From contig JBIKUX010000007.1 in NCBI GenBank assembly GCA_044347345.1, positions 32,001 to 96,000 of the forward strand: DNA of 64,000 nt, read 5' to 3'. Below are positions 1 through 64,000 of the stretch, one piece after another. The position numbers were made by a program, and so were the translations under genes. The stretch is from Bdellovibrionota bacterium. GTDB taxonomy: Bacteria > Bdellovibrionota_C > UBA2361 > JBIKUX01. A model generated the notes under the pieces. The model had not been told where the DNA came from and ran no database searches. It worked only from the letters and a program-made list of their open reading frames with translations. Each line of letters opens with the position of its first letter. Positions within the stretch are counted from its first letter, which is position 1.

Positions 1-1425
1 GAGAATCTGCAACGTCGTCTTATAGTACGAATTGCCATGAGCCTTGCTCAAAGGATACCTCAAGTACGGTATGCAGAATTTAGAAAAAAATACGGTGCAG
101 ACCATGTGCTGAGATTTGCCGAAGCATTCGCAGCTCAAAAGGCAGTTAAGGGATTACTACTTGATGGTTTGGCGGTACTTTTTCAAACTTTTACTGGAGT
201 AATACTACTAGCCTTTTATCACCCATTCTTCTTAGCGTTTTCAATAGTGATGGTAGTATGTATCTCAATAATAATTCTTCCTTTTACCAGAGTGGGTGTT
301 TCAACAAGCATCAGAGAATCTGATGCAAAATATGAATTATTTGCCTGGTTACAAGATTTAGCCAGCACACCTGTTTTGTTTAAATCATCACGGGGTGAGT
401 CGTTAGCTATTCGTCGTTCAGATGAATTAACTAGACGTTATCTAAACAGGAGAAGATCTCACTTTTCAGTATTATTAACCCAAAATATTGGAGGATTACT
501 TTTACAAGCCATTGGGAGTGCTTCATTACTAGGTCTTGGTGGATACTTAGTGATTAATCAACAACTCACACTTGGCCAACTAGTAGCCGCTGAACTAATT
601 ATCACTTTGGTGCTATCAAGTGTCACTAAACTCGGTAAACATATCGAGACTTTTTATGACCTATCAGCATCGATAGCCAAACTTGATGCTCTCATGGAGC
701 TTCCAAAAGAAGAGGTAACAGGCTCGTTCTTCGGCGTTGATGAACAACCAGCTAGACTAGATATTCGTAAACTGCAATTTCGCTTCGGTGAGGGTGATTC
801 GCTCATAAAAGATCTGACTTTATCTTTAGCTGCGGGGGATAAATTAGCAATCTGGGGAGCTAATGGCTCGGGGAAATCACTTGTAGCCAATGCTATTTAC
901 CGACTTGTAAATCCCACTTCAGGGTGGATTGAGATTGACGGACACAATGTAAGTGAGATTCATCCACGCGAACTCAGAAGTGAGGTAGTGTTACTGAGAG
1001 GGCTTGAGTTATTTCACGGCACGGTAACCGACAATCTAACTCTTGGACACCCATCTATTTTACCTTCAGAAGTGCAAGATGCTCTCAAAATGGTAGGTCT
1101 ATTAAATGAGATTCGCTCTCTACCAGAGGGTATGAATACTTGGCTAAAAGGCACAGCTCAGCCCTTATCACGAGGTCAGGGTCACCAACTTATGATAGCT
1201 AGAGCTATTTTACAGCGTCCTCGACTACTAATTCTTGATGGCTCGCTTGACAGTATAGATGAAATCCACAGGAAAACAGTTTTAAGCTCGCTTATAACAG
1301 GGAAAACTCCTTGGACTCTTCTGGTGTTTACTCATGACGATGAAGTGTTATGTGAGTTTCCCCGATCTTATCAATTAACAAACGGAACGATAGTAAGCTT
1401 AACCCCGGGAGCTCGCCATGTCTGA
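1..1425 (+). CDS. Type I secretion ABC transporter (permease + ATPase), 5' truncated by the window edge
   Basis: Frame is open from base 1 (ENLQRRLIVRIAM...). TM helices, LTLGQLVAAE motif, Walker A GANGSGKS, signature LSRGQ, degenerate Walker B LILDG. Overlaps the next gene. Confidence 0.9.
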   Translation, partial: ENLQRRLIVRIAMSLAQRIPQVRYAEFRKKYGADHVLRFAEAFAAQKAVKGLLLDGLAVLFQTFTGVILLAFYHPFFLAFSIVMVVCISIIILPFTRVGVSTSIRESDAKYELFAWLQDLASTPVLFKSSRGESLAIRRSDELTRRYLNRRRSHFSVLLTQNIGGLLLQAIGSASLLGLGGYLVINQQLTLGQLVAAELIITLVLSSVTKLGKHIETFYDLSASIAKLDALMELPKEEVTGSFFGVDEQPARLDIRKLQFRFGEGDSLIKDLTLSLAAGDKLAIWGANGSGKSLVANAIYRLVNPTSGWIEIDGHNVSEIHPRELRSEVVLLRGLELFHGTVTDNLTLGHPSILPSEVQDALKMVGLLNEIRSLPEGMNTWLKGTAQPLSRGQGHQLMIARAILQRPRLLILDGSLDSIDEIHRKTVLSSLITGKTPWTLLVFTHDDEVLCEFPRSYQLTNGTIVSLTPGARHV

Positions 1426-2515
1426 GGATACTCGCATTTACTATCCGACTGTTCAAGAAATTGAACGTCGCTCGCCTGTTTCTATTTTTGCCACTAAAGC
1501 TGTTACATCTAGACGAACATTTCTTCTAGCAGCACTTATCGTACTCAGCATTTTTTCGCTTTTAGGCGTAGCGTTAATTTTTGTTCCTTGGGTACAGACA
1601 GTTCAAGGTAAAGGTCGAGTCATAGCGTATTCTCCTAATGAACGACAGCAAAGAATCGAATCTCCCATTGATGGAAGAATAGCTCACTGGCATGTTCATG
1701 AAGGAGACCGAGTGGTAAAGGATCAAATTCTTGCTGATATGGAGGATATTGACCCAAGAGCACTCGAACGACTCCAACAACAATTAGAAGCTTCAAAGAA
1801 AGCGGCCACGGCTTCTCAAACATCACTAGAAGTTTCTCGTAAAAATCTAACAAGACAAAAAGCCCTTTTAGACCGAGGACTCGCCTCTCAACGAGCATTT
1901 GAGCTTGCCAGGCTTGAAGTAGCAAAATTTGAGAGTGAACTGTCAAAGGCTCTGGCTGAGGTGGCAAAAACTGAAACCACGCTGTCACGACAAAGTCAGC
2001 AAGTAGTAAGAGCTTCACGAGACGGTACAATTATGCGAATCGTTGCACCACAGGGAGGAGTTGTAGCCAAAAAAGGTGATGAGATTGCTATGCTAGTTCC
2101 TGACACCAAAGAGCGAGCCGTTGAACTTTTCATTAGTGGCAATGATCTACCACTACTAGGAATTGGACGTGAGGTGCGGCTTCAATTTGAGGGATGGCCA
2201 GCCATTCAGTTTGCCGGTTGGCCTTCTGTAGCAATAGGTACATTTGGAGGAACAGTCGGGGTGATTGACGCAAGTGACGATGGGCGAGGAAATTTTCGCA
2301 TTCTCGTATTTCCACAAGAAGATGAACCTTGGCCTGATGTAAGGTATCTTAGACAAGGTGTGCGTGCGGTAGGCTGGGTATTACTTGATATGGTTCCTTT
2401 AGGCTGGGAGCTATGGCGACAATTCAATGGCTTTCCACCAACTGCGACGCCTGACGGAGATGAAAAAAACACTTTCGGTGGTGTATATGGGAATGTTCCT
2501 GCAAAGACTAAGTAA
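1418..2515 (+). CDS. HlyD-family membrane fusion protein
   Basis: N-terminal TM anchor, lipoyl-like half motifs (IESPIDGRI...VHEGDRV; VRASRDGTI), central coiled coil; lies between the ABC and TolC genes. Confidence 0.92.
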   Translation: MSEDTRIYYPTVQEIERRSPVSIFATKAVTSRRTFLLAALIVLSIFSLLGVALIFVPWVQTVQGKGRVIAYSPNERQQRIESPIDGRIAHWHVHEGDRVVKDQILADMEDIDPRALERLQQQLEASKKAATASQTSLEVSRKNLTRQKALLDRGLASQRAFELARLEVAKFESELSKALAEVAKTETTLSRQSQQVVRASRDGTIMRIVAPQGGVVAKKGDEIAMLVPDTKERAVELFISGNDLPLLGIGREVRLQFEGWPAIQFAGWPSVAIGTFGGTVGVIDASDDGRGNFRILVFPQEDEPWPDVRYLRQGVRAVGWVLLDMVPLGWELWRQFNGFPPTATPDGDEKNTFGGVYGNVPAKTK

Positions 2516-3929
2516 GTGCTTACTTTCTTGTCTTTTTTTTGCTTATCTTTTTTTTGTAAATAGTCCGTTAGAGGTTTGGGGAGAATCTTTAACACCAATC
2601 AAGGTGATTGAGAGTGCACTAGCTCATCATCCAGCTATTAAGGCGCAGCTAGCATCGCGGGATAACATTGCAGGTGATCTTCTTTCATCGCAAGGAGCAT
2701 TTGATCCTGCCATCGTCGGCAAAGATTTTTCTTATCTAACTGGAGGCTATAGTGGTGCTAGTTCAGAACTTGGCTTTGAAAAGCCCCTACAACTATATGG
2801 CTCACGCTTTTTTGCAGGATATCGACGAAGTGGGGGAAAATTTCCAGTTTATGATGGAGATTATTTAACAAACAGTAACGGAGAAATTAGTTTTGGAGTG
2901 GAAGTTCCGCTACTGCGAAACAGAGAGATTGATGAAAGAAGAGCCAAAATTCTTGAAAATGAAGCAAAAGTAGTAGGAGCTGAAGTTATAATTGAACAAG
3001 AAAGAATTGAGGTAGCTAGAGATGCTTTGCAGGCATATTGGACATGGGTTGCTGCGGGCGAGCGATATGGAGTGTATCGTGCGCTAGTAACAGTTGCTGA
3101 AGAGCGCACAGAGCAACTGAATGTACAAGCTCAACTCGGAGATGTGGCTAACATTTTAGTAACCGACAACCAACGAGCACTACTAAAAAGACAAGCTGAA
3201 CTGCTTAAGGCTAATGAAGCATTGCAACGAAGTCGGCTCCAACTATCACTTTACCTCTTTAGTAATGATGGTATTCCAATTATTCCTGATGATTCTGAGC
3301 TACCAAAGACTCTTCCTCCGGTTATGGTTAGAGATTACGGTGAACCTGAACCTAAAGTAGATCAAGCTCTACTAATGAGACCTGAGCTAAGATCAATAAA
3401 GCAGAAATTAGAAATGGTATCGGCTCGTCAAAGACTCGCTAATAACCAGCTTCTGCCTGAATTAAATGCAGTGCTGACTACATCTAACGACTACGGTAAT
3501 GGTAGCGGAGGTAGCGACACGAGTAGAGGTGAAGCCGAAGTTAAAGGTGGAATTCAAGTTAAGATTCCACTATACATGAGAAAAGCTCGCGGAATGGTTC
3601 AATCTGCCGATGCTCAAGAACGCGAATTAAACGCACTTCGCACCCTTTACACCCAAAAAATAGACCGAGATGTTCGTAAGTCACTCATAGCCTTAACGGT
3701 TGTAGGACAGCGTATCGATGTTGCTCGAAATGAAGTAAAAGCTGCAAAAGAACTTGAAAAGGGAGAGAGAATAAAATTTAGTCAAGGAGATAGTAATCTA
3801 ATTTTCGTAAATCTTAGAGAACAAACAACGGCAGACGCTGAAATTAGCTTAATTGATGCAATTCTTGATTTTCACGTTTATCGTGCTGAACTAGATGCGA
3901 CAATGGGGAAAGTCCCACAGCCCGACTGA
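2487..3929 (+). CDS. TolC-family outer membrane efflux protein (start uncertain: 2427/2460/2487/2493)
   Basis: Signal-like N-terminus, ALAHHPAI, VPLLRNR, QLLPELN, C-terminal GDSNLIFVNLRE; third gene of an ABC-HlyD-TolC operon. Confidence 0.9.
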   Translation: MGMFLQRLSKCLLSCLFFAYLFFVNSPLEVWGESLTPIKVIESALAHHPAIKAQLASRDNIAGDLLSSQGAFDPAIVGKDFSYLTGGYSGASSELGFEKPLQLYGSRFFAGYRRSGGKFPVYDGDYLTNSNGEISFGVEVPLLRNREIDERRAKILENEAKVVGAEVIIEQERIEVARDALQAYWTWVAAGERYGVYRALVTVAEERTEQLNVQAQLGDVANILVTDNQRALLKRQAELLKANEALQRSRLQLSLYLFSNDGIPIIPDDSELPKTLPPVMVRDYGEPEPKVDQALLMRPELRSIKQKLEMVSARQRLANNQLLPELNAVLTTSNDYGNGSGGSDTSRGEAEVKGGIQVKIPLYMRKARGMVQSADAQERELNALRTLYTQKIDRDVRKSLIALTVVGQRIDVARNEVKAAKELEKGERIKFSQGDSNLIFVNLREQTTADAEISLIDAILDFHVYRAELDATMGKVPQPD

Positions 3930-4009
3930 GCACAAATTACTGGGCGCAAATTCACGAAACACTTAATGACGAACAGAACTGCATGAGCTAGCTAAGAGAT
4001 TACCGTTCA

Positions 4010-5023
4010 TTAAAATAAAACCTCGCGGTATACCTCTTCGTTTTCAAGACACTTACCAGCACCCTCTACAACTGAGGCTAAAGGATCATCTGCAATAGTG
4101 ACCGCTACATTTAGCTCTTCAACAATATGCCTATCAAGACCCTTGAGCAGAGCTCCACCACCCGCAAGAGCTAAACCACGAGAGATTATATCTCCAGAAA
4201 GCTCTGGTGGAGTATTCTCTAATGCTTGTCTTATAGCCGCGGTAATTGATCCTACTACCTCAGAAATCGCTTCTCTAATTTCTCCAGCTTGAACAACAAG
4301 TGATGCCGGAGCTCCACTGATAAGACTACGGCCACGCACTTCCATCTCTTGATTATCATAATCAGGATGGGCGCTTCCAATGGTCTTTTTGACTAGCTCT
4401 GCCGTAGCCTCTCCAATTAAAAGGTGATGACGACGTCTAAGGTGGTTAATAATAGCTTCATCCATAGCGTCACCACCTTCACGAACAGATATCGAATACA
4501 CGATATCACGCAGGCTGACTACAGCTATATCAGTCGTTCCACCCCCTATATCAACAATCATGCTAGCTGTTGCCTCAGTAACCGGAAGGTTACACCCAAT
4601 TGCAGCCGCCATAGCTTCATCGATAAGCCTCACATCGCGAGCTTGAGAATCAATTGCCTCTCTTATAGCTCGCTTTTCTACCTCAGTAATACTGCTTGGA
4701 ACTCCCACCATAACTCTAGGCCGAAAAAGACCTCGAGAGCGGCGACGCACTCTGGTAAGAAAATGGCTGAGCATAATTGCAGCCACATCAAAATCAGCTA
4801 TGACTCCCGTGCGGACTGGACGAATAACTCGCACTCCCTCCGGCGTACGCCCCTGCATGGGCTTAGCCTCCGATCCAAAAGCAACAGGTTGCTTGCGGTG
4901 TCCATCCAAACGGACGGCTACAATGGAGGGTTCGTTTAGAACAATACCTTTACCCTTTTCGTAAATAAGGGTGTTAGCTGTCCCCAAATCAATAGCTAGG
5001 TCACGAGCAACGAGACGAAACAT
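4010..5023 (-). CDS. mreB: Rod shape-determining actin-like protein MreB
   Basis: AIDLGTANT, NEPSIVA, GVIADF, DIGGGTT and GGGALLKG motifs. Confidence 0.95.
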   Translation of the reverse strand: MFRLVARDLAIDLGTANTLIYEKGKGIVLNEPSIVAVRLDGHRKQPVAFGSEAKPMQGRTPEGVRVIRPVRTGVIADFDVAAIMLSHFLTRVRRRSRGLFRPRVMVGVPSSITEVEKRAIREAIDSQARDVRLIDEAMAAAIGCNLPVTEATASMIVDIGGGTTDIAVVSLRDIVYSISVREGGDAMDEAIINHLRRRHHLLIGEATAELVKKTIGSAHPDYDNQEMEVRGRSLISGAPASLVVQAGEIREAISEVVGSITAAIRQALENTPPELSGDIISRGLALAGGGALLKGLDRHIVEELNVAVTIADDPLASVVEGAGKCLENEEVYREVLF

Positions 5024-5082
5024 GGAACTCCATCAAAAATATGCTGTTACTATAATCTTTTTATTGTACGACGACCAGAACA

Positions 5083-5943
5083 TTACTTGTAGATATAGAA
5101 ACCACGACCTACTTTTTTGCCAAGCCACCCGGCTTCAACGTACTTTACCAGAAGAGGACACGGACGGTACTTATCTTCACCTAATTCTTTGTGAAGCACC
5201 CTGAGAATAGCTAAGAGAGTATCTAGTCCAACAAAGTCAGCTAGAGTTAGTGGACCCATAGGATGATTTGTTCCTAACTTCATCGCGGTATCAATCGCTT
5301 CTTTATGAACACCCTCTTGTAAAAGAAAGATGGCTTCATTCACCATCGGAACCAAAATCCGATTTACAATAAATCCAGGAGTATCAATACCACGCACTAC
5401 TACCTTCTTCATCTGCTCGGCGATAGCTTCAATCGTGGAGATGGTTTCTGGTGATGTTGCTATTCCCGGTATTACCTCAACTAAAGCCATTACTGGCACG
5501 GGATTCATAAAATGCATACCAATTACCCTATCAGGACGCTCCGTAGCTCGTCCAAGTCTTGTAATAGATATTGAGGAAGTATTGCTAGCAATAAGTCCTG
5601 ATGGAGGCAATATTTTATCTAAACGATAGAAAATTTCTTCTTTTAGTTGTACATCCTCTCGCACAGCTTCAATTACTAAATTAGCCTCACTAAACTCCTC
5701 TAGTTCCTTTACCACTAAGATTCGCTCGAGAGCCTCGCATTTTTCTACTTCAGTTATAGACCCCTTTACTACTCCAGCGGTCAATTTTTGTTTAATACTT
5801 GATAAAGCTCGCTCTGCGTTACCCGGAAGTGCATCAAAAAGTAAAACTTTGTATTTACCAATATGCCCAGCCACCTGAGCGATACCTTCACCCATCTGCC
5901 CTGCTCCCAAGACTCCCACACACAAGCTATCACTCACGAGCAT
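5083..5943 (-). CDS. hbd: 3-hydroxybutyryl-CoA (3-hydroxyacyl-CoA) dehydrogenase
   Basis: GAGQMGEGIA Rossmann motif, ASNTSSISIT, GMHFMNP, PGFIVNR, NHPMGPL, GKKVGRGFY. An AAGGAG RBS points to a start at 5943 or GTG 5937. Confidence 0.92.
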   Translation of the reverse strand: MLVSDSLCVGVLGAGQMGEGIAQVAGHIGKYKVLLFDALPGNAERALSSIKQKLTAGVVKGSITEVEKCEALERILVVKELEEFSEANLVIEAVREDVQLKEEIFYRLDKILPPSGLIASNTSSISITRLGRATERPDRVIGMHFMNPVPVMALVEVIPGIATSPETISTIEAIAEQMKKVVVRGIDTPGFIVNRILVPMVNEAIFLLQEGVHKEAIDTAMKLGTNHPMGPLTLADFVGLDTLLAILRVLHKELGEDKYRPCPLLVKYVEAGWLGKKVGRGFYIYK

Positions 5944-6003
5944 CTCCTTATAAATAACCGGTATAATCAAACACTTTTAAATGCTATTACGGTACGTCTA
6001 AGT

Positions 6004-6687
6004 ATGTTAACCGCACAACTAATTAATCTGGTAAGAAACAAATCACTTAGTAAAAGTTTATTATCTATAATTTTTGTTACAATAGTTTTTCCCTCACAGT
6101 TAATAGCTATTCCAAAAAAAAATTGTCTAAAACACGAGAGCACTTTTACCGTTTCAAAAACTTTAGGCTCAGCTAGCTTGGTAAAAAACAGGTTTAATCG
6201 CGAAGGTTCGCTTCGTTTTGAGTTATCACGCGCCACGGCCAGAGCTAAAGAAGTGCTAGATGTAAATTTTTGCTCAGGGTCAGAATGTAATTTAAAAACA
6301 AACCACTCAAAAATAACCCTCTCAGTAATTCCTGAAAAGACGGTAAATAGTACTAAAGAGTGTGAGACTTACTTGGCAAGTACAACAAAAAATCCATTAA
6401 CTTTTATGAGAACCTTTTCTGATATAAGAGAATTTGAAGATTGGTTTCGAAATTTCTCAACAGGCAAAGGAACAGATGGGCATAAACTTTATGAATTGTG
6501 CCCTGGGAAATGTAGTCCTCAATACAACGTAGATTTACAATGGATAAACTTGGGTATCATGGCTCGGACACAGATTATATGTGGCTATTCAAGAGATATA
6601 TCAAATAATAAATATCAAGTTATAACTTCAGTAACAGGATCTTGTATAAATAAAAATGCGCCATTGCCAAGTTTGTCCTATAAGTGA
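6004..6687 (+). CDS. Hypothetical exported cysteine-rich protein
   Basis: Basic N-terminus plus hydrophobic stretch; several Cys including CPGKCSPQY; no family recognised. Confidence 0.65.
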   Translation: MLTAQLINLVRNKSLSKSLLSIIFVTIVFPSQLIAIPKKNCLKHESTFTVSKTLGSASLVKNRFNREGSLRFELSRATARAKEVLDVNFCSGSECNLKTNHSKITLSVIPEKTVNSTKECETYLASTTKNPLTFMRTFSDIREFEDWFRNFSTGKGTDGHKLYELCPGKCSPQYNVDLQWINLGIMARTQIICGYSRDISNNKYQVITSVTGSCINKNAPLPSLSYK

Positions 6688-6736
6688 TTTTATAGAGTAT
6701 CTAAGGATAGTTTTTCTTATTGTTGGATTTCTTGTT

Positions 6737-7363
6737 ATGACTTTTCTGTGGGTTGCTCCCGGCGGAACATCTGAAGCTTTTACCATCAATAAATTATCCG
6801 CACCTGAAAAAAAAAGTTCTAAGGTATCAGCTATATCTAAAGTATCTGAGGTTTCACCAAAAATTGTTGCTGAAACTTACGACAGTACCTACCGAAAATT
6901 GCCAAGAAACAATACCCCACCTCCGCGCATAGTGGCTAAGGTGGAGAATCTTATGACATCACCTGTGGTGACGATTTCCGTGGAAAAAAACTACCGTGAA
7001 GCTCAAGAAGCTTTAGTAATAGGCAAATTCCGGCATTTACCGGTAATTGGTCGAGATCGATCTATTCAAGGCATTATCTCTGAGAGAGACCTTCTGCGAG
7101 CGGCAGCAACCAAAACTTATAACGAGAATTTAGGTATAACAACCGAGGAATTTTTAGCAGATTATTCGGTGCGCTTTCTTCTTCGGTCACCCGTTTTAAC
7201 TGCTACACCCGACAGCTCTATTAGAGAAGCAGCAGAGGTAATGTATGCAGCTAGAGTGGGATGTTTACCCGTTGTAAAAAGTACCCAATTAGTTGGCATT
7301 ATTACTCGTAGTGACATACTTAAAGCACTTGTAAATGAAGCTCCGATAGAAATATGGGTCTAA
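6737..7363 (+). CDS. CBS-domain pair protein
   Basis: LMTSPVVTI, FRHLPVI, GIISERDLL, VGCLPVV, GIITRSDIL. Start may be 6656 or 6737. Confidence 0.9.
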   Translation: MTFLWVAPGGTSEAFTINKLSAPEKKSSKVSAISKVSEVSPKIVAETYDSTYRKLPRNNTPPPRIVAKVENLMTSPVVTISVEKNYREAQEALVIGKFRHLPVIGRDRSIQGIISERDLLRAAATKTYNENLGITTEEFLADYSVRFLLRSPVLTATPDSSIREAAEVMYAARVGCLPVVKSTQLVGIITRSDILKALVNEAPIEIWV

Positions 7364-7478
7364 AAAATTACTTAAGTAATTTACTTTTTATCAGTAACAA
7401 TCAAACTAACCGAGACTCATGCCTCCTGCGTGTAGTGTCACCTCATATCGTTCTAGTAGTGGCGAGCCCCCCCGCGAG

Positions 7479-7523
7479 TCCGAGGGAAACATATCCGAGT
7501 GAAATATATCCGAGGGAAAAATA
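7479..7523. repeat. Three tandem copies of a 15-bp unit TCCGAG(G/T)GAAA(C/T/A)ATA
   Basis: tccgagggaaacata / tccgagtgaaatata / tccgagggaaaaata, read directly from the sequence. Confidence 0.9.
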
Positions 7524-7561
7524 CTGGGACACTGCTCTTACCACTACCTCAGATTTTAAGT

Positions 7562-8236
7562 TTAAGGTGCTAGCCTCTCAGGGATTAACGTAAATCCATT
7601 GGTTGCCGAACCGACGATATTATAGATTACAAACTTCTTGGTCGCCACTCCAGATACCTTCGCTAGCGACTTTCTATTTCTTCCCGCAAACACGTTTACC
7701 TTGAACCTAAGTGTTCTGGTGAGCACACTTAATTTCGCAAAATCGCCGTTAGTAATCTTCCTAGTTGTCGGTCTGAGCAGGTCGCGGCTACTAAACCTCA
7801 CAGATACGGGTCCTGCAAAAGCGAGGTGCCGCACGGCAACCGTTGCGGGGATTAAGAGGTCTTTGGTGTTGTTAAAGACTACGAGCTGCGGTGTCTTGGC
7901 CTGCGACAGGCTCGCTACCAGCGAGAAGGAATTACTGAAATCATTCGGGATGGTTACACTTTGGGTGATAACCGGTGCCTGCCGACACGCCCCATCGGCA
8001 ATATGCACAGTTATGTTGTAGGTTGCCGGGGCAAGCTCGACGAGTGCTGATTGAGTAAAGGTAACACCTTTAAGCGCGCAACTGCCATTTACCGCGATAT
8101 CAACTGGAAGACCACGCGCAAGACCAAGATCGCGGCCATCGATGCCGTGCACCACATTTACCGAAGCCGCCCAAGTGGGTGACGAACTAACAAACATTAA
8201 GGCGACGAGAGCGAGGGTAAACCGTAGTAAGTTCAT
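7562..8236 (-). CDS. Secreted DUF4397-like protein
   Basis: Sec signal (…PTWA), VNVVHGI…LPVDIAVNG and a repeated VRHLA…GPV motif typical of DUF4397; GAGG RBS. Confidence 0.75.
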   Translation of the reverse strand: MNLLRFTLALVALMFVSSSPTWAASVNVVHGIDGRDLGLARGLPVDIAVNGSCALKGVTFTQSALVELAPATYNITVHIADGACRQAPVITQSVTIPNDFSNSFSLVASLSQAKTPQLVVFNNTKDLLIPATVAVRHLAFAGPVSVRFSSRDLLRPTTRKITNGDFAKLSVLTRTLRFKVNVFAGRNRKSLAKVSGVATKKFVIYNIVGSATNGFTLIPERLAP

Positions 8237-8370
8237 GTATACCTCAATTAAACTAGGAGATTATTAAATACTGCTATTATTTAACAGCATTATGTAAGGG
8301 CACTTTATTTAAGTCAAGAATTGCTGCACATTAATGGCATCATTAGAAATATTCAAACGTATTGCACAGC

Positions 8371-9219
8371 ATGGCCGCCGCCGTCGACCTAACAGCATTT
8401 ATTCAGGCCATTGTAAGAACACTGGTACGCTGGTGCCTTAAACGCGGTGTGCGTGCAGCACAGGTCGAGGAGATCTTGCGGAAAACATTCGTGCAGGAAG
8501 CTCAACGTGAGATTGAAGTTGCTCAAGGCGCATTTAGTGTGAGTAAGGTAAGTGTTATGACTGGCCTGCACCGGACCGAGGTTGCGCGGCACCTTTCGAG
8601 CGAATCCACGGCGCCGGGCAAGCACGACATACTAAACAGAGTTATCGGTTTATGGTCTAGTGCGAAGAAATATCAAATAAAAGGTGGGCGCCCCAGAGCT
8701 TTAACCTATGAAGGTCTTGAAAGTGAGTTCGCAGCACTTGTGGCTCAAGTTAGTAAAGAGATTACCCACTATCCGATTTTATTTGAGTTAGAGCGTATCG
8801 GGGCGATTGAATATAGCGAAAACAAGGTCAAACCTGTGACCTTAGAGTATATACCGTGCGAAGATATACAGTATGGCCTCGACCTGCTCTCGTCCGACGC
8901 CGCTGATTTAGCCTCCGCCGTAGAGGCAAACCTAACAAACAAGAACGCTCAACCAAGCCTGCACCTACGCACATCTTTTGATAACATCGACCCAGAGCGC
9001 CTTGGTGAAATCCGCCAATGGATTCTAAGCAAAGGCGCCGAATTTCATTCAGCCGTGCGCGAGCACCTGGCCCAATACGATCGTGATGTCAAACCCGGAA
9101 CCGCGCCAACACTATCACGCGCGCGTGTAACGGTAACGAGCTTCTCCATCGCTGAGTCTATACAAACACCGAAGTTGATAATACCTAAAAAAAGAGGAAG
9201 GAAAAAATGCGTGTCGTAA
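8371..9219 (+). CDS. DUF6502-family protein with a predicted HTH
   Basis: LVRWCLKRGV, SVSKVSVMTGLHRTEV, VIGLW, PRALTYEG…SEFAALV…VSKE pattern. Confidence 0.8.
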   Translation: MAAAVDLTAFIQAIVRTLVRWCLKRGVRAAQVEEILRKTFVQEAQREIEVAQGAFSVSKVSVMTGLHRTEVARHLSSESTAPGKHDILNRVIGLWSSAKKYQIKGGRPRALTYEGLESEFAALVAQVSKEITHYPILFELERIGAIEYSENKVKPVTLEYIPCEDIQYGLDLLSSDAADLASAVEANLTNKNAQPSLHLRTSFDNIDPERLGEIRQWILSKGAEFHSAVREHLAQYDRDVKPGTAPTLSRARVTVTSFSIAESIQTPKLIIPKKRGRKKCVS

Positions 9220-9929
9220 GTGTTCGCAGAGGCCTCCTCCTGCACTCAATCCCCGTCCTATTTGTGGTCACCATTATTGGTTGTGGTGGTGGCACTACGG
9301 GAACCTCTCCGACCAATGAACTAAAGTTTAGCGGCCTGGTGCAACAGTCGAACGGAACACCAGCGCCATCGCTTTTGATGACTGTACGCTCCGGCCTAAC
9401 TAACGACAACTTACTCTACTCGGGAACCAACGAACAGGGAGAGTTCGCAATGGATCTGCCAGCCGACGAGGAATCTTTAGTTATCGATGTTCAGGGTGTA
9501 GGCTCCACCACGGTGACCCGTGCTCAGCGCGGTGCAGGTATAATCACAGCGAAGCTTCAGGTGATGCCCGAAGGAGGGCTATCTACTTCGCAACTCTCAG
9601 AAGCGCAGATTGACGAGGCGGTGCTATGCAGCAGCTTAGCTGTGAGTGGCAATATGCTAAATATTGTAGGAGACGTTGGACAAGAACCGTGCCTGGTTGT
9701 CATCTCTATTGCCTCGCAAAAGCTCGGTGTAGCCGAGTTTGAAGGAGTATTGAGCGCCGTCTGTGATAACACTCGGGTAGACCTGGAAGCAGCAAGGGCA
9801 TCGCAACAAGGGCAAGGGCAGATAGCACTTGATCTTAACCGAGCTTTTTCTAGAGGGTGTGAGGAGGTTAAGCTTAGCGTTCTTCATAGCAAGGTACCGG
9901 AATTGGTTGCATCCTTTATTGTTGAATAG
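9207..9929 (+). CDS. Predicted lipoprotein with a carboxypeptidase-regulatory-like beta domain
   Basis: Lipobox IIGC followed by GGGTTGT; FSGLVQQSNGTP…GTNEQGEF; overlaps the DUF6502 stop. Confidence 0.7.
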   Translation: MRVVSVRRGLLLHSIPVLFVVTIIGCGGGTTGTSPTNELKFSGLVQQSNGTPAPSLLMTVRSGLTNDNLLYSGTNEQGEFAMDLPADEESLVIDVQGVGSTTVTRAQRGAGIITAKLQVMPEGGLSTSQLSEAQIDEAVLCSSLAVSGNMLNIVGDVGQEPCLVVISIASQKLGVAEFEGVLSAVCDNTRVDLEAARASQQGQGQIALDLNRAFSRGCEEVKLSVLHSKVPELVASFIVE

Positions 9930-10463
9930 TTCCTATAGCATTTACCGACCGTAACTAGTTTCGCACAGAATGGCTGTTATTGGTGAGCAGACCAGTCGGG
10001 GAGAAAAACTATAACCCCATCGATTTCAGTAGGTTCGCTCTTAGTTCCCCTTTTCTTTTGGTGATGCAGCGGTGTTTTCGGGGCGATTTAGCTATGTTGG
10101 AGAGATAGAAACTGGTGGTTTTGTTGAGGGCGTGTCATCTACGTGGCTCACGTAAAGCCCCTACCCCACCATTAATTATGAATGCGGCATTTTAGCCGCT
10201 TTTTTAGCCAATTCACACCGTATGGAGATAGATCTCTCCTGTCACCACCCATAGTAGTGTCGCGTATCAATCAAACAATCACGGATTAACAACTTAAGAA
10301 CAGCGGTAGCGCTCGCTACGATGGCAGGCCGTTCTTCTTTTGGAGCGGCGCGATCTCTTTTGGATCAGTGTAGAACTTAACAATACGCCCTAACGATAAG
10401 TAGGGTCTGGTCTCCTGTTTGTTTGTTAGCGCAGGCATAATAACCTGAAACTCTTAGGAGATC

Positions 10464-12028
10464 ATGACTTCAATTTTCAACAAAATTTGGCATACTTCCC
10501 TCTAAGCGAGTTACGGAACGCTTATTCGGTAGGGCTCGATAGAGGAGTTCCCGGTAAGCGTAGGCCACCCATAACCCTTCCTATGGTTTTTAAGCACCAA
10601 GAGAATCCTAAACACAGCGATATTTTTTCTATTCTACTATCCACTCCAAGTGAGGTACTCATCCCGGTCGAGGTAGTTGCGAACACAGCGCTCACGTTAC
10701 TCGCAGCGTGTAAGCCCGCAGAAGGAGAGACGACCGATCCCGTAATTGTGTTAGTAGCAGAGAGCCTTATTGCATCTTCGGCCTCTGCGCGGTGTCCAAA
10801 GGGTATCGCTAATGCCCTCGCCTCGGGCATAGTCGACTGCTTAATAAAAGAGCCGCCGACTCAAACTCCGGCTGAGGTTAGTACCATCACCTTTGATCCT
10901 GTAGCTACGCGGCTGATGGCGCTGTTTTCCTCCATAAACAATGCTATGGTTTGCGGTGATAGTGGCTATCAAGAGGGGAATATTCATAAACCGGGAACAG
11001 TAACAAGTTTTCTAAATATGTCGCCAGCAGTTCTTGCACCGCAAGATGAGGAACTAGCTTAACGTCTTCAGAGGTTCCTGCAATACGCTCGCAACAGCAA
11101 CACTCAGTTTGCACTAGCTTTAAACTATCCTTCCTCGTGCCCTGATACAAATTATTGCGGGATTGTTGCGACTTTTGAAAATGGGTTGCAAGACTGGTTT
11201 ATTCATCCAACGCCAGGGGCGTTTAGGTTTCCGCTGGGTGCTCCCATCGCGTGGAGAGATGATGACTTAACCCAAAAATTGAAAGAACGGACGGGTAGCA
11301 CAAACCATAATGAGGAATATATTCCTAAACGCGAAAGGCAGTTCAACGAAAGGATAGCTGCAGTAGTAGCTCAGGTCTGCTTTCCTGGGGTGGAAAAAGT
11401 ATTTCTGGCTGGGCATAACTCATCCGCAGACTATTTTGGGTATGATCTTGTCGTTCAAATTAGAGGCCCTAACGGGGAACTTAAGTTGTACGGCTTTGAT
11501 ATTAAAAGCTCCGTCGTCGGAGTTAATCGTCGTTTAACAGACTTCATTAAACACCGCCAGAGCTTAAAGCAGAACGTGCAAGAGCTAACCGGGTGGGTAG
11601 GAGTGTTTAATGATGAATGGAATGAATATATTCTATGGGCTATCAGAGAAGATAATATATGCGAGTTTATACAAAAAAAAGATGATGATGATGAGGGGAA
11701 GAACTTAATGGAACAAATCTGGTCTATCTGCAACCTTCTCCCCAATGATTTCGCTACCACGGAACACGGCCTTAGATTGGGCCTGCCACTACCAGTAGAC
11801 CTTGATAACCTGGAAAACATTATAAAGGATATGGAGACGGCTTTCGCACTCGAACCTCATCCCGATGCCTTCTATTGTGTACAGGCATTGGCGATTAGTT
11901 CGAGGTCTGGTTTCAGAAAGTCTAGAGAGGATATATTTGAGCTGTTTGAATTGTTGAGCCTCTGTGAAGATATGTCGCACAAACTATTTAATGCAATGTT
12001 AGAGTTCGAGGTGTTTGTTGAAACTTAG
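10464..12028 (+). pseudogene. Interrupted orphan gene with a C-terminal PD-(D/E)xK-like nuclease motif
   Basis: ORFs 10487-11062 and 11186-12028 share one frame, separated only by TAA at 11060-11062. An AGGAG+ATG at 10464 is one frame off. Motif ADYFGYDLVV…GFDIKSS. Confidence 0.55.
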
Positions 12029-12109
12029 GGCTAAAGCACGCTGACCCGTAAAGTGATGATCTAATTTATTAAATAGCCAGATCACTCTTCCTACCCTCTT
12101 ACTCCTACC

Positions 12110-12212
12110 CTCTTACTCTCAGGGATGTAGAGAAACCGAAGCGTACAGCTGTATGGCACACACAACTTCAATAATTATGACCTAAACACCTCTAGGTCTC
12201 TGAGAAAAAGAG
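12110..12212. mobile_element. Small MITE-like element with 23-bp imperfect terminal inverted repeats
   Basis: CTCTTACTCTCAGGGATGTAGAG … CTCTAGGTCTCTGAGAAAAAGAG (18/23 complementary). Repeated at 27814-27916; single arms at ~24665 and ~30201. Confidence 0.5.
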
Positions 12213-12224
12213 ACAAAAGAGAGC

Positions 12225-12395
12225 TTGCAGCTCCTGGCCTACTCTATGTTTTTGGTGTCCCGCCAGTTCGCGTCGACATACTCAACAATCTAACTGGTGC
12301 CCGCTTTGCAACAGCTTGGAAGAAGCGAGTAACTAAGAACATAGAAGGTGTGAAGGCAAAGATAGTCGGTAAAGGCACGCTTATTAAGTTAAGCG
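12225..12395 (+). pseudogene. C-terminal fragment of a nucleotidyltransferase (DUF6036-like); duplicated at ~27929-28099
   Basis: LAAPGLLYVFGVPPVRVDILNNLTGARFATAWKKRV…EGVKAKIVGK resembles the GVPPxRIDIL…GVxFxEAW motif; no start codon. Confidence 0.6.
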
Positions 12396-12491
12396 GAACC
12401 ACTTCGTAGACACGTTTGATGAGCCTAGCCCACGAACTGGTGGCCCGCACGCACTAGGCTCATCGGTAGTAGTACTAGCTACCACCACCGC
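12396..12491 (-). mobile_element. IS91-family (Y2) transposase C-terminal remnant
   Basis: SSWARLIKRVYEVVPL matches the WARLIxxVYEVDPL tail of IS91-like transposases. Confidence 0.7.
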
Positions 12492-12692
12492 TTTTCGTTA
12501 GCTTTCATCTTAGGGCGGTAGTACAAACTAGCGCGACTGATTCCCAGGTTCAGCTGCTGATACTTCCGACACTTTCTGCCCACCACGTATCTTAGCAAGT
12601 ACCTCCGCCTTAAGCTCTTTCGATACAACTTTTCCCATAGACACTCCCTTAATAAATTGAGGTTCGGGTGTCTAAAAAATACGGGGGGAACA
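12492..12692 (-). mobile_element. Internally deleted IS3-family element (left end, OrfA start fused to an OrfB fragment)
   Basis: Minus strand begins TGTTCCCCCCGTATTTTTTAGACAC, then AAGGGAG RBS, ATG 12638 MGKVVSKELKAEVLAKIRGGQKVSEV, then LGISRASLYYRPK. Confidence 0.7.
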
Positions 12693-12724
12693 TCAGTTCC
12701 GTATGCTGGCACCCAGGACATCGT

Positions 12725-13330
12725 ATGCCGTCGAATATAGCTCCCGTCTCAAGCAACTCATTCTTGGAGTTGTCGATTCTTGTTCGGTATGGTCTCGCCT
12801 GCACCGAACTTACCTTCCCGTGATTTTGTTGTTCCCGCGGCTCGCGGTACCGCAGGCGTGCCCCAATTGATACAGTTCTTTACCGACTTGTGTACCACTG
12901 TCACGAGCAACTTAAATGGTGGTGGGAGGAGCGGTTCCAGCAGCAGTACGGAAGCATTACGCGATGAAGTACGTGAAGCGCTTCATTCATACCTTGACTG
13001 CGTAGTGCTCGAGCATGGTTGCTCAAAGGCAAGGCGCGGTGCACTGCGTGCCAGCCAGCATACGGAAACTCCGAGCGTTCTTCCGGTATGATCGCGCCTT
13101 GCACTTGCATCTCTACGCAAGTGCTTGGGTGAGTGTGCTTTGGCGAATATCAGGGAGAGTCAATGCCCGACGGCATCCCCGGCGCCGGCCGTGGCATGTG
13201 CGCTCCTCCACACTGCTGGGGAGAGAGCCTATCGCATCATTCTGCATCTCCATGCACTCGTAATCGCCAATCTCCTCGACCGGGAAGTTGCAGACTCAAT
13301 CCTCGCTCAAACCCATACTACACCAAACCA
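12725..13330 (+). mobile_element. Degenerate IS91-family transposase, N-terminal/central part
   Basis: Frameshifted segments YRRRAPIDTVLYRLV…EERFQQQYG, LRDEVREALHSYLDCVVLEHG, RKLRAFFRYDR, LHTAGE…HLHALV (HUH motif). Confidence 0.8.
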
Positions 13331-13490
13331 CGCCAACCGAGCCCCGAACGGAAGATATTCAACGACGTGAGATTCGCGCACTGCCTCCACCGGTAGCCAC
13401 CAAAAAAGGCCTTCCACCCACAGAAGTATTTAAGTCGAAACAGAAGCTATTCCAATGATTAAGAGCGACTTGACTACAATAAAGCTTGGA

Positions 13491-13597
13491 GATGGTCTGC
13501 CCCGGGAATCTAATCCGAGCCTTGTGTGAGGCTCCAAGGACTCCGGATAGTCAATACTCGCTCTAGTTACGAACGAGCATCGGATTGTACTACCATC
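13491..13597 (-). ncRNA. Candidate three-way-junction structured RNA (family unknown)
   Basis: Outer GATGGT/ACCATC stem encloses two hairpins whose mismatches become G-U pairs only on the minus strand. Confidence 0.25.
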
Positions 13598-13828
13598 GGG
13601 GAGTTTTCGGCTTTAGCTATAGGGATGGTTGGAGAGATACACTTAACCCACTGATCTTATCTACTTGTTCCTATATAGTACTTAGTAGTCTAGATCTTCT
13701 CTAGTTCTAATTTTTACGGAACCGACCTTAATTTAATTATTTTTCCGTTGGCTTTTTGGCTCTTCTGCAGCCTATTCGCGTTCGTTGTCGAAGCGACCCT
13801 CTCCGTAAACTAATGGGAGTGAAACGGT

Positions 13829-14511
13829 ATGCCCAGCACCAACACAGCTGTAGTAGTCCCCGCAGAGTACTACCCTTTACCTATCCCTGCCAAACGCAAG
13901 GTAAATCGGAAGGCCCGTGCAGCGAGGGCGTTGCCGACGCCAGTAAAACGTAAACAGCTGCGGCCGGCGCATCGAGTTCCTAACTGCACTCATGGGCAGA
14001 AAATTGATATTAGTGCGGTATTCCCCTGTTCATCCTTCTATCTCCTCCAAAAGCGTCTATTACCGACTCTTCTTTCGATTGCAGCCGGTATTTTTTGTTT
14101 AATAGTCCCTCCCTTCCGCACCTAATGAGTGCTATCTCCAGTGAGTCAGGCTTCTGGGGCGCAACAACAGCACTACGGTGCGTTGCTCTATTTCCAGTTC
14201 TCTACTTCCTGTACTGGAAAACTTTCCTCCAGACCCACCATGTATATGTAGACGGGTTTAGGCTAGTACGCGTGTGTGGTGTGCTCAACCGCGCAGTGGA
14301 CTCCCGAATTATATCGGTAGTGGGCGCCATTGCCCTAGAACAAACCCCACTCCAATACCTTTTCGGCTTCTACGACCTTAAATTCTTCCGAGCCCCCGGC
14401 AACACCCCAACCAAATTTATCTCCATCCCCTGCCTGCGAGAGCAAGATGCACTTGAGCTGCAGCAGTATCTTTGCGATCAGATGAGTCGACGGGCTATGG
14501 CGGTGGCTTGA
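13829..14511 (+). pseudogene. Frameshifted bacterial PH-domain (bPH_2-like) membrane protein
   Basis: Two overlapping ORFs (13829-14125, 14095-14511) give two TM helices, then HVYVDGFRLVRVCGVL…EQTPLQYLFG…IPCLREQDA. Confidence 0.6.
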
Positions 14512-14527
14512 GGGGGGGGGGGGGGGG
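14512..14527. repeat. G16 homopolymer
   Basis: 16 consecutive G directly after the TGA at 14511. Confidence 0.9.
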
Positions 14528-14570
14528 TGAGCTTGTCCGCTACTGCCTCGCCTTGGATTTATAAATCCAC

Positions 14571-14879
14571 TCAGAAAACACCACCATTGCCGAAGTAGTC
14601 GTGGGCCTCCCCGGACTCCCGATCCTCGGCATAATAGAAGACGTATTTCTGATAATCACTCCAACTTTTTTCCCTCCTAATACTCTCTAGTTGAGGGGGT
14701 AATGTCGGCACTCCAAAATGTCCTTCAAGCTCGAAAAACTTTGAGAATAAAGGCTCGCAAAATTCCAAGTACAATCTGTACAACGGAGTCTTATAAGAGT
14801 GAATCAGGGCGCAGCCGCGTCCATACGCGTGGGCGGCCACCATATCGTAATACCCCCGTCTCGGAGCGACCCTTATCAC
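14571..14879 (-). CDS. Hypothetical protein or gene fragment
   Basis: 102-aa ORF with no recognisable motif and a weak start. Confidence 0.3.
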   Translation of the reverse strand: MIRVAPRRGYYDMVAAHAYGRGCALIHSYKTPLYRLYLEFCEPLFSKFFELEGHFGVPTLPPQLESIRREKSWSDYQKYVFYYAEDRESGEAHDYFGNGGVF

Positions 14880-15099
14880 CGCGCAACCCTGATAGCCAAT
14901 GAGGGCAAAATACTGGGGTATTTAGAAAAATCTACCCCTTCTGTCTCGATTTTCTCCCGCTCTATAAGCAGCACCACAAGATACTAGCGTACCTATCAAT
15001 TACCTCGTTTTCTAGGGCTCTTTATTTGCCTAAACTTCACGGGCTCCTAGCGCTTTTAGCCCAAGGCCATATACCGCCCCTTGAATTACCGAGGCAGAA

Positions 15100-16077
15100 T
15101 CAAAGAGAAGAAATTCTTCGAGCAGTGTAGCCCACTGGTTCATACTGTTGACCCTTCCTCAAAGCCTCAACAATACCTAGAATATCGCGACTATCACTAA
15201 CAATCCCTACAATTCTACCTAAAGGCGGCTCATCATCGGTACGGCCCTTCTCAATCTTCTCTCTAACCTCTGTCCAAAGGATATCTATTTCCGCAATTGA
15301 TGGCGTCTTTCCATAGGCTCCGAGGAAAACAACCACGTCGAGGCCAGCCCTGAGCCCGGCAGCTATACCGCTTGGTGAATCCTCGACCGCAATACCTTGC
15401 TTACCACTGAGCCTTGCCACGTCAGCAGCTTTCACTGCTTGTAGATAAACATCGGGATATGGCTTACGTCGACCACCTCCAGCCATGAAGTCAACGTTTT
15501 GGGCGCTAAAAATTTTATTTTTTGGGAAGTACTTCGTCATTCTTGTTGATTGAAGAATTGCAGTGAGCCGCTGATCAGCGCTACTCGACACGAGATAAGG
15601 GACAATACCGAGGTTGGTCAACTGCGACATAAGCTCCCGAGTTCCAGAAGTCAGCTCAAGGGGAGGGTTTCCTCGCAAAAAGTCCTCGGTAATTCTCTCC
15701 ATCTCGAGATCAGCCCAACGATCAACAAAATCCTCTATGCCCTCTTGGAAAGGGTTCCCATTTGTAATCTTCACTTTGAGCATGTCGCGAAACGCTCCAC
15801 CCGTATGGCCTGCTATGAATTGGTCCACACTCTCAGTGAATTCAACAGCGGTTCCTTTCTTGATATTCCAGGCTCCTATGGCTTCTCTTAGGACATCATA
15901 ACAAACAGTTAGAGCGCGACGCTCGGTCTCTGCTAAGGTATCATCACAATCAAGATAAAGAATCGGCACCTCTTTTGCCTCAAAACATAGAGGCAAAAGA
16001 ATCTCGTTACCTGATCGATCCAACAAACCCTGTGCTGGCTCCCTACTCGCACTAACAGCGGCACCACTTGTAAACAT
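15100..16077 (-). CDS. HAD-IA family sugar-phosphate phosphatase (candidate mannitol-1-phosphatase)
   Basis: Motif I LDCDDTL, motif II SSS, motif III KPYPDVY, motif IV EDSPSG; GAGGAG RBS; directly downstream of mannitol dehydrogenase. Confidence 0.85.
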   Translation of the reverse strand: MFTSGAAVSASREPAQGLLDRSGNEILLPLCFEAKEVPILYLDCDDTLAETERRALTVCYDVLREAIGAWNIKKGTAVEFTESVDQFIAGHTGGAFRDMLKVKITNGNPFQEGIEDFVDRWADLEMERITEDFLRGNPPLELTSGTRELMSQLTNLGIVPYLVSSSADQRLTAILQSTRMTKYFPKNKIFSAQNVDFMAGGGRRKPYPDVYLQAVKAADVARLSGKQGIAVEDSPSGIAAGLRAGLDVVVFLGAYGKTPSIAEIDILWTEVREKIEKGRTDDEPPLGRIVGIVSDSRDILGIVEALRKGQQYEPVGYTARRISSL

Positions 16078-16101
16078 GAAAACTCCTCAAAAATGAATAA
16101 A

Positions 16102-17601
16102 TTATATTTGGCTTAGAAACATATCAAGCGCCACACCAGCCCCTTTATCTCGGATCACTTGGGCCCACTTTGAGGCTGAACTTCGGAAATTTTGTTCGTT
16201 CACTAGAGCCCCAAAGATATCTTCTTGGTCAAGAAACCTTTCAATACCGCCTATTGCGGCGCTACGCAATTGCTCCGTCATGGGATCATCAATATGAGAG
16301 CTACCTCCATTTGCATCATCAACAATGAGAAAGTTCCACCAACTTGCTACGACAAGCGCCGCCACCGGACACTGCCTTTTTTCATAGATCGCATCGACCA
16401 CCACCGGAAGAATAAAGCGAGGTATTTTCGCCGAGCCATCCTTACAGATTCGTAGTACGTGATCCTTAATCGCTGGATTTCGAAACCTCTCAATTAACGT
16501 CTCACAATACTCACCAACATCTATACCAGGAACAGGGTCAAGGGTTGGAAGAGCCTCATGCGTCATGTAGTGCGCCAGCAAACGACGGAATCTCTCATCC
16601 TGCGCAACTTGAAAGATGTATTCAAAGTTAAGGAGATACCCCAGATATCCCATTGCAGAATGGGAAGCATTGAGAAGACGTAATTTCATCTTCTCAAAGG
16701 GCGCGACATCGTCAGTAAATTGCACGCCGACCTTCTCCAAATCTGGCCGCCCGAGAGAGAAGGAATCTTCAATAACCCACTGACAAAACGGTTCTGCTAC
16801 GACAGGACAATGGTCTATCACACCGTAACAGGACTCCAAATGAGCCTTATCATCATCAGTCGTAGCTGGAGTTATTCGATCCACCATCGAGCTAGGAAAG
16901 GCACCACGCAAAGATAACCACTCACCGAGGGAGGGATCCAATAATTCACAGAAAGAAAGCATAGCACGCCGGCAGACACGCCCGTTTTCCTGAAGGTTGT
17001 CGCAAGACAGAATCGTAAAAGGTTCAATCCCTCTTTCCTTTCGGTGCATCAAGCCTGCGGCAAGATAACCGAAAACAGAACGAGGCGACTCCGGATTATC
17101 GATATCATGCTGAATATCAATATCGTCTCTCAGAAATTCACCCGTGCCAAGGTTCATTTTGTAACCGCCTTCTGTAATTGTAAGGGTGACAAGTTTGGTA
17201 ACAGGCGAGGCGAGGCGCTCGATAAACTCCTTTTGAGCATCAGGAGCCACAACCATCCCAACATGAGAACCAATTACTCTTAGCTTATCTCCGGATTCAC
17301 CTTTTTCTAAAAGACAGTACAAATAGTCTTGACTAGCCATCGCCTTCTGCATAATCCGGTCATGGGTGAGAACACCTGCACCGAAAATACCCCAATTCAG
17401 ATCCGCAGTCTCACGGAAATAACGGTCAAAATAGTACGCTTGGTGCGAGCGATGAAAAGCGCCAACGCCTATGTGAACAACACTAGGAATAAGAGCCTCT
17501 CTATTGTAGAGAGGCACGTCAGCCGCGTGAGCTAACTCCCCCAAAGAGGAGCTACAAACAGTTAAGAGAGGTAATACAGATGCAGTCTGTGAATCGCTCA
17601 T
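16102..17601 (-). CDS. mtlK: Mannitol 2-dehydrogenase (long-chain polyol dehydrogenase family)
   Basis: HIGVGAFHRSHQA, TITEGGY, LSCDN, MVDRITP, EPFCQWVIED, MKLRLLNASH, DGSAKIPRF. Confidence 0.88.
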   Translation of the reverse strand: MSDSQTASVLPLLTVCSSSLGELAHAADVPLYNREALIPSVVHIGVGAFHRSHQAYYFDRYFRETADLNWGIFGAGVLTHDRIMQKAMASQDYLYCLLEKGESGDKLRVIGSHVGMVVAPDAQKEFIERLASPVTKLVTLTITEGGYKMNLGTGEFLRDDIDIQHDIDNPESPRSVFGYLAAGLMHRKERGIEPFTILSCDNLQENGRVCRRAMLSFCELLDPSLGEWLSLRGAFPSSMVDRITPATTDDDKAHLESCYGVIDHCPVVAEPFCQWVIEDSFSLGRPDLEKVGVQFTDDVAPFEKMKLRLLNASHSAMGYLGYLLNFEYIFQVAQDERFRRLLAHYMTHEALPTLDPVPGIDVGEYCETLIERFRNPAIKDHVLRICKDGSAKIPRFILPVVVDAIYEKRQCPVAALVVASWWNFLIVDDANGGSSHIDDPMTEQLRSAAIGGIERFLDQEDIFGALVNEQNFRSSASKWAQVIRDKGAGVALDMFLSQI

Positions 17602-17873
17602 GGGGCTCCGAGTCTTATACGTCAGATTGTGAAATATCAAACACCGTATAAATACTTGATCCGCGGCCAAAAATCAATGACAAACCGTCTGTCTAAACCA
17701 ATTAGCCTGACCACCTAGGGCCAGTGCACGCAATTCACGCCCCCTGTGGCAGTACGCCTTACTTCTCAAAAAAAAGTTCGGTCACATCCGTCATACTTCC
17801 ACAGAAACAAGCCACGCACTAAAAGGTTCGCAGAGGGCCTCTCCAAGAATCAACCTCTGCCAAAGCGGCTCTC

Positions 17874-19727
17874 TCAGTTCGCAAAATAATCGGTTGGGCA
17901 CTTCAAAGGATTTACGATGGACCGACTAACCTCAAGGACCCTCTGGGAAGCCTGACCGTTAGGCTGTGCTCGAAGCGCAATAAAGTACTCAGTCAAACGT
18001 TGACGAAAGGAAGGAAGCTCTGACACCAGAATCTCACGCCCATCAGACGATGCGAAGCCCGTCCCAAATAGCCACGATTCCTGGTCAAGGAGCGCCTCAA
18101 TACCAGCAGTCTCTTGAGCGTCCAAGAGCATCGTCCGAGAATCAGCTAAACCTGCATTACCCGACTGAAAAACCTCTACCGCGGCTAAACTACTGGCTCT
18201 CGCATAGGTAGCGGCAATCTGGGCAACCTTTTCGGGAGAGTCATCTTGAAGCTGCACGGCAGCGCCAGTCTCGTCCATTTGGTCAAGCAGAGTGCGGAGA
18301 TAGCACGCGTAGGTGAGGGTAAGGGCCTTAGCAGATTCAGTATCATCAGAAAGCGCTGCGATAGCAGCGCCAATACGATTGGGCATCTTGGAGGTACCCT
18401 TATTATTGAGACGATTCAATGTGTTTACTCCGCTTATAAAAGCATTTCTTCGCCGCGCTTGCACCTCTTCAATGAAACAATGAATTTCCGGCCTTTTAAG
18501 ACCGCCCACACCTCGACCTAACTCTGTGGTCAAAACAGCCTCCTCGAGAGCCTGAAACGACGGGAACGACAAGAACTCACCGAGAGTTGAAAAACCAGCT
18601 CGAGTACCAAGCTGACCAGCTATTACGTCCAGCGAGTTTATAAGACGGCTCTTCATGTGCACGTGGGCAGCAACACTAGGTACTTGACTTACGCCAGAAA
18701 CCAGCGAAAAGTCCGGGATAACAACTTGTCCCTCATTGAGATATCCTGCTGGATCTTCCACCTCATACTTTAAGCATCGATGCCTTTCGGTAACGACTGC
18801 TATCCCGTCGCTAATGCCAGACGGATGGTACATCCATGACTTATCAACGGTATCTTGCTGGGGCGTAATTCGATCGACGACTGTAGACAGGACAGGCAAT
18901 TTTTTCCATATAAAATCAGCAAATCCTTTAAGCTGTCCTTCTGTTATCTGCTCCTCAAGCTGAGCTGCCATGTTACTCAAGGCCACGCGTAAAATATCAC
19001 CATTAAGCCAAGGAGGAGTATTGTCCAAGGACATAACAACGAGAGGAGGTCTATTCTGCACAAATCTCTGAGCCAACTCTTCGACCACGGGAGCAAGGGC
19101 AGTCCGATATCCTGCCCCATTTCCAATCCTCTCAAAACCAACGCGACCAACTCGCTCAACAAGGGTGGCAACGTCTTCCCTAATCTCGTCACAGGTCCGG
19201 AGCCTTCCCTCCCGAGGATCCCCATCGACAAAATAGGCCCCTTGAGTCACCGTAAAAGTCGCCATATCAGCAGACTCAAGGTAGTTAGCGAGTATCTGCG
19301 GATCAGTAGGACCGTGAACCGAAGCTACCACCGACCCAACCAAGGATACCTCGCGGCTATCATTTTCGACAGCGCCCACGGTGTAGAGGTGATTCTGCTT
19401 TCGAAGTTGCTGAACTTTTTCCGGCGAGCGCATGCTTACCGCCACTATCCCCCAAGACGGCTCTTGAAGCCATCTAGCCTGTGCACAATTTAAGTCTTCA
19501 ATTATGGTGCCTAAATGAGCCGCAAAAAAATTACTAATGCCAAAATGGACGATGCGAGGATTAAGCTGAGCACGCGAGTACGGCAGATACGATTCGGGGT
19601 CAACTCTGTCAGAGCTGATGTGATTAGAATCACCAATGCCCCCACTAGCTCCCACAGCTAATTGGTTATACCCACCTAGGTCTAAAATATAAGATGTGAC
19701 TGGTTCATGGCTGGATTGATTGAACAC
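17874..19727 (-). CDS. Divergent long-chain mannitol dehydrogenase-family protein
   Basis: HFGISNFFAAH, TVTQGAY, MSLDN, VVDRITP, MKSRLINSLD, KGTSKMPNR; N-terminal extension and insertions. Confidence 0.8.
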   Translation of the reverse strand: MFNQSSHEPVTSYILDLGGYNQLAVGASGGIGDSNHISSDRVDPESYLPYSRAQLNPRIVHFGISNFFAAHLGTIIEDLNCAQARWLQEPSWGIVAVSMRSPEKVQQLRKQNHLYTVGAVENDSREVSLVGSVVASVHGPTDPQILANYLESADMATFTVTQGAYFVDGDPREGRLRTCDEIREDVATLVERVGRVGFERIGNGAGYRTALAPVVEELAQRFVQNRPPLVVMSLDNTPPWLNGDILRVALSNMAAQLEEQITEGQLKGFADFIWKKLPVLSTVVDRITPQQDTVDKSWMYHPSGISDGIAVVTERHRCLKYEVEDPAGYLNEGQVVIPDFSLVSGVSQVPSVAAHVHMKSRLINSLDVIAGQLGTRAGFSTLGEFLSFPSFQALEEAVLTTELGRGVGGLKRPEIHCFIEEVQARRRNAFISGVNTLNRLNNKGTSKMPNRIGAAIAALSDDTESAKALTLTYACYLRTLLDQMDETGAAVQLQDDSPEKVAQIAATYARASSLAAVEVFQSGNAGLADSRTMLLDAQETAGIEALLDQESWLFGTGFASSDGREILVSELPSFRQRLTEYFIALRAQPNGQASQRVLEVSRSIVNPLKCPTDYFAN

Positions 19728-19829
19728 TATCCCTCATGCGGACTTCAACTACGACAGAGCCAAGCAATGCACAAGAAAAGTGGCTAGCGAGGCTGTGAAC
19801 TGAGAGCGAAAAACGGGAAGTGCTAACGC

Positions 19830-19858
19830 TTAGGTAATACACTGTAAAAATTACCTAA
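19830..19858. promoter_or_regulatory. Perfect 9-bp inverted repeat in the divergent promoter region
   Basis: TTAGGTAAT-N11-ATTACCTAA between the dehydrogenase genes and the kinase. Confidence 0.4.
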
Positions 19859-20081
19859 CTAACCTGATTATTATGTGTGTAGGCGACAGAATTGTAAAGG
19901 CCTTAGAGTGCATTTTCTGTTTTTCTACCAGCGGTAGATAAATCGAACTTCTTAGGAAGTTAATCTAGAAGCGACTGGCCGAACACCCCCTATCGCTTCA
20001 ACCAGCGGTTATTGACAGACTACGGGTGAAGTTTTTACCATACTTCGCTTAAGAACCCCATTCCTCTAAAAAGGCCAAGTT

Positions 20082-20990
20082 ATGATTAGGACGTCTCCAG
20101 TAGTATGTTTCGGAGAAGTCCTGTGGGACTGTCTCCCCGACAAAAAAGTCCTAGGTGGCGCGCCCGCTAATGTAGCGGTGCGTTTATCACAGCTTGGTTT
20201 ACCAGCATTTCTGGTGAGCGCTGTAGGTGAGGATAATGCTGGCAGGGATATAATCAAAGAGCTCAGCGAGCTTGGAGTGGATACCCGGCATGTTCAATGT
20301 AATTCGCAAAAAACAGGAAGGGTCGAAGTAACGCTAAGTGACGACAAAAACCCGCGGTTTGTTATTGAACAAGATGTTGCTTACGACTATATAAGACCTG
20401 AAGTTGAGCTTGAAGCGCTGCTGTCATCTTGCTCAGTCCTAGTATTCGGCACACTTGCGCAAAGGTCCCCGCAAACGGCATCGACACTATTTTGGCTTAT
20501 GGAGAGAGCTCCTCAAGCGACTAAAGTTCTGGACGTAAATCTTCGAAAAGACTGCTACAGCGCAGAGTCAATCAAAAAATCTCTCGAAGCCACCGATATA
20601 GTAAAGCTTAACGAGACAGAACTTCTCATTCTGTCTGATCTTCTTAAAATTTCGTCTGATCGCGGACATCATAATTTTCTGAAGCTACTAAATGAGCAGT
20701 TTTCTTTGCAAGGTTCGATTCTTACCCGCGGTGAAAAGGGAGTCTTCTGCCTTACCAAAGAAAACCAGGAAATAGTTGTACCGGCTAAATCCATCTCCGT
20801 TGTTGACACTATCGGAGCTGGCGATGCCTTCACCGCTGGACTGGCGAGCGGCCTGTACCACAAGTTTTCTTTGGAGCGATGCTGTATGATTGGAAATGAA
20901 ATGGGTGCCGCTGCCGCACAATCCGAAGGTGGCACCGGGAGGCTGCCAAAAGATTTCGATATACCAGCTCTCTTCGAAAAGGTTGATTAA
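20082..20990 (+). CDS. PfkB-family carbohydrate kinase (fructokinase-like)
   Basis: FGEVLWD, GGAPANVA, DVNLR, KLNETEL, VDTIGAGDAF. Confidence 0.9.
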   Translation: MIRTSPVVCFGEVLWDCLPDKKVLGGAPANVAVRLSQLGLPAFLVSAVGEDNAGRDIIKELSELGVDTRHVQCNSQKTGRVEVTLSDDKNPRFVIEQDVAYDYIRPEVELEALLSSCSVLVFGTLAQRSPQTASTLFWLMERAPQATKVLDVNLRKDCYSAESIKKSLEATDIVKLNETELLILSDLLKISSDRGHHNFLKLLNEQFSLQGSILTRGEKGVFCLTKENQEIVVPAKSISVVDTIGAGDAFTAGLASGLYHKFSLERCCMIGNEMGAAAAQSEGGTGRLPKDFDIPALFEKVD

Positions 20991-21209
20991 GAGCAGATCA
21001 TCCAACTATTTTCCGGCGCAGATGTGAGCCTTTAGAAGTGGTGACACTATAGAACCCGAGGTGGCTTCACCCACCGAGCTTTAGGTTCGGTGCAACCTTC
21101 ATAATCAAACATATCCCCACTGCACTGGCATCCCCGCCAAAAACATCCCACCTAATAATGGCATTAACGCCATTTCTTCCCCCCTTTTTTTGGTACACTG
21201 CCCAGTATG

Positions 21210-22571
21210 TAGCGGGAAATACTTACGAGCTTAGAACTTTGGCGGGCGGGCTCCTTTGGGGGTTCGAAAGCCTCTGGTTCTGCGCGGGGCGCGGCAGACG
21301 GGGAAGTCGTTTATTGTGCACGCCTTTGGCAGCCAGGCGTACCGCAAAGTGCATGTGGTCGACTTTCGCGTCTAACGTAACTTGCGCGAAGTGTTTCAGC
21401 ATACGCTCGAGCCAGCATCTATCCTCCGTTAGCTCGAATTCACGTTAAATGAAACAATCGACCCGTCCCAAGACTTGGTCTTTTTTGATGAAATCCAAGA
21501 CGCGCCGGGGGCGGCTGCCCGGGGGTCTGTAGGCTCGTTTAAGTATTTTAAGGAGAACGCGCCCGAGCTACACATCATCGGGGCTGGTTCTCATATCGGC
21601 CTTACCAAAAATGAGGAGCCTTTTCCCGTCGGTGCAGTGTCTTTTTTGACTATGTATCCGATGTCTTTCTATGAGTTTCTCAAGGCTATTTAGAATCGGG
21701 TGCTGCCGGAGTTAGAGTCCATCTCGTTGACAGCGCTCAAACCTATTCCAACGGTAATCCACCAGCACCTCCTCAGTCGGTGGCGTGAGTATCTTGTGGT
21801 GAGTGGATTGCCCCGGAAGGTCGTAGCCACCTACATTGCGATGAACGCTGCAAGCCCGTTAGAGCGATTTAACGCAGTGCGCGAGAAACAGTATGCTCTC
21901 ATCGAGGGATATCGCAGCGATTTTTCGAAACACTCAGGAACGGTCAATGCCAATCATATCGACCACGTTTTCACGGCAGTTCCGCATCAACTCTCAACGT
22001 CGCTCGATACTTCGGCCAAACGATTCCAGTTTGCCGGGATAATTCCCCAACAAGCCCGCTTTCGAAATTTAAGGGATCCGATCGGCTGGTACAAAAAAGC
22101 CCGGCTTGTCATCCCCACACTGATTGCCAATTCTGGCGAGCAACCACTTACGCACACACATTGCTGAGAATCAATTTAAGCTCTATCTGTTCGACATCGT
22201 CTTGTTGCATGCCATGCTACAGGTTCCAATCGCCCTGTTGCTGCACAACGAGCTAAGCTCATATTAGAAAGGCTTTATCGTTAGAAAACTTTGTTGCTCA
22301 AGAGTTGCTCCAAGGCAATGAGGACGACCTTATCACTTGGCAACAAGGCGAGGCTGAAGTGGAATTTCCTGGGGTGGAATTTCTTACCCACAGCCCCTTA
22401 GGCGATGTAATACCTATAGAGGTCAAATCATCGGAACGGAGCCGCAAAGCAAAAAGCCTCGACTCATTTATTACTCGCTATAAACCGAATCAGGCCTATA
22501 AGATCACCGACCAAAATATCGGGGTAACATCGGGTAAGGTGATTACAACTCTGCCTGCTGCATCTGGCTAG
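21210..22571 (+). pseudogene. AAA_14/DUF4143 ATPase pseudogene
   Basis: KPLVLRGARQTGKS (21268), FFDEIQ, FPVGAV…MYPMSFYEFL, FKLYLFD, IPIEVKS; broken by frameshifts and TAG stops. Confidence 0.85.
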
Positions 22572-22599
22572 GTTATTGCGAAGTCACGGCTAAGTACAT

Positions 22600-23001
22600 C
22601 GGCTAACTACCCTCCCCACTCATACATACTCGGCACAAGCGCCTTCAAAAACACCTCGACGGGTAAACCTCACACCATCAACTGTAAGCATCTCGTCACC
22701 GCGATACAAACAGAAACGCTGCGCTTCTGGATACGCCTTGCCGAACGCATGTAATCCTTTGAGATCTGAAACAATCAAGGAGGCGAGAATGTTTAACCTC
22801 TATCGCGACGAAAAGGTTTGAGCCGTGCACTATAAAGTCAACTTCTAGGCCAGACTGTGTGCGCCAGAAAGTAGCTGTATGAGGCTCAAGTAAATACGCT
22901 GACCATGCCCACAGATGTTGGGCTACAAGCCCTTCTAGCGCGGCCCTGGCCATGAGTGAATTAAATATCCCGGCATCAAAGAGATAGAACTTAGTGGTGG
23001 G
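22600..23001 (-). pseudogene. C-terminal DUF4143 fragment of a second ATPase, truncated by an IS91 remnant
   Basis: KFYLFDAG…LEGLVAQHL…FWRTQSGLEVDFIV…AIEVK. Confidence 0.8.
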
Positions 23002-23353
23002 GCTGGCTGGCACGCAGTGCACCGCGCTTTTGAGCAGTGCACCGCGCTTTTGAGCAACCATGCTCGAGCACTACGCAGTCAAGGTATGAATGAAGCACTT
23101 CACGTACTTCATCGCGTAATGCTTCCGTACTGCTGCTGGAACCGCTCCTCCCACCACCATTCAAGTTGCTCGTGACAGTGGTACACAAGTCGGTAAAGGA
23201 CTGTATCAGTTGTGGGGCACGCCTGCGGTACCGCGAGCCGCGGGAACAACAAAATCACGGGAAGGTAAGTTCGGTGCAGGCGAGACCATACCGAACAAGA
23301 ATCGACAACTCCAAGAATGAATTGCTTGAGACGGGAGCTATATTCGACGGCAT
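23002..23353 (-). mobile_element. Inverted copy of the IS91-like 5' fragment (matches 12725-13059)
   Basis: Reverse complement is nearly identical to 12725-13059, with an extra 20-bp tandem duplication (AGTGCACCGCGCTTTTGAGC). Confidence 0.9.
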
Positions 23354-23627
23354 GGTTAAATAGCCGGTAAGACGTCAATATTAATCGATTTGGCGTCCAA
23401 TTTATTCAGTAGTTTCATTAGGAGAAAAATTGGGATGATTGATACAGCGTTAGTTTCGGGGGGAGCAATTCGAGGTCTAGGAGCATCGAAATCGAGCTAC
23501 CAGACCACATGAGTTACGTGACGTGAAAGAAAAATCATAACCCCACTGATTTCAGCAGTCTTAGCTACTGGTGTAGGCGTTAGTGGGAGGTAAGGTAAGA
23601 TGAGGGGAATAAAATAAACAATCCCCC

Positions 23628-23915
23628 CTACTCCATGCAACGCTCCGGCAATGGCGGCGGCGGGAAAATACCCATTCTTACGTGCCAGTATGCCCAGGAG
23701 CGGGGGTCGATAATGCCCGCTGGAGCAGCGCGAAGGGCTGCCCGAAACTCATCGTCGCTTACATGCGCCCGGATACTTTTCATATCCTCATGAGTTGCAT
23801 AGCGCATGGCATACGCGAGAAATCGCACGGGTTGCGCAATCGCGACCATTGGCTCCTCAAACCAAATAATTCTGCGACTGATGGCAAGCAGTTCGGGGGT
23901 CGCTGGCAGATGCAT
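23628..23915 (-). CDS. Small conserved protein, probable antitoxin partner of the AbiEii-type gene
   Basis: RRIIWFEEP…RFLAYAM…APAGIIDPRSWAYWH; abuts the NTase stop codon. Confidence 0.7.
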   Translation of the reverse strand: MHLPATPELLAISRRIIWFEEPMVAIAQPVRFLAYAMRYATHEDMKSIRAHVSDDEFRAALRAAPAGIIDPRSWAYWHVRMGIFPPPPLPERCME

Positions 23916-24587
23916 CTAATCCTCATCTCCCTTGTCAGGAGTCTTAAGCACGGAGAGCACAGGGATCTTGTCTAGTTCGGTATTATGCACCGCTTCGATA
24001 AGTCGAACTTTTAGCTCGTGCGGCAGCGACATTAGTGATTCTTCCTCGAAGTAGCAGAGGGCTTTAAGAGCACTTTGCGGAGCAAACGTATGCCCATACA
24101 GTGCTTGGCCTGCTGCAAGTATAGCAGGCAGTGCAATCCCGTGAGTAATCAGTGCGTCTATATCAATATAGTCTTTCGCCTCTGCCCGTTTCTGCACAAC
24201 TGCAGCCTTTGTTCCGGCAATATCAAGCAACGAAGCAACTCTCAATTGATTGTCTGGCGCAAACAAGGGGGGGCGCAGCAACGGCAGATGAGGCACGCCA
24301 AAGAAAGAGAGCTTTACCCACCCACCTCTTTCCACGCCGACGGTGAGAGTCTGCGGTGCCTTTTCCAAAATCGTCGCACCTTGCAGCAGCTCGAGAGCGA
24401 GCACTTCATCTGGATCAATTAATCTTGTGCCGAAAAAATTAAAATCAATAGACTCCCGATGCCCAAGATGAAGAGCAAGAGCGGTACCACCGTAAAGAGT
24501 GAACCATGGCGGAATCGCAACTAGCTCATGCCAAAGTTCTCTTTGGGGCGTAGGAAGTATCTGTAGCTGCGGAAGAAATGGTGCCAT
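23916..24587 (-). CDS. Nucleotidyltransferase AbiEii/AbiGii toxin-family protein
   Basis: LYGGTALALHLGHRESIDFNFF, KAAVVQKRAEAKDYID, ALCYF; ATG at 24587. Confidence 0.88.
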   Translation of the reverse strand: MAPFLPQLQILPTPQRELWHELVAIPPWFTLYGGTALALHLGHRESIDFNFFGTRLIDPDEVLALELLQGATILEKAPQTLTVGVERGGWVKLSFFGVPHLPLLRPPLFAPDNQLRVASLLDIAGTKAAVVQKRAEAKDYIDIDALITHGIALPAILAAGQALYGHTFAPQSALKALCYFEEESLMSLPHELKVRLIEAVHNTELDKIPVLSVLKTPDKGDED

Positions 24588-24655
24588 CGCCGCAAAGTAT
24601 ACTTCGTCTGTGGCCAGCGAGGCTAGATCGGAAGCCGCGCGTATTAAACCTTTGC

Positions 24656-24799
24656 GACTTTGAACCTCTAAGTCTCTGAGGGAAAGAGGTGGGGGGAAAG
24701 AGGTGGGGCTGAGGCGATACTCTTTATACCATCCGAAATGCCTTTCCGCCTGTAAGAACAACCTCGCGGGCCATACTAGTTCCGGAATTTTGCAAGAGC
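24656..24799. repeat. Composite repeat X+Y; X recurs at 30172-30253 and Y at 31272-31364
   Basis: Y is 93 bp with one mismatch at offset 6565. X is GACTTTGAACCTC…CTCTAAGTCTCTGAGGGAAAGAGGTGG. Y ends in TTTTGCAAGAGC, an IS-end-like motif. Confidence 0.9.
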
Positions 24800-24911
24800 C
24801 TTCCTAATTAAACAAGTTTTTCAGATTTTCGGCCTACTTACTAACAAGAAGGGGGATTTTAGGTAAATATTGCTATAAAAAGAAAGCCCTTCATCACTGT
24901 ATTCGCCTTTT

Positions 24912-25802
24912 CTATTTCGCCGTCCAACACGATCGTAACGTTGCAATGACTTCGCCGTGGACGTTACCGAGTAGATCGTTGTGTCCGACGGCATCTTTAC
25001 GGAGAAATGTGGTACGCACAGAAGAATGTGCGGAGCGTAGGATTGATTCGCTGTGATGCGCGCCGATTATTCTATCCGCTGTACCATGAGCAATAATGGC
25101 GCACGCATCACGGAGCTGCGCTACATACTGGGCAGTCGGAAATTCATACCAAAGGAACGGCGCAAGGTGACCAATAAGTGCTGTTTCCGCTACCAGTTCT
25201 CCCAGGTGAGCATACGGCGCAAGCAGGATGATCCCGCCTGCCTGGTATTTGCCAGCCACATACGCAGCTACCCCTGTGCCTATTGAGTTACCGACGACCA
25301 GGAGCTGCTTGGCTGATGAGAGAGGTTCACGCTTCGATACAAGCTCAAACGCCGCATCGGCATCAGCGTAGAAACCTTTCTCTGAAGGCCATCCAGAAAA
25401 CCGGCCATGGTACCCCCGATATTCAACCGAATAACTCGTCACTCCAGCAGCTGCGAGCCACCGCTGCAAAGCAACAAAACTGCCGAGTGATTCGGCATTA
25501 CCATGAAATAGGAGCGCAACCGTGGGAGGGGCCTCACCAATCCATGCCTCTTTTGCTGTATGACGCCACACATGAACCGTCGCACCGTCCAAGGCCGTAG
25601 TAGACAGCGCCTCAACATCGGCAGGGGGGACACTCATTTGGTTAATCACCGAGCCAGTATACAGCCCGGGGAACAGGTGAAAGTCCTGGGTAACGACAAA
25701 GAATATCGCCATGACCACCGTCGCGATGCTACCGCGAAGCAGCACGAGTGGTGCCTGACGAAGGGCCCGAGCAAAAAAGCGTGGAGGAAGAACGATAGAC
25801 AT
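24912..25802 (-). CDS. Alpha/beta hydrolase (BEM46/ABHD13-like)
   Basis: N-terminal TM, LFHGNAE, EYRGY, PSEKG, nucleophile GNSIG, HGTADRII, GHND. Confidence 0.88.
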   Translation of the reverse strand: MSIVLPPRFFARALRQAPLVLLRGSIATVVMAIFFVVTQDFHLFPGLYTGSVINQMSVPPADVEALSTTALDGATVHVWRHTAKEAWIGEAPPTVALLFHGNAESLGSFVALQRWLAAAGVTSYSVEYRGYHGRFSGWPSEKGFYADADAAFELVSKREPLSSAKQLLVVGNSIGTGVAAYVAGKYQAGGIILLAPYAHLGELVAETALIGHLAPFLWYEFPTAQYVAQLRDACAIIAHGTADRIIGAHHSESILRSAHSSVRTTFLRKDAVGHNDLLGNVHGEVIATLRSCWTAK

Positions 25803-26488
25803 TCGGCTCCGCCTTATAAGAAGAATAGCAGAGTCAGCCACGCTGTGGTGCGAATCATTCCGTTGCTGTTTTGATTTACTAACACGCCTGATTGATTCGA
25901 TTATTACTTAGCTGACCCCTTATTTAGACAGCAATCGATCCTTTCCTGTGTTCTGCCGATCGTGTGATCCTCCACTCATGATTGAAAAAGTGAGCTGCCT
26001 GCCGTGCGAGTAGGGCTTAGAAGAATTGGGGACACAGGCTAGTGTCTCTAATCTAAGATACTAATATGAGATACTAATATGAGACACCCAGATTAGCACT
26101 TAGAAAAAAATATAATCACAAATTTTTAGTGGGTTAGCCGAAAACGGGGCGTCGTTCTACAAAAACCGCCGAAGTCAGAAAAAAAACCAAGCGATCCGAC
26201 GACCAAGCAACCGATTGCTCCGAATTTGAAAATAGACTGCCACGCGTCGCCGCCGTACCTTTGTATTATCGCACTATTAAGTGAGCGTAGGTTCTCTTGC
26301 TCGACTAGCTATATTGACCCCATCCTGATGTTAGAAATTGCGGAAAATCCGAATAAAAAAAGTATGCAACTACTAAAGAAATTACAGCTATTTTTTTTTG
26401 AGTTCTCGCGCCTCTTTCTCTCAAAGGCGCCGTCTAAAAAAAAGCGATCAGCCAGAGTAACCGGTGTGGCCCAGAGGCAGCAACGGTT

Positions 26489-27679
26489 TTAGCCAATCAA
26501 CCCTTCAAAAAGCTCTTTGGGAGATTCAGCAGAGAGTAATCTATCTCCAATCTCTCGGGTGATGAGCAGCGTCTTCGACTCTGGATATTCCTGCTTAAAG
26601 GCATTGAGCCCTTTGTAACCCGCATCTTTTCCCGACTTGATCTCAACCGCACAGGTAAATTTCGGACTCTCGACAACAACATCAACATCCTGTCGGGAGT
26701 TAGACCAATAGTGAAGTTGATACTCCATGGTGTTAAATAGCGAGATCATCGCCGCCTCGTACACGTGACCGAACCATGCGCTGTCATGGCGTATTTTGGT
26801 GGGGTCATTTAGCCCATGAATCAGAGCACTCGCAAGAGGAATAATTTTTGGGCTTGATGTTCGTTGTCGTATTTTACCACCGGAGTATCGATAAAGAAGC
26901 TTGAGTAGAAAGCCTTTCTCCATGAGCTCGAGGTAGTTCTTGATGGTAGATGAAGCGGACTTTTCATTCAGTTGCCCTACCAATTTCGAGAAGGAGATCT
27001 CCTGACAGGGGAGAGAAAGGACAATGTGCAGCAACTGCCTAAAGACAGCCGTATTGATAACTGGCCGGAGAGAAAAAATATCTTTGGTGATAATCGGCTC
27101 TATGATGGCGTCTCTAATGAAATTTGAGCACCGCTCAAACTCCTGACTGGATCTCTTCTTCAGCAACTCACCTAGTATCGGATAGCCACCAAAGGTTAGG
27201 TAATCATACAGGTTCCATTGGTAGAGCGAACTCATTTCATAATGACTCCAGTGTGGAGCCTTTATGAGTTCAAAACGACCAAGCAGGCTCTCTTCGCCTT
27301 GCAGCAAAAGATCGAGGTTGGAAGAACCCAAGATAACGACGCTTAACTCTCTTCTGCTTCTCTCTTCGTCATACAGCTCTTTGATCAGCGGTGCCCACCC
27401 AGAAACGTTCTGTATTTCATCGAATGCGATTATTTTATGTCCAGGAATCCTTTTAATCTGTTCCCATTCAAACCGTATAGTTTGATGAGGATCAGAACCA
27501 GGGTTATCAAACTGCACATACCTTGCACGATCAGGAAAGGTCTGTAGAAGCGTCTTAATGGCTGTGGTCTTTCCCACCTGTCTTGGGCCACACAAAACCT
27601 GAATCAGTGGCGTGAAAGACGTCAGACGCTCTTCCAATATCCCGTAGAATTGTCTAGTAAAAACAGCTTGTTTTGCCAT
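26489..27679 (-). CDS. AAA_14/DUF4143 ATP-binding protein (intact)
   Basis: GPRQVGKT, FDEIQ, LGSS, ESLLGR, FGGYP, YWSN…DVDVV…AVEIKSG. Confidence 0.92.
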   Translation of the reverse strand: MAKQAVFTRQFYGILEERLTSFTPLIQVLCGPRQVGKTTAIKTLLQTFPDRARYVQFDNPGSDPHQTIRFEWEQIKRIPGHKIIAFDEIQNVSGWAPLIKELYDEERSRRELSVVILGSSNLDLLLQGEESLLGRFELIKAPHWSHYEMSSLYQWNLYDYLTFGGYPILGELLKKRSSQEFERCSNFIRDAIIEPIITKDIFSLRPVINTAVFRQLLHIVLSLPCQEISFSKLVGQLNEKSASSTIKNYLELMEKGFLLKLLYRYSGGKIRQRTSSPKIIPLASALIHGLNDPTKIRHDSAWFGHVYEAAMISLFNTMEYQLHYWSNSRQDVDVVVESPKFTCAVEIKSGKDAGYKGLNAFKQEYPESKTLLITREIGDRLLSAESPKELFEGLIG

Positions 27680-27682
27680 AAC

Positions 27683-27734
27683 TGCAAAATAGTAAAATAC
27701 ATCTCACTATTTTGCAAGATATATCTTACTATTT
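27683..27734. promoter_or_regulatory. Operator-like palindrome directly upstream of the AAA/DUF4143 start
   Basis: TGCAAAATAGT-N12-ACTATTTTGCA (perfect 11-bp arms) plus a third half-site ATCTTACTATTT. Confidence 0.6.
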
Positions 27735-27812
27735 AGGGAGCCAAAGGCTTTAGCGCCAGTAAAGCCTTCTTGTCTCCCCTCCCCCTCCCCTCTCTCGCCT
27801 CTTACTCCCTCG

Positions 27813-28195
27813 CCTCTTACTCTCAGGGATGTAGAGAAACCGAAGCGTACAGCTGTATGGCACACACAACTTCAATAATTATGACCTAAACACCTCTAGG
27901 TCTCTGAGAAAAAGAGACAAAAGAGAGCTTGCAGCTCCTGGCCTACTCTATGTTTTTGGTGTCCCGCCAGTTCGCGTCGACATACTCAACAATCTAACTG
28001 GTGCCCGCTTTGCAACAGCTTGGAAGAAGCGAGTAACTAAGAACATAGAAGGTGTGAAGGCAAAGATAGTCGGTAAAGGCTCGCTTATTAAGTTAAGCGG
28101 AATCACTTAGTAGACACGTTTGATGAGCCTAGCCCACGAACTGGTGGCTCGCTCGTACTAGGCTCATCGGTAGTAGTACTAGCTACCACCACCGC
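27813..28195. repeat. 383-bp direct repeat, copy 2
   Basis: Matches 12109-12491. Confidence 0.95.
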
Positions 28196-28350
28196 GGGGC
28201 TGACTAGAGATGCGAGCCTAGCTTGGCTTGGGCTTTCCTCGCCCCCCGCGCGTGCGAGCTGCGTCGTAGCCAAAGTATCGGGTAGTTGCCTCCCATCGGT
28301 CGGGGGGGAGATGTAAACCGAGAGCCTGGCAAGAAAGGTAAGCGGCTTAC
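28100..28350 (-). mobile_element. IS91-family transposase C-terminal remnant
   Basis: PLTFLARLSVYISPP, then a frameshift to RWEATTRYFGYDAARTRG, then the SWARLIKRVY tail. Confidence 0.75.
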
Positions 28351-28439
28351 CCTGCCATAACACGACGCCTGCGGCGCTGCGCTAGGTAACGACTGCTACG
28401 CCGTCAGTCGAAAGCTTTGTGAGGGCAAGTGGCGCGGGT

Positions 28440-28667
28440 TCAAGGTAACGAGCCAAGAACTGGAGCTGCTAACTGCGAGCCGATAAACGTGCCGAGTAAT
28501 GCCCCGCCAATACCTAAAAAACTGGTGCCAACCAGTCCCATAGGGTCACGGCCTGGCATTAGAATTCGTGCGGCCAAGCCCACACCAAACCCCACCAAGG
28601 TAATAAAGAGGAGGCTTAAAGAAACTTGCTCCTGTAAAGATTCAATCAGTGCACGAATTTCTTCCAT
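28440..28667 (-). CDS. GlsB/YeaQ/YmgE (transglycosylase-associated) membrane protein, possibly truncated
   Basis: GFGVGLAARILMPGRDPMGLVGTSFLGIGGALLG. Confidence 0.7.
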   Translation of the reverse strand: MEEIRALIESLQEQVSLSLLFITLVGFGVGLAARILMPGRDPMGLVGTSFLGIGGALLGTFIGSQLAAPVLGSLP

Positions 28668-28955
28668 CGGTGGTTATCCAACTAGCAAGAATAACTAATA
28701 TTTAAACCGTTAGCACCGGACTATTTTTAGTGAGGCTGCTACCCAGAGCGACCAGGCTGTACAAAAAGATGTACCAGTTCGTAAGCAAACGCTGATTAGA
28801 GCAACAAAAATAGTGTAAGCGAGATAACGTATGCTGCCTACCATCCCACCACCCCGATAATATCCTCCCAAACCGGTCCATCTCAACATTCCCTAACTGG
28901 CACTAATACCAGGAGGAACCCCGTCTTCAACGTTACCGATATCCCCCGTAGTCCT

Positions 28956-29981
28956 TTGTTGCCAGCCGGTAGCGCCGCCCCAGATAACTTTTCACAAAAC
29001 AGTGAAATCTCGGGTATGACTCAAGTTAAAACCCCACAGGATCCGGAGTACTGGTGCGTTTCTGATGACAAGACCGAAATTCAAGTATTCTCAATCACAG
29101 CAGATGGTAAGCTTACCCTGCTGCGAGAAATTGACCCCTTTAGTGGTGACGAGGCGAAACGCCCTAAGTTCCCAGATTTCGAGGCATTAGCGGTCGTAGA
29201 CAACGCTTACGGCAATCCGCAAACAGTTATCATCTCAAGCGAGCCTAAATATGATAAGGAAACGAAAGCGCTGCTGGCACCGCAAACTTTCTACTCGTTA
29301 GATCTCTCTGATGGGTCGGTAACCACATACAGCCTGCCACTGGAATTAGAAGGCAAAAATGGCATAGAAGCAATCACGGTAATCGACTTGCCCGATGGCG
29401 AAAAGGCGATCGTCGCGATAACGGAAGATCCGCAAGGCCTCACGCACCAAGTGCTAACCTTACGCCTACCATCAATTACTAACCCAAACACTAAACTAAC
29501 TTTGCTAAACCAAGCAGAAATTGACCTTTCGGAGGTTCCCGCCGCTTTCGGGATAGACAACCCGGAGGAGAAGGTTATCCCGCAGATAAAAGAAGTATTT
29601 GCCGGCCCAGATGGCGACTTGAAATTTCTAGTTGGTTTATTCAACAAAGATTCAGACAACCCTAAGAATGCAAGTATTGTTTACTCGCTTAGCTTAGAGG
29701 GTGAGGCAAACAATGGGAAAACCGCCGAGACCGCTCCAAAGCTTGTGATTCACGACGAAGGGTTTGCTCCAAAAGAAGGTTTTTTTCCTGGGGTGCCGAC
29801 TATCGTGAATCCATGGTCAGACAATTACGAAGCTGCTGTTTATGGTCCGGATTGGGTTTTAAATCTGATTTCGGACAATAATTCTGACCCTAAGCAGGAC
29901 CAGAACCACCTTTGGGTTAATGATGCCCCTCAAGCCCCCAGAGCCCCCAGCGAGGCCTTAGTGAGTGCCTATGTATTATAA
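28956..29981 (+). CDS. Phytase-like (esterase-like activity of phytase) beta-propeller protein; true start probably further upstream
   Basis: SEISGM, CVSDD, DFEALA, GIEAIT, DNYEA, LISDNN motifs; frame stays open upstream of 28956. Confidence 0.65.
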   Translation: MLPAGSAAPDNFSQNSEISGMTQVKTPQDPEYWCVSDDKTEIQVFSITADGKLTLLREIDPFSGDEAKRPKFPDFEALAVVDNAYGNPQTVIISSEPKYDKETKALLAPQTFYSLDLSDGSVTTYSLPLELEGKNGIEAITVIDLPDGEKAIVAITEDPQGLTHQVLTLRLPSITNPNTKLTLLNQAEIDLSEVPAAFGIDNPEEKVIPQIKEVFAGPDGDLKFLVGLFNKDSDNPKNASIVYSLSLEGEANNGKTAETAPKLVIHDEGFAPKEGFFPGVPTIVNPWSDNYEAAVYGPDWVLNLISDNNSDPKQDQNHLWVNDAPQAPRAPSEALVSAYVL

Positions 29982-30413
29982 GTGTCCCCGCCCCCCCGGA
30001 TGGATGGTCAAACGCCCAGCCCGGCACAATTCTGCGTTAGTAGCACCGACGGGTAGGAACAACTATAACCCCCATTGATTTTAGTAGCCTAGGTCTTAGG
30101 AATATTTAATATTGTGGTAATGCTGGGGAGTTTTTGTGTGCAATGTGGCCACGGAAGCACTAAAAACGGGTGACTTTGAACCTCCCTCTAAGTCTACCTC
30201 CCTCTAAGTCTCTGAGGGAAAGAGGTGGGGAAAGAGGTGGAGGAAAGAGGTGGAGATTGTCCCACACTAAATAAAGACTACTTTTCCATTTTATTGCAGT
30301 CCAAGGCTCAAGAAACCCTCTGATTAAAGCAGATGAGCTGATTCTGTGAACCAGTCATAATCCGCACGAGGATAGGGGAAGGAGCTTTCCTAGAATAACT
30401 GAGGAGAATAAAG

Positions 30414-31121
30414 ATGACTAACCCAGTTCACCAAAGTCAAACACTCGAAACGAGCACCACATCTGAGGTTTCAGCAGTCCATCACCCAGGTAGGAATTCA
30501 ACCTTACTTGCTCTTGTCACCGAAGCCCAACTCGATCTTGCGGCGAATCGATCGTTCATAGAAGAGCTCGTCAAACAATTTAATCAGCTAAACCCTATTC
30601 AGGTAGTCAGCGATCCAAGCACTGAGATAATCTCCATCCCGGAGGGTGCTATCCAGTTGGCTGAGGTAACCACCAATAGCTTATTCGATAACGGTCTCGG
30701 ACAAGCAATATTTGAATTGATGGCAACGGTCAAACCAGGTGACATAGTGGGAGTAGCCACTGAGACTCCTGATGTTTTTGGTGATGAAAAATTAGGAACT
30801 TTTGCGAGCTGGAATGTTGTGGGAAAGACTCCTGATGGCGACCTTGTCATAGAGGTGGCTACACAAACTGTTCACGCGAGTCACCAAAGACTCCTCGAGG
30901 AGGGTTATGACAAGATCAACCCACAATTTTTCGGTCCCGACATTATTCGTTTTGCTATAGACCCCCAGAATCCACGCTTTGATGGCACCGAGCTTATGTG
31001 GCCACGGCAGTATGATCGCTCTGGGAACAACATCGGGTGGAACCCGCAACTTTCTAGTGCCGTGTACGGAGAAGAGGTCAGAAGAGCCCTTCAACGAATT
31101 GGATATCCAAGCTCAGAGTAA
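30414..31121 (+). CDS. Hypothetical protein
   Basis: 235-aa ORF with a GAGGAG RBS; no family recognised. Confidence 0.7.
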   Translation: MTNPVHQSQTLETSTTSEVSAVHHPGRNSTLLALVTEAQLDLAANRSFIEELVKQFNQLNPIQVVSDPSTEIISIPEGAIQLAEVTTNSLFDNGLGQAIFELMATVKPGDIVGVATETPDVFGDEKLGTFASWNVVGKTPDGDLVIEVATQTVHASHQRLLEEGYDKINPQFFGPDIIRFAIDPQNPRFDGTELMWPRQYDRSGNNIGWNPQLSSAVYGEEVRRALQRIGYPSSE

Positions 31122-31560
31122 GCCTCGGATGTTTTAGGTTCTCGCTTTGACGACTCACCAAGCACTTTTAGGACTCCCTACCTAACGACTCCCACACAAA
31201 TAGAGCTACAGATGATTCTTCCACCCGCAAAGAAGCTAGCTCACGCCTAAAAACAGCGTTTTGGCAATAAAGGCTGAGGCGATACTCTTTATACCATCCG
31301 AAATGCCTTCCCGCCTGTAAGAACAACCTCGCGGGCCATACTAGTTCCGGAATTTTGCAAGAGCTTCTTATTGGTATTTAATTTTGGTGAGTCAGTAGCA
31401 TTACTTAGAGTTTTAAAAATAGTCTCAATTTTAGCCTAAGTTATTATTGTTGATTTAATGGCGGTTAATCCATCCATCTAACAGCTTAGTTCATGTAACT
31501 AAATTTATTTTTAGACGGCAACACAACTGCACCCAACATACTTACATGCACCCACCATAC

Positions 31561-33057
31561 TTACAAACCAAACAACACGGTCTTTTGTCGCATATAACTT
31601 TCTGTAACTGTTTCTAAACAAGCCTCTCTACCAAAGCCTGAATTCTTAAAACCGCCGTAAGGTGTCCCCGGCCTAAAAACGATATTTTGATTGATCTGTA
31701 CGAAACCAGCTTCGGCCTCATTTGCAAATCGAAGCGCTTTACCAATATCGCGAGTCCAAAGGTATGCCGCCAACCCATAACTCGTATCATTGGCCGCGGC
31801 AAGCGCAGCATCAAAATCAGTAAAAGGAATAACAAGGCATACAGGTCCAAATATCTCTTCTTTAGCTAAACGAGAATCATTGCTAGCACCGTACACAATG
31901 GTTGGTCGACAGAAAAAACCCTCGCTAAAAATCTTAGATTCAGGAAGCTCACCCACTTGAGCAAGCTCAATTTGAGGGTCAGATTTAACCTCATGAATGT
32001 AACTCATCACCTTCTCGTACTGCTGACGAGAAATAATACTCCCGATATCCGTTTGCTCTTGAAACGGATCACCTATTCGGAGTGCCTTAAGCTTGAGCTC
32101 TAAAAACTGTTTAACTTCAGCAAGAATACTATTATGCACAAATACCCGACTAGCAGCAGAACAACTTTGCCCTTGTCTAGTAAAACGCATACCACTTACG
32201 ATTCCATTAACCGCCTGCTCAACATCTGCATCTTCAGCGATAATCATCGGGCTCTTACCACCCAGCTCCATCGTCGTACTAATTAGCCTCTCTCCAGCTT
32301 TAGCGGCAATACTGCGGCCAGTCACTGTAGAACCGGTAAAACTAACCTTTCGCACATCTTCATGCGCTACAAGAGCAGCGCCAGCGGATACACCTGTACC
32401 GCAAACTACATTAAGTACGCCGGAAGGAAATAAATTACCAATCAGCTCAGTAGCTTTAAGTACCGCCAAAGATGCATTCTCCGAGGGTTTTACAACTACC
32501 GTATTTCCGGCAAGTAATGCAGGTGCAATTTTATGCACCATAAGCATCACCGGTACGTTCCACGGAATAATGGCACCAACCACCCCAACAGGCTCGTAAA
32601 CAGTAAGTGTCATCATCTCGCGAGCCACAGGTATTGTTTGACCCTTTATTTCACCCCCAAGACCCGCGTAAAATTCAAAAACGTCAGCTACACTTAACGC
32701 CTCTAAGCGACTCTCAGTGCGAAGTGCCTTGCCAGTTTCAAGTGTAATAATACCGGCTAGTAACTCTGAATGCTTGCGCAGCTCTTCCCCACAGGCTCGA
32801 AAAATTTGCCCGCGCTCTCGAGGCGTGCTTTGTCGCCAACTACTAAATGATTTGACGGCAGCACTAACAGCGCGGTCAATATCTTCTGCATTACTAGCTG
32901 GTATGCAGCCTACCTCTTCATTTCTTGCAGGATCAATAACCGGAATAGTCTGTCCAGTTACAGAAGGTATAAATCGACCATCAATAAACTGTTTATTCCA
33001 AAGAGATTTTGCTACATTCTTAGCATGCAAGCGCCGTTCATCTGCGAGGTCTGTCAT
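31561..33057 (-). CDS. NAD(P)-dependent aldehyde dehydrogenase
   Basis: IIPWNVP, KPSE, FTGST, MELGGKSP, catalytic QGQSCSA, EEIFGPV, PYGGFKNSGFGRE; GGAGG RBS before ATG 33057. Confidence 0.95.
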   Translation of the reverse strand: MTDLADERRLHAKNVAKSLWNKQFIDGRFIPSVTGQTIPVIDPARNEEVGCIPASNAEDIDRAVSAAVKSFSSWRQSTPRERGQIFRACGEELRKHSELLAGIITLETGKALRTESRLEALSVADVFEFYAGLGGEIKGQTIPVAREMMTLTVYEPVGVVGAIIPWNVPVMLMVHKIAPALLAGNTVVVKPSENASLAVLKATELIGNLFPSGVLNVVCGTGVSAGAALVAHEDVRKVSFTGSTVTGRSIAAKAGERLISTTMELGGKSPMIIAEDADVEQAVNGIVSGMRFTRQGQSCSAASRVFVHNSILAEVKQFLELKLKALRIGDPFQEQTDIGSIISRQQYEKVMSYIHEVKSDPQIELAQVGELPESKIFSEGFFCRPTIVYGASNDSRLAKEEIFGPVCLVIPFTDFDAALAAANDTSYGLAAYLWTRDIGKALRFANEAEAGFVQINQNIVFRPGTPYGGFKNSGFGREACLETVTESYMRQKTVLFGL

Positions 33058-33157
33058 TAATATCCTCCAAGAATATCTAGTTCCGACAATATCTATTTTC
33101 CTTAAACCGTTTTCTTCGATCAGAATAAGTAAATTATACAAGAAAATTACGATGAGC

Positions 33158-34092
33158 TCAGGGCTGTCGGCAGATTGCCCTACTACACAACATTGAACCA
33201 AAAACAACAAGAATGGCTCCAAAAATTAGAGTAAAGGAGAGATTATGGTGCGAAAGGATGGCAGTAACTAAAGTGGAAAAAAGCGGGATAAACATCGAAA
33301 CAATCGATATGGTTACGATGTTCCCATACCTCATCCCCATATCCCAGAAAAGATATGCAGTCGCTGCTAGAATAGCCCACATTACTAAAAGAGCAATATC
33401 ATTGGGCACAAAGCTTGGTAAAGGTTCTAGGCCAATAGCAATAAATAACAGCGGGAGGGATGTTACCAACATATAAAGCGGTACCGGTGATATTCCCTCT
33501 GGGTTAAGTAACTTTCGCGAAAGGTTACTATAAAGAGCCCAAGCCACTGCATCTATCACAGCTAAGGTGTAGGCAAACATGTTTACCTGAATAAAAGATC
33601 CTGAGGTAATACCGGCGGAAGGATCACTCCATGAAGAAAATTTTACAGCTATTACACCGGCAATGACGCTGACTAAACCAAACGCAAGCCACCAAACATT
33701 TGCCTGAGCGTGGCGGAATAAAACTCCAAAAAGAAGTGTTAGTGACGGCCACAGATAGTTAAGAATTCCTACCACCAAAAGCTCTCCACTATTCTTAGCA
33801 AGCCCTACAGCGAGCCAGCACGCGGTGACATTTAAAAACCAGAAAGTTCCACAAATAAACAGAGCGCGAGTGTTATGTAGGCAGATTCCAAATAAAATCC
33901 CGCGTTTCCAAAAAAAAGTGTAAGGATGATACCAGAGATAGCAAGCTCAAACCCGGCACCATAAAAAACTCCAAATGCAACGGTAATTCGGTTCATTACC
34001 AGGATGGCTAAACTCCATATCAAACAAGCTAAAAACCCGCTTAATGTAGCCTTAATGGGAGTAAACTGAGAGAAGCACAGATTCCGTATCAT
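33158..34092 (-). pseudogene. yddG: YddG-like aromatic amino acid DMT exporter, frameshifted at a T8 tract
   Basis: KATLSGFLACLIWS and GILNYLWPSLT match YddG. One extra T at 33910-33917 would join the two ORFs. Confidence 0.75.
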
Positions 34093-34264
34093 AAACCGAA
34101 TTTTATGGATGGAATAAATCACATAATCAGTAGATGTAGCTAAATAAGTTCTATCTTTATTAGTGTTATCGATATAGGAACGGATTAAATATTTTTTGGT
34201 ACATTAACTTTTACAGTGTAAAATCTCACTGTATAAATTCTCACTGTATAAATTACTGCGCTAA

Positions 34265-35743
34265 TTAACGTGTTAAAGAGGGCAGCCTTAAAGTATCAAT
34301 TATGGCTCTAAGTAGCGCTATATTATCAGAGTGACCAGTCATACAAGCAGTGACCCTACCCCGTAAAGGACGGCCTAATAAGCTTAGATCACCTATAACA
34401 TCTAATATTTTGTGCCGAACAAATTCATCAGGGAATCGAAGCGCTACATTAATCGGGCCATCCTCGCCAACTAGAACAAAATTATCAAATCGACCACCTT
34501 GAGCGAGACCCTGCCTCTGTAACCCACCAATGTCACGTACCAAACCAAAAGTACGCGCAGGAGCGATGTCAGCTAAATACTGTTCTGGAGAAGAGAGCGT
34601 AAAAGAATATTCTTGAATTCCCAACGGTGGCGGATAGACTAATTTATATGTAACCGAAAAATCCTCCGCTGGCTCAATCTCAATAAATTCACCTCGCTCA
34701 CCAGATGTAGCAACACGAATTGTTTGTGGAATAGCTACTTCCCAAATATCACCATCTTGCTCTTCGACACCCGTCTCACTGATCAAAGAATAGAAATCAA
34801 GTGCTGACCCATCCATGGCCGGTACTTCATCGTTACACTTAATCAGCAGATTTGTTATTCCAAAAGCTCTAAGAGCAGAAAGTAAATGCTCAACAGTGCT
34901 CACATGTACGCCAGAACCCTTAAGAGTAGTGGCAAAGCCTGTAGATTCTACAAAAGAAACTAGTGCTGGTACGGCAGATCCCCCAGCCACTCCAGCAAAA
35001 TGAATACCTGACCCTGAAGGAAGAGGCTCCAAGCTAAGTCCCGTCTTGCGGCCAGTATGTAGCCCTTGCCCGTAAACTAATGCATTTCCAGCCAAAGTGC
35101 GTTGCGATATTTTTCTTCCGGCTGCCACCTTATCCGAAAAAATGAACGATAAAGGATTTATCTTTACAGCTTGACGAAGTATGACCTTTGAGTCTTGTAA
35201 TCTTCTGTTCCCATGCAAGGGCTCTCCTTGCAAGATTGCACTGTTATCATCGACTTCATTTACAGATGCACTTTTATCGTAATCACTTTTATCGTAATCA
35301 TTGCCCGTCCCAGAGACACTAGGCGATGATGTTACTGACTCAGGTTGCTTAGATATAAGCCGCCTAACTGTTTCCACTGTGACTGTCAGATCCAGAGGTT
35401 TCTCCAAAAAGTGAGAGGCTCCCTGCTTTGTAGCCTCTACAGCAGTGGCTATTGTTGCATGACCGCTAATCATAACCACTGGCACTTTAGGGGCAGCAGC
35501 AATTATTTGCCCCAATGCCTCTAATCCATCAATACCCGGAAGCCAGATATCAAGAAATATCAGAGCAGGTCGCTCGTTCTCTAAAAACTTAAACGCTAAT
35601 TCAGCATCATTCACTACTACGGTTTCCAGCCCTTCATCAGCAAGTATTTGCTGTAAAGCCCGACCAATGCTCGGCTCATCGTCAATCACTAATACTCGCC
35701 CTGAGGTCATGAAACTGGATTCCGATTTAATAAGTGGCCTCAT
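34265..35743 (-). CDS. lpxC: Response-regulator receiver domain fused to UDP-3-O-acyl-GlcNAc deacetylase LpxC
   Basis: REC: VIDDE, FLDIWLPGIDG, ISGH, EKP. LpxC: QRTL, GLHTG, TVEHLLSAL, EVPAMDGSA, APARTFG, EFVRHKILDVIGDL, GH. Confidence 0.92.
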   Translation of the reverse strand: MRPLIKSESSFMTSGRVLVIDDEPSIGRALQQILADEGLETVVVNDAELAFKFLENERPALIFLDIWLPGIDGLEALGQIIAAAPKVPVVMISGHATIATAVEATKQGASHFLEKPLDLTVTVETVRRLISKQPESVTSSPSVSGTGNDYDKSDYDKSASVNEVDDNSAILQGEPLHGNRRLQDSKVILRQAVKINPLSFIFSDKVAAGRKISQRTLAGNALVYGQGLHTGRKTGLSLEPLPSGSGIHFAGVAGGSAVPALVSFVESTGFATTLKGSGVHVSTVEHLLSALRAFGITNLLIKCNDEVPAMDGSALDFYSLISETGVEEQDGDIWEVAIPQTIRVATSGERGEFIEIEPAEDFSVTYKLVYPPPLGIQEYSFTLSSPEQYLADIAPARTFGLVRDIGGLQRQGLAQGGRFDNFVLVGEDGPINVALRFPDEFVRHKILDVIGDLSLLGRPLRGRVTACMTGHSDNIALLRAIIDTLRLPSLTR

Positions 35744-35788
35744 ATTTTTTTACAACCATATTCTGTAACTATACTAGCCAATAAAAAA

Positions 35789-37102
35789 TTAACACATGAT
35801 CGTCTGATCTCTATCTGGCCCCACGCTGACTATACTAACAGGAACCCCTGCAAGATCGGCAATCAAAGATAAATATCGCCGCGCTGCATCAGGAAGATCA
35901 CTTAACCTTCTGGCTCCTGAGATATCCTCATTCCAACCTTCAGTTTGAATGTACTCCACTCCTACCCTACTGAGCTCATCTGCAAGCATGGGGATATTAT
36001 CTGTAAACTTTTGTTCACCCAAGGTATAAGAACACGCAATCTTCAGCTCAGATAATCCGGATAGCACATCAAGTTTAGTAATAATCAGTTGTGAAATACC
36101 ACTAATTTTAATCGCATACCTAAGAAGAACCATATCAAGCCATCCACATCGCCGAGCTCGACCGGTAGTGGTACCAAACTCACTACCTTGCTGTCTAAGA
36201 AACTCACCCGTCTCTTCTTGCAATTCAGTAGGAAATGGCCCCTCACCAACGCGAGTTGAATAAGCCTTGGTTACTCCAAAAATTGTTCCAATAAACTCAG
36301 GTGTTACTCCACAGCCTGAGGCGATTGACGCTGGTAGGGTAGAAGATGAAGTAACAAAGGGAACCGTGCCAAAAATTGGATCTAGCAATACTCCTTGAGC
36401 TCCTTCAAAAACCACTTTTTCTCCGCGACCTTTAGCCTCAAGCAATACCTCACTTCCGTCACCGCAAAAAGGTAAAACCTCTGCTACCGCTTGCTCTATT
36501 GATTCCCAAATAGTAGCAAATGATACACCATCTCTGTCTCCAAGAACTTTAGTCATATATAAATTTTTTTGCTCAACTACAGAGACGAGTCTACTGCGCA
36601 AAGTATCAAGCGCGCGGAGCTCAGCTACCCGCACCCCACATCTAGCGGCTCGATCCTCATAACATGGCCCTATACCTCGACCAGTAGTACCAATCTTTAC
36701 TCCACCAGAAGACCCACCACTACCGCTTTCGCGCAAGTTATCTATTCGACGATGATAAGGAAGCACAAGCTCTGTACGTCCATCAACAATAAGACGCTCT
36801 GGGCTAACATTTATTCCAGCTTGCCGCAATCTTGTTACTTCATCGGCAAAACCTTGTGGTTCTAAAACTACACCCGCGCCAATTAAGCACCTCGTGCTGC
36901 GGCGCAAAATACCAGACGGTATAAGATGTAATTTAGTGGTAATACCGCCTACCACTAAAGTATGACCAGCATTATTACCCCCATGAAAGCGCACCACCAA
37001 ATGAGAATCTTCAGTCAAAAGGTCGACTATTTTGCCCTTACCCTCATCTCCCCATTGCGCTCCAACAATTGTGAGTGCCTTATCGTCTCTGATTACAGTC
37101 AT
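35789..37102 (-). CDS. purA: Adenylosuccinate synthetase
   Basis: GAQWGDEGKGK, GGNNAGHT, GTTGRGIGP, FEGAQG, TKLDVL; ATGA overlap with truB. Confidence 0.97.
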   Translation of the reverse strand: MTVIRDDKALTIVGAQWGDEGKGKIVDLLTEDSHLVVRFHGGNNAGHTLVVGGITTKLHLIPSGILRRSTRCLIGAGVVLEPQGFADEVTRLRQAGINVSPERLIVDGRTELVLPYHRRIDNLRESGSGGSSGGVKIGTTGRGIGPCYEDRAARCGVRVAELRALDTLRSRLVSVVEQKNLYMTKVLGDRDGVSFATIWESIEQAVAEVLPFCGDGSEVLLEAKGRGEKVVFEGAQGVLLDPIFGTVPFVTSSSTLPASIASGCGVTPEFIGTIFGVTKAYSTRVGEGPFPTELQEETGEFLRQQGSEFGTTTGRARRCGWLDMVLLRYAIKISGISQLIITKLDVLSGLSELKIACSYTLGEQKFTDNIPMLADELSRVGVEYIQTEGWNEDISGARRLSDLPDAARRYLSLIADLAGVPVSIVSVGPDRDQTIMC

Positions 37103-38124
37103 AAAAAGTTGTCTTCTTCTCGTTGATAAAATAACCTGCTCCACTCTGGGTCTCCTTGAAAATTTACCGAACAACCAAGAAGTCCAATCGGAGCCTGCTG
37201 AGGATTAGAGTATATAACAATTTGCTGATATTTGTCGTCGTTGGTTAGATTTTTTCTACTACAAGCAGAAAAATCATGAAGTAACTTGGAAACTCTCTCT
37301 GGGAAAATGCCAGTTTGCAGCATTTTGCACTCAGTTTCATTGCAAGTAAGAGGAATAAAACTAGATGGCTCAAAAATTCGCCACCAAGGTAGGATAGTTA
37401 AACCACTTTCTGCGTCGACAGTTACATCAGGTTTAGTAGTAAAAGATACATTAATTTTATTTGAATTTTTTACATTGAATGGGAAAATTGATTCCCGCCG
37501 TAAACTTAGTAAACAACCCTCTGTTCCTAGTATCTTGGCAATATCTCTAGCTAAGGATCTAATATAGGTACCCTTACTACACCTGATCGAAAAAGATACA
37601 GATTGAACTCGGTCTCCATCAAGTGTAGCTACTCCTAGTGAAAAAGAAAAAACTGTGACCTCTCGAGCCTTAAGTACCGGCTCATTACGACAATTCTCGG
37701 CCTGATCCATATTGGTAGCCCTTAAATGTCGAGAAATAACGTAAGCTCTTACTCCAGAAACTTTAACAGCACTTACATTTGGGGGAACTTGAGAAATTTT
37801 ACCTGTAAAAGAAGGGATTATATCCAGCAGGTCTTTTAATTTAGGCAGTACATGCGAACGCTTAATAATTCTACCTGTAACGTCATCAGTATCGGTGGCT
37901 AGTCCAAATAAAAACTCACCAGAATACTCCTTAACACCAGATTGCACAAAGGAAACCAGTCTAGTTGCCCGACCAGTTAATAGAACTAAAAGGCCTGTAG
38001 CTGCAGGATCAAGAGTACCTGCATGCCCAATTTTATCAAACTTATGAGTTCTCTTTACAAGCCCTACGACTCGTGCTGACGAATATCCATAAGGTTTGTC
38101 GACAAGAATTACTCCGCTTTGCAT
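37099..38124 (-). CDS. truB: tRNA pseudouridine(55) synthase
   Basis: GHAGTLDPAATG, QVPP, SAVKV, CSKGTYIRSLA. Confidence 0.95.
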   Translation of the reverse strand: MQSGVILVDKPYGYSSARVVGLVKRTHKFDKIGHAGTLDPAATGLLVLLTGRATRLVSFVQSGVKEYSGEFLFGLATDTDDVTGRIIKRSHVLPKLKDLLDIIPSFTGKISQVPPNVSAVKVSGVRAYVISRHLRATNMDQAENCRNEPVLKAREVTVFSFSLGVATLDGDRVQSVSFSIRCSKGTYIRSLARDIAKILGTEGCLLSLRRESIFPFNVKNSNKINVSFTTKPDVTVDAESGLTILPWWRIFEPSSFIPLTCNETECKMLQTGIFPERVSKLLHDFSACSRKNLTNDDKYQQIVIYSNPQQAPIGLLGCSVNFQGDPEWSRLFYQREEDNFL

Positions 38125-38151
38125 AAGCTAGTTACTTATACAATCGATTAC

Positions 38152-39123
38152 TCAAAAAAGCTTTTCAAGAGCGGGTATAAGGCGAGCCATTAACTCATCT
38201 ATGTTCTTACGCCACCGAAAAGCTGCGGCGGTAACATGCCCACCTCCTCCAAAGGATTCAGCAAACAAAGATAAGTTTGGTTCACTACCCTTACCTCGCA
38301 AAGAGATGCGCCAAATCTCGCCGTCCCATTTGATTAAGACTCCAACCCTAACTCCTTCAATATCTCTTATCCGTTCAACTAAACCATCAGTATCACTGTA
38401 CGAAGCCCCTGCATCTCGGTACATTTGCTCCATTACTATTGCATAGGCAATTTTACTACCTAAAATGAACACAAGGTTCTGTAGAGCCTTGGCATGTAAC
38501 CTAATACTGCCGATAGATTGCTCTCCAAAAAGATGCTCAGATATTGCGGATAAATCAGCCCCAAGATCAACAAGTTTAGCAGCCACTAGCAAAGTATCAC
38601 TAGAGGTACTAGGGTAGCGAAAGCTACCAGTATCAGCTATTAATCCTGCTAAAAGACTTCTAGCTGATTCACTAGAAATTTTCCAACCAGCCTCACTTAA
38701 AAGCTTAAATACTACCTCAGCTGTTGAACTAGCCTTAGCCTCTACTAAATTTAGTCCTCCAAAATGAGTATTTGAGATATGGTGGTCAATATTGACCCAA
38801 GGAACTCCTTCTGGAAGTTGTTTAAGCAGTTGTTCCCCTACTCTATCCGCCCCTCCACAATCACAAAAAACTACAACATCAGGTCTCCATTCCGGTAATG
38901 TTCGCTGAAAAATGGAGAGCTTTGGAAAAAAATTAAATCCTTTACTAATCTCGTCACTAGTTACTATCGCTACTTCTTCCTTTCTTCTCTCTTTGAGTGC
39001 TAAAGCCAATCCTAGGCTACTTCCAATAGCGTCAGCATCGGGATGAATATGGGTTGTAATAAGAAATCTACGATGTTTCTCGAAAATATCTATGATATCG
39101 CTCTGATCTTTGCGTAAAACCAC
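38152..39123 (-). CDS. nrnA: DHH/DHHA1 phosphoesterase (NrnA-like oligoribonuclease/PAP phosphatase)
   Basis: HIHPDADAIGS, IDHH, DTGSF, SLR, GGGH. Confidence 0.9.
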   Translation of the reverse strand: MVLRKDQSDIIDIFEKHRRFLITTHIHPDADAIGSSLGLALALKERRKEEVAIVTSDEISKGFNFFPKLSIFQRTLPEWRPDVVVFCDCGGADRVGEQLLKQLPEGVPWVNIDHHISNTHFGGLNLVEAKASSTAEVVFKLLSEAGWKISSESARSLLAGLIADTGSFRYPSTSSDTLLVAAKLVDLGADLSAISEHLFGEQSIGSIRLHAKALQNLVFILGSKIAYAIVMEQMYRDAGASYSDTDGLVERIRDIEGVRVGVLIKWDGEIWRISLRGKGSEPNLSLFAESFGGGGHVTAAAFRWRKNIDELMARLIPALEKLF

Positions 39124-39143
39124 AATAACTATCCCCTTTTCGG

Positions 39144-39581
39144 CTAAAGTTTTTCAGAGGTGAGTGACAGCGACGATAAATTGCTATCCTCTGATGCCTC
39201 CTCTTCTTTTGCCGACTGCTCAGAACAAGTGTTGCCATCAGCGGCACTCACCTGATGCATTAATCTGTCTATTTGATTTTGTACATCAGAGGTCTCATCG
39301 TAGTAAAAACGCAAAGCTGGAGCAGTGCGTAGTTTTAACTCCTTTGCTACAACTGAGCGGAGTAAACCCGAAGCAGCCTCCAGACCGTCTGCTACATCCT
39401 CTCTACGCTGGCTGTCACCTATGACAGTCCAATAAACCTTAGCAAGCATTAAATCAGTAGTAGTAACTACTGATGTAACTGTAACTAAATCTAGCCTAGG
39501 GTCGCTTAATCTCAGTAAAGTCGTTGCCAAAATAGCTTGGATCCGCTCTGACACACGGAACAACCGTCGCTGTTTCGCCAT
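39144..39581 (-). CDS. rbfA: Ribosome-binding factor A
   Basis: DPRL, VTSV…DL..AKVY, LRTAPALRFYYD; follows infB. Confidence 0.93.
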   Translation of the reverse strand: MAKQRRLFRVSERIQAILATTLLRLSDPRLDLVTVTSVVTTTDLMLAKVYWTVIGDSQRREDVADGLEAASGLLRSVVAKELKLRTAPALRFYYDETSDVQNQIDRLMHQVSAADGNTCSEQSAKEEEASEDSNLSSLSLTSEKL

Positions 39582-39592
39582 AAGGGTCAATC

Positions 39593-42500
39593 CTATAATG
39601 TGGCGGCTACTTCACGAACTTCAAAAACTTCAAGAATATCTCCGACTTTAATATCATTGAAATTTTCAACCCCGATACCACATTCATAGCCACTCTGAAC
39701 TTCTTTAACGTCGTCCTTAAAGCGTCGTAGACTTGACATTCTACCTGTATAAATGAGTCGACCATCACGCACTACACGAACATGCGCACCACGACGAACG
39801 TTACCATCACTAATATAACAACCAGCAATTGTACCAATTTTAGGAACAACAAAAGAATTTCTAACCTCAGCACGCCCAAGCGATACCTCTTCTTTAATTG
39901 GATCTAGGAGACCCACCATGGCCTTCTTAATATCATCTAAAAGCTCATATATAACCCTGTAAAATCTTACCTGAATACCGAGTCTTTCAGCTTCAGCTAA
40001 GGCTCGCACTTCACCGCGCACACCGAATCCTACAACAATAGCTTTTGAGGCAACGGCAAGTTGCACATCATTTTCTGTTACACCGCCTACTCCACCATGA
40101 AGCACCCTAACTCTTACTTTATCGGTACTTAGTGCCAGTAAGGCCGCACTAACGGCTTCAAGAGAGCCATGTACATCAGTCTTAGCAATTACATTTAACT
40201 CTTCTGGCTCCTCGCTGGAAGCGCGTCGAGAAAACTCTTCTAAACTGATTGGACCACTAGCTCGAGCCCGATCAATGACGGCTGCTTTTTCAAGCCTATG
40301 GCTTGCTATTTCGCGAGCCTGCCCTTCTTCAAGCACGATAAAAAAATCATCTCCAGCTTGGGGTGGAGCATTGAACCCAGAAATTTCTACGGGCATTGAG
40401 GGGCCTGCCTCGTCAATACGTTCCCCTCTTTCATTCTCCATTGATCGCACACGGCCGTAATCAGTTCCTGCTACAAAAATATCACCAATTCTTAGAGTTC
40501 CACTCTGGACTAATACAGTTGCAACAGAACCCCGACCACGCTCTTGGCTGGCTTCAACAACTACCCCTCTAGCTCGTCTCTCTGGATTGGCCTTAAGCTC
40601 CCGAATGTCAGCAAGCAATAAAATTCCGTCAATAAGCTCAGCTACGCCATCCCCCTTAAGCGCGGATACTGGAAAGAACATGGTATCACCACCCCAGTCT
40701 TCCGGCTGTAATCCATACTCTGCCAGCTGCTGCTTTACCCGATCTGGATTAGCATCGCGCTTATCCATTTTATTGACTGCTACAACGATAGGTACCTCAG
40801 CCGCTTTAGCGTGATTAATTGCTTCGATAGTTTGAGGCATAACGCCATCATCAGCAGCGACCACCAAAATTACGATATCCGTTACCTTAGCTCCGCGAGC
40901 CCTCATAGAGGTAAATGCCGCATGACCAGGTGTATCGATGAAGGTAACAGCCTTTCCTTCAGCAGTTTTAACTTGATAAGCTCCAATGTGCTGAGTAATG
41001 CCCCCGTGTTCTCGCTCTGCCACGCTACTCTTCCGAATATAATCGAGTAAAGATGTTTTTCCGTGGTCAACGTGACCCATGACAGTAACAACTGGAGGAC
41101 GAGGCAATAACTTTGTTACGTCATCCTCAACTAGCTCCTCTTTAAAGATGTCCTCATCAAAAGCGGTGTTTTCAACTTGATAACCAAATTCATCAGCTAT
41201 TATCGTTGCGGTGTCCCTATCAATAGACTGGTTAATTGTGGCAAGTACACCAAGGGACATTAACTTTTGCATGACCTCACCAGCTTTTAAACTGAGCTGA
41301 CGAGCCAGTTCACCTACAGTTATTGCATCGGCAAGCTTAATTACTCTTTTTGATGCCTTTGGACCTTTAACCTCAGCAACTGAAGCTCCTTTGATTAAAT
41401 CCTTACCTCCTTTACTGCTCTTTAATGATCTAGTTGACCTACGACTCCCCTCTCTTCCATCGTAATCAATCAAATCAATGCGGGATATCTCTCTTTTGCG
41501 CGATTTACCTCGACCTTTCCTAGCAGTTTCGTCGTCTTCATCATCTAAAATTGTAGGCACTCCGATCCGACTGATTGTGCTGGCGTTAGATAAAACAGAA
41601 CTAGAAACAGCACTAGTGGCTACTACACCTGGTGTTGAAGAAGTGCGTTTTGCCTCTACTTTTGCCGCCTTGCGATGAATTGGTAACTCAATTCGGCCAA
41701 GAATCCGTGGGCCTGAAGCTTTAGGAGTTACGCGAGTTCCGATAGTACTTTCTTCCATGTCTAAATTTACACTACTTTTACCTCTAGCTACATGCGCTTC
41801 CTCTTCCTGCTCTTCTTCTATTTCACTTGCTATTTCTTCCGGCTCAACCGTAACCACCAACAACTGTTCGTCCGCAGCAGGCTCCTCATCAAGGTCATCC
41901 GTCGGATCTAGCTCTTCAAATTGACGAACATTAGCTTCATCGACTTGTAACCCAAGTAGTGCGTGATTATCGACTGTAGCACTACCAACCACCTCCAAAT
42001 TATCCGAGGTAGCATCAGCTTCTTCTTCTTCCGGTGTTAACTCATCTTCAGTGAATAAAAAACTAGTTTCCCTCCGCTTACCATCTAATATCTGAAATTC
42101 ATCATGTTGGGCTTCTGGCGCACTAGAGCCACTCATTGTATCAGACTCTTCAACTTTCCCTCTAACTCGAGCGACAAGTTGCTCAACGTCGCTATTTTGA
42201 ACTGCTCCCACTTCAGATAAACTTTTGTCACTTACGTTACCAGCAAACGATTTTGCTAATGCCAACTCATGACGCTCCCCTTCATTAGAGACCACGACAT
42301 ACCCTGCCCCGATTTTTCCGGAAGTTTTCCCAGAATTTACCTCTAAATTACCCTGTTGATTTGGAGTATTCTTTACAGACCCTACACTCTTAAGATCAGA
42401 GTCTTCAGATTCTTTAGATAACGACTCTTTAGGTGAACTGTCACTAATTCCTTTTAATGAACCTGATGCTACTGAGAATTGCCCTCCGCTACTAGTAGCC

Positions 42501-42880
42501 GTGCGTACAGAAACGGTACTGGATTTACTAGAATTGTTATTATTAATGCTACCATCAGTACCGGTACCTTGCCGACGACGGATAATAACGCCACCCGCTC
42601 TTTGCTCAACAAACGTATCCTCACCTCTAGTGACTCTGCGCACTACTGTCCCTTTTTGATCAGGAACACTGACAGCCGCAGACTTTGTAGTACCGTTCGA
42701 TAACGCACCTGTAGCCTGGCGAAGTAGAGCCCGACGCAATGTCTCGACCTGCTTATCATCGAGAGAGTGGGAGTGAGATGTTTTATCTCGATACCCTAAC
42801 TCTTGAGCCTTAACAATAACCACTTTATTGTCGACCCCTAGCTCTTTTGCAAGCTCATAAATTCTCATTCGCGACATCAT
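39593..42880 (-). CDS. infB: Translation initiation factor IF-2
   Basis: RIYELAKELG, MGHVDHGKTSLLD, DTPGH, VNKMD, SLRRFKDDVKEV. Confidence 0.98.
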   Translation of the reverse strand: MMSRMRIYELAKELGVDNKVVIVKAQELGYRDKTSHSHSLDDKQVETLRRALLRQATGALSNGTTKSAAVSVPDQKGTVVRRVTRGEDTFVEQRAGGVIIRRRQGTGTDGSINNNNSSKSSTVSVRTATSSGGQFSVASGSLKGISDSSPKESLSKESEDSDLKSVGSVKNTPNQQGNLEVNSGKTSGKIGAGYVVVSNEGERHELALAKSFAGNVSDKSLSEVGAVQNSDVEQLVARVRGKVEESDTMSGSSAPEAQHDEFQILDGKRRETSFLFTEDELTPEEEEADATSDNLEVVGSATVDNHALLGLQVDEANVRQFEELDPTDDLDEEPAADEQLLVVTVEPEEIASEIEEEQEEEAHVARGKSSVNLDMEESTIGTRVTPKASGPRILGRIELPIHRKAAKVEAKRTSSTPGVVATSAVSSSVLSNASTISRIGVPTILDDEDDETARKGRGKSRKREISRIDLIDYDGREGSRRSTRSLKSSKGGKDLIKGASVAEVKGPKASKRVIKLADAITVGELARQLSLKAGEVMQKLMSLGVLATINQSIDRDTATIIADEFGYQVENTAFDEDIFKEELVEDDVTKLLPRPPVVTVMGHVDHGKTSLLDYIRKSSVAEREHGGITQHIGAYQVKTAEGKAVTFIDTPGHAAFTSMRARGAKVTDIVILVVAADDGVMPQTIEAINHAKAAEVPIVVAVNKMDKRDANPDRVKQQLAEYGLQPEDWGGDTMFFPVSALKGDGVAELIDGILLLADIRELKANPERRARGVVVEASQERGRGSVATVLVQSGTLRIGDIFVAGTDYGRVRSMENERGERIDEAGPSMPVEISGFNAPPQAGDDFFIVLEEGQAREIASHRLEKAAVIDRARASGPISLEEFSRRASSEEPEELNVIAKTDVHGSLEAVSAALLALSTDKVRVRVLHGGVGGVTENDVQLAVASKAIVVGFGVRGEVRALAEAERLGIQVRFYRVIYELLDDIKKAMVGLLDPIKEEVSLGRAEVRNSFVVPKIGTIAGCYISDGNVRRGAHVRVVRDGRLIYTGRMSSLRRFKDDVKEVQSGYECGIGVENFNDIKVGDILEVFEVREVAATL

Positions 42881-43048
42881 TAAATTATCCTACACCGTTA
42901 CAATTTTTAGTTACGGTTTTCTAATTTGTTACACTAGTACATTCCAGGGCTTTAAACGGTATGTTGCATCAACTAACATCAGATTAATGAACATTAACTG
43001 AAAACAACAAAGAAATCATTACCCACTTAATTCATACACTATCTTGCT

Positions 43049-43558
43049 CTAAGAAGCATCCAGGGATCTCAGCTCTTCTACCAGCTTAGCAACAGCTCCG
43101 GATAGCAAACTTTCGGATGGCAGAAAACTCCCAGATTCCTTTTCTACAACTCTAAGCTTCCTCAATCTACGACTAGAATGGCTACGACTACCTATAACTC
43201 TACCTAAAACACGAGTGAGCGCCCTAGAGCCTCGCTTACTACATTCCAACAATCCAATACATGACTCCGTTGGATGAATGTACGCCCCACGACACTGCTC
43301 TGTCATACCACGATCAACAGTAAATATTTTTTTCGCCAGATCCTTATCAGATAAAATTTCAGGTTCTCCTATAGCATTGCTACTATCTTCACTACTATGT
43401 AGACCGCGCCTATAACCAAATACTACTCTAACCAAATTTTTCTTGGGTTCTCGCCTTTGACAGGATATACACATCCTCACAGGCTCGTCACTCTTAATCA
43501 ACTTAGCAGCTTTACTCGAACTTTTTGATATACAGCTCTTTTTATATTTAACTATCAC
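43049..43558 (-). CDS. YlxR/DUF448 RNA-binding protein with insertions
   Basis: PVRMCISC…KKNLVRV…RGAYIH…C; located between nusA and infB. Confidence 0.8.
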   Translation of the reverse strand: MIVKYKKSCISKSSSKAAKLIKSDEPVRMCISCQRREPKKNLVRVVFGYRRGLHSSEDSSNAIGEPEILSDKDLAKKIFTVDRGMTEQCRGAYIHPTESCIGLLECSKRGSRALTRVLGRVIGSRSHSSRRLRKLRVVEKESGSFLPSESLLSGAVAKLVEELRSLDAS

Positions 43559-43697
43559 TTTAAAATGCGCTTTTATATAAAATGAATTGATTTAAATTAA
43601 CAGTAAGTCCCAGCTTTATTTAATTTACGGCCTCATTTAATTCACAGCCTTATTAGGCTCAAATATTTTACTTTTCTCCTCTCCATACCAAATCCTT

Positions 43698-45170
43698 CTA
43701 CCTTAACGGGCTTCGGCGCAAAAACTCCTCAGCCGCCACTCTCACAGCCTCAATCTCTTCAGCAGTAAACCCAGAAAGTTGACTTAACTCTTCATCTCGC
43801 TCTACCAAACCTTGTATGCCGGTAAACCCATTTTCAAGCAACCTTTGCACCAAAGATTTCTCAATACCAAGTCCAGTTAAATCTGTTGTTTCAAGTGGAT
43901 CAACTTCTTCCCCAAGAAGGCCATTTTCACGGAGCTCTTCAACGTGCGCCTTTGCACTCTGAATAATCTGCTGAGCACGCTCGTCGGTCATTCCATGCAA
44001 ACTAGCTATTTCGTCACAGCTCACTTCACTCACCTCTAACGCACTACGAAATCCTTCCTGAAATAGTAATTCCGCTTCCGTAAAAGTTATTCCAGGAATG
44101 CTGTCAAGAGATGCTCTCGCTCTTTTTGACTCTTTTTCAGCTACCGACGCACTAATTACATCAATTTTCCAGCCCGTTAACTTACTTGCAAGCTTAACAT
44201 TTTGTCCCTTACGACCAATAGCTAGTGGAAGCTGATCATCTGCAACGATTACCTCCATAGCGTGAGCCGAATCATCAAGCACGACTCTGTTAACTACCGC
44301 GGGAGCAAGAGATCTCGCCACATAAGATGGCTCATCCGGAGTCCAAGTAACTATATCAATTCGCTCTCCACGAAGCTCCTGACGAACAGCTTGAACTCGT
44401 GTACCCTTTACTCCAACACAGGCTCCTACCGGATCAACTCCGGAATCGTTAGAGTGCACCGCTATTTTAGCTCTATCCCCAGGTTCACGAGCAACAGATT
44501 TAATCTCAATTACCCCTTCTGCCATCTCTGGCACTTCAAGCTCAAAGAGCTTTTTCAAAAATTCAGGATGACTCCGCGTGAGAACTATTTGTGGACCACG
44601 TGCAGTTCGATCTATGTCTAAGATCATACTACGTACTCGGTCACCCTGCCTGTATCGTTCACGCAAAATCTGCTCACGGCGAGGCAATATAGCCTCAGTA
44701 CGACCGAGGTTAACTATCACGTTCCCACGGTCGTACCTTTGAACGATTCCGTTAATGAGTTGCCCTCGAGAATTCTTGAATTCTTCATAAATTACCCCCC
44801 GCTCTGCATCTCGCACCTTTTGGGAGATAACTTGCTTAGCGGTTTGTGCGGCGATTCTGCCAAGAACAGTTGTATCAAGTTGTTGGCCAAATTCGTCGCC
44901 TATCATAGAATCAGGATCATAAACTCTCCTTGCTTCCTCGAGAGATATTTGAGTTCCCGAATCAATAACTGTACTAACTACCGTCCTAAATTGCCGAACC
45001 TCAATATCTCCCGTACTAAAATTAATCTCTACTTCAAGATTAAGACTGTGGCCGAAGTGTTTTTTAGCCGCAGACAGCATGGCAGATTCAACAGCCTCAA
45101 CGAGAACCGCTCTATCTATTCCTTTATCTTTACCTATTTGGGTAATAATCGCATTTAAATCGAACGACAT
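43698..45170 (-). CDS. nusA: Transcription termination/antitermination factor NusA
   Basis: GRIAAQTAKQVI, S1 domain, AREPG, DPVGACVG, AIGRKGQNV, C-terminal HhH repeats. Confidence 0.98.
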   Translation of the reverse strand: MSFDLNAIITQIGKDKGIDRAVLVEAVESAMLSAAKKHFGHSLNLEVEINFSTGDIEVRQFRTVVSTVIDSGTQISLEEARRVYDPDSMIGDEFGQQLDTTVLGRIAAQTAKQVISQKVRDAERGVIYEEFKNSRGQLINGIVQRYDRGNVIVNLGRTEAILPRREQILRERYRQGDRVRSMILDIDRTARGPQIVLTRSHPEFLKKLFELEVPEMAEGVIEIKSVAREPGDRAKIAVHSNDSGVDPVGACVGVKGTRVQAVRQELRGERIDIVTWTPDEPSYVARSLAPAVVNRVVLDDSAHAMEVIVADDQLPLAIGRKGQNVKLASKLTGWKIDVISASVAEKESKRARASLDSIPGITFTEAELLFQEGFRSALEVSEVSCDEIASLHGMTDERAQQIIQSAKAHVEELRENGLLGEEVDPLETTDLTGLGIEKSLVQRLLENGFTGIQGLVERDEELSQLSGFTAEEIEAVRVAAEEFLRRSPLR

Positions 45171-45215
45171 TACTCTTCTTTACCTCTCACTCTTTTGCGA
45201 CTAATTTTTTTTACA

Positions 45216-45773
45216 TCAGAAAACAAAATCCACTCGACACTCCAACACCGAAGATAATTTTATAGATTTCTTTAAACCCTTCGGAAGAATAGTGACAATA
45301 ATTTCATCTACCAATCCGTCCTCATTACTCCTTACCTCATCTAAAAGAGCTCGGCTCTTATATTTTTTAAACTTACCATTTTGCTCTTCATGGTAAGTTA
45401 TATCGATACGCTGACTTACGGCCATAGTAAAGTGCTCAGGTCGTCGAAGTCTTCTGTTAATTCCAGGCGTAGAAACCTCCAGTGTTACCTCACCTGGCAT
45501 TAATGAATCCACCTCTGGATGGTCAAGTATAAGCCGACTAAGCGCTGCACAGTGTTCATGAGTAACTCGTTGTTCATGAGTAACTCGTTGTTCAGGAGTA
45601 ACTCGTTGTTCAGGAGTAATTAGCTCAACACCACTTTTGCCCTCTATAAAAATTCGTAACACTCCGTCAGCTTCGCAAGGGGGTTCAATATCATAGATAA
45701 TGCAACCCACACGGTCAGCCGCTATCGCGACTTCTTGCCAAACATAATCGGAGAGAGAAAAATCCTGAACCAC
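45216..45773 (-). CDS. rimP: Ribosome maturation factor RimP
   Basis: LRIFIE, C..LSR, LEVSTPGINRRL; upstream of nusA. Confidence 0.9.
   Translation of the reverse strand: MVQDFSLSDYVWQEVAIAADRVGCIIYDIEPPCEADGVLRIFIEGKSGVELITPEQRVTPEQRVTHEQRVTHEHCAALSRLILDHPEVDSLMPGEVTLEVSTPGINRRLRRPEHFTMAVSQRIDITYHEEQNGKFKKYKSRALLDEVRSNEDGLVDEIIVTILPKGLKKSIKLSSVLECRVDFVF
45553..45619. repeat. 18-bp in-frame tandem repeat (about 3.7 copies) in rimP
   Basis: TGTTCA(T/G)GAGTAACTCGT, encoding T(P/H)EQRV repeats. Confidence 0.95.
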
Positions 45774-46251
45774 AATACTAACTAAAACTTTTAAATAACA
45801 GCAAACAAAACTATCTAATTTATCTAAAAACTACAGTACTATACCCTTTACACAACCCAGATTCTAGAAATACAGACTCTAGAAATCTAAACCTTAGGAG
45901 AACTGCAATTTATCCAACCAGTAAACATCAAACATAGCTCCAAATTTAGCTGGTTTACCAATCAGCTAAATGCCATCTTTCCAATGCCTTAACATTTTAA
46001 TTAGCAGACCAAGTGCCTAGCTACTCCCTAGTAGCTAGGAAACTCTAAATTTAGCTCCCTGAAAATGTTACTGAAATATGAGTAGTGAGTTACCACTTTA
46101 AAACGAAATACTTAATAATAACATCTTACTAGAGAGGCAAAATGGTGCGTTAGAGACATGAATAAACGAAAACCGTTTACAAAGAATAACTTAGTACTTT
46201 TTTATTGTAAACGGCATATACTTAGCTTTCATACCTTAAAATGACGACAGC

Positions 46252-47043
46252 CTACAAAGCAACCTTAAGAGAAGTAATTGCTTGCAAATCCTCTTTCTCC
46301 CTCCCCTTAGCTGGTACGTTGTCATAAGTTTGACGAATCGTAAACACAAGAGCGAGGTTAGTAGCCAGTGCCGACTCTATTCCTACTTCACCAATCACAA
46401 GATAGTTGTCTGAATTTTCTACATCCATCAACACGCTTGCTGATTGATAAACCTTAGAAGTACAGGAAATAATCCATTCAAATTTATCGCCGATACGAGG
46501 TGCAAGATAGTCGTGAGTTATGCCTCCTTCCCTCTCAAAAACATAAGATGGACCTCCTTCAAGCCTAAAACTAACTGTCGGATTTTTCCAAAAATAGTAT
46601 CCAAATCCTGGATCTAAGGTGAGACGATAATCAACATCAGCTATTTCATCATAAAGAAAGAAGGTTCCAAAACCAGCAAACCAACGCTCGTTGACCAACC
46701 GGTCATAGCGCAACTGAGAACGAAAATCATTTCGATTAGTCTGACCAAACTGGTCAGTCTTGGCATTAGAATCTTCACCGTAGTTATAAGCCGCCATTAA
46801 ATCGTAAATATTGCGATTACTCTCCCGGGTTGCCTTTCCACCTAGATTAAGCACTGTTGTTTCACTGTTTCCCTTAGTAATATTTAAACCAGCACTTATA
46901 CTTTTGTTCCACTGATCTAAAACCTTTTTCGGAGCACAAGGGTCAAGGACAGGGTCGCATGCGGCATGAACTTCTTGAAAACCTAAATGAAGACAAAACA
47001 CTAATAATAAAATGAATCGAACTAAACAGGATGTTTTTAACAT
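46252..47043 (-). CDS. DUF481/YdiY-like outer membrane beta-barrel
   Basis: Signal peptide, GLNITKGNSET, alternating beta strands, YDNVP. Confidence 0.85.
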   Translation of the reverse strand: MLKTSCLVRFILLLVFCLHLGFQEVHAACDPVLDPCAPKKVLDQWNKSISAGLNITKGNSETTVLNLGGKATRESNRNIYDLMAAYNYGEDSNAKTDQFGQTNRNDFRSQLRYDRLVNERWFAGFGTFFLYDEIADVDYRLTLDPGFGYYFWKNPTVSFRLEGGPSYVFEREGGITHDYLAPRIGDKFEWIISCTSKVYQSASVLMDVENSDNYLVIGEVGIESALATNLALVFTIRQTYDNVPAKGREKEDLQAITSLKVAL

Positions 47044-47208
47044 TGAGAGGCCTCATCATGTAAATCAACAATTTTTAATTGCGAGTGAGGCTACTACAAA
47101 TAAAAAAATGGGTCATCTTTTATGTGGACTTTCCCGCTTTTTATTCCCCCTCTTGTAAAGAATTAAGTGAAAAAAAAGATTATGTGCACTAGTAAAAATT
47201 CACGAATC

Positions 47209-48099
47209 TTAAGCTTCAGAGAGTTCACGCTCCAATAACCTAAAATACTGATCGGCACGACCATAAGCAGATGCATATCCTGTATGTGAAGCAAATCGCA
47301 ATAATCGAATTTCACTTCTTGCAGGAAGACTCCGATCAGGATGATATCTCTCCCAGTCACCTCTTTCATAAGCCACAACCAGCTCTCTCGCACTGGCTAT
47401 AATTCTTCTTGCTTCCGAACGTAATTTTTCTTCGGGAGTAAGCTCTCGACCCTCAACAAATACATTAATAATTGGCAAAATACCCCGTTGAGCTAGATAA
47501 CGATTCACTACAATTTGCGGCGAAAAACCAAAATCATTGTGTAACCTGTAATCAATTTTACTTTGGATAAATTTTACCTCGTTAGCCATGGAGATAAACT
47601 GATACCCTAAATGAACCAAGGCAAGTAAATCGCCGACTGAAGCCAATATTGCTGCAGTATGAACCAATGTCACCGACTCAACCGTCATAGCCTCAGCTAT
47701 AAACCGAGCAACCTTGCCAATCATAGTGCCTCTTAAAAGAAGAGCATCGTACCACCACCGCTCTTCACCCTTGAGAGGAAAACCAGTTAACTGGCGATCC
47801 ATGACAGACAAAAATGACTGAAGTCCATTCTCTCCTAGACGGATTACTGATTGCTCAAGCGACGATAACGGTGCTAATCCAGACCCAGAAAGACGATTAG
47901 CCGCACAAAGAAGCTCTAAAGTAAGTACAGGATCATCCAATAAGACTTCGCGTAACTGATTCGGACGTAAATTCTTATTAGACGCTAGAAGGTGCACTCG
48001 TCCTAAAGAATTGGCCGAAGGAGCAAGTGCCCTCTGATAAATCTTAGATAGTGGCTCTTGCTTTTTATTAGGAGAATTAACAGTTAACCGACGCCTCAT
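47209..48099 (-). CDS. HDOD-domain protein
   Basis: DPVLTLELLCAAN, SLEQSVIRLG, AAILASVG. Confidence 0.8.
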   Translation of the reverse strand: MRRRLTVNSPNKKQEPLSKIYQRALAPSANSLGRVHLLASNKNLRPNQLREVLLDDPVLTLELLCAANRLSGSGLAPLSSLEQSVIRLGENGLQSFLSVMDRQLTGFPLKGEERWWYDALLLRGTMIGKVARFIAEAMTVESVTLVHTAAILASVGDLLALVHLGYQFISMANEVKFIQSKIDYRLHNDFGFSPQIVVNRYLAQRGILPIINVFVEGRELTPEEKLRSEARRIIASARELVVAYERGDWERYHPDRSLPARSEIRLLRFASHTGYASAYGRADQYFRLLERELSEA

Positions 48100-48153
48100 T
48101 TTAATAGAGCATCTCAATAAAAAAAAATAAAATCAGCCCTTAGTCACTTACCA

Positions 48154-49665
48154 CTACCACTGCATATGAAATAACCCTGATACATCAATACGGGCAAATG
48201 TATGAGCTCCAAAAAAATCACGCTGAGCCTGGGTTAAATTTTGCGGAAGGCGAGCTGTTCGATAAGAATCAAAATAAGCAAGCGAGGCTGCCAAAGCCGG
48301 AACTGGAATCCCCACCGATGCTCCGTAAGCTACAACTTTTCGTAAAGAACCAACAGTTCGCAAAACTTCCGTCCTCATACTAGGCGCAAGAAGAAGGTTA
48401 GGTATCTCAAGCGTTTGATTAAAAGCGTTCGAAATTTCATCTAAAAAACGCGCTCGTATTATACATCCTCCCCGCCAAATTTTGGCGATGGTGCCGAGAT
48501 TTAGCCCCCATCTCCGAGCGTCTGAAGCTACCCGTAAAAGATAGAGGCCTTGAGCATACGAAAGTATTTTTGCCGCATACAAAGCATCGTGAACTTCATT
48601 GGTGGTAATGTGAAAAGCACCTTCGCTGCCACAATCATTCAATGAATCGCAATTTAAAACTTCACTAGCTAATACTCTCTCTTTTTTTAATGAACTAAGA
48701 ACTCTTGCATCTACTGCTGAAGCTATGGTTGGAATGCTTACTCCTAGTTCAAGGGCTGATATTACTGTCCACTTTCCTGTACCTTTTTGCTCGGCTGCAT
48801 CCAAAATTTTATCAATTAAGTATCCATCGCTACGATCATCACGACAACTAAAAATCTTCGCAGTAATCTCAATTAAAAAACTTTCAAGTACTCCTTCATT
48901 CCATCGACTAAAAATTTCGCTAAGTTGCAAAGGTGTCTGATGAAGACCCCGATGTAAAATATCGTATACTTCAGCAATTAGCTGCATATCTCCGTATTCG
49001 ATACCATTATGCACCATCTTCACAAAATGCCCTGCACCATCTGGTCCCATATATGCAGTACATGGCTCGCCGTGGACTGAGGCAGCTATCCTGGATAATA
49101 AGGGAGACGCTTCTTCCCAAGCTTTTTGCTCGCCACCAGGCATAATACTGGCACCATTGAGTGCTCCTTCTTCTCCTCCAGATATTCCAACGCCTAAAAA
49201 AAAGATTCCCCTTGAACGACACTCCAACTCTCTACGAATAGTATCTTCGTAGTGAGCGTTACCGCCGTCTATCAGTATGTCTCCTTTATCCAAAAGTGGC
49301 ATAATTTGACCAAGAAGCTGATCCACCGGAGCTCCTGCCTTGACCATCATGATAATTTTTCGAGGTCTCTCGATAGCTTGAACAAAACTTTCCAAAGAGT
49401 CGGTATAAATAAAATTACTTTGGGGATGCTGCTTTACAAAATTAGAAGTACGCTCAGTCGTGCGATTGTACACAGCACAAGAAAAGCCGTTTCTTTCGAT
49501 GTTCCGAGCTAAATTTTCACCCATAACGGCAAGACCAATTAAGCCTACAGCCGCTCTAGAACAATTTTTCTTTGCTTCAAACGAAGCATCCTTGTTTACA
49601 TCACCAGCGCCTTTAGTGCGGCTGCTTTTTGACGATGATGTATGCAACTCAATTACTTCGCCCAT
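48154..49665 (-). CDS. gndA: NADP-dependent 6-phosphogluconate dehydrogenase
   Basis: GLAVMG, YNRT, GISGGEEGA, KMVHNGIEY, QKGTGKW, QAQRDFFGAH. Confidence 0.97.
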   Translation of the reverse strand: MGEVIELHTSSSKSSRTKGAGDVNKDASFEAKKNCSRAAVGLIGLAVMGENLARNIERNGFSCAVYNRTTERTSNFVKQHPQSNFIYTDSLESFVQAIERPRKIIMMVKAGAPVDQLLGQIMPLLDKGDILIDGGNAHYEDTIRRELECRSRGIFFLGVGISGGEEGALNGASIMPGGEQKAWEEASPLLSRIAASVHGEPCTAYMGPDGAGHFVKMVHNGIEYGDMQLIAEVYDILHRGLHQTPLQLSEIFSRWNEGVLESFLIEITAKIFSCRDDRSDGYLIDKILDAAEQKGTGKWTVISALELGVSIPTIASAVDARVLSSLKKERVLASEVLNCDSLNDCGSEGAFHITTNEVHDALYAAKILSYAQGLYLLRVASDARRWGLNLGTIAKIWRGGCIIRARFLDEISNAFNQTLEIPNLLLAPSMRTEVLRTVGSLRKVVAYGASVGIPVPALAASLAYFDSYRTARLPQNLTQAQRDFFGAHTFARIDVSGLFHMQW

Positions 49666-49794
49666 TTTTAGTGCTCCTTAAAATTTGCAAGATTTGGGAA
49701 AGATACGCGAAAGGTCGCTTTCTGAAAAGAAGTGACAAAAAAATCCTCTTCCTAAACATGGCCTAGAAAAACAAAACAGAATATAAATCTAACT

Positions 49795-50838
49795 ATGTCT
49801 TCCTCACATTCATCTATCTTTCCAAACGCTACTACTGCCACCTTACCAAATCTGCCACTGTTAAACCTCGAGGTTACGGCAGTGCCAAAAAAGCCTCTAG
49901 CTTTACCAGCTTTTAAGGGCTCTTGGCTACGAGGTATTTTAGGAGTAGAGCTAAAGCGCTCAGTTTGCCTTTTTCCTGACCATATTTTATGCAATCAGTG
50001 TGAAGTAGTATCAAGTTGTGGCTTTCCTCTGCTCTATGGTGAGGGTGTTTCTGGTACTAATGGAGCTCCCCCACTTTATATAATCCGATTGAGCAAAACT
50101 GAGAGCAATTTTTCCACCGATAGAAATTGTTCTATCGAAACTCCCCTCAAATTTGGAATATCCCTTATAGGGCCAGCCACATCTTGGGCTCTTCAGATAG
50201 TCATCGCTTTAAAAAAGGCTCTTTTTGCTCGTCATATTAATTTGCAGTCAGTGATATCAGAAGACACTCTAATCTTTAGTTCAGATGGAGGCGGAGAGTG
50301 GAAATGGACACCTCCTACAATTCAATTTTTACCATTCCCTGAACTCATTCCCAATGCCTCTCATAAAACGATTAATACAGATAAAATTTCATCTGATGAA
50401 GGGCCACTGCAATATACCATTAATTTTATCTCTCCATTTCGAGTAAAAGCTAACGGCTCTTTAGTTAATGGTTCGAATCTTTCACTACCAATTTTGGTTT
50501 CAGCCATGGAGCGACGTCTGAGCACAACATGGAAGGTAGCAACTAACGTCACACCAGCTCGCGAACTTTTTAATGACATTAAGTTGGCTGCACAATCTGC
50601 AGTTCCAACTCTAAAATCACTCACCTGGCATGAAGAAAGACGTTTTAGTCATCGTCAAAAAACTGGTATGAATCTGGGAGGTATCTATGGCACGGTTAGT
50701 TATCTACTACCCTCACAAATTTTTAGTCAAGCATTTGACAACCTGTTTACAGTAGCCTCAAAACTGCATATCGGAAAACAAGTTTCCTTCGGTTTAGGTT
50801 CCTTTAGTTTTTCAAAAATAACTCATCTGATTGCCTGA
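49795..50838 (+). CDS. cas6: Stand-alone Cas6-family RAMP endoribonuclease
   Basis: FKGSWLRG…C-x6-C-x2-C-x5-C, PPLYII, FISPFRVK, RFSHRQ…MNLGG and G-rich loop HIGKQVSFGLG. Confidence 0.85.
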   Translation: MSSSHSSIFPNATTATLPNLPLLNLEVTAVPKKPLALPAFKGSWLRGILGVELKRSVCLFPDHILCNQCEVVSSCGFPLLYGEGVSGTNGAPPLYIIRLSKTESNFSTDRNCSIETPLKFGISLIGPATSWALQIVIALKKALFARHINLQSVISEDTLIFSSDGGGEWKWTPPTIQFLPFPELIPNASHKTINTDKISSDEGPLQYTINFISPFRVKANGSLVNGSNLSLPILVSAMERRLSTTWKVATNVTPARELFNDIKLAAQSAVPTLKSLTWHEERRFSHRQKTGMNLGGIYGTVSYLLPSQIFSQAFDNLFTVASKLHIGKQVSFGLGSFSFSKITHLIA

Positions 50839-50993
50839 TTGAAGCATAGTATTGCTTTAGAAAAAGATACTGAATAAAAAAGCTCCAAAAGAATTTTGGT
50901 AGCCAAGCTTTAATTTTTCATAACACTGATCTACGCCTCTACTATTTTAGTTCAAATTTATAATATTATAATAGAACTTTCGCTCCGCACCTC

Positions 50994-52430
50994 TTAGCTC
51001 AAATCTAGAGAATCAGCGACTAGAGAATCAGTTAATGGAGGACGCAGGAGCAACTTTCTTGCGGCTATTGCTGTTTCTGCCAAGGAAACATGAGTTCTGT
51101 GAAGGCGTCCAATCTGATTAAGATGGTCTGCTGTTTGAGATATAAGCCTTGATATATCTCCAGGAGCCGCTCCCGCTAACGTTATAAGGGATACAAACTC
51201 ATCCCAACTAGTAGAGTACATCCACTCCACCGCTGCTGTGGCAGCATCTGGAACAACTTTAAGCTCAACTGTAAGTGGACTATCATAGGCCGCTCTTACC
51301 TTGGCAACTATCTCCTCTAACTTACGTACTTCAGAAGAGCCTAAAGGACTTCGCTTAATGGAAAAATATTGCCTATGCGGATCAGCTGAAAGGGATGCAA
51401 CTATTGCCACCAATTTTTCAGAAGTGACTCCATCGACTAAACCAGCTTCAATTATCTCAGCAAGCTCAAGAACCAGACTAGTGCACAATTCAGCAGCCCA
51501 GAGTCCTTTAATTGTAAGATTACCATTCTCAATAAATTTTAGAGATTCAAGACCAACTAATGATTGCCTAAGCTGAGACAACTGTCGCCCCTCAAGTTGG
51601 TCAGCCTCTCTCTCAAGTCTCCTAGCTCTTTTCTCAATACGCTTTTTCTGGGTCTCTTTCAGAGACTCCCCACCATCTCCACTTTGCGAATAAATACTCA
51701 TTACTTCCTCACGCAAACCCTTGGCGGTTTTACGATCCAGAAAGGCTGCCAAACTACGGGCAACAGTGTAACTTAGATCATCTACATTTCGAAATTTTAA
51801 AAGATTTAACACCGTTGAAGGCGCAGCAAAATAAGCAGAGCTTAAGGGCTCGGGAGGGCGATTTGCCACCTCATGAATAACTCTAGCATCACAAAACAAA
51901 CTCGGAGCCACAAGACATAATCCCACCGCATCTTTACCTCTGCGACCGGCTCTACCTGCCATTTGCTGGAGCTCAGATGGAAGTAATACTCTAAATCCCT
52001 CGGAACCTCTCTTACTGTGAGAAGTAATCACAACACTTCGAGCTGGAAAATCTACGCCAGCTGCTACAGTTCCTGTAGCTATCAATAAACGGAGCAATCC
52101 TTGAGCCATGAGCTCTTCAAGCAACAAGCGCCACTGCAAAAGCTGCCCTGCATGATGAGCTCCTGCACCTGTTTGAACTAAAGCCGCATACTGTGGATGA
52201 GCTCTAATAACCTCAGCCATGAATTGATACTTAACAAGTACAGCATCTACTGCACGTTCAATCTTATCTTGATGTACCTGAGAAAGCTTTGTGGTCCGAC
52301 CTGAAGCAAGAAATTCTATATCTAAGTCACATTGCTTGCGGGCTGATCTAAAAAGAATAGCAGGAATAAGTGAATCTCGTTCTAATTGAGCAAGGATTAG
52401 ACGCACTGGATATTCGCGGAGAATTGTCAT
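50994..52430 (-). CDS. Ski2/HelY-like SF2 helicase, C-terminal half (RecA2 + helical domains)
   Basis: PAILF..RKQCD, HHAG, ATGTVAAGVDFPARSV, QMAGRAGRRG. Confidence 0.9.
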   Translation of the reverse strand: MTILREYPVRLILAQLERDSLIPAILFRSARKQCDLDIEFLASGRTTKLSQVHQDKIERAVDAVLVKYQFMAEVIRAHPQYAALVQTGAGAHHAGQLLQWRLLLEELMAQGLLRLLIATGTVAAGVDFPARSVVITSHSKRGSEGFRVLLPSELQQMAGRAGRRGKDAVGLCLVAPSLFCDARVIHEVANRPPEPLSSAYFAAPSTVLNLLKFRNVDDLSYTVARSLAAFLDRKTAKGLREEVMSIYSQSGDGGESLKETQKKRIEKRARRLEREADQLEGRQLSQLRQSLVGLESLKFIENGNLTIKGLWAAELCTSLVLELAEIIEAGLVDGVTSEKLVAIVASLSADPHRQYFSIKRSPLGSSEVRKLEEIVAKVRAAYDSPLTVELKVVPDAATAAVEWMYSTSWDEFVSLITLAGAAPGDISRLISQTADHLNQIGRLHRTHVSLAETAIAARKLLLRPPLTDSLVADSLDLS

Positions 52431-52444
52431 GGTGCTTTTGTACC

Positions 52445-53332
52445 TTATGATGAGCGGGTTCGATTTGGACGGTTTGAATCTCTGCGAGAACGTGCTTGAC
52501 CTTCTTTCTTACTGGAACTAAATCGACCATTATTTTGATTAGTATTTTTGATATTTTTTTTCTTAGCTATCAAGCTCCTACCCAGTGGCGGCCTTAGACG
52601 CATTCCGGTTTGATCTAGAGTAGCTCCTTGATAAAACTCTGCTACTTCAGAAAATATGGCGCCACCTGCATCACGTAAAGGTAAAACTCCGTAGTCTGGA
52701 TGCAAAAAACCGTAGCGTAATTCCACCGGTCGCACGGCTTTTGTTACAACTACACACTCCTTACCACGCACTTCACTTATCCATTCAGCAATTTCAATGT
52801 AGTTTGAAATTGACGCAGAAAGCATTAATAACGTTGAACTAAGTGGAGTAAGTATGATGCTCTCTTCCCATACTGGCCCCCGTTGCGCATCAGAAATATA
52901 ATGCACTTCATCGAGAACAACTAAACTATACCGCTCACCCACTCTATAAAGTTCATTACGATATATTTCGGTAGTCGCTACTACAACAGCCGCATCTCCT
53001 TCAATCTTTCTGTCACCTGTTAACAATCCTACCGGATACTCTGGCTCAAATTTAGCCTTTAATTCATTAAATTTAGTATTTGAAAGAGCCTTTAAAGGTG
53101 TGGTATAGACTGCTGAACTCTTTTGAGCCAAAGTGGTTTTGATTGCCTCAAGCGCAATAAATGTTTTACCAGAGCCCGTAGGCGCTACTACCAAGACGTC
53201 TTTTTTCTCTCCAACGGCAGCTATTGCCTCTCTCTGAAAATCATCTACAACAAAAAGCTCGCCTTCAGGAGTACCTATTCCACTTAAAAAATTTGCTCTA
53301 GCATTTTCGATACGACGCAGTTTATTCCCCAC
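52445..53332 (-). CDS. Ski2/HelY-like SF2 helicase, N-terminal half (RecA1)
   Basis: DDFQ, APTGSGKT, TPLKALSN, GLLTGD, TTEI, DEVH, LSAS, RPVEL. Confidence 0.92.
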   Translation of the reverse strand: MGNKLRRIENARANFLSGIGTPEGELFVVDDFQREAIAAVGEKKDVLVVAPTGSGKTFIALEAIKTTLAQKSSAVYTTPLKALSNTKFNELKAKFEPEYPVGLLTGDRKIEGDAAVVVATTEIYRNELYRVGERYSLVVLDEVHYISDAQRGPVWEESIILTPLSSTLLMLSASISNYIEIAEWISEVRGKECVVVTKAVRPVELRYGFLHPDYGVLPLRDAGGAIFSEVAEFYQGATLDQTGMRLRPPLGRSLIAKKKNIKNTNQNNGRFSSSKKEGQARSRRDSNRPNRTRSS

Positions 53333-53354
53333 AAAATATCCACTTAACCTGTTT

Positions 53355-54170
53355 TTATCTCACCTCAGATGTGTTTAGTAAATCAAACCGACACTGAACA
53401 AATGTGCTCAATTCCTTAAAATGATCACTATCATTTTCAAACGACACCCTTACAGAATTATTTTTACCTCTCGCTCGCATCTCAGCAAGTGTACCCGACC
53501 AACTTATCCTTCCATTAAAAAGGGCAAGAACTGTTCCCACAGTAGGCAAAAGTCGTCTCAAATCATGACTAACTAAAATCACGGTGCTATTATACTCTTT
53601 CTGCAGCTCAACTATTAGGCTCATAATTACACTACTAGCTACAGGATCTAGTCCGCTAGTTGGATCATCAAGCAAAAGAAGTGATGGATGGTTCACTAAA
53701 GCCCGAGCTAACGATACGCGTCGCCTCATTCCTCCGCTTAGCTCTCCCGGCATTTTCGCCCACGCCCAGTCTAAACCAACTCTAGCGAGAATAGCTATGC
53801 TACGTTCTCGAGCTTCATCTTGCTCATTCGCGGCAAGACGGTCAATTGGAACTCTTCCACTCACTAAAGGAAAAGCTACATTGTCTAAAACTGAGAAAGA
53901 ATCAAACAAAGCTCCCTCTTGAAACATCAAACTTACTGATATTGACCCATCTTGCCTACCTACATTTGGATAGCCATAGATGTTTCCACCTGATAACGGA
54001 TAAATACCAGCTAAAGTTTTCAGAAATAAGCTTTTTCCTCCACCACTGGGTCCGATGAGGCCAGCTAAAGTTCCGTGAGGCAAAACAAAAGACAACCCAT
54101 CCAGTACTATTCGTCCATTAGCTTCCACTAGCAGATTATCAACTATTAAAGATTCCTGTTTTTCAAACAT
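53355..54170 (-). CDS. ABC transporter ATPase, MlaF/Mkl-like
   Basis: GPSGGGKS, FQEGALFDS, ELSGGMRRRV, LLDDPTSGLDP, SHD. Confidence 0.85.
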   Translation of the reverse strand: MFEKQESLIVDNLLVEANGRIVLDGLSFVLPHGTLAGLIGPSGGGKSLFLKTLAGIYPLSGGNIYGYPNVGRQDGSISVSLMFQEGALFDSFSVLDNVAFPLVSGRVPIDRLAANEQDEARERSIAILARVGLDWAWAKMPGELSGGMRRRVSLARALVNHPSLLLLDDPTSGLDPVASSVIMSLIVELQKEYNSTVILVSHDLRRLLPTVGTVLALFNGRISWSGTLAEMRARGKNNSVRVSFENDSDHFKELSTFVQCRFDLLNTSEVR

Positions 54171-54195
54171 ACTATGACAATTGTTTCTAGTTGCA

Positions 54196-55233
54196 CTATT
54201 TCGCAAACATTGATAGGTGACTCGCTTCGCATCTATTAAGTCTAGCTTCACTCAGAATAACCTTTTGCTCGTCTAATGATCGGGCTCTGCAAATCGGAAC
54301 TGCCCATATTTCTCCAGTGCCCATTTGAGCTGCAAGTTGCTTTATCTTCCCCGGAATGGCAGTTGGTGGCAGATACTCTTCTAGTAGTTCTACATATCTC
54401 TCCATCGTAGATAGCTTCCAGTCATATGGGCGATTAAAGGATGAAGATGAGGTGATTCTTTTGAATATATATGGATCATTCATAGCTGCTCTTCCGATAT
54501 AAAGCCCTGCTATCTTGTTACGAGCTCCATCCTCATCATGCAAAGCTAAATAAGCCGAAGCAGCATCTACAATATCTCCACTACCACAAACTGGTATTGA
54601 AACTGAATTAGCCACTTCACGCACAATACCCCAATCAGCCCGACCACGATAAAGTTCAACCCGAGTACGACCATGAACTGTAATCCCGTCAACCCCCTCT
54701 CCTTCGCAGATGTGAGCTATTTCCACGGCATTTTTTACATTACTATCCCAACCAGAGCGCATTTTTAAAGTGAGTGGAATAGAGACTGCTTTACGAACTG
54801 AGCGAAGTATTTCCTGAAGATGTTGTGGTTGTCTCATCAATTCACATCCCCCTCCACGTTTAACCACTTTCGGAGCCGGGCAACCACAATTAATGTCTAA
54901 TATATCCGCACCACTATCCTGAACTAAGCGGGCCGCTTCTGTCATACGATAAATATCATAGCCAAATATCTGCACAGCAAAGGGAGCTTCATCACTGAAT
55001 CTGGCTATCATATCCATGGTACGATGATTGCCACGAGTCATTCCTTCAACTGATACAAACTCAGAAACCGTTAACCCCAAACAATTCATTAATCCTGATC
55101 CAACGGCGCTACATTCTGAGATCAGTTGGCGAAATGCTCTAGTAGTAACGCCACTCATGGGCGCTAAAACCAACCCTGAAGAGATAGTTAATTTACCTAA
55201 GCTAAACGAGGGTAATGACGACACTATATGCAT
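54196..55233 (-). CDS. dusB: tRNA-dihydrouridine synthase (DusB-like)
   Basis: LAPMSGVT, DINCGCP, KMRSGWD, VHGRT, GDI. Confidence 0.9.
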   Translation of the reverse strand: MHIVSSLPSFSLGKLTISSGLVLAPMSGVTTRAFRQLISECSAVGSGLMNCLGLTVSEFVSVEGMTRGNHRTMDMIARFSDEAPFAVQIFGYDIYRMTEAARLVQDSGADILDINCGCPAPKVVKRGGGCELMRQPQHLQEILRSVRKAVSIPLTLKMRSGWDSNVKNAVEIAHICEGEGVDGITVHGRTRVELYRGRADWGIVREVANSVSIPVCGSGDIVDAASAYLALHDEDGARNKIAGLYIGRAAMNDPYIFKRITSSSSFNRPYDWKLSTMERYVELLEEYLPPTAIPGKIKQLAAQMGTGEIWAVPICRARSLDEQKVILSEARLNRCEASHLSMFAK

Positions 55234-55251
55234 AAATACGAGCTATCTAAC

Positions 55252-57045
55252 CTAACTTTCCATTTTTGTATCTTGAATTATAGAAGTGGCAGCAAGAATA
55301 GCTTTTTTAATGGCCGAGCTTAGATCGCGAATTGTAAAAGGCTTACGAAGAAAAAAAGTAGCACGATGAGTTAGTAAATCATCAACTGTTTCTGGAACCC
55401 ACATGCCACTGATAACTATAACTGGCATCTCTGGGAACCTCTTACGAACCTCTCTTACAACTAAATCTCCACCTAAATAAGGCATAACGATGTCTACCAT
55501 AGCCAAAAGGAACGGACTTTGACGAGACTTTAGTTTCTCTAAAGCTTCTTCACCAGAAGCTGCGGACTCTACCGAATACCCAAGATGACGCAGGCTCATT
55601 GCTATGGCATTTCGAACTAACTCTTCATCATCTACAACTAAAATAGTTTTATCTGAATCAAATGTTGAATATGCTTGAGTTTGTGATTGAGTTTGAGGGC
55701 TGTCATAAATTTTCTGAGGATTACCAGCATCTATAACATTAGACTGCTTCAAATTTTCGCTCAATGCGTCACTAGTAACTTTACGAGCTAAGAATACCGT
55801 AACTGTTGTGCCAACTGATTCTTTAGATTCAACTTCTACTAACCCACCAAATCTGGTAACTATCGACCAAACGGTCGATAAACCCAGACCTATTCCTCGT
55901 CCAGCCTTCGTGGAAAAAAATGGCCGAAAGATAAACTTCTTCACATCACTCGGGATACCACATCCTTTATCGGTAATGCGCAGCATAACACAGGATTCGC
56001 TTCCCACAGATTGTTGTTTTAACTTGCCTCCGTTTACCTCCTTAAGCTCTATGCCAATTTCACCACTCTCCCCAAGTGCATCGCGTGCATTTATTACGAG
56101 ATTTACGATAACTTGCGAAAGAGGTCCCTCGGAGCCCAACACAAGACACTCTTCATCGGTAACATCTAAATTTAAACTAAAGTTTGGAGATAAAGCTCCG
56201 CGAAGCAACTTGCAGGTACTTAAAACCACATCTCTTAGAGAAATTTGGGAAACCTCATCTTCTTCCTTTTTTGCAAAAGCCAGAATTTGTCGAGTGATCT
56301 GAGCTGATTTCTTTGCCCCCTGTTCAATAGCATCTATTGATTCAATATGAGTACCAGTTCTAGGGAGTATCGACTTAAGAAAAGAAACATGGCCTAAAAT
56401 ACCAGTAAGCATATTATTAAAATCATGCGCTACTCCTCCTGCAAGGATGCCCAGTGTCTCAAGCCTTTGTGGATGCAAATGGGTATCCTGCATTCTAAAG
56501 GTATCGCTGATAATTTTATGCGAAAATTCTGGGCTCAAAGATTTACCATAATCAGGAGGGATAGTGGGATGTACACTATGTAAAACTAATCCTTTTATAC
56601 CGTCGATAAACTTAAGTTCTTCAACTCGCGCAACCAAACCCAAACCCAAACCCAAACCCAAACCCAAACCCTGACCGCGACCCTGAGCCAGCTCATTCTG
56701 CGAAGACGCGCTGTTCGGACTCTGATAACAGAGACGCATTAGCTGTAACTCACCACCCGATAAAATTCTGCAAGAAGAGTCATCAGCAAATAAATCATCA
56801 CACAACAAATGATCCGAGACGGCCAAACGGTGATCGATTAAGGTACAAGAAATAGTAGCTCCTACTATTTCTTGTACCTCACCGCTATCTTCATCTGCAT
56901 TCTGACCTAGTAACAATTTTTCAGCTTGCTTATTTACATAAAGGCATACTCCAGCGGTATCAAGAAAGATTATTGGCAAAGAAATAGAGTGAATAACATG
57001 TTGGAAAAGAGGTAACATGTACACATAATCTAGCTGAAAGGTCAT
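55252..57045 (-). CDS. Hybrid sensor histidine kinase (PAS-like, HisKA, HATPase, REC)
   Basis: GGVAHDFNN, NLVINARDA, DKGCGI, FFSTK..GIGLGL, VVDDE…DIVMP…KPF. Confidence 0.93.
   Translation of the reverse strand: MTFQLDYVYMLPLFQHVIHSISLPIIFLDTAGVCLYVNKQAEKLLLGQNADEDSGEVQEIVGATISCTLIDHRLAVSDHLLCDDLFADDSSCRILSGGELQLMRLCYQSPNSASSQNELAQGRGQGLGLGLGLGLGLVARVEELKFIDGIKGLVLHSVHPTIPPDYGKSLSPEFSHKIISDTFRMQDTHLHPQRLETLGILAGGVAHDFNNMLTGILGHVSFLKSILPRTGTHIESIDAIEQGAKKSAQITRQILAFAKKEEDEVSQISLRDVVLSTCKLLRGALSPNFSLNLDVTDEECLVLGSEGPLSQVIVNLVINARDALGESGEIGIELKEVNGGKLKQQSVGSESCVMLRITDKGCGIPSDVKKFIFRPFFSTKAGRGIGLGLSTVWSIVTRFGGLVEVESKESVGTTVTVFLARKVTSDALSENLKQSNVIDAGNPQKIYDSPQTQSQTQAYSTFDSDKTILVVDDEELVRNAIAMSLRHLGYSVESAASGEEALEKLKSRQSPFLLAMVDIVMPYLGGDLVVREVRKRFPEMPVIVISGMWVPETVDDLLTHRATFFLRKPFTIRDLSSAIKKAILAATSIIQDTKMES
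56634..56671. repeat. (CCAAAC)6 hexamer repeat encoding poly-(GL) in the kinase sensor region
   Basis: Read directly; protein reads GLGLGLGLGLGL. Confidence 0.95.
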
Positions 57046-57605
57046 CTATGCAACCTTACATAACTATTAATTTGTCTTAAATTGTCCTAAAAATAAAAAA
57101 ATTGAACTCACAGTAATTTTTTCAATTGAAGATCCACTAGTACACATAAGTACGAAAAAAATCCTATCTAGCCCAATTAAAAAATTTACTGCACCATCAT
57201 TGTGGTAGGGCTCTTAGTTTTAGGTAATTGTGGCATTATTTAAAACTATTTATCGTTATTCATAACACCGTGATGGGATTTTGTGTAGTCGGTGAATCGT
57301 TATAGAAAGAGGAGAATCCTAACGAGAGAGTAGTTGAATAAAAGCAGTGGAAGTATAAGAGGTAACAGCACAAAACAGTGCTTACAAAAGATTACTTAAA
57401 AAATTTCGAGGCAACGCTTCGAACAAAAATCAGCTATCCAGCTGATTTGGCAGTAAAGGGTTTGAATAAAAAGACTTAAAAAAAGGAGTGGGTTGATAAC
57501 AAAGAACTGCTGATTAAAAATTATTAAGTTATTAAAATTGTTAGCAAATCTTAGTTTCAATGCCGTTTATAATGTAAAGGGTTTCACTTTAAAAGGGGAA
57601 ATGCA

Positions 57606-57974
57606 ATGTCCCAGAAGTTAAAAGGTACCGTTAAGTGGTTTAACGATGCTAAGGGTTATGGATTTATCGAACACAGTACTGGAAGAGATGTCTTTGTGCA
57701 TTTCAGTGTCATCGAAGGTGAGGGGTATAAAACCTTAAAGGATGGTGAACCAGTTGAATACGATATCGTAGAGGGTGAAAAAGGGTTACATGCAAAAAGT
57801 GTTCGCCGCTTGAATCCTCCTCTAAAAAAGGTAGCTAGCTCTCTAAACATTGAAGTGACAGTTTCAGAGGACAATGAATTATTCTCTAATCTACCAAAAT
57901 CAGAATCGAGCGATATCATCATTAGTTCCTATCCTACAATAAAATCGGATTCATTATCTTCCAGCGGAGAATAG
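57606..57974 (+). CDS. Cold-shock domain protein with a C-terminal extension
   Basis: [22 protein letters not shown]; Ser-rich tail of about 50 aa. Confidence 0.93.
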
Positions 57975-58126
57975 CACTCTTCGGAAAAATCTTGATGACC
58001 AAAACTACTGTAAGAGAACACAAGTAAGGGACTAGAATTTTACTGGTGAAAAACTCACGGAAGAGCTTTACCCCTAGCCCTTCTAAAACAGATTATCTTA
58101 CAAACTACACTGGGCATTAACACTTT

Positions 58127-59230
58127 TTAGACTTGTGCTTCTAGAAAAGGTAAATTAGTAGGCCGTTTTTGTCTAATTTCTTTAGTTGCAAGCTGGCCAC
58201 AAGCTGCATCGATATCTGGACCTTTAGACCATCTGATAGTTGTACGAATACCAGACTCGCTCAGTTTTCTTAACCAACAGTGCGCCCATTCTTCAGTGGG
58301 GGGAGAGAAACCAAGGCCAGCGTTACTGTTATAAGGAATAAGATTAATCTTTGCCGCAATTCCTTTCAAAAGTTTAGGTAACCTCTGTAAATCTTGTGGA
58401 GTGTCGTTAACACCCGATAACATTACATATTCCACAGTTACCTGATTTTTGTTCTTTTTTGCCCCCAAATAGCTAGGCCAACCAGTCCTAAGCGTTTCTA
58501 ACAGACTATTTAGCGGATACTTCCTGTTTACCGGCATAATGGCGCTACGAACTTCGTCAGTAGTAGCATTAAGGGATACAGCGAGACTAGCCGGTACTTC
58601 TGTTCTAAATTTTACTATTGCTGGCACTAATCCGACTGTTGATATCGTTATTTTTCTAGGAGAGATGCGAAAACCGTATTCACTGGTCAATATTTTAGTA
58701 GCACGAGCTACATTATCAAAATTATGCAGAGGTTCTCCCATTCCCATAAAGACCATATTGGAAAAAGAGGCACCGTATTGAGCCGCATCTGACATAACCA
58801 ATCGAACCTGAGCTAAGATTTCACTGGTATCTAGATGTCTTATAAAACCCATCGTACCTGTGCGACAAAAACTACATGCCATGCCACACCCTACCTGGGA
58901 AGATACACACAGAGTGTATCTATTAGGCTGTTTTATAAGAACGGTTTCTACCTTTTGGCCATTGGGAAGCTTTATTAAGTATTTTCGAGTACCATCCGAA
59001 GAGTCGACTCGCTGTTCAACGGTGGCATCAAGAAAAACAAATCTCTCATCGATGAAATCTCGCAACGAGCGAGCGATATTACTCATCGCTCCAACATCAG
59101 TTACACTCTTCCTGTAAACCCATTCAAAAAGTTGTACAGCTCTAAACTCTGGTTCACCACGCTCTTTTGCCAGTAGCGAGGTGAGCTCTGGAAGGGAGAA
59201 AGAGAAAAAATTTAACTTATCGCCACTCAC
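58127..59230 (-). CDS. rlmN: 23S rRNA m2A2503/tRNA methyltransferase RlmN
   Basis: CVSSQVGCGMACSFC, MGMGEP, AACGQL. Confidence 0.96.
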   Translation of the reverse strand: MSGDKLNFFSFSLPELTSLLAKERGEPEFRAVQLFEWVYRKSVTDVGAMSNIARSLRDFIDERFVFLDATVEQRVDSSDGTRKYLIKLPNGQKVETVLIKQPNRYTLCVSSQVGCGMACSFCRTGTMGFIRHLDTSEILAQVRLVMSDAAQYGASFSNMVFMGMGEPLHNFDNVARATKILTSEYGFRISPRKITISTVGLVPAIVKFRTEVPASLAVSLNATTDEVRSAIMPVNRKYPLNSLLETLRTGWPSYLGAKKNKNQVTVEYVMLSGVNDTPQDLQRLPKLLKGIAAKINLIPYNSNAGLGFSPPTEEWAHCWLRKLSESGIRTTIRWSKGPDIDAACGQLATKEIRQKRPTNLPFLEAQV

Positions 59231-59278
59231 ATCAAATCAATTGAAATTATAATTTCAAAAATCTTTGCTTAATAAAAA

Positions 59279-59692
59279 TTACCGTGCTAACTCGGGAAAG
59301 AAGAATGCTACCTCATCAGCCGCTGTCTCCTTACTATCTGACCCATGAACGGAGTTTTCACCGATGCTAAGAGCAAAGTCCCTACGAATAGTACCTGCCT
59401 GAGCTTTAGCTGGATCAGTTGCTCCCATAATTTCGCGATTTTTTAAAACTGCCCCTTCTCCCTCCAGTACTGAGACAAACACAGGTCCACTTATCATAAA
59501 TGAAACTAGCTCTTCAAAAAATGGTCTTTCCTTGTGCACAGCATAAAACTGCTCAGCCGACTCTCGACTTAAAGTGACTAATTTGGCTGCTACTAGAACG
59601 AGCCCCGCGTCTTCAAATTTTTGGATTATTTTCCCGATAATATTTCTTTTAGTTGCATCGGGCTTAATTATTGAAAGAGTTCGCTCTACCAT
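59279..59692 (-). CDS. ndk: Nucleoside diphosphate kinase
   Basis: [22 protein letters not shown]. Confidence 0.97.
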
Positions 59693-59745
59693 TGTTATGA
59701 TCCTTCTAATACTTGTTTTCTGATTCTCTTTTCTAGTTCTTTTCT

Positions 59746-60969
59746 CTAATTCTCTTCTCTAATTCGAGCAGTAGCTTCGGCTAACCTCCTTAAGCCCTCA
59801 GCAATATTTTCATCTGAGGATGCAGTGCTCATGCGAAATGCTCGGTCATCACCAAATGGCGTACCAGGTACAATAGCTACCCCTGCTAATTCAAGGAGCC
59901 GAGACGCAAAATCCACGGAGTCCTTTACTTTACCTGATTCACAAAGTTCATCAATCCGTGGAAATAAATAAAAAGCCCCATCTGGTGCATGATGAAGCGA
60001 CAAGCCAGGTATTTTTGCTATATTTGCACGAGCTAGTTCTGTACGGCGAGCAAAAGAGGCAATCATCCCATCTAAAAAATCCAATGGACCTCTAAGCGCA
60101 GCAAGACCAGCATACTGGGCAATCGAGCAAACGTTCGAAGTCGTCTGACTTTGATACTTACTCATGGCACTAATTAATGGTGTTGGACCTAACGCCCATC
60201 CTACCCGCCAACCCGTCATGGAGAATGTTTTTGAGCATGCACTGACAGTAACAAGGCGGTCTTGCAAGTCTGGAAGAACGGAACTAACAGAGCAAAAAGA
60301 AAAGTGAGAGAAGGTGAGCTTTTCATAAACTTCATCCGACAAAATCAGTAGATGATCCCCTACTTTACCTTGTTTAATGGCATCCCTTAATACCTCACCC
60401 AAGGCACTTAGATGTTCCCTAGAATACCCCATTCCCGTTGGGTTAGATGGGCTATTTAATATCACAACTCTAGTTCGAGGATTTAATGATTTTTCTAGCA
60501 ACTCGGGAGTCATGAGATATCGATCAGTTGCTTTAGTAGAAACTACTCTTGGCACACCTCCGGCCAGCTCTACCATCGGAGGATAACTTACCCAATAAGG
60601 AGCTGGAACAATAACTTCATCTCCTTGTTCAAGTACAACACTGAGAAATTGGTAAATAGCCTGCTTTCCCCCGTTGCACACGATTGTGTTTGCATCTGTA
60701 TAAGTCACTTGATGCTGTTTGGAGTAATAAGTAGCAAGCTCTTTTCTTAACTCAGGAATACCAGGAACAGCCGTATATTTGGTTTTTCCCTGAGACATCG
60801 CTTGAAGCGCGGCTTCTTTAATGTGATCGGGAGTATCAATATCTGGCTCGCCCGTAGACAAATCAATAATTGACCTACCCAAAGCTTTGAGCTCAGTAGC
60901 TTTTTGCTTAACTGCAAGGGTGGCACTCGGAGCCAAACTCTTGAAGCGACGATTTATATAGCTAACCAC
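59746..60969 (-). CDS. aspC: Class I PLP-dependent (aspartate) aminotransferase
   Basis: [33 protein letters not shown]. Confidence 0.92.
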
Positions 60970-61041
60970 AATTTTTTCTCCATTAACGTTACGCTTCTAT
61001 AAATACATGATTTTTAAAATAATCTTGTAAAAATTTCTATT

Positions 61042-61887
61042 TTACACAGGAGTAAAAGAAGTAAGTTTAACTCTTACTTTGCCAATAAATACATCGCTCT
61101 GAATCTCTAGTACATCGCGCTTAGAGTCATCGGTTAAAAAAATAGAGGCTTTTCTGAGCTTTTGTCTCACTTTTGGCTTGGTAAGATTAAGCACAAAGGG
61201 AGATATCACGAAAACTTCTCTGTTTTTCCCTTGTAAAAACTCTTTTCCTCTTTTAATCGCCTTTAGCTTTATAGCGTACCTACTTTTGCCATTAAATACA
61301 TCAAGGTATTTCTCATCACCAACTTTCCATGACAAAGCTCTACTCAAAAAAGCAGCACTGAAAGGATCTAACGTGAAGTTATTGGTCACAAAGTCATATA
61401 CCTCATCAAGCACACCATTTTTTTTTCTTTCCGATCTTATTCTCCCGTCGGAAGCAAAGGATACTTCGTAAAATTTACGCCGTGAATTTTCCTGATGGTC
61501 TACCGTTAGACTCTCCGGCTTCATGGTTGTCTCATCAATAACTCCCTTAGCGAGATACCGAAGACGATACAATAAGTCGACCACCTTGTACGAGCGTGCG
61601 ACAGCAGTAAAGTGATATTTTTTATCAGATTTTACCACTGTTAATTTTGCCTCTGCAGCAGGTATCCCTTGCCAACTAACTTCATATCTGTAGGTACCAA
61701 GAGAAGGAACAAACGACGGATCTGGGCTGTACACAGGAGTAGAAATGCGAACTTGGTCAGGAGGAATAGACGGCTCAGCTTGAAGTGTCCCTAATGATGG
61801 TTTAAGTATCAGTTGAAAAACTAATAAGAGCCACACCGAGATAAATTTCATAGTTATACTCGATAACAAAAAAATATTAAGAGGCAT
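61042..61887 (-). CDS. DUF3108-like exported protein
   Basis: Signal peptide, YEVSWQGI, DPFSA, VFNGK, IFLTDD…FIGKV. Confidence 0.75.
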   Translation of the reverse strand: MPLNIFLLSSITMKFISVWLLLVFQLILKPSLGTLQAEPSIPPDQVRISTPVYSPDPSFVPSLGTYRYEVSWQGIPAAEAKLTVVKSDKKYHFTAVARSYKVVDLLYRLRYLAKGVIDETTMKPESLTVDHQENSRRKFYEVSFASDGRIRSERKKNGVLDEVYDFVTNNFTLDPFSAAFLSRALSWKVGDEKYLDVFNGKSRYAIKLKAIKRGKEFLQGKNREVFVISPFVLNLTKPKVRQKLRKASIFLTDDSKRDVLEIQSDVFIGKVRVKLTSFTPV

Positions 61888-61961
61888 TTATACTCTTCTT
61901 CCGCTACACTCTTCTTCCGCCATTGCCCTTAGTAGCTAGTTTATGAAACGATCGCCATCAA

Positions 61962-63176
61962 ATGATAACACCTACCCTATTAACTCGTTCTTTTCGCCAT
62001 CCTTATTCTTGGGCTAAGGGCAGTCATTGGGAGCATACTAGTTTATTACTCCACTGCTCAGCACTTATGCGCTCAGAAGTTAAATCATCCCTGCTGATTC
62101 CAACATCACAGGAATTAGTATCACAGTCATCATTTGATTTACCGCCCAACCCTATCTCATCTGAATCAACTACACACCTAACCGTTCATGGATGGGGAGA
62201 AGTGTGTCCTCCGCCCGGAGAACGGCGAAATTGGAGTGAGGACTTAGAAATTGTAGAGTCTATCTACAATTCAATGAACATTTTAGATCTTTTAGCTATG
62301 CCAGATCCGGTAGAAGCTGTTTCGTTACTGCTTACACCTTTAGCAACTGAACCCCGCCTACGTTGTGGCCTTTCTTCTGCTATTTTTTCAATGATAGCTC
62401 AAGCTAAAGATATTTCTCTCGGTAAGCTGCTAGCAAACTCGACGTACGGTGGCATAAAGCTTAGTCAAGCTAGCCGTGTTCCGGTCAACGGCCTTATAGT
62501 AGAGCACGACCACTCCAAAGTTATCGCTCAAGCCGAAAACTATGTAGCAAGAGGTATAAGTACAATAAAAATAAAATGTGGCAGAAATATTAAAGATGAA
62601 TGTGCGCGAATAGGAGCTCTAATTGGAGCTGTTGGAAAGGATATTAAAATTCGCCTCGATCCAAATGGATGCTGGAATAAAGACCATCTAATGTACTTAG
62701 CAGATTGCCTTAGTGATGCAAACATTGAGTACATCGAGGAACCAACCGACCCAAAATCTCCCCCTGAAACGATCCAAGCTTTAAGAGAGATAAGTCCATT
62801 TCCATTTGCCAATGACCACTGTGCTTCATCAGCTAGCGATACAATTACTTATATAACCAAGTACCCACCGGAGTTTCTTATTGTCAAACCTCAAGTAGTT
62901 GGTGGCCCGGATGAAGTAGCAAGAATTATCACTCATGCTCAGAGCACAGGAATAAAAACAATTATCACAGCAAGCCTTGAATCGAGAGTTGGCGTAAATG
63001 TCGCACTTCACTGTGCCTCACTTCTTCCCACACCATTACCTCCTTGTGGTCTTTTAGTGGGAGAGCATGTTATACACGATGTGTCTCTGCCTCTCTCTGT
63101 GCACCAAGGATATGTTAACGTGCCTAACTCACCGGGACTCGGGTTTATACCATCTGGTATGACATTTCCGTTTTAA
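61962..63176 (+). CDS. Enolase-superfamily (MLE subgroup) protein, o-succinylbenzoate synthase-like
   Basis: GWGE, PVNGL, KIKCG, RLDPN, IEEP, AND, VKPQVVGG, CGL. Confidence 0.8.
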   Translation: MITPTLLTRSFRHPYSWAKGSHWEHTSLLLHCSALMRSEVKSSLLIPTSQELVSQSSFDLPPNPISSESTTHLTVHGWGEVCPPPGERRNWSEDLEIVESIYNSMNILDLLAMPDPVEAVSLLLTPLATEPRLRCGLSSAIFSMIAQAKDISLGKLLANSTYGGIKLSQASRVPVNGLIVEHDHSKVIAQAENYVARGISTIKIKCGRNIKDECARIGALIGAVGKDIKIRLDPNGCWNKDHLMYLADCLSDANIEYIEEPTDPKSPPETIQALREISPFPFANDHCASSASDTITYITKYPPEFLIVKPQVVGGPDEVARIITHAQSTGIKTIITASLESRVGVNVALHCASLLPTPLPPCGLLVGEHVIHDVSLPLSVHQGYVNVPNSPGLGFIPSGMTFPF

Positions 63177-63200
63177 CAACCTTTATCTATTTGCAAAACA

Positions 63201-63950
63201 ATGGAAATAGAACAAAAGCGCTTTTATTGGCTATTATCTTGGATAACTACTATTCCCTTTTTAGTTTGCTTCATCGGAACCCTGGTAATTTTCGATCCGG
63301 TTCACAGACTAGCTTATCTTTTTGGAAGTAAGATTTTCCGCAAAAGTCTTGTTGCTATGAACGGCTTAATTCTCTTTTGGCTACACCTTTGGTGTGGCAC
63401 CCGTTTTAATGTGAAAGGACTAGAGAACTTAACAAGTATAAAACAAGCCATAATAGTGGCGAATCATGAGAGCATGTTTGATATACCTCTAATTTTATGG
63501 TTCTTACGGATGCTTTCTCCGCAATTCATTGCAAAGCAAGAGTTAGGGAAATACCTGCCCAGCATATCTTTTCTTTTGCGTAACATGGGGTCTTTAATGA
63601 TCAATCGAAGCGACAAGGGGGGGGCACTAGCAAGTATTCGAAACTACGGCGTTAAAGCCAGTGAAAAAGATCAATCAGTAGTAATTTTTCCAGAAGGTAC
63701 ACGCGCTAGAGACGGAAAAATGAAGCGGTTTAAATATGGAGGAACGCAAGCTCTTATTGATACCATGAAAAGAGCGGCAGTTATTCCAGTTACAATAAAC
63801 AATTCTTATAAAATTGTTAAACATAATCTTCTTCCAATTCCTTGGAGAATTGATGTCAATATGATAGTGCATTCGCCACTTTGGCCAGAGATTAACTCTC
63901 AAGAAGTTTATTGTAATCAAATAGAAGCTATGATTCGTTCTGGGAAATAA
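63201..63950 (+). CDS. plsC: 1-acyl-sn-glycerol-3-phosphate (lysophospholipid) acyltransferase
   Basis: NHESMFD, FIAK, FPEGTR, IPVTI. Confidence 0.9.
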   Translation: MEIEQKRFYWLLSWITTIPFLVCFIGTLVIFDPVHRLAYLFGSKIFRKSLVAMNGLILFWLHLWCGTRFNVKGLENLTSIKQAIIVANHESMFDIPLILWFLRMLSPQFIAKQELGKYLPSISFLLRNMGSLMINRSDKGGALASIRNYGVKASEKDQSVVIFPEGTRARDGKMKRFKYGGTQALIDTMKRAAVIPVTINNSYKIVKHNLLPIPWRIDVNMIVHSPLWPEINSQEVYCNQIEAMIRSGK

Positions 63951-64000
63951 TAGACATCTCACACAAAGGATGATACCCAGAGTACTAAAGTTTTTTCATT

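Follow-up and report, generated by a model that had tools for sequence, protein, structure and literature searches.

We identified a gene in which a receiver (REC) domain is fused to LpxC, the enzyme of the committed step to outer-membrane lipid A. Judging from the database sequences surveyed, the REC-LpxC fusion is ancient and widespread. We consider the chances about evenly divided that the gene encodes a true response regulator with the enzyme LpxC as its output, and we infer that phosphorylation would affect LpxC. In the mechanism proposed here, D65 of the receiver would be phosphorylated by an NtrY-type sensor kinase in the membrane, and the phosphorylated receiver would alter LpxC activity, either through receiver dimerization or through a contact with the catalytic domain that is made or broken. 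If this is true, the receiver built into LpxC would let phosphorylation switch outer-membrane synthesis directly and reversibly. New in this work is an orphan NtrY-type kinase as the candidate partner of REC-LpxC; as the probable partner, it would supply a concrete pair and a handle on the signal that sets lipid A flux in lake bacteria.

The REC-LpxC gene and its neighbors

The window, the whole stretch of 64,000 nucleotides that was analyzed, comes from a lake bacterium. Features of the gene are listed in Table 1. The frame is open throughout from an ATG start in the ORF list of the window, and a Pfam search of the 492-aa product found only two domains, Response_reg and LpxC. An earlier note on this DNA had described a single uninterrupted ORF containing both, and so it is, with no stop codon interrupting it. 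The translation start is either the first ATG (492 aa) or Met12 (481 aa) as read from the sequence; the protein-database entry P0001 has 481 aa, is 100% identical to the ORF product, and is present on five contigs.

Table 1. Features of the REC-LpxC gene and of its upstream neighbor (positions in the window)
Feature	Position	Strand	Basis or remark
Whole REC-linker-LpxC ORF	34265..35743	(-)	492 aa from first ATG, stop codon within coordinates
Alternative start Met12 (ATG)	35708..35710	(-)	Choice of protein-database gene callers, giving 481 aa
REC domain, residues 17-125, NtrX-like	35369..35695	(-)	Pfam PF00072
Codon of D65, predicted phospho-acceptor Asp	35549..35551	(-)	Invariant in 120/120 aligned fusion proteins
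Disordered polar linker, residues 136-189, variable length	35177..35338	(-)	AF2 pLDDT <50
Semi-conserved N-terminal extension of the LpxC domain, residues 190-213, 'NPxxF...G(R/K)'	35105..35176	(-)	Alignment and AF2
LpxC deacetylase domain, residues 214-482	34298..35104	(-)	Pfam PF03331
purA (adenylosuccinate synthetase), co-directional upstream neighbor	35789..37174	(-)	Pfam PF00709, 531 bits

We give virtually no chance to the fusion being an artefact of assembly or gene calling that joined two separate genes. Apart from the open frame and the identical protein on five contigs, a 788-nt metagenome contig, from a run not flagged as the source, covers positions 35076-35863 with 0 differences and spans the end of purA, the receiver, the linker, and the start of LpxC at 100% identity. 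A junction crossed in this way without a difference is no product of misassembly. Of 124 genomes of the phylum, 120 share the architecture, so that a joining of two genes, in favor of which nothing was found, is refuted by the five contigs, the bridging contig, and the phylum-wide conservation together. The presence of the fusion in independent reads and in relatives is thereby confirmed.

The purA gene ends 45 bp from the first ATG of the fusion and is directly upstream of it in 23 of the 80 related loci. Downstream are pieces of an EamA transporter and an aldehyde dehydrogenase; with these neighbors, the statement in the earlier note that no cognate kinase is adjacent holds. Two metatranscriptome runs yielded three short contigs (151-206 nt) over the receiver and linker, which, as DNA carry-over is possible, do not establish that the gene is expressed or co-transcribed with purA. 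A promoter and terminator scan of positions 33700-37400 returned fewer sites than were found in shuffled sequence.

The LpxC domain

The match to the LpxC profile PF03331 (E 4.6e-78, 262.9 bits, cut-off 27) extends over positions 1-267 of the 268 in the profile, and the score with the NCBIfam lpxC equivalog TIGR00325 is 223.4 bits, above its cut-off of 187.25. Matches to solved LpxC chains have E values of about 1e-46. The residues E285-H286, T398, H444-K445-x-x-D448, D452, and G470-H471 are invariant in 120 fusion homologues, and H286, H444, D448, E285, and H471 align with their counterparts in the solved chains. We take H286, H444, and D448 to be the zinc ligands and E285/H471 the catalytic pair. 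The protein thus combines a full-length profile match above the curated cut-off with the zinc ligands and catalytic Glu and His of an LpxC, in agreement with the complete LpxC with EH, HKxxD, and GH motifs first noticed in the sequence.

Whether the fusion is the only lpxC was a question raised by the earlier note. It is the sole LpxC found in the genome, which is 95.8% complete and also encodes lpxA (304.7 bits) and lpxB (199.6 bits), both above their cut-offs; the lipid A pathway is otherwise present. The absence of a second LpxC and the presence of lpxA and lpxB indirectly support deacetylase activity of the fusion protein on UDP-3-O-acyl-GlcNAc.

The receiver domain

Response_reg (PF00072) matches residues 17-125 with an E value of 4.5e-26 and 91.6 bits (cut-off 30.2). 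The best NCBIfam receiver match is NtrX (NF051870, 97.2 bits), and the best solved relatives are 4d6x and 5m7n (82-86 bits), which we count as NtrX structures. In the AF2 model, the domain has the alternating strands and helices of a receiver, with pLDDT values of 80-96. The acidic pair, acceptor Asp, Ser/Thr, and Lys of a CheY-like receiver are all present: D21, D22, D65 (in 'FLDIW'), S93, F112, and K115 show no variation across the 120 fusion homologues, in an alignment whose mean column identity is 55%. From these residues, the receiver looks phospho-competent, and the first description of it as an intact NtrX/NtrC-like domain is upheld. NtrX-like as the receiver is, the protein itself does not qualify as an NtrX, because it lacks the Sigma54_activat AAA+ and HTH_8 domains after the receiver, which are carried by close relatives (P0125 and P0131; HTH_8 in P0146 and P0152); Response_reg and LpxC were the only domains found.

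The receiver could be a leftover of an ancestral regulator, retained as a constitutive structural or dimerization module that has no signalling role. Such a reading would fit the decay of the AAA and HTH parts since the presumed ancestor and the lack of a kinase beside the gene here. We nevertheless think it very unlikely, given the invariance of all six residues named above at 55% mean column identity and the retention of D65, S93, and K115 even in the most divergent fusions, those of family f22, which are 31-36% identical to the query protein. Purifying selection on residues of the phospho-chemistry is unexpected for a relic.

The linker

The gap between the two Pfam envelopes is 88 residues (126-213), which fits the polar linker of about 90 aa described earlier, but the disorder in the AF2 model is confined to residues 136-189 within it. 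This part holds a DYDKS-DYDKS repeat (residues 149-158), differs in length among homologues, and is unalignable. In the extension that follows, G209 never varies among 120 homologues and F202 is conserved in at least 90% of them, and AF2 places a short helix at 199-203 with pLDDT values of 79-86 over the extension. A relic of an HTH or AAA domain was sought in the linker by alignment with REC-HTH_8-LpxC forms, and nothing was alignable. A linker modeled as disordered and so variable counts against the signalling model in that the path of a signal from REC to LpxC is unclear.

Long disordered linkers are typical entry sites for proteases, and the receiver could set the lifetime of LpxC, not its rate, with phosphorylation exposing or hiding a degradation signal or recruiting FtsH, Lon, or ClpXP. 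In effect, the proteolytic control known from E. coli would here be run by a two-component system. Such a linker is predicted here by AF2, FtsH is encoded in the genome, and the conservation data fit as well as they do for allosteric control; proteolysis is also the best-documented control of LpxC in the available text of PMC12444477 and of PMC3333781, which cites the FtsH work. However, no degron or adaptor was identified, neither the LapB zinc ribbon nor YejM was found in the genome, and the linker sequence is unconserved, unlike what a specific degron would lead one to expect. Control of lifetime therefore seems to us unlikely, and we retain an effect of the phosphorylated receiver on LpxC activity as the working model.

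Distribution of the fusion

The best 120 database matches to the protein have both Pfam domains without exception. All 41 genomes of the same order match the fusion; within the phylum, 120 of 124 genomes do so at E<=1e-25, as do 72 of the 73 of high quality. The fusion occurs at no fewer than 525 loci in genomes of other species.

The phylum genomes lacking any LpxC match are G033 (90% complete), G040 (82%, one contig), G043 (66%), and G066 (77%). All four match lpxB, although only G040 and G043 do so above the cut-off, so a failure to assemble lpxC is the probable explanation. G040 also has no match to an NtrY-type kinase, which is uninformative in a genome just 82% complete. Family f22, with two genomes (80 and 85% complete), was considered as a holder of unfused LpxC, as expected from a weak LpxC match and no kinase, and was rejected when both genomes proved to carry short receiver-LpxC fusions of 412 and 378 aa. 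A search of these two genomes for an NtrY-type kinase at E<=1e-40 gave no match (best 95.9 bits). Since both carry the fusion, f22 is not a case of co-absence.

Origin of the fusion

Longer forms occur among the 150 closest LpxC cluster representatives. They include proteins with REC, Sigma54_activat, AAA_lid, and LpxC domains (P0125, P0129, P0131, P0140, and P0151) and others with REC, HTH_8, and LpxC (P0146 and P0152). A quick IQ-TREE phylogeny of 140 LpxC domains (LG+G4, SH-aLRT, midpoint root, no topology constraint) had all 43 N-terminally extended rows inside one group of 47 (SH-aLRT 99), which includes the REC-sigma54 AAA-LpxC and REC-HTH-LpxC forms. Across the midpoint root were 82 of the 89 unextended rows and all eight LpxC-FabZ rows. 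Because the extended forms, including those with AAA and HTH domains, share one group, the tree suggests fusion of an NtrX-type regulator to LpxC followed by reduction of the regulator. Specifically, an NtrX/NtrC-type regulator (REC-AAA-HTH) would have been joined to LpxC, and its AAA and HTH parts would later have decayed to the present linker. The subclade of the query protein itself is a polytomy, in which the direction from long to short forms is unresolved. A crude GAFTGA pattern matched 0 of the 18 long fusion relatives; NtrX itself is not known to have GAFTGA. If the graded series of REC-AAA-HTH-LpxC, REC-HTH-LpxC, and REC-linker-LpxC is read in this way, a transcription factor was absorbed by an enzyme that it perhaps once regulated.

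A candidate partner kinase

Outside the window, the genome encodes an orphan kinase (G000:C33:9712-11973, here the C33 kinase) with the domains NtrY_N, HAMP, PAS, HisKA, and HATPase_c. Its NtrY_N match (37.7 bits, cut-off 23.2) identifies it as an NtrY-type sensor kinase. The H-box HEIKNPL is at H530, the G1 and G2 boxes are intact, and hydrophobic segments are present at the N-terminus. It is flanked by ruvAB upstream and leuCD downstream, with no regulator beside it. The adjacent genes of an NtrY/NtrX-type operon are therefore not found here, but they do occur, co-directionally, in eight of the 80 related loci (Binatia type), where the gene immediately upstream of the fusion, on the same strand, encodes a kinase. 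These upstream kinases are 740-766 aa long in the seven loci where the full ORF can be read, the one at L109 being cut by the end of the locus; the gap to the fusion is 12-184 bp in six loci, and in L112 the ORFs overlap.

The Binatia-type kinases score 205-329 bits against the C33 kinase. In the reverse direction, the C33 kinase is the best match in its genome for all eight (204-315 bits), the second best scoring 66-82 bits, so that the relationship is one of reciprocal best hits. The adjacent kinases of L108 and L111, the two that were tested, share the complete domain layout of the C33 kinase. Synteny in one other clade, together with the reciprocal best hits, makes the C33 kinase the probable partner of REC-LpxC; the Binatia-type fusion proteins count as one clade, with pairwise identities of 69-92%. 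An orthologue of the C33 kinase, one per genome, is present in 116 of the 124 phylum genomes and in all 73 of high quality. The co-occurrence of fusion and kinase within the phylum says little, because both are near-universal there.

The receiver might also be phosphorylated by another donor, such as a PAS_3 kinase (G000:C10:15429-16604) or acetyl phosphate, the latter of which would tie LpxC to carbon and energy status. It counts against the pairing with the C33 kinase that clades other than the Binatia type have other kinases beside the fusion, namely a divergent pair of HDOD and PAS_3 kinase genes (Pfam-checked in two loci and assigned by position in five) and, in L095 and L100, a co-directional cluster with a PAS kinase. 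In the seven of 80 loci with the divergent pair, about 250-400 bp separate the fusion from the kinase upstream, and in L051 and L084, the loci scanned, an HDOD gene comes before a PAS_3-HisKA-HATPase_c kinase gene. In the present genome, the counterpart of this kinase is the PAS_3 kinase named above (253 bits), encoded about 50 kb from the fusion on the same contig, and f22 keeps the fusion with no detectable NtrY-type kinase. Against such a donor, the HDOD-kinase operon here is followed by a 129-aa receiver of its own, which makes the PAS_3 kinase no orphan; all seven loci come from one clade, in which the fusions share 69-88% identity; the receiver of REC-LpxC belongs to the NtrX type; and the short-gap, co-directional layout is found with the NtrY-type kinase. 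We accordingly attach only a small probability to another donor and keep the C33 kinase as the enzyme that would phosphorylate D65.

Comparison with known systems

What is understood of how LpxC activity is matched to growth comes mainly from E. coli, where proteolysis is the means, and for most other lineages the question is open, according to the part of a 2025 lipid A review that was available (PMC12444477). The same part describes FtsH/LapB-type and transcriptional control of LpxC, which is consistent with the E. coli-type proteolysis given as background in the earlier note. FtsH/LapB (YciM)/YejM (PbgA/LapC) control acts on the same enzyme as the receiver would, with the same logic of setting flux at the committed step, but does so by regulated proteolysis through separate proteins. 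FtsH was found in the present genome; the LapB zinc ribbon (PF18073) and YejM (PF11893, DUF3413) had 0 matches in this 95.8%-complete genome, which is not proof of the absence of LapB, as the 28-position PF18073 model is unspecific and matches 10 of 14 control genomes, Gram-positives included. It is possible, in our estimate with somewhat less than an even chance, that REC-LpxC replaces the FtsH/LapB/YejM circuit in several uncultured phyla and that it arose when lpxC was taken over by its own NtrX/NtrC-type transcriptional activator, shifting regulation from promoter to enzyme.

A literature search found no paper on a receiver-LpxC fusion or on LpxC as an output domain, and the words "receiver", "fusion", and "fused" do not occur in the available part of the 2025 review (PMC12444477). 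This accords with the previous remark that direct two-component control of LpxC seems uncharacterized. The fusion that is known, as stated earlier, is LpxC-FabZ, represented here by P0179 (LpxC with a FabA-like domain). It too joins LpxC to another domain, but the partner is C-terminal and metabolic, and on the LpxC tree its rows are opposite the receiver fusions. The protein studied here has no FabA-like domain and reaches 185.1 bits with the bifunctional model NF009667, whose cut-off is 465.

NtrY/NtrX of Rhodobacter sphaeroides, Caulobacter crescentus, and Brucella resembles the proposed pair in both partners, the best family and solved relatives of the receiver being NtrX and the candidate kinase having the NtrY layout. 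It differs in that REC-LpxC has no AAA+ or HTH domain, its output being an enzyme and not DNA binding, and in that the kinase and REC-LpxC genes are unlinked in this genome. Alphaproteobacterial NtrYX exerts transcriptional control over dozens of genes and is reported to be indirect for lpxC in R. sphaeroides. An influence of NtrYX on lpxC transcript or LPS levels is recorded in the accessible portions of PMC7240162 and PMC12444477; loss of NtrYX in R. sphaeroides raised the lpxC transcript 8.8-fold and also raised LPS (PMC7240162).

The DVU2931 kinase and DVU2934 sigma54 regulator of Desulfovibrio vulgaris are, as far as the available text of PMC3333781 goes, a two-component system dedicated to lpxC, which is the single mapped target of DVU2934. 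In S. fumaroxidans, lpxC is next to the regulator operon (PMC3333781). Loci L095 and L100 resemble this last layout: genes for a binding protein, a PAS kinase, and a sigma54 regulator of REC-AAA-HTH_8 type come after the fusion in the same direction, in L095 at a distance of 29 bp. DVU2934 is a separate protein that acts on the lpxC promoter, whereas here the receiver is part of LpxC, and the likeness is not a claim of orthology. By analogy, DVU2934 is one precedent for an NtrX/NtrC-type regulator acting on lpxC.

Response regulators with enzymatic outputs include CheB (REC-methylesterase), PleD and WspR (REC-GGDEF), and RpfG (REC-HD-GYP). In CheB the receiver blocks the active site, and PleD acts by dimerization. 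REC-LpxC is like these proteins in having an N-terminal receiver with canonical phospho-residues, a flexible linker, and a catalytic domain.

Structure and integrity of the fused protein

The receiver (REC) and LpxC lie in a single uninterrupted open frame, as the earlier note had claimed, and Pfam recognizes both domains: Response_reg at residues 17-125, with 91.6 bits, and LpxC at residues 214-482, complete (profile positions 1-267 of 268) and with 262.9 bits. The protein scores 223.4 bits against the NCBI lpxC equivalog TIGR00325, passing the cut-off of 187.25, and its residues 208-482 match solved LpxC structures at about E 1e-46. The database copy, P0001, is 100% identical, occurs on five contigs, and begins at Met12 with a length of 481 amino acids; the DNA has candidate ATG starts for both this and the 492-residue form. 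The receiver residues read in the note (D21-D22, D65 in FLDIW, S93, and K115) and its LpxC motif residues (E285-H286, H444-K445-x-x-D448, D452, and H471) were all confirmed, and the linker, put there at about 90 residues, measures 88 between the Pfam envelopes.

In an AlphaFold2 model (120-row alignment, mean pLDDT 83.9, pTM 0.72), disorder is limited to residues 136-189, and the LpxC domain is extended, with confidence, by residues 190-213. Because the fusion is longer than all but one of its 120 nearest homologues (434-506 amino acids), its linker seems, from these lengths, to have expanded recently. A direct peptide repeat, DYDKS-DYDKS, lies in the disordered linker at residues 149-158.

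The REC-LpxC stretch is present in many lake-water metagenome runs. In X10, a metagenome run not flagged as a possible source, one 788-nucleotide contig covers positions 35076-35863 of the window with no differences, running from the end of purA through the start codon, receiver, and linker into the first LpxC residues. Since this contig from independent reads bridges the junction, the fusion is not an assembly chimera, and we give almost no credence to its being an artefact of any kind. Three short contigs from two RNA libraries overlap parts of the receiver and linker, a weak hint that the fusion is expressed.

Distribution and conservation

Both Pfam domains are present in all 120 of the best database matches (434-506 amino acids), which, where named by their source, are called plain "LpxC". 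The fusion is matched in every one of the 41 genomes of its order, with the receiver and LpxC parts usually in one open frame of 430-490 amino acids, and in 120 of 124 genomes of the phylum at E<=1e-25 (72 of the 73 high-quality genomes), which confirms its presence in relatives. The other four genomes have an lpxB match and no LpxC match whatever, so their lpxC is probably unassembled. Scanning a single genome of each species gave at least 525 loci, with record labels that include Bdellovibrionota/Oligoflexia, "Deltaproteobacteria", Deferrimicrobium, Syntrophorhabdaceae, and Binatia.

Among 120 aligned fusion proteins (55% mean column identity), the invariant residues are D21, D22, D65, S93, F112, K115, and P116 in the receiver and E285, H286, T398, F399, H444, K445, D448, D452, and H471 in LpxC. 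The linker is unalignable and variable in length, and just before LpxC there is a semi-conserved segment, "NPxVF...G(R/K)", in which G209 is invariant and F202 is conserved at 90% or more. The most divergent fusions in the phylum are the compact ones of family f22, whose genomes are small (1.2-1.8 Mb). They are 31-36% identical to the window fusion, have a short linker, and carry "SAQ" or "SSQ" in place of the "SGH" after strand 4; D65, S93, and K115 are kept. This conservation pattern, with these three receiver residues retained even in f22, argues that both halves are functional and that the receiver is phosphorylated; that it is a non-signalling relic we consider very unlikely.

Origin of the fusion

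The LpxC domain alone (288 amino acids), searched against 1.84 billion cluster representatives, gave 8526 matches, of which the top-scoring were almost all N-terminally extended. Pfam scanning of 15 matches identified REC, Sigma54_activat, AAA_lid, and LpxC in P0125, P0129, P0131, P0140, and P0151 (650-736 amino acids) and REC, HTH_8, and LpxC in P0146 and P0152 (491-505 amino acids), together with N-terminally cut AAA-lid-LpxC pieces, plain LpxC, and one LpxC-FabZ. A tree was made from the best 150 of the 8526 matches plus the query (151 rows), reduced to 140 rows by removal of 11 fragments with fewer than 235 aligned residues and labelled by extension length.

The extended rows, 43 in all (23 short, 18 long, and 2 intermediate), fell together in one 47-row group (SH-aLRT 99), whose four remaining, unextended rows may be cut gene calls. 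Across the midpoint root were 82 unextended rows and all eight LpxC-FabZ rows; three unextended rows branched beside the fused group. The placement of every extended row in one group supports a single origin of the N-terminal fusion, provided that the root lies outside that group. Long forms occurred only in one subclade (27 rows, SH-aLRT 95), with short forms nested alongside, P0146 pairing with P0142 at a support of 100. Descent from a complete regulator of REC-AAA-HTH type would explain the tree more economically; in that tree the window fusion's own subclade (six short rows and one unextended) meets the others at an unresolved fork. A crude Walker A pattern matched 11 of the 18 long forms, and similarly crude GAFTGA and Walker B patterns matched none of the 18. 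To our knowledge, NtrX is also without GAFTGA.

Genomic context and lipid A genes

In the source genome (G000; 2.53 Mb, 68 contigs, 95.8% complete), the fusion is the single LpxC match. With lpxA and lpxB also present, both above their curated cut-offs, the organism very probably makes lipid A using the fused enzyme. The lpxB gene is itself part of an in-frame fusion, in which LpxB (residues 52-410) is followed by the ABC-transporter domains ABC_membrane (477-745) and ABC_tran (from 811); it looks like an LpxB-MsbA-type protein and a second lipid A pathway fusion in this genome. The lpxB open frame has 915 amino acids in the relative G033 and 414-419 in G040 and G043. FtsH is encoded; in this 95.8%-complete genome there was no match to the YejM DUF3413 model or to the LapB zinc-ribbon model, a 28-position model that matches 10 of 14 control genomes. 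Control of LpxC stability by the receiver, instead of catalysis, strikes us as unlikely.

The fusion is the last gene of a co-directional housekeeping run (rimP, nusA, ylxR, infB, rbfA, a DHH/DHHA1 protein, truB, purA, and REC-LpxC); of 80 related loci, 23 have purA directly upstream. On the downstream side come an EamA transporter, in pieces, and an aldehyde dehydrogenase, and the note was right that no kinase adjoins the fusion. The EamA-family gene, a 206-residue ORF with one EamA domain and a 96-residue ORF without a Pfam match, may be frameshifted or split, and there is an overlap between its first piece and the beginning of the aldehyde dehydrogenase ORF. Elsewhere in the window, a patch unlike the surrounding housekeeping genes, which also includes an alpha/beta hydrolase, may be a small mobile or defence island.

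Coordinates of the fusion and of other features in the window, the source genome, and related loci
Feature	Coordinates	Strand	Details
REC-LpxC ORF	34265..35743	-	492 aa, ATG start, single open frame
DYDKS-DYDKS repeat	35270-35299	-	linker of the fusion
EamA-family transporter, two pieces	33158-34122	-	just downstream of the fusion
Patch	23916-31121		
AbiEii toxin-domain ORF	23916-24761		in patch
AAA_14/DUF4143 ATPase	26489-27679		in patch
Two ORFs without Pfam match	28956-29981, 30414-31121		in patch
HDOD-domain ORF	47209-48117	-	weak match; window
C33 kinase (NtrY-type)	G000:C33:9712-11973		753 aa; NtrY_N, HAMP, PAS, HisKA, HATPase_c
HDOD, PAS_3 kinase, and receiver operon	G000:C10:14458-17005		outside window
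lpxB-ABC frame	G000:C7, L130:1-2742	-	1091 aa; outside window
f22 fusion, genome G041	L125:1605-2843		412 aa
f22 fusion, genome G042	L126:1-1137		378 aa
Fusion-to-regulator loci	L095:9349-13156, L100:9314-13118		

A candidate partner kinase

By sequence, the receiver of the fusion is closest to NtrX, whose model is its best NCBIfam receiver match (97.2 bits); the best solved relatives are 4d6x and 5m7n at 82-86 bits, with NtrC lower at 68 bits. The genome has 24 HATPase_c matches, 21 of which were covered by a Pfam scan. The kinase on contig C33 has an NtrY_N domain (37.7 bits, cut-off 23.2); its H-box and its G1 and G2 boxes are intact, and its N-terminal part contains several hydrophobic segments. 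It is an orphan, with ruvA, ruvB, and a 197-residue ORF upstream, leuC and leuD downstream, and no adjoining regulator.

Eight of 80 related loci, all of Binatia type (L108-L112, L114, L117, and L118), encode a kinase immediately upstream of the fusion and in the same orientation. The eight belong to a single clade, their fusions being 69-92% identical. The full kinase ORF (740-766 amino acids) is readable in seven, that of L109 being truncated where the locus stops; six of the seven lie 12-184 bp from the fusion, and in L112 the two ORFs overlap. The upstream kinases score 205-329 bits against the C33 kinase, and the other nine kinase matches in the set 61-94 bits. In the reverse search of the source genome, the C33 kinase was the best match for all eight (204-315 bits, second-best 66-82 bits). 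Because of this reciprocal match, its orphan status, and the NtrX-like receiver, we propose the C33 kinase as the partner of REC-LpxC. One orthologue per genome occurs in 116 of 124 phylum genomes (73 of 73 high-quality); since fusion and kinase are both near-universal, their co-occurrence within the phylum has little power.

A different phosphodonor would accord with the f22 genomes (80 and 85% complete), which keep the fusion and have no NtrY-type match at E<=1e-40 (best 95.9 bits), and with the other kinases that neighbour the fusion in other clades. In one clade, a divergent HDOD and PAS_3-kinase pair adjoins it (Pfam-checked in L051 and L084, and inferred in five further loci from where a weak kinase match lies). 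In L095 and L100, the genes right after the fusion, in the same direction, encode a PBP_like_2 periplasmic binding protein, a 515-residue PAS kinase, and a REC-Sigma54_activat-HTH_8 regulator; there, a single kinase could serve both the transcriptional regulator and the LpxC fusion. In the source genome, the contig that carries the fusion also has, 50 kb away, a counterpart of the HDOD-kinase pair, but its PAS_3 kinase is a weaker candidate because the pair is followed by its own 129-residue receiver. We regard a donor other than the NtrY-type kinase as improbable.

Control of LpxC

Literature searches, with most subscription journals beyond reach, returned no description of a REC-LpxC fusion. 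In one study, lpxC is the single target of the Desulfovibrio vulgaris sigma54 regulator DVU2934, which is in an operon with the kinase DVU2931, and in Syntrophobacter fumaroxidans lpxC adjoins the orthologous operon (PMC3333781). Loss of NtrYX in Rhodobacter sphaeroides raised the lpxC transcript 8.8-fold and increased LPS, and no NtrX site was found at lpxC (PMC7240162). A 2025 review describes transcriptional control of lpxC by NtrYX and ChvGI in two alphaproteobacteria and does not use the words receiver, fusion, fused, or response regulator (PMC12444477).

The window holds an intact, conserved fusion, single-copy in its genome, and an NtrY-type kinase linked to such fusions in another lineage has an orphan counterpart elsewhere in that genome. 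The C33 kinase would phosphorylate D65, and phosphorylation of the receiver would then affect LpxC. We give roughly even weight to the combined claim that the fusion is a response regulator, that LpxC is its output, that the NtrY-type kinase drives it, and that it acts on catalysis. Response regulators that join a receiver to an enzyme are a kind already known, and REC-LpxC applies that layout to LpxC, an enzyme whose regulation is understood mainly in enterobacteria.
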